NCBI GenBank assembly: GCA_963796565.1
Contig: CAWCMA010000007.1
Span: 487,044-551,043 of the forward strand
Source of the DNA: an uncultured delta proteobacterium
GTDB lineage: Bacteria > Desulfobacterota > Binatia > Binatales > Binataceae
Length of the DNA stretch: 64,000 bases
Direction of reading: 5' to 3'
In this document: positions 1 to 64,000 of the stretch, in pieces
Numbering within the stretch: the first letter of the stretch is position 1
Layout of the letters: each line of letters begins with the position of its first letter
The notes under the pieces: generated by a model
The model's input: the letters and a program-made list of their open reading frames with translations, nothing else
The model's database searches: none
What the model was told of the DNA's origin: nothing
Made by a program: the position numbers and the translations under genes

Positions 1-1257
1 TTCGCGCGCGTCCTGGCTCAGCAGCTCGAGTTCGAGCGTGATCGCGTTGAGCGGGTTGCGAATCTGATGCGCCACGCCGGAAAAGACTCCGCCCAGGCGC
101 GCCAGGCGCTCCGAATTGTCAACCACGGTTTCGAGCTGCTGGACCGAGGCCAGATCGCGCACGATCACGAGCTGCCCGGCCCGCGCCGAATCGCCGCCCA
201 GGGGAAAGATCGAAACCAGCAGCCGCGCCTTGTTCCTGCCGCGGCCCACCTCGATCGCCACATCGCGCAGTTCCGTGCCCGCCGCCCGCGCCGTGCGCAC
301 TACTCTGACCAGTGGATGGCTCTCGCCGATCAGCGCGGAGAGCGCTTTGCCCAGCGCGAGGCCGCCGGCGGGAAGTCCAAGACGCCCCTGCGCATCGTCG
401 TTGGAGAAACGCACGATGCCGGTGGAGTCGAGCAGCAGCACGGCGTCGTCGATCGAGCGAAAGATATTGATGAAACGGCCGCGTTCGTCTTCCCACTGCA
501 CGCGGTCGGAGCGTACGCGATGCGAGAGCTCGTTGAACTTGCGGGCGAGCGAGCTCAGCTCGTCGCGGCCACGGACCAGCAGGCTGCTGCTATCGCGACC
601 GGCGGCCAGCCGCTCGACCTCGGCCGTAATCGCGGCGACCGGCGCCAGCAGCAGCGCGCCCGCCAGTAGCGCGCCCAGCAGGCTTATCCCCAGGAACGCG
701 ATCCCGATGAATAGCACGTTGGCCACCGCGTGACGCACTTCGGTCGCGATGAGCGCGGTCGAGAGGCCGACTTTGATGAGCGCGAACGGTTTCTGGTTGA
801 TTTCGACCGGGCTGCTGATCTCGTATACGTGCTCGCCCCATAGCGGACGAATTCGCGCGAACGGCGACCATCGCGAGGCCGCCCGCCGCAACTCCTCAAA
901 CGGTCGCGGAGCGGGGGCGCTGACGGCGTCGCCCCCGGTTCCCGATATCAGGTCTCCGCTGGGAGTCACCACTTTTGCATAGACCACGCCCTTGCCGAAG
1001 GCGCGCGAGGAGGAGAGCAGGGCGGCCAACCCCTGGTCCTGGCTCAGGACCGTTTTCGGATTTTTCGGATCGCCCTTGGACTGGTCAAGCGCGGTCCGAA
1101 TCTGCTCGAAAGTCTCGTTGACCAGCAGGTTGCCCGAGTCGCCCAGGCTCGCGACCATCACGCCCACGGCGTGGTCCGCCTCGGTGGCGCTGACGGCCAG
1201 TACCGCGATTACCAGCAGGGGAACGAAGATGGCGGCGATTTTGGTGCGCAGGCCCAT
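1..1257 (-). CDS. Sensor histidine kinase (TM/HAMP-PAS-HisKA), truncated at window edge; C-terminal catalytic domain lies beyond position 1
   Basis: Manual reverse-strand translation from ATG (rc of cat 1255-1257) gives MGLRTKIAAIFVPLLVIAVLAVSA... then the H-box GGVFSGVAHQIRNPLNAITLELELLSQDARE, with no stop before the window edge. The ORF is absent from the track because it runs off the window. It lies immediately downstream of the NtrC-type regulator on the same strand. Confidence 0.8.
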   Translation of the reverse strand, partial: MGLRTKIAAIFVPLLVIAVLAVSATEADHAVGVMVASLGDSGNLLVNETFEQIRTALDQSKGDPKNPKTVLSQDQGLAALLSSSRAFGKGVVYAKVVTPSGDLISGTGGDAVSAPAPRPFEELRRAASRWSPFARIRPLWGEHVYEISSPVEINQKPFALIKVGLSTALIATEVRHAVANVLFIGIAFLGISLLGALLAGALLLAPVAAITAEVERLAAGRDSSSLLVRGRDELSSLARKFNELSHRVRSDRVQWEDERGRFINIFRSIDDAVLLLDSTGIVRFSNDDAQGRLGLPAGGLALGKALSALIGESHPLVRVVRTARAAGTELRDVAIEVGRGRNKARLLVSIFPLGGDSARAGQLVIVRDLASVQQLETVVDNSERLARLGGVFSGVAHQIRNPLNAITLELELLSQDARE

Positions 1258-1295
1258 AACCGGGTTTCCTCGATTAGCGTGCGGCGCTTGGGCTG

Positions 1296-2794
<1,499 letters not shown>

Positions 2795-2798
<4 letters not shown>

Positions 2799-3094
2799 AT
2801 GATCAGGTCCAAGGCATCACCGACGATCCTGAACGGCAACAGGACTACCGTCACGACGGCATGCGTTGTCGCGCCCAGGACGCTATCGGGTTCATTCGAT
2901 TGTTTCGTGGTGGTGGTTGTAGTGGTGGCCGGAGCCTGGGCATAACCCGCTTGCGGGTCATTGGTTACCGCTCCGCCGTCGGATCTGGTCACGCTGGTTG
3001 TCGTGGTGGTTCTCTCGCCGCTTGAACATCCCTGGGCCAGCACAATCGCACAGGATGCCACCGCGGCAGCGAATAGTACTGCAAGCCGCTTCAT
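2795..3094 (-). CDS. Small Thr-rich lipoprotein, first gene of the two-component operon (4-nt ATGA overlap with the regulator)
   Basis: Signal peptide plus lipobox MKRLAVLFAAAVASCAIVLAQGC, followed by poly-Thr tracts (TTTTTS, TTTTTTTK). Its stop overlaps the regulator start. Confidence 0.55.
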
Positions 3095-3273
3095 CCTCCA
3101 TTCTCCTCAATCACGAATCCCGCCGCGCCGGCCCGCGCGTTGGACCCGTAGGAGGCATCATATCACGGCCACGGGCGGCGCAAACAGAGTCAACCATGGC
3201 TACGGAAAAAATGGCGAAACGGCAGAAAGCTCGCGCGTGACAGCCACGGCATCGCGCCGTATTCTGATCGAGT

Positions 3274-4539
3274 ATGGATGACATCTCGTCTGAAAGCGCC
3301 GGGGCCTCCCCGGCGGCGGCGGAGGTCCGCGAAATTGCGCGCGACGAGATTCGCCGCCGCCTCGGCGATCCCACACTCCTGCTGGTCGACGTGCTCCCGC
3401 GCGAGTCCTATGCGGCCGAGCACATTTCCGGCGCGCTGAATCTGCCGCTGGCTGAGGTGGAAAAGCACGCGCTCGAGGTGCTGCCCGATCGCACCGCCGA
3501 CATCGCCGCCTATTGCGCCAAATTCACTTGAACGGCCGGCGCGCAGGCGGTCCGCCTGCTCCAGCGGCTGGGCTATACCAACGTGCGGTACTACCACGGC
3601 GGCATCGCCGACTGGAAGGAGGCCGGATTGCCGATCGAGGCCGCGCCGGGCGGTGCCGAAGCCGCGCCGCAGGATGGGCCGCAGTTGGAGACGCGGCCGC
3701 CGCGCCGGACACGGCCCGCGCCGCCAAGCGTCTCGCGCCGTCAGCAGTGGGGCAACGCGTTGCTCGATCTGCTGGAGAGCCTGTCGGCCTCGCAGATCTT
3801 TTTGGTCTGGCTCGGGATGGTCGTGGTCTGTGGATTCCTCTACTGGCTGATCGGGTTTGCGCATCGCCCCGGGCTGGTCGACGGCGGCAGGCCGATCGCA
3901 GCCACGCTCGGCGGACTGCTGAGCGCCCTCTACTTCAGCTTCGTCACCACCACCTCGGTCGGCTACGGCGACGTATTGCCGATCGGACTGGCCAGAATCC
4001 TCTCGATCTTCGAGGCGGTCACCGGGTTGCTTATCTTCGGCGCGCTGGTCGCCAAGTTCGTCTCGCGCCGCCAGGACGAACTGGTGCGTGAAATCTTCGC
4101 CGTTACCTTCGAAACCCGGCTTGACCGCGTGCAGACCAACCTGCACCTGGTGCTCTCGGAGTTGCAGTCGATCGCGATGCTGTGCGACGAGGGCGTGACT
4201 CAGCCGCAACGAGTCGCCGCGCGACTGGAGAGCGCAGTGCTGGTGTTCGGCGGTGAACTGCGCGCAATCCATTCGCTTCTGTACAGTCCGCAGCGCGCCC
4301 CCGGGGAGGCGGTGCTGGAGGCCATCCTGGTCGCACTCGGTTCCGCGCTGCGCACGCTGAGCGATGTTATGACCTGTCTACCAGCCGGGTTGGACCGTTC
4401 ACCGACGCTCCAGAACGCGCTCCGGAACATCCGTGCGCTCGCCGATGACATCTGCGCCGAATGCGTGCCGCAGGTCTACGCGCCGGGGCTCACGGTCTGG
4501 ATGGATCGGGTCCAGGAAACCGCGCGCAAGATCGTTTGA
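3274..4539 (+). CDS. Rhodanese-domain / two-TM K+ channel fusion with an in-frame TGA (3529-3531) that is a candidate selenocysteine codon
   Basis: Track ORFs 3274..3531 and 3583..4539 are in the same frame and are separated only by the TGA. The rhodanese motifs continue across it: ...DIAAYCAKFT-TGA-TAGAQAVRLLQRLGYTNVRYYHGGIADWKEAGLPIE. Downstream there is TM1 (IFLVWLGMVVVCGFLYWLIGF), the pore helix and K+ filter TTTSVGYGD, TM2, and a roughly 180-aa C-terminal cytoplasmic domain. Confidence 0.6.
3543..3559 (+). other. SECIS-like hairpin (GCAGGCGG-UC-CGCCUGC) beginning 11 nt after the in-frame UGA, with a GGUC apical loop
   Basis: A perfect 7-8 bp stem seen directly in the sequence. The spacing and the GGU loop position (U about 20 nt after UGA) closely mimic the E. 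coli fdhF SECIS (UUGCAGGUCUGCACC, G23U24). Confidence 0.5.
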
Positions 4540-4632
4540 CCTGGAAAGTTCGTTTGATTCGCGGGTGCCGCTCTAATGATGTGAAGGGCAGCTTGTTGCG
4601 CGGCTTTCCGCGCGTAAATGATCAAATGAAAA

Positions 4633-4660
4633 ACAAAAAACCCGCATTAATGCGGGTTTT
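4633..4660. terminator. Bidirectional rho-independent terminator (AAAAAACCCGCATTAATGCGGGTTTTTT)
   Basis: A GC stem flanked by an A-run and a T-run. It serves the plus-strand channel gene and the minus-strand tRNA. Confidence 0.7.
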
Positions 4661-4661
4661 T

Positions 4662-4738
4662 TGGTTGCGGGGGAGGGATTTGAACCTTCGACCTCCGGGT
4701 TATGAGCCCGGCGAGCTACCAGACTGCTCCACCCCGCC
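4662..4738 (-). tRNA. tRNA-Met (CAU), initiator type
   Basis: The reverse complement reads GGCGGGGTGGAGCAGTCTGGTAGCTCGCCGGGCTCATAACCCGGAGGTCGAAGGTTCAAATCCTTCCCCCGCAACCA. This is a cloverleaf with the GGG/CCC anticodon stem, a CAU anticodon, a 1:72 mismatch and a CCA end, and it is near-identical to E. coli tRNA-fMet. Confidence 0.9.
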
Positions 4739-4826
4739 CCGGCATACTATCGGCGCGTGATGAGCTGGGTCAACATGATTCGCCGCCGACACCGCGTGGC
4801 GCATCGCGTAGCGCGTCGTGCGGTTG

Positions 4827-6035
4827 CTACGCGTGCTCGGCCGCGCGCATGATCCGCATCAAATTGTTCGGCGCGTAAAACTCGGAAATCGGGACGGTTG
4901 TGGCGACCGTGCCCATGAAGCGACTCGTATCTTGGGCGTTGCCGCTCAGCGCGGCCAACAACGCCTGAACCATCGGCGAAGGCCCCTCCAGCCGCGCCAG
5001 GTCGCAGGTGAAGCGGTAATGATCGATCGAGGCGGCGTTGCGCGCGCTCTCGTAGCGCGCCAGCGCCTGCTCCATCGGCTCACGCCCGGCAAGTCCCGCG
5101 CTGGCCGCTTCGGCCAGCAGTTCGGCGTCGCGCAGCGCGTCCCGGATGCCGTAGCCGGTGATTGGATCCTTATGGTAGCCGGCGTCGCCCACCAGCGCCC
5201 AGCCAGGACCGTATGGTCTGCGGAAATAATTCGCGATCCCACCCGTGCCGGCGAAGCGCTCCTCGCGCTTGCCCGCCCGCACTCGCTCGCAGAGATCCGT
5301 CGCCGATTCCAGTGTCTTGAAAAACCCGCCCTCGATATCGGAGCGCCAGGCCTCGAACTCGGCCTTGGGCCGCTCGATCGCGATACAGGTGAGCCCGTCG
5401 TTGGTGGCAAAGCCAAGCGTCGAGCATCCCGGGCGCGGATGAACTTCGCACGCGCTCAGACGCACGCCACTGAAATAGCTGTAATAGCCGCAGGTCATCG
5501 CGGGAACCGTATCGTATTCGGGTGGATCTACCGCTCGTGCGAGCGACGACCACGGACCGTCGGCGCCGATCACGATTTGCGCCCGCTCGTCGCACGCTTT
5601 CCCGCTGCGCAGGTCGCGCCCGCGAATTCCGTTTACGCTGCCGCCCTCCCAACTGAGAGCGTCGACCATGAACCCCTCGCGCACTTCGGCTCCGGCCTGC
5701 GCGGCCGCATCGAGCAGAATTTTGTCGAAAACCACGCGCCGCGGACACAGCGCGATAGCGTTGTCCTCGTACGGCACGGGCGCGCCTTCGAGCGCGAGCG
5801 GACCGAGGTCGAGGCGGATACGCTCGATCGGCGGGCAGTTGGTGGCGAGCACCGCGTCGAGCAGCCCCCATCGTTTGAGCCGCGCGACCCCGGGCTGATG
5901 GATGTAATGCGTCGACATGATGTCGCTCGGAAAGGTCGCCCGGTCCACCAGCAGCACCCGATGACCCGCGCGCGCGAGCAGCATCGCCGTCGGCGCCCCG
6001 GCGCATCGCGCGCCCACTACGATCGCGTCGTACAT
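4827..6035 (-). CDS. FAD-dependent oxidoreductase/monooxygenase (geranylgeranyl-reductase / halogenase-like fold)
   Basis: N-terminal dinucleotide fold YDAIVVGARCAGAPTAMLLARAGHRVLLVDR, and GDAGYHKDPITGYGI near the C-terminus. Confidence 0.8.
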   Translation of the reverse strand: MYDAIVVGARCAGAPTAMLLARAGHRVLLVDRATFPSDIMSTHYIHQPGVARLKRWGLLDAVLATNCPPIERIRLDLGPLALEGAPVPYEDNAIALCPRRVVFDKILLDAAAQAGAEVREGFMVDALSWEGGSVNGIRGRDLRSGKACDERAQIVIGADGPWSSLARAVDPPEYDTVPAMTCGYYSYFSGVRLSACEVHPRPGCSTLGFATNDGLTCIAIERPKAEFEAWRSDIEGGFFKTLESATDLCERVRAGKREERFAGTGGIANYFRRPYGPGWALVGDAGYHKDPITGYGIRDALRDAELLAEAASAGLAGREPMEQALARYESARNAASIDHYRFTCDLARLEGPSPMVQALLAALSGNAQDTSRFMGTVATTVPISEFYAPNNLMRIMRAAEHA

Positions 6036-6080
6036 GATTCCCTTCCGTCAGTCGGGGATTCCGTTAATCCGGGTATTTCG

Positions 6081-6260
6081 TTAATCCGGAACGATACGCA
6101 AATTACATTCGCGATGGGCGCGGCCGAACTCGGTCAGCTCTTTTTCAATCGCGGTCGGATTGGGCTTGGGCTCGCCCAACATGGTCTGCTTGGCAGTGGC
6201 CACGTCTATCCCGTCGGCTTCGACGGAGAGGTTGTGGTCGTCGCACATGATAAATGCCAT
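6081..6260 (-). CDS. Small hypothetical ORF (59 aa) missing from the ORF track (below its size cutoff)
   Basis: Manual translation gives MAFIMCDDHNLSVEADGIDVATAKQTMLGEPKPNPTAIEKELTEFGRAHRECNLRIVPD. It sits in an intergenic gap with no supporting motif. Confidence 0.2.
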   Translation of the reverse strand: MAFIMCDDHNLSVEADGIDVATAKQTMLGEPKPNPTAIEKELTEFGRAHRECNLRIVPD

Positions 6261-6418
6261 CGTGCAAAACGCTCCTTGCGAATTCGACCACGCTAGCCGA
6301 AAGCGCCGCTCGTGTCAGCCCACTGCCTGGCGCGCCGCGCCGTTTACCGATCGCGTGAGGTTTGTGGTAGTCGATTGCGATTGCGATGAAACAGTGAACG
6401 GAGCTGGAGCGTGATGCG

Positions 6419-7579
6419 ATGAGTCTTAAGGGAACGGCCGCCGTGGTCGGAATCGGCGAACTGAAGCCTACCAAGGAGGCGCCGCCCGACGCGACCGCGC
6501 TCGGCCTCATGTCGAACGCGGCGGCCGAGGCGATCGCCGACGCGGGCCTCGAGACCAGGGAGATCGACGGATTTCTCTGCGGGATGGCTTTCGCGGACGC
6601 CGGGATGTTGTATCCGGCAAGCGTCGCCGAGGTGATGGGAATCAATCCGCGGATGCTCAACCAGGTTGACATCGGCGGCGCGAGTCCGGCCGGGATGGTG
6701 TGGCGGGCGGCGGCGGCGATTAACGCCGGCATGTGCCAGGCGGTGCTGTGCGTGGTCGGCGACCTCAACAAGTTCGGCGACCAGAAGCCGCCGGTCATCT
6801 CGGTGCAGCGCGAGTTCGAGGCGCCCTACGGAAATATCGGCGCCAATTGCGGATACGCGATGATCGCCAATCGCCATATGTACGAGTATGGGACCACGGC
6901 GCGGCAGATGGCGAAGGTCGCGGTCGACCAACGCAAGAGCGCGGTCAAGAATCCGCTTGCGACCTTCAACGACCGCGAACTCACGATCGACGACGTGCTC
7001 AATTCGCGCATGATCGTCGATCCGCTCCATCTCTACGAAATCGTCAGTCCGTGCAGCGGCGGATCGGCGGTCGTGGTGGCCTCGCCCGAAGTCGCCCGGC
7101 GCGCCAAGCATCCGCCGGCCTGGCTGCTCGGCGCCGGCGAATACTCCAATCACGCGTCGATCACCTACGCGCCGTCGCTGACCGACTCGCCCGTGAAAGT
7201 TGCGGCCGAGACGGCCTTCAAGATGGCCGGTGTCGCGCGCAAGGACATCGACCTGGTCTGCCCGTACGACTGCTACACCATCACGGTAATCGTGACGCTC
7301 GAGGATGCCGGGTTCTGCAAGAAAGGGCAGGGCGGCAACTTCGTATGGGATCACGATCTGTCGTACGCCGGAGACTTTCCGTGCAATACGCACGGCGGCC
7401 AGCTCTCTTTCGGACAGCCCGGGCTAGGCGGCGGGATGAGCCACGTGACCGAGGCGGTGCGCCAGTTGATGGGTCGCGGCGGCGAGCGCCAGGTCAAAGA
7501 CGCGCGGCTCGCCTACGTCAACGGCAACGGCGGCATCATGAGCGAGCAGGCGAGCCTGATTTTGGAGCGACGTTCATGA
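6419..7579 (+). CDS. Thiolase-like protein (SCP-x / lipid-transfer-protein type thiolase)
   Basis: Thiolase-fold motifs (CGMAFADAG, NGNGGIMSEQ). It is followed by a DUF35 partner with an ATGA overlap. Confidence 0.8.
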   Translation: MSLKGTAAVVGIGELKPTKEAPPDATALGLMSNAAAEAIADAGLETREIDGFLCGMAFADAGMLYPASVAEVMGINPRMLNQVDIGGASPAGMVWRAAAAINAGMCQAVLCVVGDLNKFGDQKPPVISVQREFEAPYGNIGANCGYAMIANRHMYEYGTTARQMAKVAVDQRKSAVKNPLATFNDRELTIDDVLNSRMIVDPLHLYEIVSPCSGGSAVVVASPEVARRAKHPPAWLLGAGEYSNHASITYAPSLTDSPVKVAAETAFKMAGVARKDIDLVCPYDCYTITVIVTLEDAGFCKKGQGGNFVWDHDLSYAGDFPCNTHGGQLSFGQPGLGGGMSHVTEAVRQLMGRGGERQVKDARLAYVNGNGGIMSEQASLILERRS

Positions 7580-7977
7580 GCGAATACATCAAGCCGCTGC
7601 CCAAGCCGACGCCGACCAGCCGCCCATTCTGGGAGGCCGCGCGACGCCATGAACTGAGCCTCCAGCGCTGTGCCGCATGCAAGGCGTACATCTATTACCC
7701 GCGCGAGCGATGCCCGCATTGCTTCTCGGACCGCCTTACATGGGAGCGCGTCAGCGGACGCGGCAAGGTTTACAGCTACACGGTGGTGCGCCGCGCCTCG
7801 AGCCGCTCGTTCGCCGATCGACCCTACGTGCTGGCGATCGTCGAGCTCGAGGAGGGGCCGCGGATGACGAGCAATATCGTCGCCGCGCCCGAGACCGTGA
7901 AGGTCGGGATGCCGGTAATGGTGCAGTTCGACGACGTGACCCCCGAGCATACGCTGGTCAAGTTCAAGCCGGCCTGA
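7576..7977 (+). CDS. DUF35 OB-fold/Zn-ribbon protein (thiolase partner)
   Basis: Start ATG at 7576 overlaps the thiolase stop. Zn-ribbon CAACKAYIYYPRERCPHC plus an OB fold. Confidence 0.75.
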   Translation: MSEYIKPLPKPTPTSRPFWEAARRHELSLQRCAACKAYIYYPRERCPHCFSDRLTWERVSGRGKVYSYTVVRRASSRSFADRPYVLAIVELEEGPRMTSNIVAAPETVKVGMPVMVQFDDVTPEHTLVKFKPA

Positions 7978-8003
7978 CCGCCGCCGAGGGTTTTCAGGGC
8001 TGG

Positions 8004-8696
8004 TTACGCGAGCAGCACCGCGACAATCCCGGTCAGAAAAATTCCGTCGAAGGTCCCCGCGCCGCCGATCGACGCGACCGGCGCGCCCAGCTCGCTTAGC
8101 CGCCCGAGGTTCATCAGGTCCGCGCCAATCAGCGTGCCCATCACGCCGCTGATATACGCGATCGCGTCCGCATGATGCGGAGCACCGCCGCTCAGTAACA
8201 TTCCCACCAGCGCCGCGACGATCGGCGGAATGAACATCGGTGTGGCGATTCCGACCCCCGCAATCGGGCGCGCCGCGCGATGCACCACGAAGGTCACGAT
8301 CGCGGTTCCCAGCACCGCTTGCAGAAACACGGCCGGGTTGACCGCGAGTATCCATGCGCAGATGCACAGCGGCACGATCGCGCCGCCCACGTTTATTGCC
8401 ACCACCGTCGAACGCCCCGCCGCCAGGTGCTCCGGTACCCGGTAGCGCATCCCGAAGTAGCTCACCACGTCGGGCGAGGAAGGTCCGCCGCCGTGGCCGC
8501 CCTCGATACGCGAGATAGGAATGTTGATGTAGCTGCCGAACAGGCTGACGATCAGCGCCCAGAAGGCCGCATGCGGCGGCAGGCCGAGCGCGTTGAAGGC
8601 GTAGTTGATCGCGCCGATTTCCAGCATCACGAACAAAAAGGCGAGCGCGAAGAAGAAGATTATCGCGTACAGGAAGATGAACGGCGCAAAGAACAT
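8004..8696 (-). CDS. DUF1614-family integral membrane protein
   Basis: Polytopic hydrophobic protein. The start is set at MFFAPFIFLY (rc cat 8694-8696); the upstream extension in the track is Arg-rich junk. Confidence 0.6.
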   Translation of the reverse strand: MFFAPFIFLYAIIFFFALAFLFVMLEIGAINYAFNALGLPPHAAFWALIVSLFGSYINIPISRIEGGHGGGPSSPDVVSYFGMRYRVPEHLAAGRSTVVAINVGGAIVPLCICAWILAVNPAVFLQAVLGTAIVTFVVHRAARPIAGVGIATPMFIPPIVAALVGMLLSGGAPHHADAIAYISGVMGTLIGADLMNLGRLSELGAPVASIGGAGTFDGIFLTGIVAVLLA

Positions 8697-8826
8697 GGTC
8701 GGCGATAATACCAAGCCTTCGCATCGGTGGCACGCGCCGCCCCCACGCGCCGCCATACGCCGGCGCGTGGGGGCGGCGGCTCTTTGTGCGCGGCGCGCCG
8801 GCGGGTAAGATCGCGCGCAAGACATC

Positions 8827-9399
8827 ATGAATCAGACCGAACGCAATGAACTGCTCGCCCTGCTCGCGCGCGAGTCCTACTTCGAGCGCGCCGCCGTCAC
8901 GCTGACCTCCGGGCGCTCCTCGGACTACTACATCGACGCCAAGCGCACGCTCTACCTGCCCCGCGGCGCGTACCTTGCCGGCGAGCTGATGTTGGAGCTG
9001 GTGCTCGCCGAGGGAATCGAACAGATCGGCGGGATGGCGGCCGGGGCGCTGCCAGTGACCGACGCACTGATCGCTGCGGCGCATCGTCATGGCGCGAACC
9101 TCCGCGGCTTCTTCGTGCGCAAGGAAGTACGGACGCACGGCCTCCAACAGCAGATCGAGGGCGCGTTCCGAAAGGAACTGCGCGTCGCGGTTATCGACGA
9201 CACGATCACCACCGGCGGTTCGAGTCTGCAGGCCGCGGCCGCGCTCAAAGAGGCGGGCGCGACGGTGGAGCATGCATTCGCGCTAGTCGACCGCGGCGAA
9301 GGCGCGGCCGCGGCCTTCGCCGGCGCCGGGCTCAAGTACCGCTGGCTCTTCACCGCCGAGGAAGTGCGCGCGGAGCGCGCACGAATCGGCGGTGGCTGA
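8827..9399 (+). CDS. pyrE: Orotate phosphoribosyltransferase
   Basis: PRPP-binding loop VAVIDDTITTGGS and the type-I PRTase fold. Confidence 0.85.
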   Translation: MNQTERNELLALLARESYFERAAVTLTSGRSSDYYIDAKRTLYLPRGAYLAGELMLELVLAEGIEQIGGMAAGALPVTDALIAAAHRHGANLRGFFVRKEVRTHGLQQQIEGAFRKELRVAVIDDTITTGGSSLQAAAALKEAGATVEHAFALVDRGEGAAAAFAGAGLKYRWLFTAEEVRAERARIGGG

Positions 9400-10351
9400 A
9401 CGACGCCGTCCGGCGGCGCGCGCCGCGGCCGCCGGCACGGCGGCGGACGCGCTTGCGGCGGTGGCGCGGGTCGCGCCGCTTGGCGGCGCGACCCGCCTCA
9501 CCGCCGTCTTCGGCGACCCGGTCGAGCATTCGCTTTCGCCCGCGATGCATAACGCGGCGTTTGCCGCGCTCGGCATGGATCGCGCTTACGCCGCGTTTCA
9601 CGTCACGCCGCCGATGCTCCAAGCGGCGCTGCGCGCGCTTCCGGCCCTCGGGATCGTCGGCGTCAACCTGACCGTGCCGCACAAGGAGCGGGCGCTCAGG
9701 CTGGCCGCGAAGCTGAGCGCGGAGGCGCGGATGCTCGGGGCGATCAATTGTGTCGTGAACCGTCCCGCAGGCCTTTATGGCGACAACACCGACGCGCGCG
9801 GCCTGGAGCGCGATTTGGTTAGCCTCGGCGTCGCGCTCAAAGGCGCGGCAGCGGTGGTGATCGGCGCGGGCGGCGCGGCCGCCTCCGCCGTGGTCGCCTG
9901 CCTGCGCTGTGGCGCGCGCGAGGTTGCGATCGTCAATCGCACTCCCGCGCGGGCCTCCGCCTTGACGCGACGGTTGCGGGCGCGGCTCCCGCGCGCGCTG
10001 GGCGGCGCGGCGTTTTCGGTGCGCGGACTCGACGCGCTAGCCGACCTGGCGCTGCTCGAGCGCGCCGCCATCATCATCAACGCGACGCCGATGGGCCTCA
10101 CTTCGGCCGGCTTCGTGCGAATCGAATACGCGCGCACTTCGCGCGGATGTTTTTTCTACGATCTCATCTACGCGGCCCGGCCGACGGCCTTTTTGCGGCC
10201 GGCGATCGCGCTTGGGCGGCACGGGGCCGACGGCGCCGGGATGCTGGTGAATCAGGGCGAACTGGCGTTCGAGCTTTTCAACGGCGTGGCGCCGCCGCCG
10301 GGCGTGATGCGCCGTGCGCTCTTCGAGCGCCTCGGCCGCGATTCCCGCTAG
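9392..10351 (+). CDS. aroE: Shikimate 5-dehydrogenase (true start may be an internal GTG near 9460)
   Basis: [18 protein letters not shown] substrate motif, a Rossmann GAGGAA motif, and NATPMGL. Confidence 0.85.
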
Positions 10352-10443
10352 CAATGTTTTTTGTTCTCTCGCCCGCGGTTATTCGCGGCTGAGCGGCGGA
10401 TTTCCGTAGGCGGTTCTCGCCGATGCTCGCATGAGCGTCGGCG

Positions 10444-11574
10444 TTAGCCGAACATCTCTTTGAGCTTGTCGACGAAGCCCTTGGAGAGCGGATGGTTGAC
10501 GGCCTCGCCGTCGATGCTCGCGAACTCCTCGAGCAGCTCGCGCTGACGCGCGGTGAGCCGCCGCGGCGTCTCGACCACCATCCGCACGAGCTGGTCGCCG
10601 CGCCCGTAGCCGTGCAGATCGGGAAAGCCCTTGCCCTTGAGCCGGAAGACCTTGCCAGATTGCGCGCCGGCTTGGATTTTTAGCTTGACCTTACCGTCGA
10701 GCGTCGGCACTTCGACCTCGGTGCCGAGCGCGGCCTGCGGAAAGCTTACCGGCAGTTCGATCACTACGTCGTTGTCCTGGCGTACGAAGAGGTCATGCTC
10801 TTTGACGTGGACCACCACGTAGAGGTCGCCTGACGGCCCGCCACCCCATCCGGCCTCGCCCTCGCCGCGCAGTTTGAGGCGCGAGCCATTGTCGACCCCG
10901 GGCGGGATCTTTACCGAAAGCGACTCCGGGCGGCGGATGCGTCCCTGGCCTTGGCACGTGGGGCACGGGTCGGCGATGATCGTGCCTTCGCCGCGGCATT
11001 GGCCGCAGGTGGTGGCGATGGAAAAAAAGCCTTGCTGGGTGCGGACTTGGCCGGTGCCGCGGCAATTGGGACAGGTGCGGGCGCCCTCGGTGCCGCCGCG
11101 CGCTCGGCTTCCAGCGCAGGCGTCGCAAGTCGCCAGGCGCTGGAACTTGATCACCTTCTCGGAACCGCGCGCTGCTTCCTCGAACTCGACTTCGAGGTCG
11201 TAGCGCAGGTCGTCGCCGCGCCGCGAGCGCGAGCGGGTGCGTCCGCGCCCGGTGCCGAAGAAGTCGCCGAAAATATCCGAGAAGACTTCCTCGAAGCCCT
11301 GGGTGAACTCGAAACCGAAGCCGTTGCCTTGCGGACCCTGGAACGCGGCGTGGCCGTAACGGTCGTACTGCGCGCGCCGCTCCGGGTCGGACAGTACCTG
11401 GTACGCTTCGTTGAGTTCCTTGAAGCGCTCCTCGGCCTGCTTGTCGCCGGGGTTGCGGTCGGGATGAGACTGGATGGCGAGGCGGCGGTAGGCTTTCTTG
11501 AGATCTTCGTCGCCCGCGCCGCGATCGACGCCGAGGACCTCGTAATAGTCACGCTTTTTGGCCTGGGGCGGCAT
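10444..11574 (-). CDS. dnaJ: Chaperone DnaJ
   Basis: J-domain with HPD, a G/F region, and four CxxCxGxG repeats. Confidence 0.95.
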
Positions 11575-11620
11575 CGGCGCAATTCTAGACTACGCTGCGA
11601 CCAAAAGTAAGCGGACCTCG

Positions 11621-11662
11621 GCGCGCTGTGTCACAGGATCGCGCCGAGGTCCGTCGGTCGGT
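11621..11662 (-). promoter_or_regulatory. Perfect 14-bp inverted repeat (CGGACCTCGGCGCG...CGCGCCGAGGTCCG) between dnaK and dnaJ
   Basis: Seen directly. The loop is itself palindromic. This is a typical dnaK-dnaJ intercistronic attenuator/processing hairpin. Confidence 0.5.
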
Positions 11663-11684
11663 CATTTGTTTCAATGCCAGCCGC

Positions 11685-13634
11685 TTACTTCACTTCTTTG
11701 AAATCGGCGTCGACCACGTCTTCCTTCTTTTCTTCGTGTGGCTGACCGCCGCCCGCCTCACCGGCGCCACCGGCGTGGCCGTCGTCTCCGGCGGGACCGC
11801 CAGCACCACCCTGAGCGCCGGCGCCCTGGCGGGTCTTGCTGTACATCATCTCAGCCAGCTTGTGCGACGCGGTCATCAAGGCCTCGGTGGTGCGGTTGAT
11901 CTCGTCGAGGTCCTTGGACTCCAACTTCTCCCTGGCCGCCGCGAGCGCGTCCTCGACCGATTTGCGTGCGGCCTCGTCGAGCGCCGCGCCGTTCTCCTTC
12001 AGCGTCTTCTCGGTGGTGTAGACCAGGTTGTCGAGCTTGTTGTGGGCCTCGGCCAACTGACGGCGCTGATGATCGTCCGCCGCGTGTTGCTGGGCCTCGT
12101 TCACCATCCGCTTGATCTCGTCCTCGTTCAGCCCCGAGGAAGCGGTGATCTTGATCGACTGCTCCTTGTTGGTGCCGAGGTCCTTGGCGTGGACGTTGAC
12201 GATGCCGTTGGCGTCGATATCGAAGGTGACCTCGATTTGCGGCAAACCGCGCTGGGCGGGCGGAATCCCGATCAGGTCGAACTGACCGAGCAGTTTGTTG
12301 TCGGCCGCCATCTCGCGTTCGCCCTGGAAGACCCGGATGGTGACTGCGGTCTGGTTGTCCTGGGCGGTCGAGAAAATCTGGCTCTTGCGGGTCGGGATAG
12401 TGGTGTTCTTGTCGATGAGCTTGGTGAACACGCCGCCCAGCGTCTCGATACCCAGCGACAGCGGCGTCACGTCGAGCAGCAGGACGTCCTTGACCTCGCC
12501 CTTGAGCACGCCGGCCTGGATCGCCGCGCCGATCGCCACGACCTCGTCAGGATTGACGCCCTTGTGGCCTTCCTTGCCGAACAGCTTACGCACCCGCTCC
12601 TGGACCGCCGGCATGCGGGTCATCCCGCCCACCAGCACGATCTCGTTGATGTCGCTGGCACGCAGCCCCGCATCCTTCAGCGCCGTTACGCAGGGATGGT
12701 CGAGTCGGTCGAGCAGGTCGGCGCATAGCGCCTCGAGCTTGGCCCGGGTGAGCTTGATATTGAGGTGCTTGGGGCCGGACTGGTCGGCGGTGATGAAGGG
12801 CAGGTTGATGTCGGTCTCCATCACCGTGGAGAGCTCCATCTTGGCCTTTTCGGCGGCTTCCTTCAGGCGCTGCAAAGCCATCCGGTCCGTGCGCAGATCG
12901 ATGCCCTGGTCCTTGCGGAACTCGTCGGCCAGGTAATCGATGACGCGCTGGTCGAAGTCCTCGCCGCCCAGGAAGGTGTCGCCATTGGTCGCCTTGACCT
13001 CGAACACGCCGTCGCCGATCTCCAGGATCGACACGTCGAAGGTGCCGCCGCCGAGGTCGAAGACCGCGATCTTTTCGTCCTTTTTCTTATCCAATCCGTA
13101 GGCGAGCGAGGCCGCGGTGGGCTCGTTGATGATGCGGAGCACGTTGAGCCCGGCGATGCGGCCGGCATCCTTGGTGGCCTGGCGCTGACTGTCATTGAAG
13201 TAGGCGGGCACCGTGATGACCGCCTCGGTCACCTTCTCGCCGAGATAGTCTTCGGCCGTCTGCTTCATCTTTTGCAGGATGAAAGCGGAAATCTCAGGCG
13301 GGCTGTACTTCTTGCCGCGGATTTCCACCCAACCCGCGCCGTCTTCGTTGCGTACGACCTTGTAAGGCAGCACCTTGAGCGCCTTCTGCACTTCGGGGTC
13401 TTCGAACCGCCGCCCCATCAGGCGCTTTATCGCGGACACCGTGTTGGTCGGGTTGGTGATCGCCTGGCGGCGCGCGATTTGTCCCACCAGCCGCTCGCCC
13501 GAATCCGTAAATGCGACGACCGACGGGGTGGTGCGGGCACCCTCTGAGTTGGCGATAACGACGGGGTCGCCCCCCTCCATCACCGCAACGCAACTGTTGG
13601 TCGTGCCCAGATCGATTCCGATTACTTTTGCCAT
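11685..13634 (-). CDS. dnaK: Chaperone DnaK (Hsp70)
   Basis: [18 protein letters not shown]... across the full Hsp70 length. Confidence 0.97.
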
Positions 13635-13672
13635 GGTTTTGAGAAGCCTCTAACTTTCCAAATAATCACTAT

Positions 13673-14350
13673 TTAATTGTTTTCAACGCCGCCGTCGCCG
13701 TCTTCGCCGTTGTTTCGCGACGGGTGCCCACGCGATGGCGCCTTGGCAACTGCCACTCGCGCCGGGCGCAATACGCGCTCGCCAACCTGGTAGCCGCGAT
13801 GGAACTCGCTGATGACCGTGTTGGGTGGATGCTCGCCGCTCTCGACATGATCGACGGCTTCATGAAATTGCGGATCGAACGGCCGGCCCACCGATTCCCG
13901 TGGGATCACACCGTTGGTGCGCAGGAAGTCGAGCAGCGAGCGCAGCACCATCTCGACCCCTTCGACGATCGGCTTGCCGTTGCCACCACCGCGCGCGGCC
14001 TCGACCGCGCGTTCCAGGTTGTCGGTGATGGGCAGGAGGTCGCGGAGCAGATTCTCGCGCTGGAGCCGGACTGTATCTTCGCTCTGCTGGCGCATCCGCT
14101 TGCGGATGTTTTCGGTATCGGCCAAGGCGCGAAGATATTTGTCCTTGAGTTCGGCTACTTCCTTATCTTTGTTGGCGATTTGTTCGCGCAGCGCGGCCAT
14201 TTCCACGGACTGCGGCGCGGCCAGATCGTCGCGGCCTAGTTCTATTGTCCGCTCGGCCGGATCGTCGGTCGGTCCACGCTCATCGTGGCCCAGGCTCCAT
14301 TCGGCCGCGGACTCGTGGTGGCGATGCTTTTCGTCTTTATGTTTGCTCAT
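13673..14350 (-). CDS. grpE: Nucleotide exchange factor GrpE (alternative upstream start at 14389)
   Basis: GrpE coiled-coil and the DTENIRKR signature. No hrcA upstream. Confidence 0.9.
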   Translation of the reverse strand: MSKHKDEKHRHHESAAEWSLGHDERGPTDDPAERTIELGRDDLAAPQSVEMAALREQIANKDKEVAELKDKYLRALADTENIRKRMRQQSEDTVRLQRENLLRDLLPITDNLERAVEAARGGGNGKPIVEGVEMVLRSLLDFLRTNGVIPRESVGRPFDPQFHEAVDHVESGEHPPNTVISEFHRGYQVGERVLRPARVAVAKAPSRGHPSRNNGEDGDGGVENN

Positions 14351-14885
14351 CTCAGGTAAATGCGCGATTTCAGGATGCCTTCCCAACAAAGATAAGCATT
14401 ATTCCGGACGATGCCAGTCTCGGTGGTGGATTTCCCGAATCGCTCGGGCGCGCCTGGTGCGCTCTTTCGCTTGACGCACTCTCGGTCTCGTCCAGAGCGA
14501 CGAACGCGCATCGTACGTTCTGATGCTTGACGTCAACGACCTGGCCGGCTGAACATCCTCCAAACAAACTGTTCGTTGTCGTTTGGGTTCACTCCCGGCT
14601 CCTGGTTGAGCGACCGGATTGCGCGCCCGCCGGCGCCAAAATCCGGTCACTCTCATGTGCTAACCCGCGTCACCCTTGGCCCGCGCTCGTCCAGCAAAGT
14701 GCCCCGCTTCTTGCAGGAGAAGGGCGAAGGCCCTATGCCACTGCGCCAGGCCGGAGCGCGGCCCCTCGGTGCCGCCGCAATGCTGGCAATGAAGGGAAGT
14801 GATCTAACCGGTGCACGGATTCGCACCCTTAACGCGGTGGCGCATGTCACGTTGTCAGCCGCTTCGAAGCTGGAGAGAGATTTAA

Positions 14886-16628
14886 ATGAACGAACAGAAA
14901 CCGCTCAGGCTGTGGTCCATCGCGACAATTCTGCTCGCGTTTGTCGCCGCATGGGCAGTAGCAAGCAATTCGCAGAGCGAAGCTCCGGCCTCATTCGTAC
15001 CCACGGTGACCGCGACCAACCCCGCCGATGGGGCTACGGGCGTGGCCGTCAATCAGAAAATAGAGGTCACCTTCAGTCAGCGGATGTCTCCCACGTCGCT
15101 GAGTGCATCCCTAATCGTGCGACGGCCGAATGGCAGTATTGTTAGCGGTCACGTCAATTCCTACTACAGAACCGGCACTTTCATACCGTCTGTCAATCTT
15201 GCGCCCAATACCAAGTATACTGTCAGAGTGAGGCCCACGGCCTCCGATCTGGCGGGCGTCGCGCTGGGACATCCATTTGTGTGGAGCTTTACCACCGGCG
15301 CTACCCTCGATACTAGCAAGCCCACGGTGACTTTCACCAATCCCGCCGACTCCGCTGGGAGCGTACCTATCAATCAGCGAATCATCGCGATGTTCAGCAA
15401 GGAGATGTCTCCCGGTTCGCTCAGCACCGCCACGTTCGTGGTGACGAAGCCGGGCGGCGCCGCGATAATAGGCACCGTCGCTTACGCCTCAGAATCCGCC
15501 ACCTTCCGGTCCACATACGGTCTCAAACCTAACACTCACTATATAGCCACGATTACTACTGGAGCCAAAGATATCGCAGGCAATCCGTTGGCTAGCAACT
15601 ATGTATGGAGTTTTGACACTGGACCGAATGCGGACACGCTCAACCCCACCGTGACGTCCACAAATCCGGACAGTAACGCGACGCTTGTGCCGATCGATCA
15701 GAAGGTCAATGCGACTTTCAGCAAGGCGATGAACTATTCGACCATTACCACCGGGGATTTCCTCCTGACTTGGTCGGGCGGTCAGGTAGTCGGAACCGTA
15801 AGCTATTTCTATAATGCGACAAACAACGTCACGATCGCGACCTTTGCGCCCGCGGCCAACCTGCTGATCAATACCCTGTACACCGCCACCATCACCAATG
15901 AGGCCCAGGATCTGTCTGGCAATACACTGGCAGGGAATGAACCGTCAGGCGACTACGTATGGCAGTTTATGACCGGCACCACGACCGGTCAGGCCACGGT
16001 AGATCTTGGCGCCGCCACCGATTTCGCGGTGCTGGCCGCAGCAGGGGTCTCCAATACGTCGACTCCGACCACAATTACCGGCGACCTCGGGCTGTGGCCG
16101 GGAACCTCACTGACTGGTTTCCCGCCAGGAATCGTCAACGGTACGATGCATGTGAACGATCCCGCCGCTCAGGCCGCCGAGGCGGCGCTCGCCATCGCAT
16201 ACAACGACGCCGCGGGACGAGTGGGAGCGTTTACCCCGGCGGTCGGAAATATCGGCGGGCTGGTTTTCACCCCCGGCCTCTACAGGTCCGGAACGTCGAC
16301 CGAGATATCAGGAGGCGGAAACCTAACGCTCGACGCCCAAGGCGATCCAAATGCGGTATTTATTTTCCAGATCGCTTCCACCTTAACCACCTCGTCCGGC
16401 TTCGGGATCACGCTTGCAAACGGGGCCAAGTCTTCGCAGATATTCTGGCAGGTAGGTAGTTCAGCGACCATCGGCACGGGTAGTCACTTTGCCGGAAACA
16501 TACTGGCAAACACCTCGATCTCGCTGGTCAGCGGCGCGGTACTGGACGGAAGAGCACTGGCAGGAGCCGCCGACCTTACGGGCGCGGTTACGATGGATGA
16601 CAACACAGTCGTGAGGCCCGCTCCGTAG
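14886..16628 (+). CDS. Secreted protein: signal peptide + 4 tandem Big_5 (SbsA-like Ig) domains + C-terminal DUF3494 ice-binding-like beta-helix domain
   Basis: Four repeats begin P-TVT-TNPADGATGV..., PTVTFTNPADSAGSVPI..., NPTVTSTNPDSNATLVPI.... The C-terminal VDLGAATDFAVLAAAGVSNTSTPTTITGDLGLWPGTSLTGF matches the DUF3494 consensus. Confidence 0.8.
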   Translation: MNEQKPLRLWSIATILLAFVAAWAVASNSQSEAPASFVPTVTATNPADGATGVAVNQKIEVTFSQRMSPTSLSASLIVRRPNGSIVSGHVNSYYRTGTFIPSVNLAPNTKYTVRVRPTASDLAGVALGHPFVWSFTTGATLDTSKPTVTFTNPADSAGSVPINQRIIAMFSKEMSPGSLSTATFVVTKPGGAAIIGTVAYASESATFRSTYGLKPNTHYIATITTGAKDIAGNPLASNYVWSFDTGPNADTLNPTVTSTNPDSNATLVPIDQKVNATFSKAMNYSTITTGDFLLTWSGGQVVGTVSYFYNATNNVTIATFAPAANLLINTLYTATITNEAQDLSGNTLAGNEPSGDYVWQFMTGTTTGQATVDLGAATDFAVLAAAGVSNTSTPTTITGDLGLWPGTSLTGFPPGIVNGTMHVNDPAAQAAEAALAIAYNDAAGRVGAFTPAVGNIGGLVFTPGLYRSGTSTEISGGGNLTLDAQGDPNAVFIFQIASTLTTSSGFGITLANGAKSSQIFWQVGSSATIGTGSHFAGNILANTSISLVSGAVLDGRALAGAADLTGAVTMDDNTVVRPAP

Positions 16629-16651
16629 AGACTGAATTCCGGGCACGAACG

Positions 16652-16694
16652 CGCGGAGCGGGGCCGTCGTGGCTCCGCTCCGCGTTTTGTTTTG
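16652..16694. terminator. Rho-independent terminator shared by convergent genes (GCGGAGCGG...CCGCTCCGC + GTTTTGTTTTG)
   Basis: GC stem followed by a T-run, seen directly. Confidence 0.6.
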
Positions 16695-16737
16695 CGCCGC
16701 AGGGTGCACGCGTGCGCGTCAACCGTCAAAGCGAGCG

Positions 16738-17081
16738 TTAATGATAGTCATGGTCGTGTCCCTGCTCTCGCGATGCAACCCAGTTCGGATGATGTTGCTG
16801 CACCCACGTACGATTGTTTTGAACCCACCAGTCGCGATCATGCCACTGATGATGCTGGTCGTAGTCGCCCACTCGCGGCGGCGGCGGCGCGTATGCGTAT
16901 CCCGGAGGCCGAGCGTAACCGTATGCGGGCGCAGGGGCGGCGTATCCGTATGCGGGAGCCGGCGCATAAGTATAAGGCGCCGGTTGCGCGTACCTATGTC
17001 CGCCATAAAAGCATGCCTGGAGTGTCGCTGCCCCAACCACGAAAATCAGCGTTTTCAAGACCGGGAAAATTTTGCTTCTCA
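16738..17081 (-). CDS. Small secreted/lipoprotein with Tyr/Pro/Ala repeats and a His/Trp-rich C-terminus (candidate metal-binding)
   Basis: Start MRSKIFPVLKTLIFVVGAATLQAC (signal peptide/lipobox-like), then YAPAPAYGYAAPAPAYGYARPPGYAYAPPPP repeats, then DYDQHHQWHDRDWWVQNNRTWVQQHHPNW...HDHDYH. Confidence 0.55.
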
Positions 17082-17350
17082 TCCTCATCCCTCGACCCAA
17101 ATGAAGGAGCATCAAGGATGCCAGCGAAGAAGGTCCGGAAATCGGATGGTTTCGCGAATCGCGCGAGGGCAAGGTAACCCGAATTTTCCGGCGATGCACC
17201 AAAAGATACACGCTCTAACAACCGCGTCGCGCTGAACGCGTAATGGCTGGCCGCGCGCGGTTTTACAGTTCGGCCGGCTTTTTGTAGTGTGGGCGTAACC
17301 GGCCGCAATTCCTGGCGTATCCGGCCGCGCACGCATGGAGGTTTACAACG

Positions 17351-18622
17351 ATGCCCGATAAACCGCGGATGCTCGAAGGCTATCGAGTTCTGGACTTCAC
17401 CCAGTTCGTTGCCGGGCCGACCTGCACGCGCGTGTTGGCCGAGATGGGCGCCGACGTTATTAAGGTCGAACTCGCGCCCTCCGGCGACCGCGTGCGCGCC
17501 GGCGGACTCAAGCCGCTTTCGCCCGAGTACAAAGACTCCAGCCAGAGCAGCTATTACTTCCAGCACAATCACAGCAAGCTCAGTCTCGCGGTCGACATCA
17601 ACAAGCCGGGCGCGCGCGAGCTTATCTATTCGATGATCCCGAAGATCGACGTGGTGGTGGAAAACTACGCTCCCGGAATCATCAAGAAGATGGGTTTCGG
17701 GTACGACGAACTGCGCCAACGCAATCCGAAGATCATCATGTGCTCGATCTCGGCGCTGGGGCAGAGCGGCCCGCTCGCCTACAAGGTCGGTTACGACTAC
17801 ATGGGACAGGCCTACGCCGCGATCACCGACGGCGTCGGCGAAACCGATCGTCCGCCGGCGATCTTTACGATGGCGATTGGCGACGTGTCGACCGGGATGT
17901 CGGCGGCGATGGCGGTGGGCTTTGCGCTGCTCCATCGTGAGCGCACTGGCGAAGGCCAGTACATGGACGCCTCGATCCTCGACACTTACTTCCACATGCA
18001 CGAAGCGAACGTGCCGATGGTCTCGTTGCGCGGCAGCAAGTATCGTCCGACTCGCAGCGGATCGCAGCATCCGGGTGGCGGTCCTACCGGAATTTTCCGC
18101 TATCAGGGCGACCAGTACGTCTTCCTGGCCGTGATGCCACATCAGTGGCCGCAGATGGTGCGTGCGATGGGCAAGCCGGAACTGGCGAGCGACCCGCGCT
18201 TTCGCCACGCCCGCGGACGGCGGGACAACAACGAAGCGCTGAAGGTGATCATCGAGGAATGGCTCGGCAGCTTTCCCACCCGCGATGAGGCGCTGGCCGC
18301 GCTCGACAAGGAACGCGTCGCCTGCGCGCCCGTGCTCTCGCTCAACGAAGCGATGGAGCATCCGCACCTGCGCGCGCGCAACACCGTGCGCCGCGTAAAG
18401 GATCGCTTCCTCGGCGAACTCGACATCCCGGGCGTACCGGTCAAGTTCTCGGCCTGGCCCGACAAGCTCGACCTGCGCGCCGCGCTGCTGGGCGAGGACA
18501 ACGAGCGCGTGCTGCACGAGGTGCTCGGAATATCGGAGGACCGAATCAAGGCGCTGTATTCTGAAGGCGTGCTGGTGCGCGATCCGGTGCTCGAGCCGCA
18601 GCCGCAAGCCCAGGCGTCGTAA
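17351..18622 (+). CDS. CoA-transferase family III protein (CaiB/BaiF-like)
   Basis: N-terminal LEGYRVLDFTQFVAGPTCTRVLAEMGADVIKVE and GGSGP-type loops. GGAGG RBS. Confidence 0.85.
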   Translation: MPDKPRMLEGYRVLDFTQFVAGPTCTRVLAEMGADVIKVELAPSGDRVRAGGLKPLSPEYKDSSQSSYYFQHNHSKLSLAVDINKPGARELIYSMIPKIDVVVENYAPGIIKKMGFGYDELRQRNPKIIMCSISALGQSGPLAYKVGYDYMGQAYAAITDGVGETDRPPAIFTMAIGDVSTGMSAAMAVGFALLHRERTGEGQYMDASILDTYFHMHEANVPMVSLRGSKYRPTRSGSQHPGGGPTGIFRYQGDQYVFLAVMPHQWPQMVRAMGKPELASDPRFRHARGRRDNNEALKVIIEEWLGSFPTRDEALAALDKERVACAPVLSLNEAMEHPHLRARNTVRRVKDRFLGELDIPGVPVKFSAWPDKLDLRAALLGEDNERVLHEVLGISEDRIKALYSEGVLVRDPVLEPQPQAQAS

Positions 18623-18646
18623 ACCGTTCTCAGTCGCGTTCCGTTC

Positions 18647-19375
18647 TCAGTCGCGTTCGAGGATCGTTGCCAGCTCGCGCAGAAGCGCGGCGCCGTCGCC
18701 GCGCCACGCGCTGCCATGCATGCACGCCAGCACCGCAGGTTGCGTCGACGCCATCCGCTCGAGCAGCGCGCGCGCATTACGCGTGTGCGAAAAATAGTCG
18801 AGATGTGAGCGCAGCGCCTCGCTCGGCCCCAGGATGTCGGCCTCGGTAAGCGGCGCCGGTTTGCTGCCCGCCTGCGTGAATAGGTCCCCGCACAGCAGCG
18901 TGCGCGTGCGCTGCTCCATCAGGTATCCGCATTCCCAGCCGTGCGGCATGTGCGGCGCATCCAACCACCTCACCTCATGCGTGCCGAGCGAAAGTGTTTC
19001 GCCGTCGGCCATCTCGCGCGGCGGCCGGTCGGCAAAATCGCGAACCGAAGTCATCGCCGCAATCCGCCCGCAAAGCGGTGCCGCATTGGGCGCAGCCGCA
19101 AGCCATTCGTTGACTGAGCCGCACTCGTCGGCTTCAAAATGCGACAGCGCCACGTAGCGCAGCCGGGTCAGTGGAATCACCGAAGCAACCGCCTCACGCA
19201 CCAGCGGGAAAAGCTGTCGTCCTCCCATGTGAAACAACAGCGGATCATCGTCGACGACCAAGTACTGGTTGAAGGTAAATCCACCGGGGATCGTGTCGAT
19301 TGGCGTGCTGATCCGGTAGATCCCGTCCGCGATTTCATTGACGTTCGTTCCCGATTGAACGTCGGTAACTGGCAT
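18647..19375 (-). CDS. MBL-fold metallo-hydrolase
   Basis: Metallo-beta-lactamase-like core (SHFEADECG, HMPHG). Confidence 0.6.
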   Translation of the reverse strand: MPVTDVQSGTNVNEIADGIYRISTPIDTIPGGFTFNQYLVVDDDPLLFHMGGRQLFPLVREAVASVIPLTRLRYVALSHFEADECGSVNEWLAAAPNAAPLCGRIAAMTSVRDFADRPPREMADGETLSLGTHEVRWLDAPHMPHGWECGYLMEQRTRTLLCGDLFTQAGSKPAPLTEADILGPSEALRSHLDYFSHTRNARALLERMASTQPAVLACMHGSAWRGDGAALLRELATILERD

Positions 19376-19586
19376 CTTGTCCTCCGCGCGGCACGCTTGT
19401 GCGGCCGCAACGAAAAATCAACGGCTGGCGCGAGCGCCAGCATACGCCCCCCGCCACCTGTTTGACACGCGGCGCAAGGCGGAGATACACCCCGGATGAT
19501 CAACGGAGAGCCGGACAACCAAGCGGGTACGCGGGCGGCGGCCATCGGCGGCCGCGCACGAACCGAAGACGCGGAGGGATACTGCC

Positions 19587-20261
19587 ATGGCCGAGAACCC
19601 ACCTTCACGAATCATCGCGGTTACTGACATCGAGTGGAAGCGGCACGAGACGCTGGCGGGCATACGGCAGAAGGCGCTGTGGTCCGACCCCGCAACCGAG
19701 CGTCGCGCCGTCTTGACCCGCTTCGAACCGGGCGCAAGCCTGCCGATGCATCGCCACGTTGGCGATGAAATCCTGTACGTGATCGAAGGCGCGATCGCGG
19801 ACGAAGCCGGCACCATCAGCGCAGGCAACATGAGCTTCCGGCCCAACGGCTGTGTGCATAACGTTAGCAGTAAGAACGGAGCGACAGTGCTGGCGGTGGT
19901 CACCGGCGGAATCGAACCAGCCAAAGAAATGGGCGGCGCGCCGCGCTCGCGGCCTTTCGCGCTCAGCGAAATGCCTTGGCGCGACACGCTCCCCGGCGTG
20001 CGCCAGAAACTAATCTGGGAGGACAAGGCGACCAACCGCCGCGCCGTGCTGGCGCTGTTCGAGCCCGGCTCCGCGCTGCCGCGCCATCGCCACACCGGCG
20101 AGGAACTGCTCTACATGGTCGAGGGCTCGCACGCCGACGAAAGCGGCGAAGTCGCGACCGGCAACATGAGCATCCGGCCCAACGGCTGCACGCACAGTGT
20201 GAACTCGCGCAACGGCGCGATCTCGCTCGCATTCCTGTGGGGCGGCATCGAGATGGTGTAG
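19587..20261 (+). CDS. Bicupin protein (two ChrR-like cupin domains)
   Basis: The module LPxHRHxGxExLYxxEG...GNMSxRPNGCxHxV occurs twice in tandem. Confidence 0.7.
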   Translation: MAENPPSRIIAVTDIEWKRHETLAGIRQKALWSDPATERRAVLTRFEPGASLPMHRHVGDEILYVIEGAIADEAGTISAGNMSFRPNGCVHNVSSKNGATVLAVVTGGIEPAKEMGGAPRSRPFALSEMPWRDTLPGVRQKLIWEDKATNRRAVLALFEPGSALPRHRHTGEELLYMVEGSHADESGEVATGNMSIRPNGCTHSVNSRNGAISLAFLWGGIEMV

Positions 20262-20265
20262 CGAC

Positions 20266-21762
20266 ATGCCTGATGGAGCATTCAAACTCGAAGAAGCGAC
20301 GATCGCGGAGATCCATCAAGCCTTTCGCGATCGGAGTCTTACCTGCCGTCAGCTTGTCCAACGCTACATCGATCGTATCGAGGCATATGACAGGAAGGGG
20401 TCGGCGCTCAATTCGATCGTGAACGTCAACCAGAACGCCCTTGCCGAAGCGGATCAGCTCGACGATTTGCTTTCGCGCACCGGAACGTTCATGGGCCCAA
20501 TGCATGGCATTCCCGTCGTGGTCAAAGACCAGGCCGAGACCAAAGGAATCGTCACGACATTCGGCTCGATCGCGCTGGACGGCTATATCCCCAAGGAAGA
20601 CGCGACCGTTATCGCCAAGCTCAAGGAAGCCGGAGCGATTATCCTGGCCAAATCCACGATGCCGGATTTCGCGACTTCTTGGTTCGGTTTTTCGTCGAAG
20701 AGCGGCGAAACCAAAAATCCCTACGCGCTGGACCGTGACCCCGGCGGTTCGAGTAGCGGCACCGGCGCCGCCGTGGCGGCAAATCTGGCAACGGTCGGAA
20801 TCGGCGAGGACACCGGCGGCTCGATCCGCGAGCCCGCCAGCTTCAACAACCTGGTTGGCGTTCGTGTCACTCCGGGCTTGATCAGCCGAACGGGCATGTC
20901 GCCGCTGGTCGTGTTTCAGGACACCGCCGGTCCGATGACGCGTACGGTGACCGATGCCGCGATCCTGCTCGACGCACTGGTGGGATACGATCCCAAGGAC
21001 CCCTACACGTCGGCCTATGCGATCGCCGGGCACACCGGAAGCTACACCCGGCATCTCGATCGCGACGGTCTCCGAGGCGCCCGGATTGGCGTCTTGACGC
21101 AGGTGTTTGGGAGCGACAGCGATCCGGACGCCGCGCAGGTCAACGCACTGGTCAGGGCGGCCATCAAGCGGATGGAAGCGTCGGGGGCCGAGTTCACCGA
21201 GATCGCCATGCCCAATCTGACGGAACGTATCGACGATACGTCGCTCTACTTTCTGCATTCGCGGCACGACATCGACCGGTTCCTCGGGGCGCGACCGGAA
21301 CTTTCTTACCACACGATTGGCAGCATATATCAGGCAAAGAAATACCATCCCATACTCGATCTGTTTGAATTGATCGTTCAGGGTCCGGCCCATCCCGCAG
21401 ACGATCCTGAATATTTCCGCAAGCTCGCGGCACGCGAGGACTTCCAGCGGGATGTGGTCAACATGCTCGCGCAAAAGGGCCTGATTGCGATGTGCTTTCC
21501 GTGCGTTCAAGTCTTGCCGCCGACGAAGAGCGAGGTGAAAAGCGGCAAGTGGTCCACCTTGGGCTTCCCTGCCAATACTTTCATCGCATCGCAGGCATGG
21601 ATGCCGTCGATATGCGTGCCCGCGGGCTTCACTGACAAGGGCATCCCGGTAGGAATGGAAATAGTCGTGTATCCGTATCACGAGCCGGATCTATTCAGGC
21701 TGGGATACGCATTCGAACAGGCTACACACCATCGCAGAGCCCCGGAGAGCACGACGGGTTAG
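20266..21762 (+). CDS. Amidase (amidase-signature family)
   Basis: AS signature GGSSSGTGAAVAANLATVGIGEDTGGSIREPAS and the catalytic Ser-cisSer-Lys context. Confidence 0.88.
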   Translation: MPDGAFKLEEATIAEIHQAFRDRSLTCRQLVQRYIDRIEAYDRKGSALNSIVNVNQNALAEADQLDDLLSRTGTFMGPMHGIPVVVKDQAETKGIVTTFGSIALDGYIPKEDATVIAKLKEAGAIILAKSTMPDFATSWFGFSSKSGETKNPYALDRDPGGSSSGTGAAVAANLATVGIGEDTGGSIREPASFNNLVGVRVTPGLISRTGMSPLVVFQDTAGPMTRTVTDAAILLDALVGYDPKDPYTSAYAIAGHTGSYTRHLDRDGLRGARIGVLTQVFGSDSDPDAAQVNALVRAAIKRMEASGAEFTEIAMPNLTERIDDTSLYFLHSRHDIDRFLGARPELSYHTIGSIYQAKKYHPILDLFELIVQGPAHPADDPEYFRKLAAREDFQRDVVNMLAQKGLIAMCFPCVQVLPPTKSEVKSGKWSTLGFPANTFIASQAWMPSICVPAGFTDKGIPVGMEIVVYPYHEPDLFRLGYAFEQATHHRRAPESTTG

Positions 21763-21825
21763 CGGACTTTCCAAAGAACCGATTACTCAGCGGCGGCGAG
21801 AGCGGCCCCGCCTTTTTCGGCCCTT

Positions 21826-22040
21826 TTCGGTCATCCTGAGCGAAGCGAGTCTGCGAGCGCAGTCGAAGGATCCCGCGCGGTTCTCCGCGCGCCTTGCACG
21901 CATGAGCGTCAGCCCAACGGGGGCCAAAGAGCAGGAAGCTCGATCCGATTCACAGCCGAAATTCCGAAATCGTGGATTACGCGCGGAGGACCGCGCGAGA
22001 TCCTTCGACTCCGGCAGCCTTCGCTCAGGATGACATCCAA
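21826..22040. repeat. About 215-bp imperfect palindromic element with terminal inverted repeats GGTCATCCTGAGCGAAG / CTTCGCTCAGGATGAC (MITE-like)
   Basis: Arms of about 45 bp include TCGAAGGATC and the sub-hairpins CGCGCGG-TTCT-CCGCGCG and CGCGCGG-AGGA-CCGCGCG around a roughly 90-bp core. Confidence 0.6.
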
Positions 22041-22165
22041 CCGCTAACGATCGAAAAAATCACAAACTCGCTCAGGATGACACCAGCCGCTAACGATTGA
22101 AAAAAACGCCAACTCTCAGGATGACCGAAGAGGCGGACTCGTTTAGCTCAGGATGACGGCTCTGG
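22017..22165. repeat. Degenerate tandem repeats of about 45/33 bp carrying CTCAGGATGAC (4-5 copies)
   Basis: CTCGCTCAGGATGACATCCAACCGCTAACGATCGAAAAAATCACAAA / CTCGCTCAGGATGACACCAGCCGCTAACGATTGAAAAAAACGCCAA / CTCTCAGGATGACCGAAG... / CTCAGGATGACGGCT. Confidence 0.6.
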
Positions 22166-22211
22166 TGTACGGCTTGGTAATGCGGGCATTAGAGCTTTCC
22201 AGCCTGCAACG

Positions 22212-22862
22212 TCAGATCTTCTGTTTGGTGGCGCGCCAGTCGGCGAGAAACTTTTCCAGCCCCATGTCGGTCAGCGGGTGATGCAGCATCTGCTTCATCA
22301 CACCGAACGGCAGGGTCGCGACGTGCGCCCCCATCTCGGCCGCGCGCACGAGATGGTCCGGCGTGCGGATCGAGGCCACGAGCACCTGCGTCGGGTAGCC
22401 GTAGTTGCGCAGGATGCGCAGCAGTAGCTCGACCATCGCGATGCCGTCGTGACCGATATCGTCGAGGCGCCCGACGAAAGGCGAGAGATAGGTTGCGCCG
22501 CACTTGGCCGCCGCAAGTCCTTGCAGCGGACTGAACACCAGAGTCACGTTGACTTTGATGCCGCGGTTGCTGAGCGCGCGCGTGGCCTTCAGTCCCTCGA
22601 CGACGAGCGGGCATTTGACCACGATGTTGGGATGCAGGCGCGCCAGGCGCTCGCCCTCCTCGAGCATCGCCGCTGCCTCGGTCGCCACCACCTCGGCACT
22701 GACGGGGCCGTCAACGATCTCGCAAATGTCGCGCAGCACGTCAGCGTACGGCCGCCCGGTTTTGGCGATGAGGCTCGGGTTGGTGGTGACGCCATCGACC
22801 AGGCCCCAGGTCGCGGCCTCGCGGATCTCGTTGATATCGGCCGAATCGATAAAAAACTTCAT
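22212..22862 (-). CDS. Transaldolase / fructose-6-phosphate aldolase family (TalC/Fsa type, about 216 aa)
   Basis: [13 protein letters not shown]...TTNPSL... with the Schiff-base Lys context. Confidence 0.85.
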
Positions 22863-23422
22863 CGCGAAGCCACTCCTCCCCCTGCGGCGGACGGCGCCCT
22901 TAGAAGGTCCGCCCGCGCCAGCGTAACCCGGTGCGGTGATTTGAGCGCGGCGAGCAATTCCGAAATCGAGGCGTTGAGCTTCGGATGGATCAGCGCGGGC
23001 GCCAGCTCGCTCATCGGCGCCAGCACGAAACGGCGCTCGTGCAACCGCGGATGTGGAACCTTGAGCGTGCGGGTGTCGATAATCTCGTTGTCGAAGAAGA
23101 GCAGGTCGAGGTCGATGATGCGCGGGCGGTACTTGGCGCGGCTCGACGCGGGCTTCTTGCCGCGCACCCGCTTGCGCCCCATCACCCGCTCGACGGCAAG
23201 CAACCGGCGCATCAGGGCGTCGGGGGCAAGTTCGGTCTCGACTTCGACCACGCCGTTGATGAACGCGCCCTTGATGTCGCCCACCGGCTCGGTCTCGTAA
23301 ATCGAGGACTGGCGCACCACCCGCGTAGTGGGCAGCGCCGCGATGCGCTGGACGCCCTCACGGTAGTTGGCCGCCCGGTCGCCGAGATTCGTCCCTAAAC
23401 CGATGAAAGCCCTATGGGGCAT
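22859..23422 (-). CDS. folK: 2-amino-4-hydroxy-6-hydroxymethyldihydropteridine pyrophosphokinase (HPPK)
   Basis: [21 protein letters not shown] motifs. Confidence 0.85.
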
Positions 23423-23431
23423 CCCTGCCGT

Positions 23432-24634
23432 TCAAAACCGCAGCGCTTTGATTCGTTCCACAGCCTCTTTCAACCGATCGTTCGCCACCGTCAGGGAAAA
23501 GCGAACGAACCCCTCGCCACCCTTGCCGAATCCGGAGCCCGGCGTCACCACCACCCCGGTCTCCTTAATCACGCGCTCAGTGAAAGACACCGAGGTATAA
23601 CCCTTGGGAACCTCGGCCCAGATATAGAAGGTTGCGCGCGGCTTGGCGCATTCGAGTCCCAAGCTGCGCACCGCATCGACCATCAGGTCGCGTCTTTGCT
23701 GATAGATGGCGCAGTATTCGTGCAGCGTCTCCTCGCCGCCCTCGAGCGCCGCGATTGCCGCCTCCTGCACCGCCTGGAAGACGCCTGAGTCGATATTGGT
23801 CTTGACCTTGCCCATCGCGCCGACCGCCGCCGCGTTGCCGACCACGAATCCGACCCGCCATCCGGTCATAGAGTAGGTCTTGGAGAGCGAATGGAATTCG
23901 ACCGCGCACTCGCGCGCGCCGTCGATCTCGAGCACGCTCGGCGCCCGATAGCCGTCAAACGCTATCTCGGAGTAGGCGAAGTCATGGGCCAGGATGATGT
24001 TGTGTTTGAGGCAGAAATCGACCGCGTCCTTCAAGAAAGCGCGTTCGGCAGTCGCCGCGGTCGGGTTGTTCGGATAATTGATCCACATCAGTTTGGCCCG
24101 GCGAGCGACCTCGCCGGGGATCGCGCTCAGGTCCGGCACAAAGGCATTTTGCTTGCTGAGCCGCATGAAGTATGGCTCGCCGCCATTGAACACGCATCCC
24201 GAGTAATAGACCGGATAGCCAGGGTCGGGGATGAGCACGATATCGCCCGGATCGACGACCGCCGTGGGGAAATTGGCGATTCCCTCCTTGGAGCCGAGCA
24301 GCGCACAGACTTCGCGGGCCGGGTCGAGCCGGACCTCGAAACGGCGCCGATACCATCCCGCGGCGGCGGCGCGAAAGCGCTCGAGCCCCTCGTAGTCGGG
24401 ATAGCGATGGTTGACGGGGTCGGCGGCGGCCTCCTGGAGGCGCGCGATGATATGAGCGGGCGTGGGCAGATCGGGGTCGCCGATACCCAGGCTGATGACG
24501 TCGACGCCCTGTTGCTGGACCTCTTTTTTTAGACGGTCGAGTTCGGCGAAAAGATACGGCGGCAGCAATCCAAGTCTGGCGGCGGGCTTTATCTGCACCT
24601 TCTTGAGCTGGTCTCCGAGTTTACGATCGTACAC
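23432..24634 (-). CDS. dapL: Class-I PLP aminotransferase, probable LL-diaminopimelate aminotransferase
   Basis: PPYLFAEL N-terminal motif, NPNNPT, and SLSKTYSMTGWRVG (PLP Lys). Confidence 0.6.
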   Translation of the reverse strand: MYDRKLGDQLKKVQIKPAARLGLLPPYLFAELDRLKKEVQQQGVDVISLGIGDPDLPTPAHIIARLQEAAADPVNHRYPDYEGLERFRAAAAGWYRRRFEVRLDPAREVCALLGSKEGIANFPTAVVDPGDIVLIPDPGYPVYYSGCVFNGGEPYFMRLSKQNAFVPDLSAIPGEVARRAKLMWINYPNNPTAATAERAFLKDAVDFCLKHNIILAHDFAYSEIAFDGYRAPSVLEIDGARECAVEFHSLSKTYSMTGWRVGFVVGNAAAVGAMGKVKTNIDSGVFQAVQEAAIAALEGGEETLHEYCAIYQQRRDLMVDAVRSLGLECAKPRATFYIWAEVPKGYTSVSFTERVIKETGVVVTPGSGFGKGGEGFVRFSLTVANDRLKEAVERIKALRF

Positions 24635-25053
24635 TACTTACCACACTTGCTCCGACGCACAAACATCGCTGCGCGTGCCTGCCCACAGCCTCGCCACGAC
24701 CCTGTGGGCAACCTTGCGGCCGCGCGTGTCCTGCCGATGCTCCACGGCTCGATTTTTCCCGGCGGCCGGAGACTGAGCCGCTTTCGTCTAACCAGGGTTT
24801 CGTGGACGCGCAGATCAAAAATTCTTTTTTGGTCATTACTTTCTCTTGCCGAACCCACCGAGCAATGTTAGTTATCTTGCCGTTTGCGGTTCCGTAATCC
24901 CGGTTTGTATGAGACCTGAGAGCTTGAGAATGAAGCGCGCGGCCAAGTCGGTTGATCCCGCGTGCGAAGGGCACGCGGTAGTGTCCGGTGCGTATCGCGG
25001 CTCGGTATTGCCGCGCTGCGCGTAGGACTGGGGAGCGCTGAACTGGATTTGAA

Positions 25054-25578
25054 ATGAACCTGAACCTGAACCGCACATTGCTTACGCTGGCCCTCGTGAT
25101 GTTCGCGAGCGGGGTGGGCGTAATCGCTTTTTCGCAACGGCCGTGGGCTCCGCGATCCGACGTCCAGCAGCCCATCCCCTTCAGCCATCGCATCCACGCC
25201 GGGGTCAACAAGATCCCGTGCCAGTACTGCCATGAGTACGCCCGGCGCTCCTCGACCTCCGGCGTGCCGCCGGTGCAGCGCTGCGTTGGATGCCATGGCA
25301 GCCAGAAGAGCGGTGGATTGTTGCCGGTGACCCGTCCCTGGACCGATACCACGCAGTCCAATTTCGAAATTCGCTGGAACCGGGTATACACGTTGCCCGA
25401 CTTTGTGCGCTTTACCCATCGGCCGCATATCAACGCCGGCGTCGCTTGCCAGACCTGTCATGGCCCGGTGGAGACGATGGAAAGGATACAGCCGGTGCAC
25501 GAGATAAACATGGGGTTCTGCCTCGACTGCCATACCAAGCGCGGAGCCACCCAGGACTGCTACGTCTGCCATCACTAG
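25054..25578 (+). CDS. actA: Alternative complex III subunit ActA (pentahaem cytochrome c)
   Basis: Signal/TM anchor plus five CxxCH sites (CQYCH, CVGCH, CQTCH, CLDCH, CYVCH). Confidence 0.85.
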   Translation: MNLNLNRTLLTLALVMFASGVGVIAFSQRPWAPRSDVQQPIPFSHRIHAGVNKIPCQYCHEYARRSSTSGVPPVQRCVGCHGSQKSGGLLPVTRPWTDTTQSNFEIRWNRVYTLPDFVRFTHRPHINAGVACQTCHGPVETMERIQPVHEINMGFCLDCHTKRGATQDCYVCHH

Positions 25579-25600
25579 AGGAGCGAGAGGGACCATCCAA

Positions 25601-28516
25601 ATGTCAGAGGGCTTGTCCAGGCGGTCATTTATCAAGCTCGCCGCCACCGCCGGAGCAGCGGCGGCGATACCGGGATGCGAGCCGGCCGCCCGCAACCTGA
25701 TTCCTTACGTCGTACCCGACGAAAACGTCATTCCTGGCATGCCGACGTTCTATACGACGGTATGCACCGAGTGTCCCGCCGGATGTGGATTAGTGGCGCG
25801 CGTACGCGAGGGCCGGGTGATCAAGCTGGAGGGCAATCCCGCTGACCCGATAGGCCAGGGCTCGACATGCGCTCGCGGCCAGGCCGGGCTGCAGGAAGTC
25901 TACAATCCCGACCGTCTTTCAGGGCCCCAGAGTCGTGCTCAAAGCGGGTCCTTCGAGACGACAAGCTGGGACGACGCGCTCAAGACCTTCAACGGACACC
26001 TGGGCGCGGCATCCAAGGCCGGCAAGGACCGGGTCGCGTTCATCAGTGGCCCGCTTGGCCCGACCCAGACCAAGATCGCGCAGCTTTGGCTCGGTACCTA
26101 CGGCTCTAGCCGGATGGTGACTTACGAGCGGCTCGCCGATAACGCGGCGCGCGCCGGGGCCAAGACCAGCTTCGGGCGTGACGACCTTCCCATCTATCAT
26201 ATCGATAAGGCCGACGTCCTCATCTCCTTCGGCGCCGATTTTCTCACCACCTGGATCTCGCCGGTCGAGTTCCATCGCCAGTACGCGGCCTTCCGCACGC
26301 CCAAGCAGCGCCGCGGACAGTTGACCCTGGCACGGGCCACCTACGTCGGCCCGCTGATGACCATGACGGCGGCCAAGTGCGACGAGTGGGTCGCCACCAA
26401 CCCGGGCGACGAGGCGGCGGTCGCCTTGAGCGTGCTCAACGTCCTGGTCAAGCAGGGCTGGGTGTCGCGCAACTCGGGGGTCGACCTCGACGCGCTGCGC
26501 AAGCTGGTCGTCGATTTCGAGCCGGCGGCCGTGGCGCAAAAGACCGGGGTGTCGGCCGAATCGATCATGCGGATGGGCGAGTCGTTCGGCCAGTCCGAGA
26601 GTGCGGTCGCGATGGCCGGCACCGACGATCCGGCCCTACATAACGCGGTTGCTATCCTCAATGCCGTCACCGGCAATGTCGGCAAAACCGTGGTCTTCGC
26701 CGACGGCGGGCCGGCCCCCGCGAGCTCGCCCGCTGATGTCGAGGCCCTGGTCAAGGCGATGGCTGCCGGGGAAGTCGACGTGCTGGTGGTCGCGGGCGGC
26801 AATCCGTTGTTCTCGATGCCAGTGGCGCAAAAATTCAACGAAGCAATTGGCAAGGTCGGTTTCGTGACCTGGATGGGCACCGTGCCCGACGAGACCGCAG
26901 TGGCGGCGCACCTGCGCCTTCCCATCGATCATTCGCTGGAGACCTGGCACGACACGCAGCCGCGGGCCGGGGTTCGCGGGCTGGGTCAGCCAGTGATGGC
27001 GCGGGTGTTCGACTCGCGCCCGCTCGGCGACATCCTGCTCGCCTCGGCCCATGCCGGCGGCGCCAAGGCCGAACAAGTGCCGTGGGAGAACACGGCCGAC
27101 GCGGTCAACGCCGCATGGCAGGACCTCGGTTCCAAGGCTGGCGGGGCATTCGAGGCATTCTGGGAGAAGGTGCGCCGAGACGGCGGTTATTTCGAAGAGG
27201 TGAAGGTCGCTGCGGTCAACCTCGACAGCAAGGTTTTTGGAGCCTACGTGCCGGCGCCTGTGGCGCCCTCCGGACTCACGCTGGTTGCCGTGCCGCATAT
27301 CTTTTTCTACGACGGCCGCGGCGCGAATAAGCCCTGGCTGCAGGAGATTCCGGAGCCGGTCGCTCAATTTGTGTGGGACGCGTGGGTGCAGATCCATCCC
27401 GACACCGCGCGCAGCCTGGGTGTTTCGCAAAACGGAATCGTCGAGCTGCGCTCGGAAGCGGGTGCTATCGCACTGCCCGCGATGGTGTCCGAGCACGTCC
27501 GCCCGGGTGTGCTCGCTGTGCCGACCGGGCAGGGGCATACCGCTTACGGGCGCTATGCCAACGGCAAGGGTGCCAACGTCTGGTCGGTGCTGCCGCGGTG
27601 GGAGAAGGCGGTCGCGGTTAAGGCGCGACCGACCGGCGACGTCCGCCGTCTGGTTTCGCCCCTGTTCATGGCCGATCAGATGGAGCGCGGTATCGTGCAG
27701 ACCATCAGTATCGACGACTTCGCCAAGGGCGTGCTGCCGCCATCCGACGAACCCACGCCGCCGCAGCCCTATGAGATGTACGCGCCGTTTGCGTACCCGG
27801 TCCACAAGTGGGCGATGACCGTTGACGCCAACGCGTGCACCGGATGCAGCGCGTGCGTGGCCGCCTGTTACGCCGAGAACAATCTGCATGTGGTGGGGAA
27901 AGACTACGTCGAGATCGGGCGCGTCATGTCGTGGATCCGAGTGGAGCGCTATTTCCCGCCCAAGGACAAAGCCGACGAGTCGCCGCTGATGCAGGTGGCG
28001 CCGATGCTCTGCCAGCATTGCGACCGCGCACCCTGCGAACCGGTATGCCCGGTGTTCGCGTCGGCGCATACGAAGGAGGGGCTCAACCAGCAGATTTACA
28101 ATCGCTGCGTTGGCACTCGTTACTGCAACAACAACTGTCCCTACAAGGTGCGACGCTTCAACTGGTCGCTGCCCGAATGGGACGAACCGCTGAACTTGCA
28201 GCTCAACCCGGACGTGTCGGTGCGCGGCGCGGGCGTGATGGAAAAGTGCTCGTTTTGCATCCAGCGCATCACCTTCGCTGAACTCAACGCCTTGATCGAA
28301 AAGCGCCCGGTGCGCGACGGTGAGATTCAGCCGGCTTGTGTTCAGGCGTGCCCTTCCAAGGCGATGACCTTCGGTGACGAGGACGATCCGCAAAGCGCGA
28401 TGATGCGCCGGCGGATAGACAACAAGCTTCGCAGGTACCTGGTGCTGGAAGAGATCAACGTCGGGCCCAATGTGACCTACCTGCGAGACATCTACCAAAC
28501 GAAAGGAAAGGCGTAA
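25601..28516 (+). CDS. actB: Alternative complex III subunit ActB (Tat signal, molybdopterin-oxidoreductase-like domain + 4x[4Fe-4S] ferredoxin domain)
   Basis: RRSFIKL Tat motif; MopB-like N-terminal half; C-terminal Cys clusters CTGCSACVAAC, CQHCDRAPCEPVCP, CVGTRYCNNNCP, CSFCIQR. Confidence 0.9.
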   Translation: MSEGLSRRSFIKLAATAGAAAAIPGCEPAARNLIPYVVPDENVIPGMPTFYTTVCTECPAGCGLVARVREGRVIKLEGNPADPIGQGSTCARGQAGLQEVYNPDRLSGPQSRAQSGSFETTSWDDALKTFNGHLGAASKAGKDRVAFISGPLGPTQTKIAQLWLGTYGSSRMVTYERLADNAARAGAKTSFGRDDLPIYHIDKADVLISFGADFLTTWISPVEFHRQYAAFRTPKQRRGQLTLARATYVGPLMTMTAAKCDEWVATNPGDEAAVALSVLNVLVKQGWVSRNSGVDLDALRKLVVDFEPAAVAQKTGVSAESIMRMGESFGQSESAVAMAGTDDPALHNAVAILNAVTGNVGKTVVFADGGPAPASSPADVEALVKAMAAGEVDVLVVAGGNPLFSMPVAQKFNEAIGKVGFVTWMGTVPDETAVAAHLRLPIDHSLETWHDTQPRAGVRGLGQPVMARVFDSRPLGDILLASAHAGGAKAEQVPWENTADAVNAAWQDLGSKAGGAFEAFWEKVRRDGGYFEEVKVAAVNLDSKVFGAYVPAPVAPSGLTLVAVPHIFFYDGRGANKPWLQEIPEPVAQFVWDAWVQIHPDTARSLGVSQNGIVELRSEAGAIALPAMVSEHVRPGVLAVPTGQGHTAYGRYANGKGANVWSVLPRWEKAVAVKARPTGDVRRLVSPLFMADQMERGIVQTISIDDFAKGVLPPSDEPTPPQPYEMYAPFAYPVHKWAMTVDANACTGCSACVAACYAENNLHVVGKDYVEIGRVMSWIRVERYFPPKDKADESPLMQVAPMLCQHCDRAPCEPVCPVFASAHTKEGLNQQIYNRCVGTRYCNNNCPYKVRRFNWSLPEWDEPLNLQLNPDVSVRGAGVMEKCSFCIQRITFAELNALIEKRPVRDGEIQPACVQACPSKAMTFGDEDDPQSAMMRRRIDNKLRRYLVLEEINVGPNVTYLRDIYQTKGKA

Positions 28517-29878
28517 GTGGCTGCCGCCGCAAATGATATCAACCTGGATCCGACGTTCGCGGACATCGACCGCAGCGTCCGCGCAATCCTGACCCCTCCC
28601 GGCGTTAGGTACTGGATTTGGATTGGCTTCCTGCTGACCCTAACCCTGGCGGGAGGCGCGTTGTGGACCAATCAGATCTACAATGGCTTGCAGGTGACCG
28701 GCCTGGGCGACCCCGTGATGTGGGCGGTGTACATCACCAACTTCGTCTTCTGGGTCGGTATCGCGCACTCGGGCACCCTGATCTCGGCCATCCTTTTTCT
28801 CTTTCGTACGCGATGGCGTACCGCGGTCTACCGCGCCGCCGAAACCATGACCATCTTTGCGGTGGCGACGGCCGGTCTGTTCCCGGTCATCCACCTCGGC
28901 CGCCCGTGGTTCTTTTACTGGCTCGCGCCCTATCCCAACGAGCGGTTCCTGCAGCCGGACTTTCGCTCGCCGCTGACCTGGGACTTCTTCGCCATCAGTA
29001 CCTACCTTACGATAAGCACCCTGTTCTGGTTCACCGGGCTCATCCCGGACGTGGCCAACGTGCGCGAGGTGGCCACCGGCTGGCGCAAGAAGCTCTACAC
29101 GATCGTCGCGCTGGGATGGCAAGGCTCCGACCGCCAGTGGCGCCACTTCTCGATGGCTTATCTGCTGCTCGCGGGCCTGGCGACGCCACTGGTGCTCTCC
29201 GTGCACAGCGTGGTTAGCTGGGATTTTGCGATGGCCCAGTTGCCGGGCTGGCACAGCACGATTTTCGCGCCCTATTTCGTCGCTGGCGCGATTTTCTCGG
29301 GCGTGGCGCTCGTCCTTACCCTGCTCATTCCGATGCGCTGGATTATGGGCTTGGAGGACCTGATCACGCCTTGGCATCTGGACAACCTGGCGAAGGTAGT
29401 TTTGCTGACCTCGCTGGTGGTCAGCTACTCGTACATAGTCGAGTCGTTCATGGCCTGGTACAGCCAGGACCCGATCGAGATGATGACTTTCCACATGCGC
29501 TATTTCGGCCCGTGGGGATGGATGTTCTGGGTGATGGTTGCGTGCAACTGCGTGATTCCGCTCGCGCTCTTTTCACCCCGCATCCGCGTCAGTCCCGTCC
29601 CGCTGTTCATCGTGACGATCTTCGTCAATATCGGGATGTGGTTCGAGCGCTTCGTGATCATCGCCGGCTCGCTGGCGACCAATTTCGAACCCTCGCAGTG
29701 GCGTTTCTGGCATCCGTCACTGACTGAAATGGGAATCACCGTGGGCGCCTTCGCGTGGTTCGTGATGCTGTTCTCGCTGTTCGCGCGATTCATGCCGATC
29801 ATTTCGATGACCGAATTGAAGGAGGGCATTACCTGGCTCAAGCAGGCGCTACGCCAGGGGTATGCGAAGGCAGCATGA
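28517..29878 (+). CDS. actC: Alternative complex III subunit ActC (NrfD/PsrC-like quinol-interacting membrane subunit)
   Basis: Ten-TM NrfD-like protein immediately after ActB. Confidence 0.85.
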   Translation: MAAAANDINLDPTFADIDRSVRAILTPPGVRYWIWIGFLLTLTLAGGALWTNQIYNGLQVTGLGDPVMWAVYITNFVFWVGIAHSGTLISAILFLFRTRWRTAVYRAAETMTIFAVATAGLFPVIHLGRPWFFYWLAPYPNERFLQPDFRSPLTWDFFAISTYLTISTLFWFTGLIPDVANVREVATGWRKKLYTIVALGWQGSDRQWRHFSMAYLLLAGLATPLVLSVHSVVSWDFAMAQLPGWHSTIFAPYFVAGAIFSGVALVLTLLIPMRWIMGLEDLITPWHLDNLAKVVLLTSLVVSYSYIVESFMAWYSQDPIEMMTFHMRYFGPWGWMFWVMVACNCVIPLALFSPRIRVSPVPLFIVTIFVNIGMWFERFVIIAGSLATNFEPSQWRFWHPSLTEMGITVGAFAWFVMLFSLFARFMPIISMTELKEGITWLKQALRQGYAKAA

Positions 29879-30384
29879 GTGCGGAAGTCGAATTGGTCGG
29901 AGCGTTTGTCGACGAGGAGCGGCTGGTCCATTGCATCGGACAGCTCCAGGCGGCCCAGACCCGGTTTCGCGTGTTTTCACCGATCCCGAGCGAGCACATC
30001 AACAAGGCCATCTACAAGCGGTCGAGCTTTGTGCGATGGTTCGTGCTGCTGGGCGGAATAACCGGGATTATCACCGCCTTCGTGCTGACCATCGGCACGT
30101 CGCTCGAATGGAACTTGGTAACCGGCGGCAAGCCGATCGCCTCCATCGCCCCATACTGCATCATCGGCTTCGAGCTGATGGTGCTGTTCGGCGGCATTTC
30201 GGCGCTGACCAGTTGGATCCTGCTCGCCAACTTGCCGAGCTTCGAGCCGCTCAGCGGCTATCGCTCGCGCTTTTCGAGCGACGAGTTCGGCCTGGTGGTG
30301 CGTTGCGCCGAAGACGACGCGCAGCGCTTCGAGACGCTGTTGCGCGAGGCCGGCGCTCAGGAGATCACCCGTGAGGCCGCGTAG
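29875..30384 (+). CDS. actD: Alternative complex III subunit ActD
   Basis: ATGA overlap with actC. Single-TM protein MSAEVELVGAF.... Confidence 0.7.
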   Translation: MSAEVELVGAFVDEERLVHCIGQLQAAQTRFRVFSPIPSEHINKAIYKRSSFVRWFVLLGGITGIITAFVLTIGTSLEWNLVTGGKPIASIAPYCIIGFELMVLFGGISALTSWILLANLPSFEPLSGYRSRFSSDEFGLVVRCAEDDAQRFETLLREAGAQEITREAA

Positions 30385-30438
30385 CGGATGTTGCGGCGCC
30401 CCATACGAGCCCTGGAATCATAAGCCTTTGGAATAACG

Positions 30439-31650
30439 ATGAGCCCCAATTCTGAGACCGCTTCGTATAGCCCCGGCGCTTCGGGAATGCCACCGTCGGT
30501 CAATTTGCCAGCGCAGCCGCTGAGCACGATCGCCATGGCGTTGATCGGGCTGGGGGTGATCGCCTTCCTCATCGCGATCACGCACGGCCTGGCGCAACGT
30601 GCCTGGGAGGCCTTCCTGGTCAACCTGCTGTTCTTCCTCGGAATAGCGCAGGGAGGCGTGGTGGCGTCCGCGGCTTTTTACCTTACCCAGGGCCGCTGGG
30701 CCGGTCGCGCGCATTATCGCCTGGCCGAGTCTTTCAGCGGGTTTCTCATCCTCGGCTTTGTCCTGTTCTGGTTCCTGTTGCTGGGCCGCGAATGGATCTT
30801 TCCCTGGATTCGGCATCCGGTTCCCTCCAAGACGAGCTGGCTCAACGTGCCATTCCTGTTCGCTCGCGACGGCATCGCCCTGGCCGTGATGACGCTGTTG
30901 AGCCTGTCGTTCCTTTCGGCGTCGCGCGGCGAGGAAGCTCGTAAATGGGCGGCGACCTCGGCTGATATAGTGATGCCACCGCAGAAGATACGCCGCCTGG
31001 CGCCGGCCGTGTGCATCTGCTTCGGGTTGGTCTACTCGTTGCTCGCCTTCGACCTGGTGATGTCGCTGTCGCCGCTGTGGCATTCGACGCTGTTCGGCTG
31101 GTGGTTTTTTGCGGGCGCCTTCTGGAGCGCGATCGTGACCATGGCATTTACGGCGGTCTGTCTGCGGCGCGTGCTGGGCAAGGGCAATATCTTCACCGAA
31201 GGCCGCATCATGCGCGACCTGGGATTGATGGTATTTGCGTTTTCGGTGTTTTGGGTTTACACGCTGTTCGCGCAATACTTGGTGATCTGGTATGGCGACA
31301 TCCCGATGGAGACTTTTTTCATCGTGCTGCGCGTGCATTACATGCCGTGGGCGTTTATGTCCTGGATGACGGTAACGCTGGTCTGGGCCATACCGTTCGT
31401 CGTGTTGCTGGGCATCCGGCCCAAGAAAACGCCCGTTATTCTGGGCACCGTGGCGTTGCTCGGGATGATCGGCATCTGGTCCGAGATCTATGTACTGGTC
31501 GTGCCTTCGCTCTCGCCGCGGACGGTTCCGCTGGGGTGGGTCGAAATCCTTGTTACGGCCGGGTTCCTGGGCGCTTTTTGGCTATGTTCCTATCCCGGCT
31601 TGAAAATGGCATCGGCGGCCGCGATGGAGCCGATCGGAGAATCGCACTGA
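30439..31650 (+). CDS. actF: Alternative complex III subunit ActF (second NrfD-like membrane subunit); no ActE between D and F
   Basis: Polytopic NrfD-like protein. Its stop overlaps the coxB start. Confidence 0.75.
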   Translation: MSPNSETASYSPGASGMPPSVNLPAQPLSTIAMALIGLGVIAFLIAITHGLAQRAWEAFLVNLLFFLGIAQGGVVASAAFYLTQGRWAGRAHYRLAESFSGFLILGFVLFWFLLLGREWIFPWIRHPVPSKTSWLNVPFLFARDGIALAVMTLLSLSFLSASRGEEARKWAATSADIVMPPQKIRRLAPAVCICFGLVYSLLAFDLVMSLSPLWHSTLFGWWFFAGAFWSAIVTMAFTAVCLRRVLGKGNIFTEGRIMRDLGLMVFAFSVFWVYTLFAQYLVIWYGDIPMETFFIVLRVHYMPWAFMSWMTVTLVWAIPFVVLLGIRPKKTPVILGTVALLGMIGIWSEIYVLVVPSLSPRTVPLGWVEILVTAGFLGAFWLCSYPGLKMASAAAMEPIGESH

Positions 31651-32693
31651 TGAAGCCGCCGGTTCGAGTTATCAATTGGGCTTCGCTGATGTGCACCCTG
31701 ATGGCACTGGCCGCGGGCCTGACGGGCTGCGCCACGAAATATCCGATGGACACGCTCAGCCAGGGGTCCGATTTCGCACGGCGGATCCGTTCGATCTACC
31801 TGTTCGTCAACTGGATCGACTTCGTCATCATGCTGATCGTGCTGACCGTGATGTTTCTGGCGATCTTCTGGTTCTCGACCCGCGTCGGCGAACCGGGCGA
31901 GCCTTCCACGGTAACGTCCGATATCCGGCTCGAGGTTGCCTGGACCGCGATACCCGCGCTCATCCTGGTCTTCATCACGGTACCGACAATCCGCACCATC
32001 TGGGCCACGCAGCCCGACCATTGGCCGGCTGACGCGCTCACGATCAAAGTCATCGCGCACCAGTGGTGGTGGGAATTCCAGTATCCGCAGTACGGCATCG
32101 ATACCGCCGATGAGGTGCATCTTCAGGCTGGCCGCATGGTGCACTTTTCGATGCAGTCGGCGGACATCATTCACAGCTTCTGGCTTCCTGCGCTGGGCGG
32201 CAAGCGCGACGTGGTGCCCGGCCAAATCAATTCGATCACCTATACCCCCGACCAACTCGGCGAGTTCTACGGTCAGTGCGTCGAGTTCTGCGGCGACTCG
32301 CATGCCAATATGCGCCTGCGCGGTTTCGTCCAGACCAAGGACGACTTCGACAAGTGGGTCAAGCAACAGCAGTCGCCGCCGGTGACGCCGACCGAAGGAT
32401 CGGCGGCAGCAGGCGCGCAAATCTTCGCCAACGCGCCCTGCGCGATTTGTCACACGGTCAAGGGTATCTCGGGTTTTTCCAAGCAATACGCCGGCAACTT
32501 CAAGGGCCCCGACCTGACGCACTTCGGCTCGCGCACGACGCTGGCGGGCAGTATTCTGGACAACACGCCGGAGAACCTGGCGAAGTGGATTCAGGACCCG
32601 GACAAGATCAAGCCCGGGGCCAACATGCCGACGCTCGGATTGAAGGGCAAAGATCTTAACGACCTGGTCGCTTATCTCGAAGGCCTGAAGTAG
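31650..32693 (+). CDS. coxB: Cytochrome c oxidase subunit II with a fused C-terminal cytochrome c domain (caa3-type)
   Basis: CuA site HSFWLPALG...CVEFCGDSHANM, and a C-terminal CAICH haem c site. Confidence 0.9.
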   Translation: MKPPVRVINWASLMCTLMALAAGLTGCATKYPMDTLSQGSDFARRIRSIYLFVNWIDFVIMLIVLTVMFLAIFWFSTRVGEPGEPSTVTSDIRLEVAWTAIPALILVFITVPTIRTIWATQPDHWPADALTIKVIAHQWWWEFQYPQYGIDTADEVHLQAGRMVHFSMQSADIIHSFWLPALGGKRDVVPGQINSITYTPDQLGEFYGQCVEFCGDSHANMRLRGFVQTKDDFDKWVKQQQSPPVTPTEGSAAAGAQIFANAPCAICHTVKGISGFSKQYAGNFKGPDLTHFGSRTTLAGSILDNTPENLAKWIQDPDKIKPGANMPTLGLKGKDLNDLVAYLEGLK

Positions 32694-32703
32694 GTAGAGG
32701 GCT

Positions 32704-35199
32704 ATGGCTGCGCAACCCAAACAGCTTCCGTTGGAACACTCCAACTACCTGACGGTCGAGTCAGGGATTTACAGTTGGCTGACCACTGTCGATCACAAGC
32801 GCGTCGCCATCTTATACCTCATCGCGTCGTGCGCCTTTATGCTCATCGGCGGCCTCGAGGCGATGGCCATCCGCACCCAACTCGCGGTGCCGAACAACAC
32901 TTTCCTTTCGGCTAACACTTACAACCAGATGTTCACGATGCACGGCACGACCATGATTTTCATGGTTGTGATGCCGCTGGAGCTGGGGTTTTTCGCGAAC
33001 TTTCTTATCCCGCTCCAGATTGGCGCGCGTGACGTCGCCTTTCCGCGCCTCAACGCGTTGAGCTTCTGGGTCTTCCTGTTCGGCGCCCTGTTCATGAACT
33101 TTGGATGGCTCAGCCTGGCGCTGCCGGACGCGGGTTGGTTTGGCTACGCCAACCTGACCGAGCGTTACTTCTCGCCCGGCATCAACATCGACCTGTGGAA
33201 CATCGGCCTGCTCATTCTTGGCATCTCGACTCTGCTGAGCGGCCTCAATTTCTTCGTCACCATCGTCAATATGCGCGCTCCGGGCATGACCTTCATGCGC
33301 ATGCCGATGTTCATGTGGGCGATGCTGGTGACCACCATCCTCATCCTGCTCGCCTTTCCGTGTCTGACGGTGGGCCTGATTTTTCTGTTCCTGGACCGCT
33401 TCGTCGGCACTCACTTCTATGTGGTCGAGTTGGGCGCCACGCCAATCCTGTGGCAGCACCTGTTCTGGCTGTTCGGCCATCCCGAGGTTTACATCATGGC
33501 GCTGCCGGCGTTCGGCATGATGTCGGAGATTCTGCCGGTATTTTCGCGCAAACCGCTGTTCGGTTACGCCGGGATGGCGTACTCGATGGTGCTGATTGGA
33601 TTTCTGTCGTATGGGGTGTGGGGGCACCACATGTTCGCGACCGGGATGGGTCCGGTGGCGGATTCGACCTTCGCGATCACCACGATGCTGATCGCGATTC
33701 CCACCGGGATCAAGATTTTCAGTTGGGTTGCGACCGTATGGGGCGGTTCGCTGAGGATGACGGTCGCGTTTTACTTTGGGGTGGCCGCAGTCCTCGAATT
33801 CACGCTGGGTGGACTGAGCGGGGTCATGCACGCCAGTGTGCCGATCGATCTTCAGCAGACCGACACCTATTTCGTGGTCGCGCATTTCCACTACGTGCTG
33901 TTCGGCGGCATGATGTTCGCGATCCTTGGCGGGTTCTTCTACTGGTGGCCCAAGATCACGGGCCGGCTGCTCAACGAAGATCTCGGCAAGTTGCAGTTCT
34001 GGCTGACTATCGTCGGCTTCAACGGCACTTTCTTTCCGATGCACTTTCTCGGCGTATGGGGAATGCCGCGGCGCATCTATACCTACGCACCGGGGATGGG
34101 ATGGGATTTCTGGAACGCGTTCGAAACCGCCTCCGCGTACCTCCTGTTCATCACCTTCATGATTTTCGCCTACAATATCTTCCGGAGCCTGTTTTACGGC
34201 GAGAAGGCCGAAGCCGACCCGTGGGACGCCCGCACCCTGGAGTGGGCAACTCCCTCGCCGCCGCCTCCTTACAATTTTGAAAACATACCGTCAGTTCGCG
34301 GCCGCGACGCGTTCTGGGTCGAAAAGTATGGCGTGATGGTCGAGAGCCACGGCCACTCCAGCATGCCGGCCCACGGCGAGACCTCGGGCGCCGGAGCGCC
34401 GGCCATCGCCGAGCATCACGAGATCTCCGGACACGGCGCTCCTCACATGCCCGCGCCCTCGCTGTATCCGCTGCTGTTCGCGCTCGGCCTGGTGGTGGGC
34501 GGGGTTGGCGCGATGGCGAACTGGATCAGGATCGACGTGCTGGCTGGGCTCCTGCTGTTTTTCTCGATCATCGGGATGGCGTTCGAGTACCCGGACCACG
34601 GCGAGGAGCATCCTCATCAGGATCCTTCGACCTACACCGGCATCGACCATCGCAAAGCCGGGATGTGGGCGTTCCTTGGGTCCGAGTGCGTCTTTTTCGC
34701 CTGTCTCATCTCGGTCTACATGGTCTACAAGCCGCGCAACGTTGGTATCGGCGCCGAAGTGCTCAACATCCCGCTGACCTCGTTCAGCACCTTCATCCTG
34801 CTGATGTCGAGCTTCCTTATGGTTTTGGCGCTGGCCGCCACTCAGCGCGGAGACCAGAAGTGGTCGACCATATGGCTTTCCGGGACCGCCTTCTTTGGAT
34901 TGATATTCTTGGGCGGCCAATACTACGAGTTTTCGACTCTCTTTCTGCATGACCATCTCTCGATGCAGGGGAGCATTTTCGGCCAGACCTTCTATACGCT
35001 GGTCGGCACGCACGGCACTCACGTCGCAATCGGAGTCGTCTGGCTGATCGTGATGGCGGTGGCGTCGGCTACCGGCAGAGCGGGCAAGTCGAGGGCGCTC
35101 TCGGTCGAAATCGTGGGGCTCTACTGGCACTTCGTTGACGTGGTTTGGATTTTGATCTTCACTCTGATCTACCTGATGAGGTCGGTGGCTCACGCATGA
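32704..35199 (+). CDS. ctaD: Cytochrome c oxidase subunit I fused to subunit III (CoxA-CoxC fusion, 831 aa)
   Basis: COX1 signature, then a roughly 200-aa subunit-III-like C-terminal extension (caa3 I/III fusion). Confidence 0.92.
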   Translation: MAAQPKQLPLEHSNYLTVESGIYSWLTTVDHKRVAILYLIASCAFMLIGGLEAMAIRTQLAVPNNTFLSANTYNQMFTMHGTTMIFMVVMPLELGFFANFLIPLQIGARDVAFPRLNALSFWVFLFGALFMNFGWLSLALPDAGWFGYANLTERYFSPGINIDLWNIGLLILGISTLLSGLNFFVTIVNMRAPGMTFMRMPMFMWAMLVTTILILLAFPCLTVGLIFLFLDRFVGTHFYVVELGATPILWQHLFWLFGHPEVYIMALPAFGMMSEILPVFSRKPLFGYAGMAYSMVLIGFLSYGVWGHHMFATGMGPVADSTFAITTMLIAIPTGIKIFSWVATVWGGSLRMTVAFYFGVAAVLEFTLGGLSGVMHASVPIDLQQTDTYFVVAHFHYVLFGGMMFAILGGFFYWWPKITGRLLNEDLGKLQFWLTIVGFNGTFFPMHFLGVWGMPRRIYTYAPGMGWDFWNAFETASAYLLFITFMIFAYNIFRSLFYGEKAEADPWDARTLEWATPSPPPPYNFENIPSVRGRDAFWVEKYGVMVESHGHSSMPAHGETSGAGAPAIAEHHEISGHGAPHMPAPSLYPLLFALGLVVGGVGAMANWIRIDVLAGLLLFFSIIGMAFEYPDHGEEHPHQDPSTYTGIDHRKAGMWAFLGSECVFFACLISVYMVYKPRNVGIGAEVLNIPLTSFSTFILLMSSFLMVLALAATQRGDQKWSTIWLSGTAFFGLIFLGGQYYEFSTLFLHDHLSMQGSIFGQTFYTLVGTHGTHVAIGVVWLIVMAVASATGRAGKSRALSVEIVGLYWHFVDVVWILIFTLIYLMRSVAHA

Positions 35200-35543
35200 G
35201 CGAGAATGTAGCAGCGGCAGGGCAAGAGCACTTTGTAGAGGGCGAGCACCACGCGGGGCATCCCGGGCCGGCGCTCTACGCGATCATCGCGGTCGCTCTG
35301 GTGATCCTGACCTTCATGGAGCTGGCGGTATATTACGTCAGCTTCCTACAGCCCCTGCTGGTGCCGATCCTGATCCTGCTGGCGATCGCCAAGTTCCTGC
35401 TGGTCGGCGGATTTTACATGCATCTGTACTATGACCAGAAGATCTTCACCATTTTCTTCGTCTTTCCGCTCATCCTGGCATGCTTTATCGGCGCCGCCCT
35501 GTTGATGATTTTCTCAGCGCTCGAGGGTCGGATAGCCCCTTGA
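35196..35543 (+). CDS. caa3-type cytochrome oxidase subunit IV
   Basis: ATGA overlap with subunit I. Small 3-TM protein. Confidence 0.65.
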   Translation: MSENVAAAGQEHFVEGEHHAGHPGPALYAIIAVALVILTFMELAVYYVSFLQPLLVPILILLAIAKFLLVGGFYMHLYYDQKIFTIFFVFPLILACFIGAALLMIFSALEGRIAP

Positions 35544-35597
35544 ATTGGTTCGGGGCCGGCGCCGACGGGCCCCGGCTTCGCAAATAAGTTGATTTGA

Positions 35598-36401
35598 ATG
35601 GATCCATCCGCAGCCATTGGTATCGTCCTGCTAGCGGTCGCCTATGCGCTTACGGCACGCCACTTCAAGCGCCGACCTACGCAGCGCCAGGTGTTCTTTT
35701 TCTGCCTGCTCCTCCTGGCGATGCTCGTCACCTTCGGCCCGCTCGACGAACTGGCCGACGGGCGCTCGTTTTGGGCGCACATGGTCGAGCATTCGGTCCA
35801 GAGTTGGGTCATTCCGCCGCTGTTCCTGCTCTCGGTGCCGGACTGGATGTTCCGGCCGATCCTGATGAGCCGGCCGATCCAGCCGTTCGCGCGTTTTTTC
35901 ACCAGCCCGGTGGTCGCATTCGTGACCTTTACCGTCATCTACGTCTTCGTTCATGATCCCCCGATCTTCAACCTGATGATGAGCAACGGGGCCGTTCATA
36001 TCACCGTTCACATCGCCTTTATGGTCGCCGGCACCATCCTGTTCTGGCCGCTACTGAGCCCGATGCCGGAGTTTCCGCGGCTCAGCTACCCGGCGCAGAT
36101 TCTCTATCTGTTCCTGCTGATGGTCCCGATGACCGCGGTGGCGGCGCCCATCACGCTGGCGGATTCGGTCACCTACCCGTTTTATGCGGTCACGCCACAT
36201 CCGTTCGGCTTATCGCCTCACGAAGATCAGGTCATCGGCGGAATCCTGATGTGGGTCGCCGACAGCTTCTATCTGATGCTGATCACCACGCTGATCTTTT
36301 TCCGCTGGGCGCGCGACGACGAGATCGAAGTACCGGCGATAAACCTGCGTCGGCCGCCCGAATTGCGTGTCCTGCGGCCCTCACGCAACGCCCGCGCCTG
36401 A
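35598..36401 (+). CDS. ctaG: Cytochrome c oxidase caa3 assembly factor CtaG (Caa3_CtaG family)
   Basis: Polytopic protein with the HMVEH motif, located after the oxidase genes. Confidence 0.65.
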   Translation: MDPSAAIGIVLLAVAYALTARHFKRRPTQRQVFFFCLLLLAMLVTFGPLDELADGRSFWAHMVEHSVQSWVIPPLFLLSVPDWMFRPILMSRPIQPFARFFTSPVVAFVTFTVIYVFVHDPPIFNLMMSNGAVHITVHIAFMVAGTILFWPLLSPMPEFPRLSYPAQILYLFLLMVPMTAVAAPITLADSVTYPFYAVTPHPFGLSPHEDQVIGGILMWVADSFYLMLITTLIFFRWARDDEIEVPAINLRRPPELRVLRPSRNARA

Positions 36402-36637
36402 AAGGCGTTAACCTTCGGCGTAGCGAGGAGTTACGCCAGAAGCCTCCAAGGACTCTCGCCGCCCACTTCCCTCACGCTCGCACAAGGCGTAGTGCTGGGA
36501 TCAAAGGGGGCGCCGACCTAAGGCCCCAGAAGAGCTACATAAATCCTCGTACGATACCGGCGGCTTGCTCCCGACGGTATCGGTTCCCCCATCCTGCGGC
36601 ACGCTCGCTTCTCGGCGCTCCCCGAAAGGAGAATCCG

Positions 36638-37591
36638 ATGAATCAGAGAGTACGCATAGTCATAGATGGCGCTGTCGCGGGCGTGATTGGCGCGTTCGTG
36701 ATTGCACTGTGGTACCTGATCTTCGATGCCGCCGGAGGTCAGCCGCTGAATTCCTTCGGCTCGTTGGATGCCACGCTGTTCGGCTCCTCCGGCGGCGTGG
36801 GCCTGATGCTCGGGCGGTTCGGCTTCCATCTCTGCGTCTTCGCGCTCATCGGAGTTGTCGCCGCGGTGATTCTCGAAACCGCCGAGACTGACGAGACGCT
36901 TTTTCCGACCATGATGCTGCTGGTCCCGGTCTTCGAGATCTTCTGCATCATGCTCCTGATGCTGATCGGACCGTCGGCGGGAGTGTCGCTGCCGTGGTGG
37001 AAGTTCCTGATCGGCGATTTGATGGCGACCTCGGCGATGCTGGCGTTTTTTCTCGAACGCCATCGCACCTTGGCGCACCATCTGGAGGGTCCGTGGACCG
37101 GCGTGGCCCGTGAGGGCGCGCTGGCAGGGGTGATCGGCGGAGTAGTTGTCGCAGTCTGGTTCCTGGTTTGCGACTTTGTGGCAGGGGAAATCTTTCGCAC
37201 GCCGGCGGTGCTGGGCGCGGCGATTTTCCAGGGCATCTTCGACCCAAACCAGGTGCAGGTAACGCTGCCCCTGGTGCTGGGTTATACGGCACTGCATTTT
37301 TTCGCCTTCGTGATATTCGGGATCGCGACCGCAGTGATGCTGCTCGCGGCCGACTACGAGCCCGTGTTCGCGTTGGCCGCGATCTTCTTGCTGGCGATTT
37401 TCGAGATTTTTTTCGTCGGGGCGCTGGCGGCCTTCGACCAGGCGGCACTCGCCGCGCTGGGATTCTGGAAGATCCTGGCCGGTAACGTACTGGCGATGGT
37501 CGCGATGATGGGGTATTTCGAAACCCGGCATCGCGGATGGCTGGCGCGGTTCCGCGACCGATGGGAAGTGCTGCAACTCCGGCGCAATTAG
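36638..37591 (+). CDS. Internally duplicated integral membrane protein (2 x about 155 aa, about 4 TM each), unknown function
   Basis: GGAGAA RBS. The two halves align: GAVAGVIGAFVIALWYLIFD vs GALAGVIGGVVVAVWFLVCD, and FFLERHR vs YFETRHR. Confidence 0.7.
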   Translation: MNQRVRIVIDGAVAGVIGAFVIALWYLIFDAAGGQPLNSFGSLDATLFGSSGGVGLMLGRFGFHLCVFALIGVVAAVILETAETDETLFPTMMLLVPVFEIFCIMLLMLIGPSAGVSLPWWKFLIGDLMATSAMLAFFLERHRTLAHHLEGPWTGVAREGALAGVIGGVVVAVWFLVCDFVAGEIFRTPAVLGAAIFQGIFDPNQVQVTLPLVLGYTALHFFAFVIFGIATAVMLLAADYEPVFALAAIFLLAIFEIFFVGALAAFDQAALAALGFWKILAGNVLAMVAMMGYFETRHRGWLARFRDRWEVLQLRRN

Positions 37592-37597
37592 CAAACC

Positions 37598-37637
37598 GTG
37601 CGGGGCGGGCGCACCCGGGGTTGCGCCCGCCCCGCAC
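37598..37637 (+). terminator. Perfect 16-bp GC-rich inverted repeat (GTGCGGGGCGGGCGCA-cccggggt-TGCGCCCGCCCCGCAC) 7 nt after the stop
   Basis: Seen directly. No T-run, so it is an intrinsic terminator-like or protective hairpin. Confidence 0.55.
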
Positions 37638-37947
37638 GCCAGCATTTGATTGGAAACAGGACAGAGAGCTCGATTAGTCCTATAGCTCATAGGAAAATCG
37701 ACCCCAGCCCGGCACTTTCGGTCATCCACATAACCAAACAGAGGATCCCTGCGGTAGCTTCTGCATCATGCCCAACGGTAGTCTGAGCACGTAGGGATCG
37801 ATATAGGAATCGAGTCCGAATCTGAGCCAGCTCTGCGGTGGCCCTTCCGCTTGCCTTTGGCCACCTTCCGCCAGACCGACTTAAAACACATGAGGAACAA
37901 AGGCCCGCGCGGGAGCCTCTTGTGCACCCTATCGAGGTAGTCCGAGA

Positions 37948-38412
37948 ATGAAACTTCCGAAAAGCGTCGCTTTCGCCGCCGCGGTCGCGGTATCTGCCGG
38001 TTTCCTGGGCGCTTGCGCCTACGAGGTGCCGCCCACGACAACGACCACCGAATACTCCACGACTGCTCCCGTGTACGTGGCGCCGCCGGTAACGACCAGC
38101 AGCAGCACCACAACCACGACTCAGTATCCCAACGGCACCGTGACGAGCACCACGCCCGTTTATTCGAGCGCGGTAACGAGTCCACCAGTGATGATGGTCC
38201 CGCAACCTGTCGTGCAAGTTCCAGCCCCGGTTGTCATGGCGCCAGTCCCGAGCCAAACCACCACTTCTACGAGTTGGGGAAACGGGGCCACCGTGCAGAA
38301 GAGAACTACAACCTCTGTCGACGGTTCGGCACAGAACCAGACCACGACTACGTGGAACGGAAATGGGGACGAACCCTCTCAGACCACCACCACCACAACC
38401 AATCCAAACTGA
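37948..38412 (+). CDS. Thr/Ser/Pro/Val-rich lipoprotein
   Basis: MKLPKSVAFAAAVAVSAGFLGAC lipobox, followed by low-complexity TTTTTEYSTTAPVYVAPPVTTSSSTTTTTQ.... Confidence 0.65.
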   Translation: MKLPKSVAFAAAVAVSAGFLGACAYEVPPTTTTTEYSTTAPVYVAPPVTTSSSTTTTTQYPNGTVTSTTPVYSSAVTSPPVMMVPQPVVQVPAPVVMAPVPSQTTTSTSWGNGATVQKRTTTSVDGSAQNQTTTTWNGNGDEPSQTTTTTTNPN

Positions 38413-38488
38413 CAGAGGCCGTGTGAAGGAAGCAGCGCGCGGCCAAAGGTCGGAGCCGTAACCGTTTCAGTCCGGCTTGCGGCCCGGC

Positions 38489-39286
38489 CTACAGTCCCAG
38501 CACGTCGCGCATCGAGTAGAGTCCGGGCGGCCGCTTTTCCAGCCAGGCCGCCGCGCGCAGCGCCCCGCGCGCCAGTGAATCGCGGCTCTGCGACCGATGG
38601 ATAAGCTCCAGGCGCTCGCCCTGGCCGCCGAAGATGACGGTGTGGTCCCCCACCGCGTCGCCGGCCCGCAGCGCCATCATCGCAATCTTCCCGGCCGGCC
38701 GCACGCCGGTTATCCCTTCACGTCCATAAATCGCGTTGGCGACGAAGTCATCGCCGCGCGCCGCAGCAATGATGCGTCCCAGCGCCACCGCGGTCCCGCT
38801 GGGCGCGTCGACCTTGGTCCGATGATGAATCTCGAGCATTTCGGCGTCGAAGTCGGGAAGAATTTTGGCGACCTCGCCGACAATTTTCATCAGCACGTTG
38901 ACCCCGACGCTCATGTTGGGGGCGATCACAGTCCGCGTGCGCGGCGCGAGCTCGCGGGCTCGCGCTTCCATCTCGGGCGTGAGGCCGGTGGTGCCGAGCA
39001 CGATCGCGGCGCCCGCCCTGGCAGCTACTTCAAGATGCTCGAGCGCGGCGCTCGCGATGGTGAAATCGAGGGTGACCGTGTCGGGCTTGGCGATCTCCGC
39101 GTAATCCGCGGTTATCGCTACGCCGAGCGGACCCACGCCGGCGAGCGTCCCCGCGTCGCTACCGACTGCTGGGACATCGCGAGCCTCAAGCGCGCCAACC
39201 AGGCGATGCGCGTGGTCCTGAGCGATGAGCGAGATGAGCAGGCGGCCCATCCGGCCCGCCGCGCCGGCCACAATCAGGTTGGCCAT
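38489..39286 (-). CDS. dapB: 4-hydroxy-tetrahydrodipicolinate reductase
   Basis: MANLIVAGAAGRMGR NAD(P)-binding motif and the EIHHRTKVDAPSGTA motif. Start set at rc cat 39284-39286. Confidence 0.9.
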   Translation of the reverse strand: MANLIVAGAAGRMGRLLISLIAQDHAHRLVGALEARDVPAVGSDAGTLAGVGPLGVAITADYAEIAKPDTVTLDFTIASAALEHLEVAARAGAAIVLGTTGLTPEMEARARELAPRTRTVIAPNMSVGVNVLMKIVGEVAKILPDFDAEMLEIHHRTKVDAPSGTAVALGRIIAAARGDDFVANAIYGREGITGVRPAGKIAMMALRAGDAVGDHTVIFGGQGERLELIHRSQSRDSLARGALRAAAWLEKRPPGLYSMRDVLGL

Positions 39287-39362
39287 CGTGCCTCTCCGTA
39301 TCCGGGCGCGCCGGCGCAGAGCAGGCCATCCGGTGCGGCACGGAGTGATTTCGGGTTTTTCT

Positions 39363-39611
39363 CTAAGCGCTGGCGGCTGCAGGCGCCGCCGAAGCGGCCG
39401 CCGCGCCTGCCTTGCCGTGCTTTGCGGTCCAGTGTTCGTCGCACAGGCTGCCACGGACGCGCTTTTTTCGGCACTTTTCGAAGGTGCAGGTCTTGTAGCG
39501 CGCCTTGGGCATCTCGCCGTGGCGCCACAGCCGGTAATGCATGCGGCAGTAGTGCTTCGCGACCACCTCGCGGTTGCAATCCGTGGCCTTGCAGGTTCCT
39601 TTGTTCGCCAT
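39363..39611 (-). CDS. Small Cys/His-rich protein with a duplicated CX4C...C/H motif (putative Zn-binding), hypothetical
   Basis: MANKGTCKATDCNREVVAKHYCRMHYRLWRHG / TCTFEKCRKKRVRGSLCDEHWTAKHG, with an Ala-rich tail. Confidence 0.5.
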   Translation of the reverse strand: MANKGTCKATDCNREVVAKHYCRMHYRLWRHGEMPKARYKTCTFEKCRKKRVRGSLCDEHWTAKHGKAGAAAASAAPAAASA

Positions 39612-39686
39612 TAACCGTTTTCTCTCAAATGCGTTTTTCTTAAAAATGCGTTATTTCCGAAAGAGCGCGTCCGGAGACCGGCCGGG

Positions 39687-40682
39687 TCAGAATTCGGCCT
39701 TCAGTTCGCGGCTCAGCAGTTCATCGACCATAGCGTTTGCGGGCGCGCCTTCATAGAGCACCCGGCAGACGGCAATGACGATCGGCATCTCCACGCCCAG
39801 GCGCTCGGCTAGCCGCCTAATCGAGCGCGCGTTGGACACCCCTTCGGCCACCGGATGGCCGGGCGGTGTGCTCGCGGCGCCGCTCTCGCCCTGACCAACT
39901 TTGAGCCCCAGCGCACGGTTGCGCGAAAGGTTGCCGGTGCAGGTCAGCACGAGGTCGCCGAGCCCCGCGAGTCCGTAGATGGTCTCGGCGCGCGCACCGG
40001 CGCGAAGGCCCAGGCGCGTGAGTTCGGCCAGACCACGGGTAATCAAGGCCGCTCGGGCGCTGGAGCCGAGGCCAAGCCCGTCGCTGATGCCGGCGGCGAT
40101 CGCGATTACATTCTTGGCCGCGCCGGCCAGCTCGACCCCAGCAACGTCGACGCTTCGGTAGACGCGCAGCGAGCGCGAGGCGAACAGATCCTGCACGCCG
40201 CGCGAAACCGTTTCGTCGCGCGCCGCCACGACCACGGCGGCCGGCTTGCCGCGCGCTACTTCCGCGGCGAACGACGGCCCCGAGAGTACCGCCAGCCTTT
40301 TCACCGCGGGCGCGATCTCGGCCAGCATCGCGGTCATCGTTTTGAGCGAGTCACTCTCGATTCCCTTGGTGACGCTGATGAGCGTCACGTCCACGCCGAG
40401 CGCCGGGCCGACCGGCCTCATCGCCGCCCGCGCAAAACGCGACGGCACCGCCATCAGGACGGCTTCGCTCGCGCCTGCCGCCTCCGCCCATCGGTCGCTC
40501 AGTTCGATCGATTCGGGCAGTGCGACACCGGGCAGGTAGGACGCGTTCTCGCCTTGCGCGCGCATTGCCACGAGGTGCTCGGCGCGCCGCGCACACAGGG
40601 TTACGCGATGGCCTCCGCGGGCAAGGCCGACGGCGAGCGCCGTGCCCCACGCGCCTGCTCCCAAAACCGCTATCGTGCTCAT
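39687..40682 (-). CDS. gpsA: NAD(P)H-dependent glycerol-3-phosphate dehydrogenase
   Basis: MSTIAVLGAGAWGTALA Rossmann motif and GpsA family core. Confidence 0.9.
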   Translation of the reverse strand: MSTIAVLGAGAWGTALAVGLARGGHRVTLCARRAEHLVAMRAQGENASYLPGVALPESIELSDRWAEAAGASEAVLMAVPSRFARAAMRPVGPALGVDVTLISVTKGIESDSLKTMTAMLAEIAPAVKRLAVLSGPSFAAEVARGKPAAVVVAARDETVSRGVQDLFASRSLRVYRSVDVAGVELAGAAKNVIAIAAGISDGLGLGSSARAALITRGLAELTRLGLRAGARAETIYGLAGLGDLVLTCTGNLSRNRALGLKVGQGESGAASTPPGHPVAEGVSNARSIRRLAERLGVEMPIVIAVCRVLYEGAPANAMVDELLSRELKAEF

Positions 40683-40736
40683 CTTGCTATGCGCCGCCAT
40701 GCCGCGGACACGGCTGAACCGTCCGCCAAGCGCCTT

Positions 40737-41357
40737 CTACGCGACCGCCCTGACGATTCGGTACACCGGCTCGAGCTCGCGGTAGGCGTCGAGCAGCTCC
40801 GCGCGATCCAGGCGCAGCGCGTCGCGCACGCTCCATCCGAAGCCGAGGTCCATCCCGCCGGTTTTTTTGCCGAGCCCTTCGGCGAGCGCCGTAAAAAACT
40901 CATCGTCGGCCGGCATCTCCGCCGGCAGCGAGTTGAAACTCCATTTCTCGTAACGTGCGACTCTCGTTCCGCGCAGCGACTTCGCGAGCTGTGCGGAATT
41001 GCTCTTGAGCCCGCGCGCCATCTCCGGGCGCCGATCGGCTTCTGATTTGACCACCATGCGCGCGTGCAATCCGGCGCCCGAGATGCACAGAGCGAGATAG
41101 CCGTAGCGTTTGTAACCCTTGGGCGACGGCCCGAAGGCAGCCCACGTTTCGGGCGGCGGATTCACGGTGCGGCGCGCGTGCCTGGCGACGTGAGGGAAGA
41201 ACTCGAGATGGAGCTTGCGCGCCAGTTCCGGCGCCAACTCGTCGCCGAGCCTCACCAGTTTGGGCCGCACCCGTGCGTAAATCTCCTGCATGCGAGCGCT
41301 GAAGCCTTCGACTTTGAAGACCGCGAAGTCGGTCGGCGTAAAGCCCAGCCCTGCCAT
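40737..41357 (-). CDS. DUF1054 (YktB/UPF0637) family protein
   Basis: FFPHVARHARRTVNPPPETW matches the B. subtilis YktB motif HIARHQRRSVNPPENTW. Confidence 0.65.
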   Translation of the reverse strand: MAGLGFTPTDFAVFKVEGFSARMQEIYARVRPKLVRLGDELAPELARKLHLEFFPHVARHARRTVNPPPETWAAFGPSPKGYKRYGYLALCISGAGLHARMVVKSEADRRPEMARGLKSNSAQLAKSLRGTRVARYEKWSFNSLPAEMPADDEFFTALAEGLGKKTGGMDLGFGWSVRDALRLDRAELLDAYRELEPVYRIVRAVA

Positions 41358-41753
41358 TTATTCCTTGCGCGCCGCGTGGTGGCCCGCGATCGCCGCTTCC
41401 CAGTTCCGTCCGTCAAAGTGCTCGACCTTGAGCTGGGTGAGTTCGATTCCATCAAGACATCGCGCATTGACGTCGATCTTGTCCGGATCGGAGCGCGGAA
41501 TATAGAACGCCGCGACGCCGCAGTTGGAGCAGAAGTGATGCTTCGCGACGCCGGTGTTGAAGGTGTAGGTCGAGACATTTTCCGTCGGCGTCAGCAGGTG
41601 GAAGCTCTCGCGCGGCACGATCCAATGGAGGTAGCCCTTCTTCGTGCAGATCGAGCAGTTACATTCGCTAACGCGCTCGGGACGTCCCTCGACCTCGAAA
41701 GCGACCCGTCCGCAATGGCATCCGCCACGAGAAGCTGCACTTGTAGCGCTCAT
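41358..41753 (-). CDS. GFA-family (glutathione-dependent formaldehyde-activating / CENP-V-like) Zn protein
   Basis: CHCGRV...CNCSIC...CSNCG Cys pattern. Confidence 0.75.
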   Translation of the reverse strand: MSATSAASRGGCHCGRVAFEVEGRPERVSECNCSICTKKGYLHWIVPRESFHLLTPTENVSTYTFNTGVAKHHFCSNCGVAAFYIPRSDPDKIDVNARCLDGIELTQLKVEHFDGRNWEAAIAGHHAARKE

Positions 41754-41962
41754 CGACTATGAAACCTCCGGCTTGCGCAATCCGGCTCTTCTAATCCGAT
41801 GAAATGACGTAAGGATCGGAGTTTAGCCCGTTTCGCATGCTGCCCCAACCCGGACTGCGAGCGCGCGCCAGGGATGGCAATTCTGGCGCGCTTGTCCAAT
41901 GCTTTTGCACTCAATGCTTTTGCGCTAGACAGTAGGCAGCGGAAGAAGAGCGGAACAAAGAA

Positions 41963-43156
41963 ATGGATTTCAGCTACACTCCCGACGAGGAAGCCTTCCG
42001 GCTGCGCGCGCGCCAATGGCTCGAGGCCAACGCGCCGCGCGACATCCCCGACCGCGGTTTTTCGCTGCCGACCGACCCCGCGTCGATCCAGACGCTCAGA
42101 GACTGGCAGCGCCGGCTGTTCGAGGCGGGCTTCCTTGGCCTCTCGTGGCCGGTCGAATACGGCGGCCAGGGTAAGACGATCGTTTACAGCGCGATCTTCA
42201 GCGAAGAGATGGCGCGGGCGCGCGCGCCGTCGGCGCTCAATCTGATCGGGCTTTCCATGGCGGCGCCGACTATCCTGGAGCACGGGACCGACGAGCAGCA
42301 GCGCCGCTTCGTGCCGAAGATTCTCTCGTGCGAGGAAATCTGGTGCCAGGGATTTTCCGAACCCGGTTCCGGTTCCGACCTCGCCGCGCTGGCCAGCCGC
42401 GCCGAGCTTGCGGGCGACGAGTTTATCGTCAACGGCGCGAAAGTCTGGACCTCGCACGGACAAATCGCCGACTGGTGCATGCTGCTGGTGCGCACCGAGC
42501 CCGACAAGCCCAAGCATCGCGGGCTCAGCTACCTGCTGGTCGACATGCATAGCCCCGGCGTCACCGTGCGGCCGCTGCGCCAGATGACCGGCGAGGAGGA
42601 ATTCAACCAGCTCTTTTTCGACGACGTGCGCGTGCCGCGCAAAAACCTGCTCGGGCCGCAAGGCGGCGGATGGGGTGTCGCGCTGACCACGCTGATGAAC
42701 GAGCGGGCCACGCTGTCGCTCTCGATCGTCGCGCGCTTTGGCAACACCTTCGAGGAGCTCAGGCGCCTAGCCCTGCGCGCGCTCGAAGAGGGCACGACGC
42801 CACTCAGCGCGAGCGCCATCCGCCAGGCGCTGGCGCAGTTTTACATCGATGTCGAATCGATGAAGTACCTCGCGTACCGCAATTTCTCGCGCCTTTTGCG
42901 CGGTGGTACGCCGGGTCCCGAGGGCTCGATTTCCAAGCTGCTGTGGAGCGAGCTCAATCAGCGGATGAACGAGTTCGCACTCGCCGTGCAGGGTCCGCGC
43001 GCGGTGCTCGAGGAAGGATCGCCGTACGCGGTCGAGGGCGGGCGATGGCAGTATGGGACGTTGCGTGCGCGCGGCAACACGATCGAGGAGGGGACCTCCG
43101 AAATCCAGCGCAGCATCATCGCCGAGCGGCTGCTCGGGATGCCCAAGGGCTACTGA
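41963..43156 (+). CDS. Acyl-CoA dehydrogenase family protein
   Basis: ACAD N/M/C domains and a C-terminal EGTSEIQR catalytic region. Confidence 0.85.
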   Translation: MDFSYTPDEEAFRLRARQWLEANAPRDIPDRGFSLPTDPASIQTLRDWQRRLFEAGFLGLSWPVEYGGQGKTIVYSAIFSEEMARARAPSALNLIGLSMAAPTILEHGTDEQQRRFVPKILSCEEIWCQGFSEPGSGSDLAALASRAELAGDEFIVNGAKVWTSHGQIADWCMLLVRTEPDKPKHRGLSYLLVDMHSPGVTVRPLRQMTGEEEFNQLFFDDVRVPRKNLLGPQGGGWGVALTTLMNERATLSLSIVARFGNTFEELRRLALRALEEGTTPLSASAIRQALAQFYIDVESMKYLAYRNFSRLLRGGTPGPEGSISKLLWSELNQRMNEFALAVQGPRAVLEEGSPYAVEGGRWQYGTLRARGNTIEEGTSEIQRSIIAERLLGMPKGY

Positions 43157-44135
43157 GCGCTCCGCGCGTTAGCCGCTGGTGAGCGAGGAACCAGAGCGCC
43201 AGCAGGGTGGTGCCGATTCCGACCGCGAACGGATAGGCGAGCGTCGGCTTGTCCATCACCAGCGGCAGCAAAGCTACGGCCAGCGCAGGCGGCACGTGAA
43301 GATCGCACACGCGCAGCACAGCGATTCCCCACGCCATGCTGCTGGCCGCGGTAAGCGGCGTCACCCCGAGAAAGTGCCACGCTACGAGTCCGCCCAGTGC
43401 GGTGAGGAAACACGCCACTGGCAGCCGCAGCGGTTTGTTCGCCCACGGGCATATGGCGGTATGCCCCAGCATCTCGAATCCGATTACCACCAGCGGCGGG
43501 AATAGCAGGAAGCGAAGCCCGGTCAGCTTTACGAAAAAAACCGCCACCGCGACGAACGCCATCAGCGCCACCAGCCATCCATAGCCGCTCGGCGGCAACT
43601 CGATAAGATCGTCGACGAGGTCGTTGCGGACCTCGTCGCTCTCTGCAGGCGCGGCCAGTGTGTGCGTGAAGCAATATTTTTTCCACGGCACGGAGAGCGT
43701 CGCGAGCAGCACGGTTCCGAGCAAGATAGCGGGCGGGTACCACCAGCTTTTCACCCCGAGCACCAGCGGCAGCAGGCCCGCGGAAATCGCCGGCGCTACA
43801 GGCGAACGCAAGGCGAGAACGACCGCAATCGCGCCGGCCACGGTAAGCAGGACCGACAGGTATCCGTACGGGAGATTTCGCGTGAAGACGATGCCGACCA
43901 CGCCGGTTAGCGCGGGGGTGATCGCGAGCAGCAGCGGCGCGTTGGCCCAGGTTCCGCGCGGCCGCACCATCACATCGTGCGAGAGCGCGCCGAGCTCGGG
44001 GAACAGAACGTAGAAAGCGCCGGTCGCCAGGGCTATCTCGGCGATGATCGCGATGTATACGAGCGCGATCATTTCTCCGCCGAGCCGGTAAAATCCATGA
44101 AGCGGCGCGACGCCGGTCGCGCGTTCGCCGCTCAT
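43116..44135 (-). CDS. Polytopic membrane protein, possibly HPP-family-like
   Basis: Hydrophobic throughout. LHVPPALAVALLP motif. Start uncertain. Confidence 0.45.
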   Translation of the reverse strand: MSGERATGVAPLHGFYRLGGEMIALVYIAIIAEIALATGAFYVLFPELGALSHDVMVRPRGTWANAPLLLAITPALTGVVGIVFTRNLPYGYLSVLLTVAGAIAVVLALRSPVAPAISAGLLPLVLGVKSWWYPPAILLGTVLLATLSVPWKKYCFTHTLAAPAESDEVRNDLVDDLIELPPSGYGWLVALMAFVAVAVFFVKLTGLRFLLFPPLVVIGFEMLGHTAICPWANKPLRLPVACFLTALGGLVAWHFLGVTPLTAASSMAWGIAVLRVCDLHVPPALAVALLPLVMDKPTLAYPFAVGIGTTLLALWFLAHQRLTRGALSSPWASRAAARR

Positions 44136-44238
44136 GACGGCGGGCGCCGCGGTTCGCGCGTGAGGTTATGAAGAGCGCTCAACTTGGGATACCAATAACA
44201 TATAATGGTGCTTGGATGACCAAGAGGCATGCACGGTG

Positions 44239-45249
44239 ATGGCTGCTAATGCGCAGGCGAGACTTCAGCTCGCGCCGGCATCCGCTACGAACTTTGATCG
44301 GATGCTGAGGCGGCACGGCCTTGGCTCTTTGAAACGAGCGAAGGCCGCAACGCTGCAAGTCAACGTCGGCAAGCTCTGCAACCAGGCGTGCCATCACTGC
44401 CACGTCGACGCCGGACCCGCGCGCACCGAGCGAATGGAGCGCGCGACGGCGGAGCGCGTGCTCGAACTGCTCGCGCGTAGCCCCGCGGTGCGCACGGTCG
44501 ACCTGACCGGCGGCGCGCCGGAGCTCAACGAAAATTTCCGCATGCTGGTCGAGGGCGGACGTCGCTCGGGGCGCGAGGTGATGGTCCGATGCAACCTCAC
44601 CGTGATGTTCGAACCCGGGATGGAACGGCTCGGCGAATTCTACCGCGACAACCGCGTGGCGCTGGTCTGCTCGCTGCCGTGCTACAGCGCCGCGAACGTC
44701 GAACGCCAGCGCGGGCGTGGCGTCTTCGAGAAAAGTATCGCGGCCCTGCGCAACCTGAACGCTCTGGGCTACGGCGACGGCGATCTCGAGCTTAGCCTGG
44801 TCTACAACCCCGTCGGCCCCGTACTGCCGCCGCCGCAGGCCGCGCTCGAAGCGGACTATCGCCGGGAACTCAGTGTTTATGGCGTGCGCTTCAATCGCTT
44901 GCTGACGATCGTCAACATGCCGATCGCGCGCTTCGCCCACCAGTTGCATCAATGGGACAAGTACGCGGACTACATGGGGTTGTTGGTCAACCACTTCAAT
45001 CCGGGCACGGTTGAAGGACTGATGTGCCGCGCGATGGTTAGCGTCGGATGGGACGGGCAGCTTTACGATTGCGACTTCAACCAGATGCTCGACATCCCGA
45101 TTGGCGCGGGCGCGCGCGGAACGCTCACACTGTGGGACATCGACGATCTCGACACGCTCGCTGGCGCACCGATCGCGACCGGCGCGCATTGCTTTGGATG
45201 CACGGCCGGCGCGGGTTCGAGCTGCGGCGGCGCCCTGGTCGATCAATAA
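44239..45249 (+). CDS. Radical SAM / Cys-rich-domain protein (ArsS-like family, all-Cys version)
   Basis: CNQACHHC radical-SAM cluster motif and a C-terminal CFGCTAGAGSSCGG Cys-rich tail. Confidence 0.7.
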   Translation: MAANAQARLQLAPASATNFDRMLRRHGLGSLKRAKAATLQVNVGKLCNQACHHCHVDAGPARTERMERATAERVLELLARSPAVRTVDLTGGAPELNENFRMLVEGGRRSGREVMVRCNLTVMFEPGMERLGEFYRDNRVALVCSLPCYSAANVERQRGRGVFEKSIAALRNLNALGYGDGDLELSLVYNPVGPVLPPPQAALEADYRRELSVYGVRFNRLLTIVNMPIARFAHQLHQWDKYADYMGLLVNHFNPGTVEGLMCRAMVSVGWDGQLYDCDFNQMLDIPIGAGARGTLTLWDIDDLDTLAGAPIATGAHCFGCTAGAGSSCGGALVDQ

Positions 45250-45300
45250 GAAATCAAAGTAATCGCAATAAGTAATTGCATAGAAAAGTCAGAGGAAGGA

Positions 45301-46461
45301 ATGGCTGAGGTCACGATCGAAGGAACTTGTGACGCGCGGTTTGCGCGCGTGCGCGAGGCTTTTGCCGACAACTTCGAAAGCTGCAGCGAGACCGGAGCGT
45401 CGGTCGCGATCACCTTGGACGGCCGCATCGTCGTCGACTTGTGGAGCGGATGGGCCGACAAAGCGCGGACGCGGCGGTGGGCGCGCGAAACGATCGTCAA
45501 CGTCTACTCGACCACCAAAGGGCTCACCGCGATTTGCGCTCATCGGCTCGCCGGCGAGGGCCGGCTCGAACTCGACGCGCCGGTTGCGAAGTACTGGCCC
45601 GAGTTTGCCGCGAACGGCAAAGATCAGATCGCCGTCCGCGCGCTGCTCAACCATCGCGCCGGCCTCCCCGCGATTCGCAAACCGCTTGAACCCCAAGACC
45701 TTTATGACTGGCAGACGATGACCGACGCGCTGGCGGCTGAAGAGCCGTGGTGGGAGCCCGGTACCAGGCATGGCTACCATGCGCTCACTTTCGGCTACCT
45801 GGTCGGCGAAGTGATCCGCCGAATCACCGGCAAGAGCGTCGGAAATTATTTCACCGACGAAATCGCCGCGCCGCTCAAGCTCGATGCGCATATCGGGCTC
45901 GACGCGCGCGAGGACAGCCGCGTCGCCCAGATGATCGGCGCGCCGCCGCTGGAGCCGGGCCAATTCAACCTCTTTGCCGAAGCGGCCAAGTATCCCGAGT
46001 CTGTCACGGCGAAGACCTTCATGAACCCGCTGGTGCTGTCGATGGCTACAGTGAACTCGCGCGGATGGCGCGGCGCCGAGATTCCAGCCGCCAACGGCCA
46101 TACCAACGGCCGCGCGCTGGCGCGGTTGTACGGCGCTCTTGCACGCGGCGGCGAGCTCGACGGGGTGCGCGTGATGGAGGCGCGCGAGATTCCCGCCTGT
46201 TATCTCGAGGAGTCGCGCGGCCGCGATGAGGTGCTACTGATTTCGACCCGTTTTTCGTCCGGCTTCATGCTCTCGCAGCCGGACGAGGAAATGGGGCCCA
46301 ACACGAGCGCGTTTGGCCATCCGGGCGCCGGCGGATCGCTCGGGTTTGCGGACCCCGAGGCGAAAATCGGCTTCGGCTACGCGATGAACCGGATGGGGGC
46401 GGGAATCCTACTCGACCCGCGCGCCAAGGCGCTCATCGCCGCGGCGTACGAATCGCTCTGA
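45301..46461 (+). CDS. Serine hydrolase of the beta-lactamase/transpeptidase superfamily (class C beta-lactamase / EstB-like esterase)
   Basis: S-x-x-K motif STTK and a YxN-like context. Confidence 0.8.
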   Translation: MAEVTIEGTCDARFARVREAFADNFESCSETGASVAITLDGRIVVDLWSGWADKARTRRWARETIVNVYSTTKGLTAICAHRLAGEGRLELDAPVAKYWPEFAANGKDQIAVRALLNHRAGLPAIRKPLEPQDLYDWQTMTDALAAEEPWWEPGTRHGYHALTFGYLVGEVIRRITGKSVGNYFTDEIAAPLKLDAHIGLDAREDSRVAQMIGAPPLEPGQFNLFAEAAKYPESVTAKTFMNPLVLSMATVNSRGWRGAEIPAANGHTNGRALARLYGALARGGELDGVRVMEAREIPACYLEESRGRDEVLLISTRFSSGFMLSQPDEEMGPNTSAFGHPGAGGSLGFADPEAKIGFGYAMNRMGAGILLDPRAKALIAAAYESL

Positions 46462-46572
46462 CCGCGACAAAAAGTCGTTACACCGTTGCATCGCGGCTTG
46501 CGTTGGAAAAGGCCGGCTAATCCGCTATTCATAATCCGATTAGAACTGCTTGCTGAGAAGCCTTAGGCGAAG

Positions 46573-46938
46573 GTGTCCGGAATGCTGCTCACCTGGTTTC
46601 CGATTCTGGTAACGCTCGCGGTCGCGGCGCTGGTCGTCGGCGGCATGGTCACCATCAATCGCCTGACCGGGCCGCGGCGGCCCAGCAAGATCAAGGGGGA
46701 GTCGTTCGAGTGCGGCAATCCGCCAAGCGGCGCGGCATGGGGACGTTTCTCGATACACTTTTACATGACGGCGCTGCTGTTCGTGGTCTTCGACGTCGAA
46801 GTGGTTTTCCTCTACCCGTGGGCAGTCGAGTTGCGCCATCTCGGGATGTTTGGTCTGGTCGAAGCGCTGGTCTTCATCGGTATCCTCGTGGTTGGCCTCG
46901 TTTACGCCTGGCAGCGCGGCGCGCTCGATTGGACTTGA
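46573..46938 (+). CDS. nuoA: NADH-quinone oxidoreductase subunit A
   Basis: 3-TM protein with FECG and the YPWAV motif. Confidence 0.85.
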   Translation: MSGMLLTWFPILVTLAVAALVVGGMVTINRLTGPRRPSKIKGESFECGNPPSGAAWGRFSIHFYMTALLFVVFDVEVVFLYPWAVELRHLGMFGLVEALVFIGILVVGLVYAWQRGALDWT

Positions 46939-46966
46939 GCCCGGCCGGCCGCTGCGAAACGGAAAA

Positions 46967-47467
46967 ATGTTGCTCGATCAATTAAAGGAGCGGTTCGGCG
47001 CGGATATTGTCGCGGCCGAGAGCGCCCGCGACGAGGAGACAATCGCGATCGCGCGCGAGCGGGCGCTCGACTTGATGCGCGCGCTGCGCGACGAAGAAGC
47101 GTTCGCCTTCGATTTCCTCGCCGACCTCACCGCGGTCGATTGGCCCGCGCGCGCGCCGCGCTTCGACGTCGTCTATCAGCTGCACTCGATCAAGCGGGGC
47201 CATCGCCTGCGCGTGAAGGTCGCAACCGGCGAGCCCGATCCGTCGGTTACCAGCGTGACGGGGCTGTGGAAGTCCGCCGACTGGCTCGAGCGCGAGTGCT
47301 ACGACATGTTCGGTCTCCGCTTCGAGGGTCATCCCGACCTCCGCCGCATCCTGATGTACGATTCCTTCGAAGGCCATCCGCTGCGCAAAGACTACCCGGT
47401 GAATCGGCGCCAGCCGATAGTGCCCGAGACCGACCCGATTCTGAATCCGCTGCGGCCCTCGCGCTGA
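46967..47467 (+). CDS. nuoC: NADH-quinone oxidoreductase subunit C (30 kDa)
   Basis: ERECYDMFGLRFEGHPDLRRIL signature. It starts 28 nt after nuoA, with no nuoB. Confidence 0.88.
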   Translation: MLLDQLKERFGADIVAAESARDEETIAIARERALDLMRALRDEEAFAFDFLADLTAVDWPARAPRFDVVYQLHSIKRGHRLRVKVATGEPDPSVTSVTGLWKSADWLERECYDMFGLRFEGHPDLRRILMYDSFEGHPLRKDYPVNRRQPIVPETDPILNPLRPSR

Positions 47468-47506
47468 GCGCGGCCGCACGAACCACAACCGACACCGAGA
47501 GAGTAC

Positions 47507-48721
47507 ATGGCACTGCCCGCGCGCTGGAGCAAAAATGCCGAGGTCACGGATCCGACCGACGAGGTGATGGAGATCCAGATGGGGCCGTCTCATCCGGCCT
47601 CTCACGGCACCATCAAGTTCAATCTCAAGCTCGACGGCGAGCGCATCGTCGATTGCGACGTCGAAGTCGGCTACCTCCATCGCGGCTTCGAAAAGATGTG
47701 CGAACAGGGCACCTGGACGCAGTGTTTTCCGTACACTGACCGTCTCAACTACGCCTCCCCATGCATCAACAACGTCGGTTTCGCACTCGCGGTCGAGCGC
47801 CTGCTCGGCGTCAGCGCGCCCGAGCGATGCCAGTACGCGCGCGTCATCATGAGCGAGGTCCATCGCCTGGCCGACCATCTCACTTGTCTCGGGATGGCGG
47901 CGGGCGAGGTGGGCGCGCAGAGCGTGATGTTCTACATGATGGAGGCGCGCGAGTTTCTCTACGACCTGGTCGAGGCGGTTACCGGCGCGCGGCTGACGGT
48001 GACCTGGTGCCGGGCGGGGGGAATCACGCGCGATCTGCCGGCGGACCTGGGCGCGCGCATCGCGCTCGCGTTCAGCCATCTCGACGGTATCCTGTCGGAC
48101 TGCGACAAGCTTCTGAGCCGCAACCGCGTGTTCATCGATCGCATGGCGGACATCGGCGTGATGGCGGCCGACGAGGCGATCTCATACGGCCTTTCGGGCC
48201 CGCTGCTGCGCGCCTCAGGTGTCGCCTACGACGTGCGCAAGGCGCATCCGTACCTGGTCTACGATCGCTTCGAGTTCGAGGTCCCGACCGGCAACAAGGG
48301 CGACAACTACGACCGCTTCAACGTGCGCTTCCAGGAGATGTATCAGTCCAGGCGAATTATCGAACAGGCGATGCGCACGCTGCCCGAGGGGCCAATCGCG
48401 CTTGACGATCCGCGCATCGTGCTGCCGCCCAAGGAGCGCGTCTACAATTCCATCGAGGGGCTGATGAACCACTTCAAGCTCATCATGGAGGGCATCAAGG
48501 TGCCGGCGGGCGAGGTCTACCAGGCGGTCGAGGGCTCCAACGGCGAGTTGGGCTTTTATGTGGTGAGCGACGGTAGCGGCCGCCCTTACCGGGTGCGCGT
48601 GCGTCCGCCGTGTTTTCTCGGGATGGGGGCGCTGTCGCGGATGCTGACCGGCCATATGATCGCGGACATCGTGGCGACCTTCGGCATGATCAACATGATC
48701 GGCGGCGAGTGCGACCGCTGA
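47507..48721 (+). CDS. nuoD: NADH-quinone oxidoreductase subunit D (49 kDa)
   Basis: MGPSHPASHGT N-terminus and the full NuoD length. Confidence 0.92.
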   Translation: MALPARWSKNAEVTDPTDEVMEIQMGPSHPASHGTIKFNLKLDGERIVDCDVEVGYLHRGFEKMCEQGTWTQCFPYTDRLNYASPCINNVGFALAVERLLGVSAPERCQYARVIMSEVHRLADHLTCLGMAAGEVGAQSVMFYMMEAREFLYDLVEAVTGARLTVTWCRAGGITRDLPADLGARIALAFSHLDGILSDCDKLLSRNRVFIDRMADIGVMAADEAISYGLSGPLLRASGVAYDVRKAHPYLVYDRFEFEVPTGNKGDNYDRFNVRFQEMYQSRRIIEQAMRTLPEGPIALDDPRIVLPPKERVYNSIEGLMNHFKLIMEGIKVPAGEVYQAVEGSNGELGFYVVSDGSGRPYRVRVRPPCFLGMGALSRMLTGHMIADIVATFGMINMIGGECDR

Positions 48722-48809
48722 GGATAGCGTCGCGCGCCGGTTTCCGGAGGCTTCTGTCGGCTACCAAGTTCGGCTGCTAAGCTCGGCTGCTAGGTTAGCC
48801 CGAAGCCGC

Positions 48810-50027
48810 ATGACCGCCGCCAATCCGACCGCTGAATCCGCCATCTCTGCATCGCCAACCAAACTTGTCGCCGCGCCGCGCCGCGTCCTGATCATTCTGC
48901 TCGGCGCGATCGGCGACGTGGTGCGCGCGCTGCCGCTGCTCGGCCGCATCCGTCAGGCGTGGCCGGCCGCGCATATCGCGTGGGCGGTCGAGCCCAAGTC
49001 GCAGGCGGTGCTGGAGGGCCATCCCTGGCTCGACGAGCTGATTATCTACAATCGCCGTGTGCCGCTTTCGTTCCTGCCCTTCCTTGCGCGGGTGCGCGCG
49101 GGCCATTTCGATCTCACCCTCGACCTCCAGCGCCATCTCAAGAGCGGGGTAGTTTCGATTGCTTCCGGAGCCCGTGTGCGGGTTGGCTTCGATCGTTCCA
49201 ACGGCAAGGAATTCAATCACCTGTTTTCCGCCCTGCACATCGCGCCGCAGCCGCCGATGCGCCTGAAGCTGATGCAGTACCAGGCCTTCGGCGACGCGCT
49301 CGGGCTTCCGCCGTCGCCGATGGAGTTCGGCCTCGTTGCTTCGGATGCCGAGCGGGCGCGCGTGGCGGCGATGCTCGAGGGTGCGCCGCGGCCGCTGCTG
49401 GCGGTCATCCTGGGCTCGTCATGGCCGAGCCGGGTTTATTTTCCTGACTCGATCGCCGCGGTGATTCGTGAAATGGCGGTGGCGCGCGACGGACGCCCAG
49501 CGCTGTTCCCGGTGTTGATAGGAAACGGCCGCGAGGAAGTAGCGCTGGCCGATCAAGTAGTCGCAAACCTCGCGAGCGCGCCCGCGCTCAACCTGCCGGC
49601 GCTCGACTTTCCCGTACTCAATTTGGCCGGACGCACCGGGTTGCGCGACCTGGTCGCGATTTTCCCCGAATGCGCTGCGGCGTTCGGCCCCGACTCGGGA
49701 CCGATGCACATCGCGGCGGCGGCCGGATGTCCCGTGGTCTCGTTGTGGGGTGCGACCGCACCTGAGCGCTCGGCGCCGTGGGGATTTGCCGACCTGGCGC
49801 TGAGCGGCGCGATTCCGTGCCATCCATGCTACCTGCGCGAGTGCCCGATCGACCGCGAATGCATGCGGCGGATCGCGCCGTCCGAGGTTGCGGCCGCCTT
49901 AGGACGCGCGCTGGCGGCGCCGCGCACCACTCGCACGTTCGCGGAGGCTCCGCATCGTCCGCTGGCGTCGGCTTCCGAAGCGGCCGGCGCAATTCGACCC
50001 GGGCCGCAGGACCAGGAACGTCGATGA
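48810..50027 (+). CDS. Glycosyltransferase family 9 (LPS heptosyltransferase)
   Basis: RVLIILLGAIGDVVRALPLL N-terminal GT9 motif. Confidence 0.8.
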   Translation: MTAANPTAESAISASPTKLVAAPRRVLIILLGAIGDVVRALPLLGRIRQAWPAAHIAWAVEPKSQAVLEGHPWLDELIIYNRRVPLSFLPFLARVRAGHFDLTLDLQRHLKSGVVSIASGARVRVGFDRSNGKEFNHLFSALHIAPQPPMRLKLMQYQAFGDALGLPPSPMEFGLVASDAERARVAAMLEGAPRPLLAVILGSSWPSRVYFPDSIAAVIREMAVARDGRPALFPVLIGNGREEVALADQVVANLASAPALNLPALDFPVLNLAGRTGLRDLVAIFPECAAAFGPDSGPMHIAAAAGCPVVSLWGATAPERSAPWGFADLALSGAIPCHPCYLRECPIDRECMRRIAPSEVAAALGRALAAPRTTRTFAEAPHRPLASASEAAGAIRPGPQDQERR

Positions 50028-50872
50028 CGTTCGGCGCCCAGGCGCGTATCGAGCGCGACGGATGGTCGCTGTTGCTGACGCCCGCGCTGGCGGAGTTTCC
50101 TTCCATGCTCGGCCTGGAACTTATGGAGCGCGCAATCAAAATTGCAAGCGGCGCGGGCGGCAAGCCGTTGCGGCGCTCGCGCCATGCCTCGACCTACCAG
50201 ATCAGGCTCGGCACGCCGCTCTCCGGCGAAACCGAGGTCTTCGTCAAACTGCTCGACGCGCCGCACGGACTCAAGGCGATTCGCTGGCTGGTCATGCGCC
50301 CGCGCGCCGAGCGGCTGCAGGCGATTCTCGACGCGTTGGCCGGGGCGGGCTTTGCGGTGGCGCCGATATTGATGGTCGGTGATGAGCGCGGGACCGGACG
50401 CACGATGATGGTGACCGCGCGCGTGGCGGGCGAGCCGCTACCGCGCTTTTTGCGGGGCGCGGCTGGCATGTTGGGGCGCCGGCGCGAGCTGCTGCGCGCG
50501 CTCGGCGTCGAAATCGCGCGGCTCCATCGCGCGGGCTTTATCCACGGCGACCTCACGCCCTATAACATCTTTGTCGCCAACGGCACGCCGGCGCGTTTCA
50601 GCTTGATCGATCACGAACGCACGGCGCGCCCGCGCCTGAACTGGGAGCGCCGGCGGCTGCGCAACATGGTGCAGCTTTGCCGCTTCGAACTGAAGGGGAT
50701 GAGCCGCACCGACCGGCTTCGAATCGTCGACGCCTACGGACGCGCGATGGGCCGTGCGCCGCGCCGGTTGATTCGGCGGGTCACCGCGATGCTGCGGGCG
50801 CGCCGGCTTCGCGATACTGTGGGCGGTGGGGCGGAATCGGCTGGCGGCGGTTCACGGCGGAGCCCGGTTTGA
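50024..50872 (+). CDS. Lipopolysaccharide kinase family protein (Kdo/WaaP/InaA-like)
   Basis: GFIHGDLTPYNIFV catalytic-loop analogue. ATGA overlap with the GT9 gene. Confidence 0.65.
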   Translation: MTFGAQARIERDGWSLLLTPALAEFPSMLGLELMERAIKIASGAGGKPLRRSRHASTYQIRLGTPLSGETEVFVKLLDAPHGLKAIRWLVMRPRAERLQAILDALAGAGFAVAPILMVGDERGTGRTMMVTARVAGEPLPRFLRGAAGMLGRRRELLRALGVEIARLHRAGFIHGDLTPYNIFVANGTPARFSLIDHERTARPRLNWERRRLRNMVQLCRFELKGMSRTDRLRIVDAYGRAMGRAPRRLIRRVTAMLRARRLRDTVGGGAESAGGGSRRSPV

Positions 50873-50916
50873 GAGTTGAGGCGGAGCAAGAGCGCGGCGA
50901 GAGCGCGGGAAAAGCA

Positions 50917-51609
50917 ATGGACGACGCGGTAAAGCTTTCCGTCGTGATCCCGGTCTATAACGAAGCGGTCACGATCGGCGAGGTCATCCGGCGCGTGCTC
51001 GATTGCGGCTTCGAGACCGAGGTCATCGTGGTCGACGATGCTTCGACGGACAACACCGCCGGGTATCTGAAATCACTGGAGCATCCGCAGGTTCATTGCT
51101 TCTATCACGCGGTCAATCGCGGCAAGGGGGCGGCGCTGCGCACCGGTTTTGCGGCGGCGCGCAATCCCTACGTCATCGTGCAGGACGCGGACCTCGAATA
51201 CGACCCGCGCGACTACCGCCAGTTGCTCGAGGCGCTGATCGATGGCCGCGCGGACATGGTTTACGGCTCACGCTTTCTCGGCGGACCGCATCGCGTGCTT
51301 TTCTTCTGGCACTATGTGGGCAACCGGATGCTGACGCTCGTTGCCGACATGATGTGCAATCTCAACTTGACTGACATGGAGACCGGGATGAAGGCGTTTC
51401 GGCGCGACAAGCTGACAGCGCTCAAGCTCAGCGCCAACCGTTTCACCTTCGAACCCGAGATAACCGCCAAAGCGGCGCGCGCCGGATGGCGTATCTACGA
51501 GGTGCCGATCTCGTACTCGGGACGCACCTACGATGAGGGCAAGAAGGCGCGCTGGCGCGATGCGATCGCCGCGGTCGCGGCGATCTTCTATTACCGGCTT
51601 GCCGACTGA
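50917..51609 (+). CDS. Glycosyltransferase family 2
   Basis: LSVVIPVYNE...VVDDASTDNT...QDADL motifs. Confidence 0.85.
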   Translation: MDDAVKLSVVIPVYNEAVTIGEVIRRVLDCGFETEVIVVDDASTDNTAGYLKSLEHPQVHCFYHAVNRGKGAALRTGFAAARNPYVIVQDADLEYDPRDYRQLLEALIDGRADMVYGSRFLGGPHRVLFFWHYVGNRMLTLVADMMCNLNLTDMETGMKAFRRDKLTALKLSANRFTFEPEITAKAARAGWRIYEVPISYSGRTYDEGKKARWRDAIAAVAAIFYYRLAD

Positions 51610-51612
51610 GCG

Positions 51613-52884
51613 ATGGTTTCTTCGCCTCCGGCCGAAGCTGCCGCATCGCCGCCGGCGGGAGCGCCGCTCAGCGTCGCCGGTGTCGATCCGGAGCGCAATT
51701 TCGCCGGCGGCGAGACCCAGGTGCTTGGACTCACGCTGCAGCTCCGCGCGATGGGCCATCGCGCGGACCTGCTGTGCGATCCGGCGGGCGAACTGTGGCG
51801 GCGCGCACACGCGGCCGGCGTGGTCTGCTATCCGATGGCCATCCGCAACGCGCTCGACCTGAGGGCCGCGGCGGCGCTAAGACGCCGACTCCGCGACGGG
51901 CGCTACGACGTGGTGCATTTCCATACTTCGCGCGCGCATGCGATGGCGCCGTGGGTGCGCGGCCTCACGCGCGCGGCGGTGGTGACACGCCGGATGGACT
52001 ACGTGCCCAACTGGCTATTCGCGCGATTGTTGTATGGCCGCGCGGTCGACGGCGTCGCGGCAATCTCGACCAGCGTCGCCGACGCGCTCGTGCGCGCCGG
52101 GGTCGCGCGCGAGCGTATCACGCTGATCCCGAGCGGCGTCGACTGCGCGCATTTTCGTCCGCCTTCGGCGGACGAACGCGCGCAGGCACGCGCCGCGCTG
52201 GGCCTCGGCGACGCCGACCTCGCCGTCGGCGCGGTCGGCGCGCTGGAGCCGCGCAAGGGCCATCGCTACCTGGTGGAAGCGATGGCCCTGCTAAGGCGGC
52301 GCGACGCCGCTGGAGGGGGCGAGTTGCGCGACGTCGTCGCGCAACTCGCCCCCTCCAGCGGGGCTGTCGCGATTATCGCCGGCGACGGGTCGCTCCGCGA
52401 CGCGCTCGCGGCGGACATTCGGCGTTTTGGGCTGGGCGATGCGGGCGGCGGCCAGGTCCGGCTAGCCGACAGAGTCCGGCTAGTCGGCCGAGTCGATGAC
52501 GCGCGGTCAATCTTATGGGCGCTCGACATTTTCGTGATGCCTTCGCTCAGCGAAGGGCTCGGCGTCGCGCTGCTTGAAGCGATGGCGTGCGGACTTCCTT
52601 GCGTGGCGTCGCGTATCGGCGGCATCGTCGACGCCGTGGACGAGGGGCGTAGCGGGATTCTGGTCGCGCCGGGGGATGCGCACGCGCTGGCGGGTGCATT
52701 GGCGGATTTGTACGCGCAGGCGCAGACGCGGATCGCGATGGGAGCCGCGGCGCGGAATTTGGCGGTCGAGCGCTTCTCGATGGCTGCGATGGCGTGGCGG
52801 ACGGTTGAGCTTTATCGGGCTTGTCTTCAGACTGGGGCAGCGCCGAAAGCCGCGGAGGTATCGGCGAAAGCGGTGGAGGGATGA
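51613..52884 (+). CDS. Glycosyltransferase family 4 (GT1 group)
   Basis: C-terminal EGLGVALLEAMACGLPCVASRIGG motif. Confidence 0.8.
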   Translation: MVSSPPAEAAASPPAGAPLSVAGVDPERNFAGGETQVLGLTLQLRAMGHRADLLCDPAGELWRRAHAAGVVCYPMAIRNALDLRAAAALRRRLRDGRYDVVHFHTSRAHAMAPWVRGLTRAAVVTRRMDYVPNWLFARLLYGRAVDGVAAISTSVADALVRAGVARERITLIPSGVDCAHFRPPSADERAQARAALGLGDADLAVGAVGALEPRKGHRYLVEAMALLRRRDAAGGGELRDVVAQLAPSSGAVAIIAGDGSLRDALAADIRRFGLGDAGGGQVRLADRVRLVGRVDDARSILWALDIFVMPSLSEGLGVALLEAMACGLPCVASRIGGIVDAVDEGRSGILVAPGDAHALAGALADLYAQAQTRIAMGAAARNLAVERFSMAAMAWRTVELYRACLQTGAAPKAAEVSAKAVEG

Positions 52885-52900
52885 AAGCCAAATGCGCAGT

Positions 52901-53767
52901 ATGACCGGCTTTGGACGGGCGGAGATCGAACGCGGAAAAGTTCGCGTCGCGGCGGAGGTGCGCACGCTCAATCAGCGGTTCTTCGAGCTCAAGTTGAATC
53001 TGCCGCGCACTTGGGGCGAGCACGAGGCCGAAATCCGCAAGCTGGTCCAGGGCGTTATTGCGCGCGGCCGCGTCGAGCTTTTCGTCCGATGTACGCCGCT
53101 TGGCCCACCGCCCACCACCCTCCGCGTCAACGACCGGCTGGCGGCGCTGTACGTCAAGGAGCTTGGCCGGCTTGGGCGTAGCCTCGGCCTTTCCGGCAAA
53201 CCGGAGATCGAGGTCCTGCTGCATCGCCCGGAGATTTTCCAGGTCAGCGAAGAGGAGACCGATTCGCGCCCCGGCGTGCAACTCGCTTTCACCGCGATAG
53301 CGCGCGCGCTCAAAGCGCTCGAGACCGACCGCAAGCGAGAGGGCAAGGCGCTGCGCGCCGACTTTATCCATCGAATCAACACCATCACCGAAGCAGTGCC
53401 AAAGATCGAACGGCTGGCGGAGGCCTCACGCACCGAAATTGTGGCGAATTTCCAGACGCGGTTGCGCGACCTTATCGCCGACCTGGCGGTCAACGAGAAG
53501 CGGCTGTTCGAGGAGGCCTCCGACGCCGCCCAGCGCGCCGACATCACCGAGGAAGTGACTCGCCTGCGGACCCATCTTCAGGGGCTGCGCCAATTGGTGG
53601 AAAGCGAGGGGACGGTGGGCAAGCAGATCGAATTCCTGCTGCAAGAGGTCAACCGCGAAATCAACACGATGGGCTCGAAGTCGCAGAGCGCGGCGCTCTC
53701 GCGCATCACCGTGGGGCTCAAGGGCGAAGTCGAAAAGATGCGCGAGCAGGTGCAGAACGTCGAATAG
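52901..53767 (+). CDS. yicC: YicC-family stress-induced protein
   Basis: MRSMTGFGRAE N-terminus and the C-terminal DUF1732 region. Confidence 0.85.
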   Translation: MTGFGRAEIERGKVRVAAEVRTLNQRFFELKLNLPRTWGEHEAEIRKLVQGVIARGRVELFVRCTPLGPPPTTLRVNDRLAALYVKELGRLGRSLGLSGKPEIEVLLHRPEIFQVSEEETDSRPGVQLAFTAIARALKALETDRKREGKALRADFIHRINTITEAVPKIERLAEASRTEIVANFQTRLRDLIADLAVNEKRLFEEASDAAQRADITEEVTRLRTHLQGLRQLVESEGTVGKQIEFLLQEVNREINTMGSKSQSAALSRITVGLKGEVEKMREQVQNVE

Positions 53768-53774
53768 GGCGCGA

Positions 53775-53810
53775 AAACCCTTTATTGCAAAGGGCTTGCG
53801 GCTTTTATAG
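53775..53810 (+). terminator. Rho-independent terminator (CCCTTTATTGCAAAGGG + T-rich)
   Basis: Seen directly after the yicC stop. Confidence 0.55.
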
Positions 53811-53818
53811 GCTTGGTT

Positions 53819-54442
53819 ATGGAGCATTCTGGGGCGCCTCGCCGCGGGATAATTTTCATCCTCTCGGCCCCGTCGGGGGCCGGTAAGACCACTATCTCGC
53901 GCGCGGCGCTCAAGGCGATCGGCGGCGTGGGGGCATCCGTGTCGCTGACCACACGAAGGCCACGCAACGGCGAGGTCGAAGGATTGGATTATCTTTTCGT
54001 GGACGAGGAGGAATTCATACGGCGTCGCGAGGCTGGCGAACTGGCTGAATGGGCCCGGGTCTTCGAGGCCTCCTACGGCACGCCCCGTGCGGCGCTGGAC
54101 CGTGTAATCGCCGCGGGACACGACATCCTGCTCGACATCGACATCCAGGGCGCACGCCAGATCAAGGCCAGCTATCCGCAGGACGCGGTCACGATTTTTG
54201 TCCTCCCGCCGAGCTTCGCCGAGCTTGAGGGGCGGCTGCGTAAGCGCGCCACCGAAAATGAGGCCGCGATCGCCGAGCGGCTGCGGCGCGCCAGGGAGGA
54301 AGCGCAAGCTTATCCCGAGTACGACTACCTGATAATCAACGCCGACATCGAAGATTCACTGGTTCGTCTAAGGGCCGTGGTGGAGGCGGAGCGGCTGAAA
54401 GTGGGACGGCTGCGCGAGGATTTCGCGGCGTGGAAGAACTAG
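53819..54442 (+). CDS. gmk: Guanylate kinase
   Basis: P-loop SAPSGAGKTT and the GMP-binding region. Confidence 0.9.
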   Translation: MEHSGAPRRGIIFILSAPSGAGKTTISRAALKAIGGVGASVSLTTRRPRNGEVEGLDYLFVDEEEFIRRREAGELAEWARVFEASYGTPRAALDRVIAAGHDILLDIDIQGARQIKASYPQDAVTIFVLPPSFAELEGRLRKRATENEAAIAERLRRAREEAQAYPEYDYLIINADIEDSLVRLRAVVEAERLKVGRLREDFAAWKN

Positions 54443-56658
54443 CCGTCGCCGCCAGCGAGCCCGCGGAACTCGAACACCTCCTGCGGCGGATCGAGGCGTA
54501 CAATCCGCAGGCCGACACCCAGTTAATCCGCCGCGCGTACGAATACTCGGCGCGCATGCACGCCGAGCAGAGGCGCGAATCGGGCGAGCCCTACGTCACC
54601 CATCCGCTCAACGTCGCGCTTATCATCGCCCAGCTCAAACTCGACCTGCCTTCGATCATAACCGGCCTGCTGCACGACGTGGTCGAGGACACGATGGCCT
54701 CGCTCGACGAGGTGCGCGAGCTCTTCGGCAGCGAAGTCGCCACCCTGGTCGACGGCGTCACCAAGGTTTCCAAGATCACCTTTTCCAGCCGCGCCGAGAA
54801 GCAGGCCGAGAATTTCCGCAAGATGGTGATCGCGATGGCGCACGACATCCGGGTCGTGCTCATCAAGCTCGCCGACCGCCTGCACAACATGCGCACGCTC
54901 TCGCATCTGGCGCGCGACCGCCAGGAGGAGATCGCGCACGAGACGCTCGAAATCTACGCGCCGATCGCGCATCGGCTCGGCATCTACTGGCTCAGGTCGG
55001 AGCTGGAAGACGCGGCCTTCCGCTACATCAACCCAACCGCTTACAACACGCTCAAGGCGCACGTCGCGCGCACGATGGCCGAGAGCGAGGAGTATATCGG
55101 CGCGGTAATCGGGATCATCGCGCAGCGCCTGGAAGAGGCCGGCGTCAAGGCCGAGGTCACCGGGCGTCCCAAGAATATCTATTCGATCCATCGCAAGATG
55201 GAGGAGGAAGGGCTGCACTTCGACCAGGTATATGACCTGATCGCGTTCCGCATCATCGTCGCCACGGTGCGCGAGTGCTACGAGGCGCTGGGCGTGGCTC
55301 ACGCCAGTTGGAAGCCGATTCCGGGCCGCTTCAAGGACTACATCGCGCTGCCCAAGGTCAACATGTACCAGTCGCTGCATACCACGGTGATTGGTCCGCG
55401 GGGGCAGCGGGTGGAGGTGCAGATCCGGACCGCCGAGATGCATAAGGTGGCCGAGGAGGGAATCGCCGCGCACTGGACCTATAAGGAGGGCGGCACTAGC
55501 GCGCTGCGCGAGACCGAGCGCTTCGCCTGGCTGCGCCGCCTCATCGAGTGGCAGCAGAACCTCAAGGATCCGCAGGAGTTTCTCTCCACCGTCAAGGACG
55601 ACCTCTTCCCGGAAGAGGTCTTCGTTTTTACGCCCAAGGGCGACGTGCTCGACTTTCCGCAGGGCGCGACCGTGATCGACTTCGCCTACCGCATCCACTC
55701 CCAGGTCGGCCAGCACCTGAGCGCCGCGCGCGCCAACGGCAGGATGGTGCCGCTGCGCTACCGCTTAAAGTCCGGCGACATGATCGAAGCCGTCACCTCG
55801 GAGCGCCAGAGCCCGGGCAAGGACTGGATGAGCTTCGCCGTCACCGCGCGCGCCAAAAGCCGCATCCGCCAATGGCTGCGCGCGCAACAGGCCGAGCGCT
55901 CGATCAAGTGGGGCATCAGCCTCATCGACCGCGAGCTGGAGCCGCTTGGGCTGTCGGTCGCGCAACTGCGCCCCGGCAAGCGTTTCGAGCCCGTGCTCAA
56001 GGAGTTCTCCTACCGGGACATCGACAGTCTGCTGGCCGCGGTCGGCTACGGCATCATCACCGCGGCCCAGTTGCTGGCCAAGCTGTTGAGCCCGGACGAA
56101 CTCAAACTCTACCGCGCCGAGAAGGCGCCTGCGCCGCCGACCCCGTCCGACAACGGGCGCGCGGTGCGCGATACGCGCCGGCCATCGACCGGTAACGCGG
56201 TCATCGTCTCGGGCGTGGGCGACATGCTGGTGCGCTTTGCGCGATGCTGCAGTCCGCTGCCCGGCGAAGACATCATCGGCTTCATCACGCGCGGCCGCGG
56301 CGTCACGGTTCATCTAAAGGGATGCCCCCACGCGATGGTGAGCGATCCGCAGCGCCGCGTGCCGGTGGTGTGGAAGGACGGTGAGGACACCCCGCGGCCG
56401 ATCCGGCTCGAAGTGATAAGCATCGACCAGCCGGGACTGCTGGCCGCGATGTCCAAGACCATCTTCTCGGCCGGGGTCAATATCTCGACCGCCGAGGTCA
56501 AGTCCACCGGCAACGACGGACGAGCGCTATCGGTGTTCGAGCTGAGCGTCGGCAGCGCGCGCCAGCTCAACGGTCTGATCCATCAGATCGCGGCGATCGA
56601 CGGCGTGATGCGGGTCGCGCGGGTTGGGATGGGCAGCAGCAACGGCCATCGCGTCTAA
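54430..56658 (+). CDS. Bifunctional (p)ppGpp synthetase/hydrolase (RelA/SpoT homologue)
   Basis: HD domain (HD at LLHDVVEDT), synthetase domain, TGS and ACT domains. Confidence 0.93.
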   Translation: MEELAVAASEPAELEHLLRRIEAYNPQADTQLIRRAYEYSARMHAEQRRESGEPYVTHPLNVALIIAQLKLDLPSIITGLLHDVVEDTMASLDEVRELFGSEVATLVDGVTKVSKITFSSRAEKQAENFRKMVIAMAHDIRVVLIKLADRLHNMRTLSHLARDRQEEIAHETLEIYAPIAHRLGIYWLRSELEDAAFRYINPTAYNTLKAHVARTMAESEEYIGAVIGIIAQRLEEAGVKAEVTGRPKNIYSIHRKMEEEGLHFDQVYDLIAFRIIVATVRECYEALGVAHASWKPIPGRFKDYIALPKVNMYQSLHTTVIGPRGQRVEVQIRTAEMHKVAEEGIAAHWTYKEGGTSALRETERFAWLRRLIEWQQNLKDPQEFLSTVKDDLFPEEVFVFTPKGDVLDFPQGATVIDFAYRIHSQVGQHLSAARANGRMVPLRYRLKSGDMIEAVTSERQSPGKDWMSFAVTARAKSRIRQWLRAQQAERSIKWGISLIDRELEPLGLSVAQLRPGKRFEPVLKEFSYRDIDSLLAAVGYGIITAAQLLAKLLSPDELKLYRAEKAPAPPTPSDNGRAVRDTRRPSTGNAVIVSGVGDMLVRFARCCSPLPGEDIIGFITRGRGVTVHLKGCPHAMVSDPQRRVPVVWKDGEDTPRPIRLEVISIDQPGLLAAMSKTIFSAGVNISTAEVKSTGNDGRALSVFELSVGSARQLNGLIHQIAAIDGVMRVARVGMGSSNGHRV

Positions 56659-56702
56659 GGCGGCTCTTTTTTTCGCGCCCGCCTCTTCATCTGGAGTCAT
56701 CG

Positions 56703-57086
56703 ATGAGACAAGAAATTTCGACGCGCTCGGCGCCGGCGGCGATCGGCCCCTATTCGCAAGCGATTGCAGACGGTGATTGGGTTTTCTGCTCGGGGCAGAT
56801 TGGGATCGACTCGGGCAGCGGCCGCCTGGTGGAGGGCGGGATCGAGCATGAGACTCGTTGCGTGATGGAGAACCTGCGCGAGGTTTTGAGCGCCGCGGGT
56901 CTCCATCTCGGCGATATCGTAAAGACTACCATCTATGTGGTCGATCTCGGCGATTTCGACATCGTCAACCGCATCTACGGCGAGCATCTGAACACGCCCT
57001 ATCCGGCGCGCGCGACGGTGCAGGTGGCGGCGCTGCCGCGCGGAGCGCGGATCGAGATCGACGCAATCGCTCGCAAGCGCTCATAG
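56703..57086 (+). CDS. ridA: RidA/YjgF-family reactive-intermediate deaminase
   Basis: APAAIGPYSQA and the YjgF fold. Confidence 0.88.
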   Translation: MRQEISTRSAPAAIGPYSQAIADGDWVFCSGQIGIDSGSGRLVEGGIEHETRCVMENLREVLSAAGLHLGDIVKTTIYVVDLGDFDIVNRIYGEHLNTPYPARATVQVAALPRGARIEIDAIARKRS

Positions 57087-57272
57087 AGCGGTCGCGCGCG
57101 ATCCGCGGAATCCCGGGCGGCTGGCCGCCAGGCCGGTATCCCCGAGCACGCGAGACTCCGCACTTTGGTGTAACCATCCAGGCGGACTTTCGTCTATGGA
57201 AAAGCACACATCGGCAAATGACATTGTCGAACAGGGCCGTGGCCGAGGAGCGCCGACCGGGGGCTGGCTTCG

Positions 57273-58226
57273 ATGGGTACGATACGCGTCGCTCGTTACA
57301 TTGGATCGATCGCGACCGTGGCGGTTTTGCTTTCGGCCTGCGCGACCGCGAAGCCGCCCGAGGCCGCTCCCGCGCCGGCGGCACAGAGGGCACCCCGCTC
57401 AGCCGAGCATATCTACGTCACAGAGGACACGCTCGATACCGCATGCTACCAGGAGGTTGGAGAAGTCAGCTTTGTGGAGCCTTTCTCGGCGGCGGCCACG
57501 GACCCTGAGAACCTCGGCATCGCGGACGAGCTCAGAAAAGCCGCGGTCAAAAAATACCCGAACCGGGTCGACGCGATAATCAACGTGCATACGGAGGACC
57601 ATGACATCGGTAGCGAGGTCCTCGTCAGCGGCGAGGCGGTCCATCTCGAGCCGCCGAGCAAGCTCGAGTGCCAGACGCCGGACAAGTTGGTGGCTGAGGT
57701 CGTCAATTTTACTACCGGCTCCAGAGTGCTCGGCGCTGGCCGCGGAGCCACTCCCGGCTCGGGCTATAACGGACCGGCGGGCACGACCAACACGGCCGCC
57801 GACGCGGAAGGGGCCGCCGGCGACGATCCGGAAAGAAATATAAGAGAGAAGCTTCGCCGCGCCATGGTCGCCACGTTGCCTGGTCAGACGCAGGTGAATG
57901 AGTCGGCGCTCGCCGACCAGGCCGAGTTACAGCAGGCGGAAATCAAACGTTTGCGAAAGGAGATCGATCGGATGGTCGGCCAGCAATGCGAAGCGCGGGA
58001 TATTTCAGCCACCGAGTGCGCTTCGATGCGGAAGAACGCCGAGTTCCAGCAACCGCATGAAGGGGCTGTGGTCGCAAACAATGCAGGCGGCAAGGGCACC
58101 CCGAGCGTCTTCGAAATTCAAAATATGATTCAGGCACAGCAGGAGCTGATCACCAAGCTTCGAAAAGAGGTCGCGGATATTAACGAAACGCTTGACGAAG
58201 CAGCCCGTCCCAAACCCTCGAACTGA
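57273..58226 (+). CDS. Lipoprotein with N-terminal globular domain and C-terminal coiled-coil, hypothetical
   Basis: Signal/lipobox VAVLLSAC, followed by C-terminal heptad-like repeats. Confidence 0.55.
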   Translation: MGTIRVARYIGSIATVAVLLSACATAKPPEAAPAPAAQRAPRSAEHIYVTEDTLDTACYQEVGEVSFVEPFSAAATDPENLGIADELRKAAVKKYPNRVDAIINVHTEDHDIGSEVLVSGEAVHLEPPSKLECQTPDKLVAEVVNFTTGSRVLGAGRGATPGSGYNGPAGTTNTAADAEGAAGDDPERNIREKLRRAMVATLPGQTQVNESALADQAELQQAEIKRLRKEIDRMVGQQCEARDISATECASMRKNAEFQQPHEGAVVANNAGGKGTPSVFEIQNMIQAQQELITKLRKEVADINETLDEAARPKPSN

Positions 58227-58238
58227 CTCGGCCGGGCT

Positions 58239-58673
58239 TCATGCGGTGCGGCGCCGCGTGAGTTCGCCTCCGCAGTTCGGACAGACATGATTGTATCCCG
58301 CCCCGCACTCGGAACAGAAAGTGCACTGGAAGGCGCAGTTCATGGCGTCGGCCTCGAGCGCCAACGGGGTATGGCATTTTTCGCACTCGCCCTTGGGCGT
58401 GCTCATCAGGCGCAGCAGCTTGGCATTGGCTTCCTCACGCTCGGCGGCGGCCAGCAGCGCCTCGCGCGCCTTGAGATTGCGCTCGGCGTCGGCCCAGGCG
58501 CGATAGATTGAAGCTCCGCCATGTTCGAGGCGCGCGAGCAGCGCCATTTGGTCCAGACGCTCGCGGCCCTCGAACAACGACGCCATCACCTGTTCGGGCG
58601 GTATGCTCTTTTTTTCTTTCATCGGCACCACCTCCTGCGTTGCCTTACGCTCCGGAGCGAGTTCGAGCAACAT
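58239..58673 (-). CDS. Hypothetical protein with a C-terminal multi-Cys zinc-ribbon (start possibly 58622)
   Basis: CEKCH...CAFQCTFCSECG...CPNCGGEL. Confidence 0.5.
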   Translation of the reverse strand: MLLELAPERKATQEVVPMKEKKSIPPEQVMASLFEGRERLDQMALLARLEHGGASIYRAWADAERNLKAREALLAAAEREEANAKLLRLMSTPKGECEKCHTPLALEADAMNCAFQCTFCSECGAGYNHVCPNCGGELTRRRTA

Positions 58674-59426
58674 TCAGGCGAAATTCAGAATAGACAATGA
58701 TGCAGGGTCGACGAAACGTCCGCGCGGATCGAGTTTGCGCGCCGATCGCACCAGGCGCGCCGCGATCCGCCGGCGAGCCGGGCCGCTCACGGAGTGGCCG
58801 TGGAGCCGCGCCTTGTCGAGGTCCAGGATGATGACGGCGAAGCTCTCGCCGTGCGGGGTCACGAAGAGATTTTCGAGGTTGAGGTCGGGATGGTGCAGGC
58901 CCTCCCGGAGCATCGTCTCGATCGCCTCACGCGCGCGCTCGAGCACATGTGCGCGCACGCTGGCATCGTCGTCGGTGCGCAGAAACTCCCATAGTGTCAT
59001 GCCGGCCGCGGCGCGCGTGATGAAAAAGCCGCGATAGAGTCCCGGTGCGATCCATCGCACTGCCGCGCCCATCGGCTCGGCCAGCGGCACGCCGCGCCGC
59101 GCGGCCTCGGCGCTTACCCAAAGCTCGCTGAGCGGCCGCGGACGGAGCCCAAAATAGAGATCGTCGAGCAACAAACGCATCATGCCGCCGCGCCGGGAAC
59201 GGCGCACGAACAGCTCCGGACCGCCGGGTAGCGCGAGCCTGAAACCACCGCCGCGATTGCCGGTGCCGGTGGAACTCGCAGCGCCAAGCTCTTCGAGCGC
59301 CGTCGCGAGCGCAGCCGCATGCGGCGCCAGGTCGGTGCGGAGGTAAAGCTGGTAGGGGCCGGCGGAGATTCGGGAGAACTCGCGCGGGACGCCAGCGCGT
59401 GAAGGAGGATGTTTGGCGATACTCAT
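58674..59426 (-). CDS. Kdo kinase-like (KdkA/LPS kinase family)
   Basis: LHHPDLNLENLFV motif. Located downstream of waaA-lpxK. Confidence 0.6.
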   Translation of the reverse strand: MSIAKHPPSRAGVPREFSRISAGPYQLYLRTDLAPHAAALATALEELGAASSTGTGNRGGGFRLALPGGPELFVRRSRRGGMMRLLLDDLYFGLRPRPLSELWVSAEAARRGVPLAEPMGAAVRWIAPGLYRGFFITRAAAGMTLWEFLRTDDDASVRAHVLERAREAIETMLREGLHHPDLNLENLFVTPHGESFAVIILDLDKARLHGHSVSGPARRRIAARLVRSARKLDPRGRFVDPASLSILNFA

Positions 59427-59554
59427 CGCACGGCCGCTGCGGGTTTGTGGCTGACGTATCGTGCGGCACGCACCGCGCGGATGCGCGCGGTCGTCCGCGG
59501 CTGTTTCACTGTCTCACTTTTTCAATGTTTTTAGCGCTTGATCACCCGGCAGCC

Positions 59555-59725
59555 TCATTTCACCGCCTGCGCTTCTTCGATCAGCATGATCGGAATGTCG
59601 TCCTTGATCGGGTAGACCAAACGGCAGGCGTCGCAGATGAGCCCGTCCTGCTTGTCGGTCACGCGCAGGTCGCCCTTGCATTTGGGGCAGGCCAGAATGT
59701 CGAGCAGTTCCTGGCTAACGGCCAT
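59555..59725 (-). CDS. Trm112/YcaR-like (UPF0434) small protein
   Basis: LLDILACPKCKGDL...LICDACRLVYPIKDDIPIMLIEEA, conserved downstream of lpxK. Confidence 0.75.
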   Translation of the reverse strand: MAVSQELLDILACPKCKGDLRVTDKQDGLICDACRLVYPIKDDIPIMLIEEAQAVK

Positions 59726-60902
59726 TTTCGGCAGAGGCCTCCTTTGCTCTCGGGTCGGGATTGTCGCTTGCGGCGGCCCGCGGATGCGCGCGGGCCGCAA
59801 CGATCATCTCGACCAGGCGTGTCTCGTCGTTTGGATCCATCACGACTTCGAGGCGTAAAGCGTACAGCGAATCGCGCTCGAACGGAAACCGCTCGAGCTT
59901 CACCAAATCCTTTTCGGTAGTCACGAGCACGGCGCCGCCGCGACCCGCGGCGATGATACTTTGCCAGTCCGCAGTCGTGTAAACATGATGGTCGGGATAT
60001 TCGAGCACGCCGACCAGGTCCGCATCGAGCTCGCGCAGCATCCGGTAAAAGCCACTGGCATTGGCCAGGCCGCTGACCGCTACCACGCGCCGTCCCATCA
60101 GCGACCCCGGCATTTCGGTCCATCGCGCCGCCGCGCTGGCGGGAGAAACGAGCGCCCGCGGCCTGAGCGTAGCGCGCAGCAGGCGCGGATGTTCCGCGAT
60201 GGAGCGCGGAATCGCTCCGGCGGAGCGCCCGGCTGCGGCGACGCCGCCCGCGTCTATCGCGATCACGGCGTCGGCACGCCGCGCCGCGCGAAGCGGCTCG
60301 CGCATCGGGCCCGCCGGCAAGAGCCATCCGTTGCCCACCCCGCGCTCGGCGTTCATCAGCAGCAAATCGACGTCGCGTCCGAGGCGCACGTGTTGAAAGG
60401 CGTCGTCGAGCACCACGGCGTCGAGCGGGCCGAGCCGCTGCTCGATAAGCTCGATGCCGTCGATGCGCCGGCGCGCGACCGCGATCGGCCCGGCGAACGA
60501 TTTCGCCATCATCATTGCCTCGTCGCCGGCTTCGTCGACGCTGGCGAGCAGCCGCTCGCCGTCCGAAACCAGGGTCGCGCGCTTCGCGATCGCCGTGCTG
60601 CCCCAACCCCGGCTCACGATCGCGACTTTCAGCCCCTGCATGCGCAAGCGCGAGGCCAAGAACAGCGTGAACGGCGTCTTGGCATTGCCGCCCAGCGTGA
60701 GATTGCCGACGCTCACCACCAGCGGGCGCGCGCGCCGTTTCATCCTGCGCCACCAGAACGCGCGCGCCGCCAGGGCAACGCGGTAAGCGCCGGTCGCGGG
60801 AACGAGCGTGGTCCATAGCAGCCGCTCGTGGAACGAGAGGTCACTTCGCCACAATCCCTCCAGGCGCGAACGATTCGGCGGTGCTGGCGTGGAACCGGCC
60901 AT
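59715..60902 (-). CDS. lpxK: Tetraacyldisaccharide 4'-kinase
   Basis: VVSVGNLTLGGNAKTP P-loop. Confidence 0.9.
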   Translation of the reverse strand: MAGSTPAPPNRSRLEGLWRSDLSFHERLLWTTLVPATGAYRVALAARAFWWRRMKRRARPLVVSVGNLTLGGNAKTPFTLFLASRLRMQGLKVAIVSRGWGSTAIAKRATLVSDGERLLASVDEAGDEAMMMAKSFAGPIAVARRRIDGIELIEQRLGPLDAVVLDDAFQHVRLGRDVDLLLMNAERGVGNGWLLPAGPMREPLRAARRADAVIAIDAGGVAAAGRSAGAIPRSIAEHPRLLRATLRPRALVSPASAAARWTEMPGSLMGRRVVAVSGLANASGFYRMLRELDADLVGVLEYPDHHVYTTADWQSIIAAGRGGAVLVTTEKDLVKLERFPFERDSLYALRLEVVMDPNDETRLVEMIVAARAHPRAAASDNPDPRAKEASAENGR

Positions 60903-60905
60903 GGC

Positions 60906-62177
60906 TCAGGCGACGCTAATCAGTGGACGCAGATGCATCAAGGTTGCGCCGACACCACCTGCCATCCGCTCCACCACGGCGCGCGCGCGCCGTCCCGCGG
61001 CGCGCCGCTCGGACTCGTCGTCTATAAATGCGGCCACGGCCCGCGCGAGTTCAGCGGCGTCACGCACCACCGCGCCAGCCCGAGCTGCCAACAGTGCCGA
61101 TGCGATCGCGCGCTGATTCTCATGGAAGGGCCCGAACAGCACCGGTACGCCGGCGGCGGCCGGCTCGGCCAGACTCTGCCCGCCGCGTCCAGGCACCAGA
61201 CTGCCACCGACGAAAGCTACCGCGGCGCGTCCGTACATCGCGTGCAGCTCGCCCATCGTGTCGAGCAGCAGCACGCGGGACGCGCCGGCGGCCGTCGTGA
61301 CCGGCGAGCTCGCCTTTGAGTATTCGATCCGCGCGGCGCGCATGAGTCTCTCGACTTCGGCGATGCGCTGGAGGTGGCGCGGCGCGAGGGCGAGGGCGAT
61401 TGCGTCGAAGCGGATGCGCAGTTCACGCCACGCGTCGAGGACGATTTGCTCTTCGCCCGGTGCGGTCGAGCCGGCGACTAGCAGCGGGCATCCGGGCGCG
61501 AAAGCCCGAAGCTCCGGGCGGAGCGGAGCGGCGCTGAGGCTCTCGAGATCGAACTTGGTGTTACCGGTTACGTTGACGCGGCTTTCCGCGGCGCCCAGCG
61601 CAAGAAAACGGCGCGCGTCCTCATCGGTTTGAGCGAGAACGAGATCGGCGCAGCCGAGCGTTTCGCGAAACAGCGGGCGAAAGTAGCGGTAGCGGCCGAA
61701 CGCACGCTCGGAGATGCGGCCGTTGACGATCGCGATGCGCGCACCGGCGCGACGCGACTCGATGAAATAGTTGGGCCACAGCTCGGTCTCGGCAATCAGC
61801 ACCAGCGTGGGCCGGAGCGCGTCCAGAAACGGGCGCAGTGCGCGGCGGCAATCGAGCGGCGCGAGCAGATGGGCGCGCGCGCCCCGAATTGACCGCTGCG
61901 CGGCGTCGCGCCCCGCGGCGGTCATCGTGGTGACGACCAGCGTCGCCTCGGGCCGTTCACAAACAAGGGCCGTCAGAACGGCGCGTAGCGCTCCCACTTC
62001 GCCCACCGACGCCGCATGCGCCCAGATTCGCGGTTCGGCCGGCGGTGCTGCGCCGTCGCTGGTCCACGCGGTACCCATGCGCGCGCGCCGCGCGGCGGGG
62101 TCGCCCGCTGCGCCGCTTAGCGCGAGCGCAAGCGGCATTGCCGGGTACCAGAGTGCGTTGTACAAGTGACGGAGCAT
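60906..62177 (-). CDS. waaA: 3-deoxy-D-manno-octulosonic acid (Kdo) transferase
   Basis: IWAHAASVGE motif and the GT30 fold. Confidence 0.9.
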   Translation of the reverse strand: MLRHLYNALWYPAMPLALALSGAAGDPAARRARMGTAWTSDGAAPPAEPRIWAHAASVGEVGALRAVLTALVCERPEATLVVTTMTAAGRDAAQRSIRGARAHLLAPLDCRRALRPFLDALRPTLVLIAETELWPNYFIESRRAGARIAIVNGRISERAFGRYRYFRPLFRETLGCADLVLAQTDEDARRFLALGAAESRVNVTGNTKFDLESLSAAPLRPELRAFAPGCPLLVAGSTAPGEEQIVLDAWRELRIRFDAIALALAPRHLQRIAEVERLMRAARIEYSKASSPVTTAAGASRVLLLDTMGELHAMYGRAAVAFVGGSLVPGRGGQSLAEPAAAGVPVLFGPFHENQRAIASALLAARAGAVVRDAAELARAVAAFIDDESERRAAGRRARAVVERMAGGVGATLMHLRPLISVA

Positions 62178-62257
62178 CCCAGAGCCGCGGAGCCGACGCG
62201 AGGGTTACCCGCCCGCCGCCGGCGTGGCGCGGCCGCGGCCCGTCGGCCCGTCGGATT

Positions 62258-63436
62258 TCATGCCATCATCTCGAGTGCGATCGCGGCGACGCGCGCGGCG
62301 GCCCCTGGTTCGCCCAGGCGGGAGCGCAGGGCCAGCAGTGCGTCTCCGGTCTCGGTGCGCAGCGGTTCGACCATCAGGTTTTCGGCCGCGCGTACCAGGT
62401 TGCGCACATTGACCCGCTCCTGGATAAGCTCGGGCACGACTTCACGTCCGGCCAGGATATTGGGCATCGCGATGAAATCGACTCCGCGCACCAGCATCCG
62501 CGCCAGCGCGTAGGTCAGCGGCGACATCTTGTACGCGACCACCATCGGGCAACCCAAGAGCGCGGTCTCGAGCGTCGCCGTGCCGGAGGCCGCAAGCGCA
62601 AGCTCGCTCGCCGCGACGATGCTGTAGGTGTCGCCCTCGATCACGCGGATGCCTTCGAGGCTGACCCGGCCCTCTTCGCGCAGTTGCGCGAGGGTGAGCG
62701 TCGGCGCGAGCGCAATAACCGGGATGAGCCCATGATCGGCCTCGAGCACGCGCGCCGTCTCGACCATCGGGCGCAGCAGGTAACGCACCTCGCCGCGCCG
62801 GCTGCCCGGCAGCAGCGCGAGCAGTCGCGCGTGGGCGGGAAGTCCGTGGCGCTTGAGCGTGGCGGCGCGATCCTGAGCCGGCGCAACGCGGTCGAGCAGC
62901 GGATGGCCGACGAAGGTGACGCGCTTGCCGGCGCCTGCGTAGAGTTCGGCCTCGAATGGCAGCACCACGGCGAGCCGATCGGTGCGCTCGATGATGCGAG
63001 CGACGCGGCCGCGCCGCCAGGCCCAGACCTGAGGCGTGATGTAATAGAGCACCGGGACGCCGGCGCGCTTGGCGGCGCGCGCGAGCGACATGTTGAACTC
63101 GGCGAAGTCGATAAGGATGACGAGGTCGGGGCGCTCGCGCCGCACCATGGTCTTGAGTTCGCGCAGAACGCCGAGGGTGCTCCAGATGGTCGAGGCCAGT
63201 TCGGCAAGTCCGAGGCCGGCGATGTCCTCGGTGCGGGTGAGCGCGCGAACGCCGGCCGCGCGCATCCGCTCGCCGGCGACGCCGAACAGCTCGCAGGCCG
63301 GATCGCGGGCGAGGATCTGGGTGGCAAGGTCGGCGCCGTGGAGGTCGCCCGAAGCCTCGCCGGCGACGATCATCACGCGGCGGCGGTGCGCCGGGCTGGC
63401 GGCGGCTGTCGACGGTTCCCTGGGGGTCGCGCTCAT
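62258..63436 (-). CDS. lpxB: Lipid-A-disaccharide synthase
   Basis: RVMIVAGEASGDLHGA N-terminus. Start set at MSATPRE (rc cat 63434-63436). Confidence 0.88.
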   Translation of the reverse strand: MSATPREPSTAAASPAHRRRVMIVAGEASGDLHGADLATQILARDPACELFGVAGERMRAAGVRALTRTEDIAGLGLAELASTIWSTLGVLRELKTMVRRERPDLVILIDFAEFNMSLARAAKRAGVPVLYYITPQVWAWRRGRVARIIERTDRLAVVLPFEAELYAGAGKRVTFVGHPLLDRVAPAQDRAATLKRHGLPAHARLLALLPGSRRGEVRYLLRPMVETARVLEADHGLIPVIALAPTLTLAQLREEGRVSLEGIRVIEGDTYSIVAASELALAASGTATLETALLGCPMVVAYKMSPLTYALARMLVRGVDFIAMPNILAGREVVPELIQERVNVRNLVRAAENLMVEPLRTETGDALLALRSRLGEPGAAARVAAIALEMMA

Positions 63437-63694
63437 CGGATGAATTGTGCTGGAAAATCGTGGCCTGCGCCACACGGATCGCGATGCTCGCGGCGGGATT
63501 TGCGCGCCGCGTCCGCGAGCCGCGTATGGCTTGCAGTTAGGCGGTAAACAAAGTAGTTTTCGCGCGAGATTAGCGCCGGGGCGGGCGCTCCTTGTGCTGG
63601 CCGGCAGTGGCGGGGATTCAGAACTGTTTCGCTGCCTCCAGACTCCCACCCCAACCCTCCCCCAAGACTGAGGGGGACGGAGTCAGGGCGCCGC

Positions 63695-64000
63695 ATGCGG
63701 AGAAAAGCGGTGGTGAAGATCGAAAACGTTCTCTTCGCGACGGATTTCTCCGAGGATTCGGGCTACGCGCTGACTTACGCGCGCTCGCTCGCCGAGCTGT
63801 GCAACACCAAGCTCTTCATCGTTCACGTGATCGAGAATCCGCTCGAACATCTCTACGGTGTGCCGCACGGCGAATATCCCGCACTCCAGGCAAATGCGAT
63901 CAAGAAGGTCCATGAATTGATCCACCGCTTCGACGACGTGCTGTCAGGCTTCACCAACTTCGAGATCTGCACCAAGGAGGGCGAGGCGTCGCTGGAAATT
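63695..64000 (+). CDS. Universal stress protein (UspA family), C-terminus beyond window
   Basis: KIENVLFATDFSEDSGYALTYA.... Confidence 0.7.
   Translation, partial: MRRKAVVKIENVLFATDFSEDSGYALTYARSLAELCNTKLFIVHVIENPLEHLYGVPHGEYPALQANAIKKVHELIHRFDDVLSGFTNFEICTKEGEASLEI

What the first reader, a model, noticed from the sequence alone, without database searches (positions are those of the whole stretch)
3274..4539. Candidate selenocysteine-containing rhodanese domain fused to a two-TM K+ channel
Two track ORFs (3274..3531 and 3583..4539) are in the same frame and are separated by a single TGA at 3529-3531. That TGA falls at or near the rhodanese catalytic loop (...DIAAYCAKFT-U-TAGAQAVRLLQRLGY...), so conserved rhodanese sequence continues straight through it. 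Eleven nucleotides downstream is a perfect hairpin, GCAGGCGG-UC-CGCCUGC (3543-3559). Its GGUC apical loop and its spacing reproduce the E. coli fdhF SECIS (GCAGGUCUGC, G23U24) to within 1 nt. The same polypeptide continues into a canonical K+ channel pore (FSFVTTTSVGYGDVLP between two TM helices) and a roughly 180-aa cytoplasmic tail. Rhodanese-related sulfurtransferases are a known minor bacterial selenoprotein family. A rhodanese-to-K+-channel fusion, with or without Sec, is not an architecture I know to be described. It suggests a redox-, persulfide- or selenium-gated channel. A bidirectional terminator and an initiator tRNA follow the gene.
Basis: partly seen in the sequence, partly recalled or inferred. 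Interest (0 to 1): 0.88.

Follow-up and report, generated by a model that had tools for sequence, protein, structure and literature searches.

The report
Selenocysteine rhodanese fused to potassium channel
The apparent stop codon inside this gene is almost certainly read as selenocysteine, which gives a potassium channel whose cytoplasmic sensor domain carries selenium; this protein family is common in soil bacteria and does not appear in current selenoprotein catalogues.

Summary
One in-frame TGA (3529-3531) splits a Pfam rhodanese domain that is fused to a two-TM K+ channel and a helical tail of about 160 aa.

The TGA is neither an error nor a pseudogene lesion. The same codon is TGA in 70 of the 80 best-matching species-representative genomes (Binatia, Acidobacteriota, Eisenbacteria and others, down to 45% identity). 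It is TGC or TGT (Cys) in the other 10.

The motif is Y-C-x-x-x-T-[U/C]. Sec is therefore the second residue of a CxxxxC-type active-site loop, not the canonical catalytic Cys.

A 6-8 bp hairpin starts about 11 nt after the UGA, and its GGUC loop sits 17 nt after it (18 nt in E. coli fdhF). A perfect hairpin of at least 5 bp at this position is present in 67 of 71 TGA forms and 2 of 10 Cys forms. The codons between the TGA and the annotated GTG start evolve as coding sequence.

No NCBIfam model reaches its cutoff. A 2026 review of prokaryotic selenoproteins lists five rhodanese forms but no channel.

Not verified: selA/B/C/D. None lies in the window or in 1.46 Mb of related flanks, and the rest of the genome was out of reach.

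Gating of the channel by a Cys-Sec redox or persulfide switch is inference. I class the gene as a new variant of a known kind.

The parts
3237..3265 (+). Sigma-70-like promoter candidate (GTGACA-17-TATTCT) ending 8 nt before the ATG; the transcript may be leaderless or have a very short leader
   Evidence: Consensus scan only; weak evidence.
3274..4539 (+). Complete coding sequence of the 421-aa selenoprotein: ATG 3274, Sec-UGA 3529-3531, true stop TGA 4537-4539
   Evidence: Translation. Full-length Cys homologues align end to end. tblastn matches query residues 1-421 in L001-L011.
3343..3624 (+). Rhodanese domain (aa 24-117), spanning the UGA
   Evidence: Pfam PF00581, E 1.8e-16. PDB rhodaneses match by sequence and by fold.
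3514..3516 (+). Cys81 (TGC), the canonical rhodanese catalytic cysteine at the end of the central beta-strand
   Evidence: Aligns with the catalytic Cys of 6mxv and 3tp9. Present in all 81 family sequences read.
3529..3531 (+). UGA read as selenocysteine (residue 86), at the N-cap of the helix that follows the active-site loop
   Evidence: TGA in 70 of 80 related genomes and Cys codon in 10. In the AF2 model of Cys homologue P0062 the strand is 69-73, Cys74 and Cys79 flank the loop, and the helix is 80-91.
3543..3559 (+). SECIS-like upper hairpin GCAGGCG-GUC-CGCCUGC, starting 11 nt after the UGA; the MFE fold adds a lower stem (3533-3538 with 3565-3570)
   Evidence: Folding. A perfect hairpin of at least 5 bp at this position in 67 of 71 TGA forms and 2 of 10 Cys forms. 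86% of cells pair, against 28-49% in slid controls. The covariance model hits only this site in 1.46 Mb.
3625..3786 (+). Pro/Arg-rich linker predicted to be disordered, followed by a short amphipathic helix before TM1 (aa 118-171)
   Evidence: AF2 pLDDT below 50 for the equivalent segment of P0062, and helix 145-155. The linker columns are poorly conserved.
3787..3852 (+). TM1 (outer helix, about aa 172-193)
   Evidence: AF2 helix 158-179 of P0062, mapped through the invariant Trp (P0062 W165 = window W179).
3913..4065 (+). Pore helix, selectivity filter and TM2 (Pfam Ion_trans_2, aa 214-264); the filter T-T-T-S-V-G-Y-G-D is at 3946-3972
   Evidence: PF07885, E 9e-13. The family profile matches KcsA at E about 1e-8. 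S228, G230, G232 and D233 are invariant and Y231 is at least 90% conserved.
4060..4536 (+). Family-specific C-terminal helical tail (aa 263-421), continuous with TM2; H333 and C394-x-x-C397 are invariant, H291 is at least 90% conserved
4634..4663 (.). Hairpin flanked by an A-tract and a T-tract: a bidirectional intrinsic terminator shared with the convergent tRNA gene
   Evidence: Terminator scan and direct reading of the sequence.

Best explanation
This is one gene (3274-4539) encoding a 421-aa selenoprotein.

Decoding: the hairpin that starts 11 nt after the UGA at 3529-3531 would recruit SelB with Sec-tRNA(Sec), and selenocysteine would be inserted at residue 86.

Architecture:
- an N-terminal cytoplasmic rhodanese domain;
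- a disordered linker;
- a KcsA-like two-TM K+ pore with a TSVGYGD filter, presumably tetrameric;
- a family-specific helical tail that continues from the inner helix.

In the rhodanese active-site loop, the canonical Cys81 and Sec86 stand at the two ends (C-x-x-x-T-U).

Most likely mechanism (inferred): this Cys/Sec pair is a redox or sulfane-sulfur switch. It would cycle between free thiol/selenol and a selenenylsulfide or S-S(n)-Se bridge. The state of the switch would change how the rhodanese domain acts on the pore or tail, and so couple K+ flux to the cell's thiol, persulfide or selenium status.

Shown: the gene structure, the Sec/Cys pair, the SECIS-like hairpin, the domain architecture and the breadth of the family.
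Inferred: actual Sec insertion in this organism, tetramer formation and gating.

The confidence of 0.85 refers to 'true Sec-encoding gene for a rhodanese-K+ channel fusion'. I put the gating mechanism at about 0.4.
For: - **TGA/Cys pair.** The TGA splits a Pfam rhodanese domain. All full-length homologues have Cys in that column. The codon is TGA in 70 of the 80 best species-representative genomes, down to 45% identity across several phyla, and TGC/TGT in 10.
- **Hairpin tied to TGA.** A perfect hairpin of at least 5 bp at the same offset occurs in 67 of 71 TGA forms and 2 of 10 Cys forms (Fisher p = 6e-7). 86% of cells pair, against 28-49% in slid registers, with some compensatory changes. 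The covariance model hits only this site in 1.46 Mb and all but one TGA form.
- **Spacing.** GGUC starts 17 nt after the UGA, against 18 nt in E. coli fdhF. This lies within the published 16-37 nt from UGA to apical loop (PMC10778597).
- **Coding through the TGA.** The 17 codons between the TGA and the annotated GTG start show codon periodicity, pN/pS of 0.29 and reduced pS.
- **Independent assembly.** The Logan assembly of run ERR11594399 carries an identical TGA.
- **Channel.** PF07885 and KcsA profile matches.
- **Structure.** AF2 model pLDDT 84; the Cys that stands for Sec sits at the N-cap of the helix after the loop.
- **Precedent.** The nearest curated relative of the rhodanese domain is the selenoprotein TsoB, whose UxxxxU motif has the same spacing.
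Against: - No selA, selB, selD or tRNA-Sec was found in the 64-kb window or in 1.46 Mb of flanks from 80 related genomes. The rest of the genome could not be read.
- No Rfam SECIS model matches.
- The hairpin is not more stable than dinucleotide shuffles. It is only modestly more stable than synonymous-codon resamples (-12.45 against -9.76 kcal/mol), so much of it is encoded by the peptide Q-A-V-x-L-L.
- Covariation is limited because the stem sequence is highly conserved.
- No second selenoprotein gene was seen in the window or the flanks.
- Nothing tested here bears on gating. There is no conserved operon partner to hint at a ligand.
Confidence: 0.85

Rival explanations
1. The gene is a nonsense pseudogene, or the TGA is a sequencing or assembly error. 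The TGA would then be a recent CGA/TGC-to-TGA lesion or a miscalled base, and the gene would be dead or mis-read.
For: A single in-frame stop in a MAG-like sequence is the usual signature of either. Gene callers split the gene into two ORFs.
Against: The same TGA is present in 70 of 80 species-level genomes from several phyla. Both halves are under purifying selection. An independent assembly carries an identical sequence.
Confidence: 0.01
2. There are two separate products. The UGA terminates an 85-aa half-rhodanese peptide, and the channel is translated independently from GTG 3583, as annotated. The N-terminal domain would never be attached to the channel.
For: This is how every database record of the TGA forms is annotated: about 320-340 aa, PF07885 only.
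Against: - The split falls inside the rhodanese fold.
- The 17 codons between the TGA and the GTG evolve as coding sequence in the same frame.
- Predicted starts differ between relatives.
- No Shine-Dalgarno sequence precedes GTG 3583 (direct reading).
- The Cys-form homologues are single polypeptides.
Confidence: 0.04
3. The UGA is read through without selenium. Near-cognate suppression (Trp, Cys or Arg) or another recoding mechanism would give a full-length protein that is not a selenoprotein.
For: The Sec machinery was not found in any sequence I could read. Stop-codon read-through stimulated by a downstream hairpin is known in other systems (general knowledge).
Against: - The aligned residue in every non-TGA homologue is Cys, the hallmark of Sec sites.
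- The position and GGUC loop of the hairpin match the SelB-binding element of fdhF.
- The gene's own terminator codon is also TGA (4537-4539) and has no such hairpin, so UGA is not generally reassigned.
Confidence: 0.07
4. Sec is inserted, but the rhodanese domain is a membrane-tethered enzyme rather than a gate. It could be a sulfur or selenium transferase, or a reductase working at the membrane, much as E. coli YgaP is a rhodanese anchored by two TM helices. The pore would conduct K+ independently, or serve mainly as an anchor or tetramerisation scaffold.
For: Rhodanese domains are usually catalytic. Most known selenoproteins use Sec in catalysis (PMC9312934). The YgaP rhodanese domain is among the structural matches (5hbo). 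The long disordered linker argues against rigid coupling to the pore.
Against: The K+ selectivity filter and pore are strictly conserved across the family. The rhodanese, pore and tail always occur together. The loop lacks the conserved Arg of thiosulfate sulfurtransferases. No partner gene is conserved.
Confidence: 0.3

Closest known systems
TsoB, rhodanese/DsbD fusion-like selenoprotein (NCBIfam NF045694; 'rhodanese form 5', motif UxxxxU; Haft & Tolstoy 2025 as cited in PMC13188914)
   Same: It is the best-scoring selenoprotein model for the rhodanese domain (aa 24-131, E 2.5e-12); only the non-selenoprotein MoeB model scores higher. It has two redox-active chalcogen residues four residues apart in the active-site loop, with Sec at the distal position. 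The rhodanese is fused to a membrane domain.
   Different: The score is 45.7 bits against a cutoff of 805. Here the first position is Cys (CxxxxU), so there is one Sec rather than two. The membrane partner is a K+ channel pore plus a helical tail, not a DsbD-like electron-transfer domain.
Rhodanese-like selenoprotein forms 1-4 (PF00581 UxxS/UxxG; NF041203 'LYCAU' CxU)
   Same: They have a rhodanese fold with Sec in or beside the active-site loop, and are bacterial families predicted by a Sec/Cys pair plus a SECIS.
   Different: In forms 1, 2 and 4 Sec replaces the catalytic Cys itself. In form 3 the motif is C-x-U. NF041203 scores 41 bits against a cutoff of 115. All are listed as rhodanese-domain proteins, with no channel or potassium entry in the review.
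KcsA and other prokaryotic two-TM K+ channels with cytoplasmic sensor domains (MthK-RCK, KirBac, MlotiK1-CNBD)
   Same: The pore has two TM helices, a pore helix and a T-x-G-Y-G-D filter. The family profile matches KcsA at E about 1e-8. The cytoplasmic domains flank the pore.
   Different: The sensor here is an N-terminal rhodanese domain with Cys/Sec, and the C-terminal domain is a family-specific five-helix bundle. I found no known channel that carries either, or any selenocysteine (literature searches; own knowledge).
E. coli fdhF SECIS
   Same: The hairpin lies inside the ORF, the minimal upper stem starts 11 nt after the UGA, and the apical GGUC is 17-18 nt after the UGA.
   Different: The stem sequence is different and G+C-rich, and in this window there is no bulged U on the 5' arm. 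Some relatives have a bulged U on the 3' arm or 5-7 nt loops. SelB binding has not been tested.
E. coli YgaP (inner-membrane rhodanese with two C-terminal TM helices)
   Same: An N-terminal cytoplasmic rhodanese is followed by two TM helices. Its rhodanese domain is a structural match (5hbo). The cysteine of that domain is known to be S-sulfhydrated and S-nitrosylated (PDB title).
   Different: YgaP has no K+ selectivity filter, no helical tail, a single Cys (CQAGKR, own knowledge) and no Sec.

Membership tests
Bacterial selenoprotein gene (UGA-Sec with an in-ORF SECIS) | In-frame UGA inside a conserved ORF, with coding conservation on both sides | tested here: met
   (pN/pS 0.37 upstream, 0.29 and 0.11 downstream; codon periodicity).
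Bacterial selenoprotein gene (UGA-Sec with an in-ORF SECIS) | Homologues with Cys aligned to the UGA | tested here: met
   All full-length homologues have Cys. 10 of 80 genomes have TGC/TGT at the site and 70 have TGA.
Bacterial selenoprotein gene (UGA-Sec with an in-ORF SECIS) | Stem-loop just 3' of the UGA, apical loop 16-37 nt from the UGA, with G/U in the loop | tested here: met
   The loop G-GUC-C begins 17-18 nt after the UGA. It is conserved in 67 of 71 TGA forms. The rule is quoted from PMC10778597.
Bacterial selenoprotein gene (UGA-Sec with an in-ORF SECIS) | Covariation or structure conservation beyond what the coding sequence explains | tested here: inconclusive
   Pairing is 86%, against 28-49% in slid controls, and 3 pairs change on both sides. 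Synonymous resampling gives only about 2.7 kcal/mol excess stability.
Bacterial selenoprotein gene (UGA-Sec with an in-ORF SECIS) | selA, selB, selC and selD present in the genome | not testable with these tools
   None in the window or in 1.46 Mb of related flanks.
Bacterial selenoprotein gene (UGA-Sec with an in-ORF SECIS) | Match to a curated SECIS RNA family | tested here: not met
   No Rfam hit, even at E up to 10. Rfam's bacterial SECIS models are lineage- or gene-specific (own knowledge).
Rhodanese domain (PF00581) | Profile match above the gathering score | tested here: met
   60.9 bits against 22.2, covering 100 of 102 profile positions.
Rhodanese domain (PF00581) | Catalytic Cys at the start of the active-site loop, after the central beta-strand | tested here: met
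   C81 aligns with the Cys of 6mxv and 3tp9. In the AF2 model the strand is 69-73 and Cys74 follows.
Rhodanese domain (PF00581) | Six-residue C-X4-R/[ST] loop of thiosulfate sulfurtransferases | tested here: not met
   The loop is C-A-K-F-T-U-T-A-G. It is two residues longer than in 6mxv and 3tp9 and has no conserved Arg.
TsoB (NF045694) | Score above the curated cutoff, and the rhodanese + DsbD-like architecture | tested here: not met
   45.7 bits against 805, matching the rhodanese part only.
Rhodanese-related (seleno)protein LYCAU (NF041203) | Score above the cutoff, and the C-x-U motif | tested here: not met
   41.2 bits against 115. The motif here is C-x4-U.
Two-TM K+ channel (PF07885 Ion_trans_2, KcsA-like) | Profile match above the gathering score | tested here: met
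   48.4 bits against 22.5. KcsA chains match at E about 1e-8 with the family profile.
Two-TM K+ channel (PF07885 Ion_trans_2, KcsA-like) | Selectivity filter T-[VI]-G-[YF]-G-D between a pore helix and the inner helix | tested here: met
   T-S-V-G-Y-G-D at aa 227-233, with S228, G230, G232 and D233 invariant and Y231 at least 90% conserved. The AF2 helices are arranged TM1, pore helix, TM2.
Two-TM K+ channel (PF07885 Ion_trans_2, KcsA-like) | Tetrameric assembly and K+-selective conduction | not testable with these tools

The most novel reading that the evidence does not exclude
This would be the first selenoprotein ion channel. In this family of K+ channels from soil Binatia, Acidobacteriota and other phyla, opening would be controlled directly by a Cys-x4-Sec switch in an N-terminal rhodanese domain. 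Membrane potential and K+ flux would then respond to sulfane sulfur, thiol redox state or selenium. The family-specific tail, with its conserved His, invariant His and invariant CxxC, would act as the transducer or as a second redox or metal site.
Probability: 0.4. Interest if true: 0.8.

Novelty: new variant of a known kind. Interest (0 to 1): 0.66.

Why it matters
**Annotation.** Most members of this family, about two thirds of the closest database entries, are currently annotated as truncated 'ion channel' or 'hypothetical' proteins next to an orphan 85-aa rhodanese fragment. Recognising the Sec codon repairs these annotations.

**Selenoproteome.** It adds a selenoprotein family with a new motif (C-x4-U) and a new architecture to the catalogue. 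The family is found mainly in uncultured soil lineages (Binatia, Acidobacteriota), which are not among the lineages the 2026 review names as richest in selenoprotein genes.

**Channel biology.** The gene offers a compact, testable candidate for a chemically gated prokaryotic K+ channel whose sensor is a sulfurtransferase-type domain. Natural Sec and Cys variants are available as built-in controls.

Tried and rejected
- **Rfam.** Neither the gathering-threshold search of the window nor the permissive search of 3500-3620 gave a SECIS hit.
- **Sec machinery.** tblastn with E. coli SelA, SelB and SelD, and ARAGORN for tRNA-Sec, found nothing in the window or in 80 related loci.
- **Other selenoprotein genes.** A GC3-based scan of the window found five TGA-joined ORF pairs, all of which look like non-coding frames. 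The Cys-aligned TGA screen of all loci gave nine candidates, all in non-coding frames. The first version of that screen was too noisy to use.
- **Synonymous-codon resampling of the hairpin.** The excess stability was modest, so this is not decisive.
- **Conserved neighbours.** Gene order is conserved only within subclades (22 of 81 loci at most), and the few neighbours I read resemble metabolic genes by eye. I found no operon partner.
- **Literature.** Searches for a rhodanese + K+ channel combination, for a bacterial selenoprotein channel and for Binatota + selenocysteine found nothing relevant. Haft & Tolstoy 2025 is not held.
- **Pseudogene or sequencing error.** Rejected on the comparative data.
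Full report
**1. What is in the sequence**

Bases 3274-4539 on the + strand read as one frame of 422 codons, interrupted only by TGA at 3529-3531. With that codon filled in, the 421-aa product has two Pfam matches:
- Rhodanese (PF00581), aa 24-117, E 1.8e-16, covering 100 of 102 profile positions and running straight across the TGA;
- Ion_trans_2 (PF07885), aa 214-264, E 9e-13.

The K+ signature FSFVTTTSVGYGDVLP is present.

The hairpin is GCAGGCG-GUC-CGCCUGC at 3543-3559, and it starts 11 nt after the UGA. Taken alone it is not unusual for this G+C-rich DNA (z = -0.39 against shuffles).

The gene ends with another TGA at 4537-4539. A hairpin flanked by an A-tract and a T-tract follows at 4634-4663. 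A convergent tRNA-Met(CAT) lies at 4662-4738 on the minus strand and has initiator features.

**2. The TGA is a conserved Sec/Cys site**

*Protein databases.* A protein search gave a characteristic split.
- The closest roughly 60 hits, and about two thirds of the top 120, are 60-100% identical, and those that carry a source name are labelled Candidatus Binataceae. All are annotated as proteins of about 320-340 aa that begin just after the TGA and have only PF07885.
- More distant hits (48-58% identity) are 400-450 aa and have PF00581 plus PF07885.

In the alignment, every full-length homologue has Cys in the TGA column, within the motif Y-C-x-x-x-T-C.

*Genomes.* I then fetched DNA from one genome per species. 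Of 360 relatives found, the best 80 were kept. The codon at the aligned site is TGA in 70 and TGC or TGT in 10. The TGA forms include MAGs labelled Binataceae/Binatia, Acidobacteriota (Vicinamibacterales, Holophagales, Thermoanaerobaculia), Eisenbacteria and Thermodesulfobacteriota. Protein identity to the window falls as low as 45%.

*Selection.* In the closest clade:

| Segment (codons relative to TGA) | pN/pS | pS |
|---|---|---|
| 60 codons upstream | 0.37 | 0.40 |
| +1 to +17 (TGA to the annotated GTG start) | 0.29 | 0.30 |
| +18 to +33 | 0.11 | 0.46 |

All three segments vary most at third codon positions. The lowest pS falls where an RNA structure would overlap the coding sequence.

*Assembly.* A Logan assembly of run ERR11594399 is 100% identical to window 2481-4705, including the TGA.

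Pseudogene, base error and 'two genes' are therefore effectively excluded.

**3. The hairpin behaves like a bacterial SECIS**

- In the TGA forms a 6-8 bp stem (consensus AGCAGGC/GCCUGCU) starts 11-12 nt after the UGA. Its loops are GGUC, G-GUC-C, CGUG(C) or UGGAC, and some copies have a bulged U on the 3' arm.
- A perfect hairpin of at least 5 bp at that offset is present in 67 of 71 TGA forms and 2 of 10 Cys forms. Fisher p = 6e-7, not corrected for phylogeny. The four exceptions still fold imperfectly at the same place.
- On the ungapped alignment 86% of cells pair, against 28-49% when the partner column is slid. Three of seven pairs show changes on both sides. One example is CAG...CUG changing to GAG...CUC, achieved through Q-to-E and L-to-S substitutions.
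- A covariance model built on the element hits only this site in 1.46 Mb on both strands: the window, 69 of the 70 TGA-form loci, and one Cys form weakly.
- Read from the E. coli genome, the fdhF GGUC loop begins 18 nt after its UGA. Here it begins 17 nt after. A review gives 16-37 nt between the UGA and the apical loop for bacteria (PMC10778597).

Three results weaken the case. No Rfam model matches. Resampling synonymous codons removes only about 2.7 kcal/mol on average, so the peptide Q-A-V-x-L-L itself encodes much of the stem. Covariation is limited because the stem sequence is conserved.

**4. What could not be shown**

No selA, selB, selD or tRNA-Sec occurs in the window or in the flanks of the 80 loci. 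I also found no second selenoprotein gene there. Sec decoding in this organism is therefore inferred from comparative evidence, not demonstrated.

UGA is not generally reassigned, because the gene's own stop is UGA and has no hairpin.

**5. Anatomy of the protein**

HMMER alignments to solved rhodaneses place C81 (TGC 3514-3516) on the canonical catalytic Cys. The loop is two residues longer than in 6mxv and 3tp9 and lacks the usual Arg.

I modelled the Cys homologue P0062 with AlphaFold2 (57% identical; pLDDT 84). The model shows, in order:
- beta-strand 69-73, Cys74, loop, Cys79 (equivalent to U86), then helix 80-91, so Sec is the N-cap of the helix that closes the active-site loop;
- a disordered linker, residues 117-142 of the model;
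- a short amphipathic helix, TM1, the pore helix and the filter;
- a TM2 helix that continues unbroken into a five-helix cytoplasmic tail.

The gene has no operon partner conserved across clades. In the window it is transcribed divergently from a small lipoprotein-like ORF and a sigma-54 response regulator.

**6. Mechanism**

*Step 1, strongly supported.* SelB-dependent insertion of Sec at residue 86 gives the full-length protein. When selenium is limiting, termination would yield an 85-aa fragment.

*Step 2, supported by homology.* The pore is a KcsA-type K+ channel. The profile matches KcsA at E about 1e-8. Filter residues S228, G230, G232 and D233 are invariant and Y231 is at least 90% conserved.

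*Step 3, inferred.* C81 and U86 bracket the rhodanese loop and act as a two-chalcogen switch, forming a selenenylsulfide or carrying sulfane sulfur. Three points favour this:
- the distal position is strictly Cys or Sec in all 81 sequences;
- the nearest curated relative of the domain is TsoB, a selenoprotein with a UxxxxU motif at the same spacing;
- the loop lacks the anion-binding Arg of classical sulfurtransferases.

*Step 4, speculative.* The state of the switch alters the contacts of the rhodanese domain with the tail or pore, and so gates the channel.

The main functional rival is a membrane-tethered enzyme in the manner of YgaP. I put the rival at about 0.3 and gating at about 0.4.

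**7. Comparison with what is known**

NCBIfam release 20 has no model that this protein passes. TsoB scores 45.7 bits against a cutoff of 805, and LYCAU scores 41.2 against 115.

The May 2026 review of prokaryotic selenoproteomes (PMC13188914) lists five rhodanese selenoprotein forms: UxxS, UxxG, CxU, UxxG and UxxxxU. It also lists several Sec-containing transporters. It has no entry containing 'channel', 'potassium', PF07885 or CxxxxU. Full-text searches found no paper that links rhodanese, selenocysteine and K+ channels in bacteria.

The gene is thus an uncatalogued selenoprotein family. Its components are known kinds (Sec-rhodanese, in-ORF bacterial SECIS, two-TM K+ pore). The motif, the architecture and the tail domain are new.

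**8. Verdict**

The remaining gaps are the Sec machinery of the host genome and any functional evidence for gating.

- Novelty: new variant of a known kind.
- Interest: 0.66.

Noticed in passing
window 4662-4738 (-): The tRNA-Met(CAT) has initiator hallmarks: a G1 x A72 mismatch and three G-C pairs closing the anticodon stem. By my recollection it is close to E. coli tRNA-fMet. A tRNA-Met lies about 100-150 nt downstream of the channel gene in L001, L005, L006 and L009, and about 660 nt downstream in L002.
   Followed up: partly
window 4634-4663: AAAAAACCCGCATTAATGCGGGTTTTTT is a perfect hairpin between an A-tract and a T-tract. It could terminate both the channel gene (+) and the convergent tRNA gene (-).
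   Followed up: partly
window 4060-4536 (aa 263-421): The family-specific tail has invariant H333 and C394-x-x-C397, with H291 and C304 at least 90% conserved. This could be a metal-binding site or a second redox site. I could not measure distances in the model.
   Followed up: partly
window 3237-3273: The promoter-like GTGACA-17-TATTCT ends 8 nt before ATG 3274, and there is no clear Shine-Dalgarno sequence. The mRNA may be leaderless.
   Followed up: no
protein P0067: A 634-aa relative carries a UbiE-type methyltransferase domain in front of the rhodanese-channel unit. This is a variant architecture of the family.
   Followed up: no
window 3532-3582 and the equivalent in L001-L011: Synonymous divergence is lower in the 17 codons after the UGA (pS 0.30) than in the flanking segments (0.40-0.46). 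This fits an RNA structure overlaid on coding sequence.
   Followed up: partly
window 1296-3094 (-): A sigma-54-dependent NtrC-type response regulator (1296-2798) is preceded by a 99-aa lipoprotein-like ORF (2795-3094). Both are transcribed divergently from the channel gene. No sensor kinase lies adjacent within the window.
   Followed up: partly
loci L022, L026, L029, L036, L042, L043, L058, L075, L078, L079: The Cys forms are scattered among TGA-form clades and have different loop contexts (LTCD, PTCP, FTCP, LTCN). This implies several independent Sec/Cys exchanges. L036 still keeps the hairpin.
   Followed up: partly
window 10444-13634 (-): dnaJ (10444-11574) and dnaK (11685-13634) are ordinary housekeeping genes. 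A shikimate dehydrogenase gene lies at 9392-10351.
   Followed up: no
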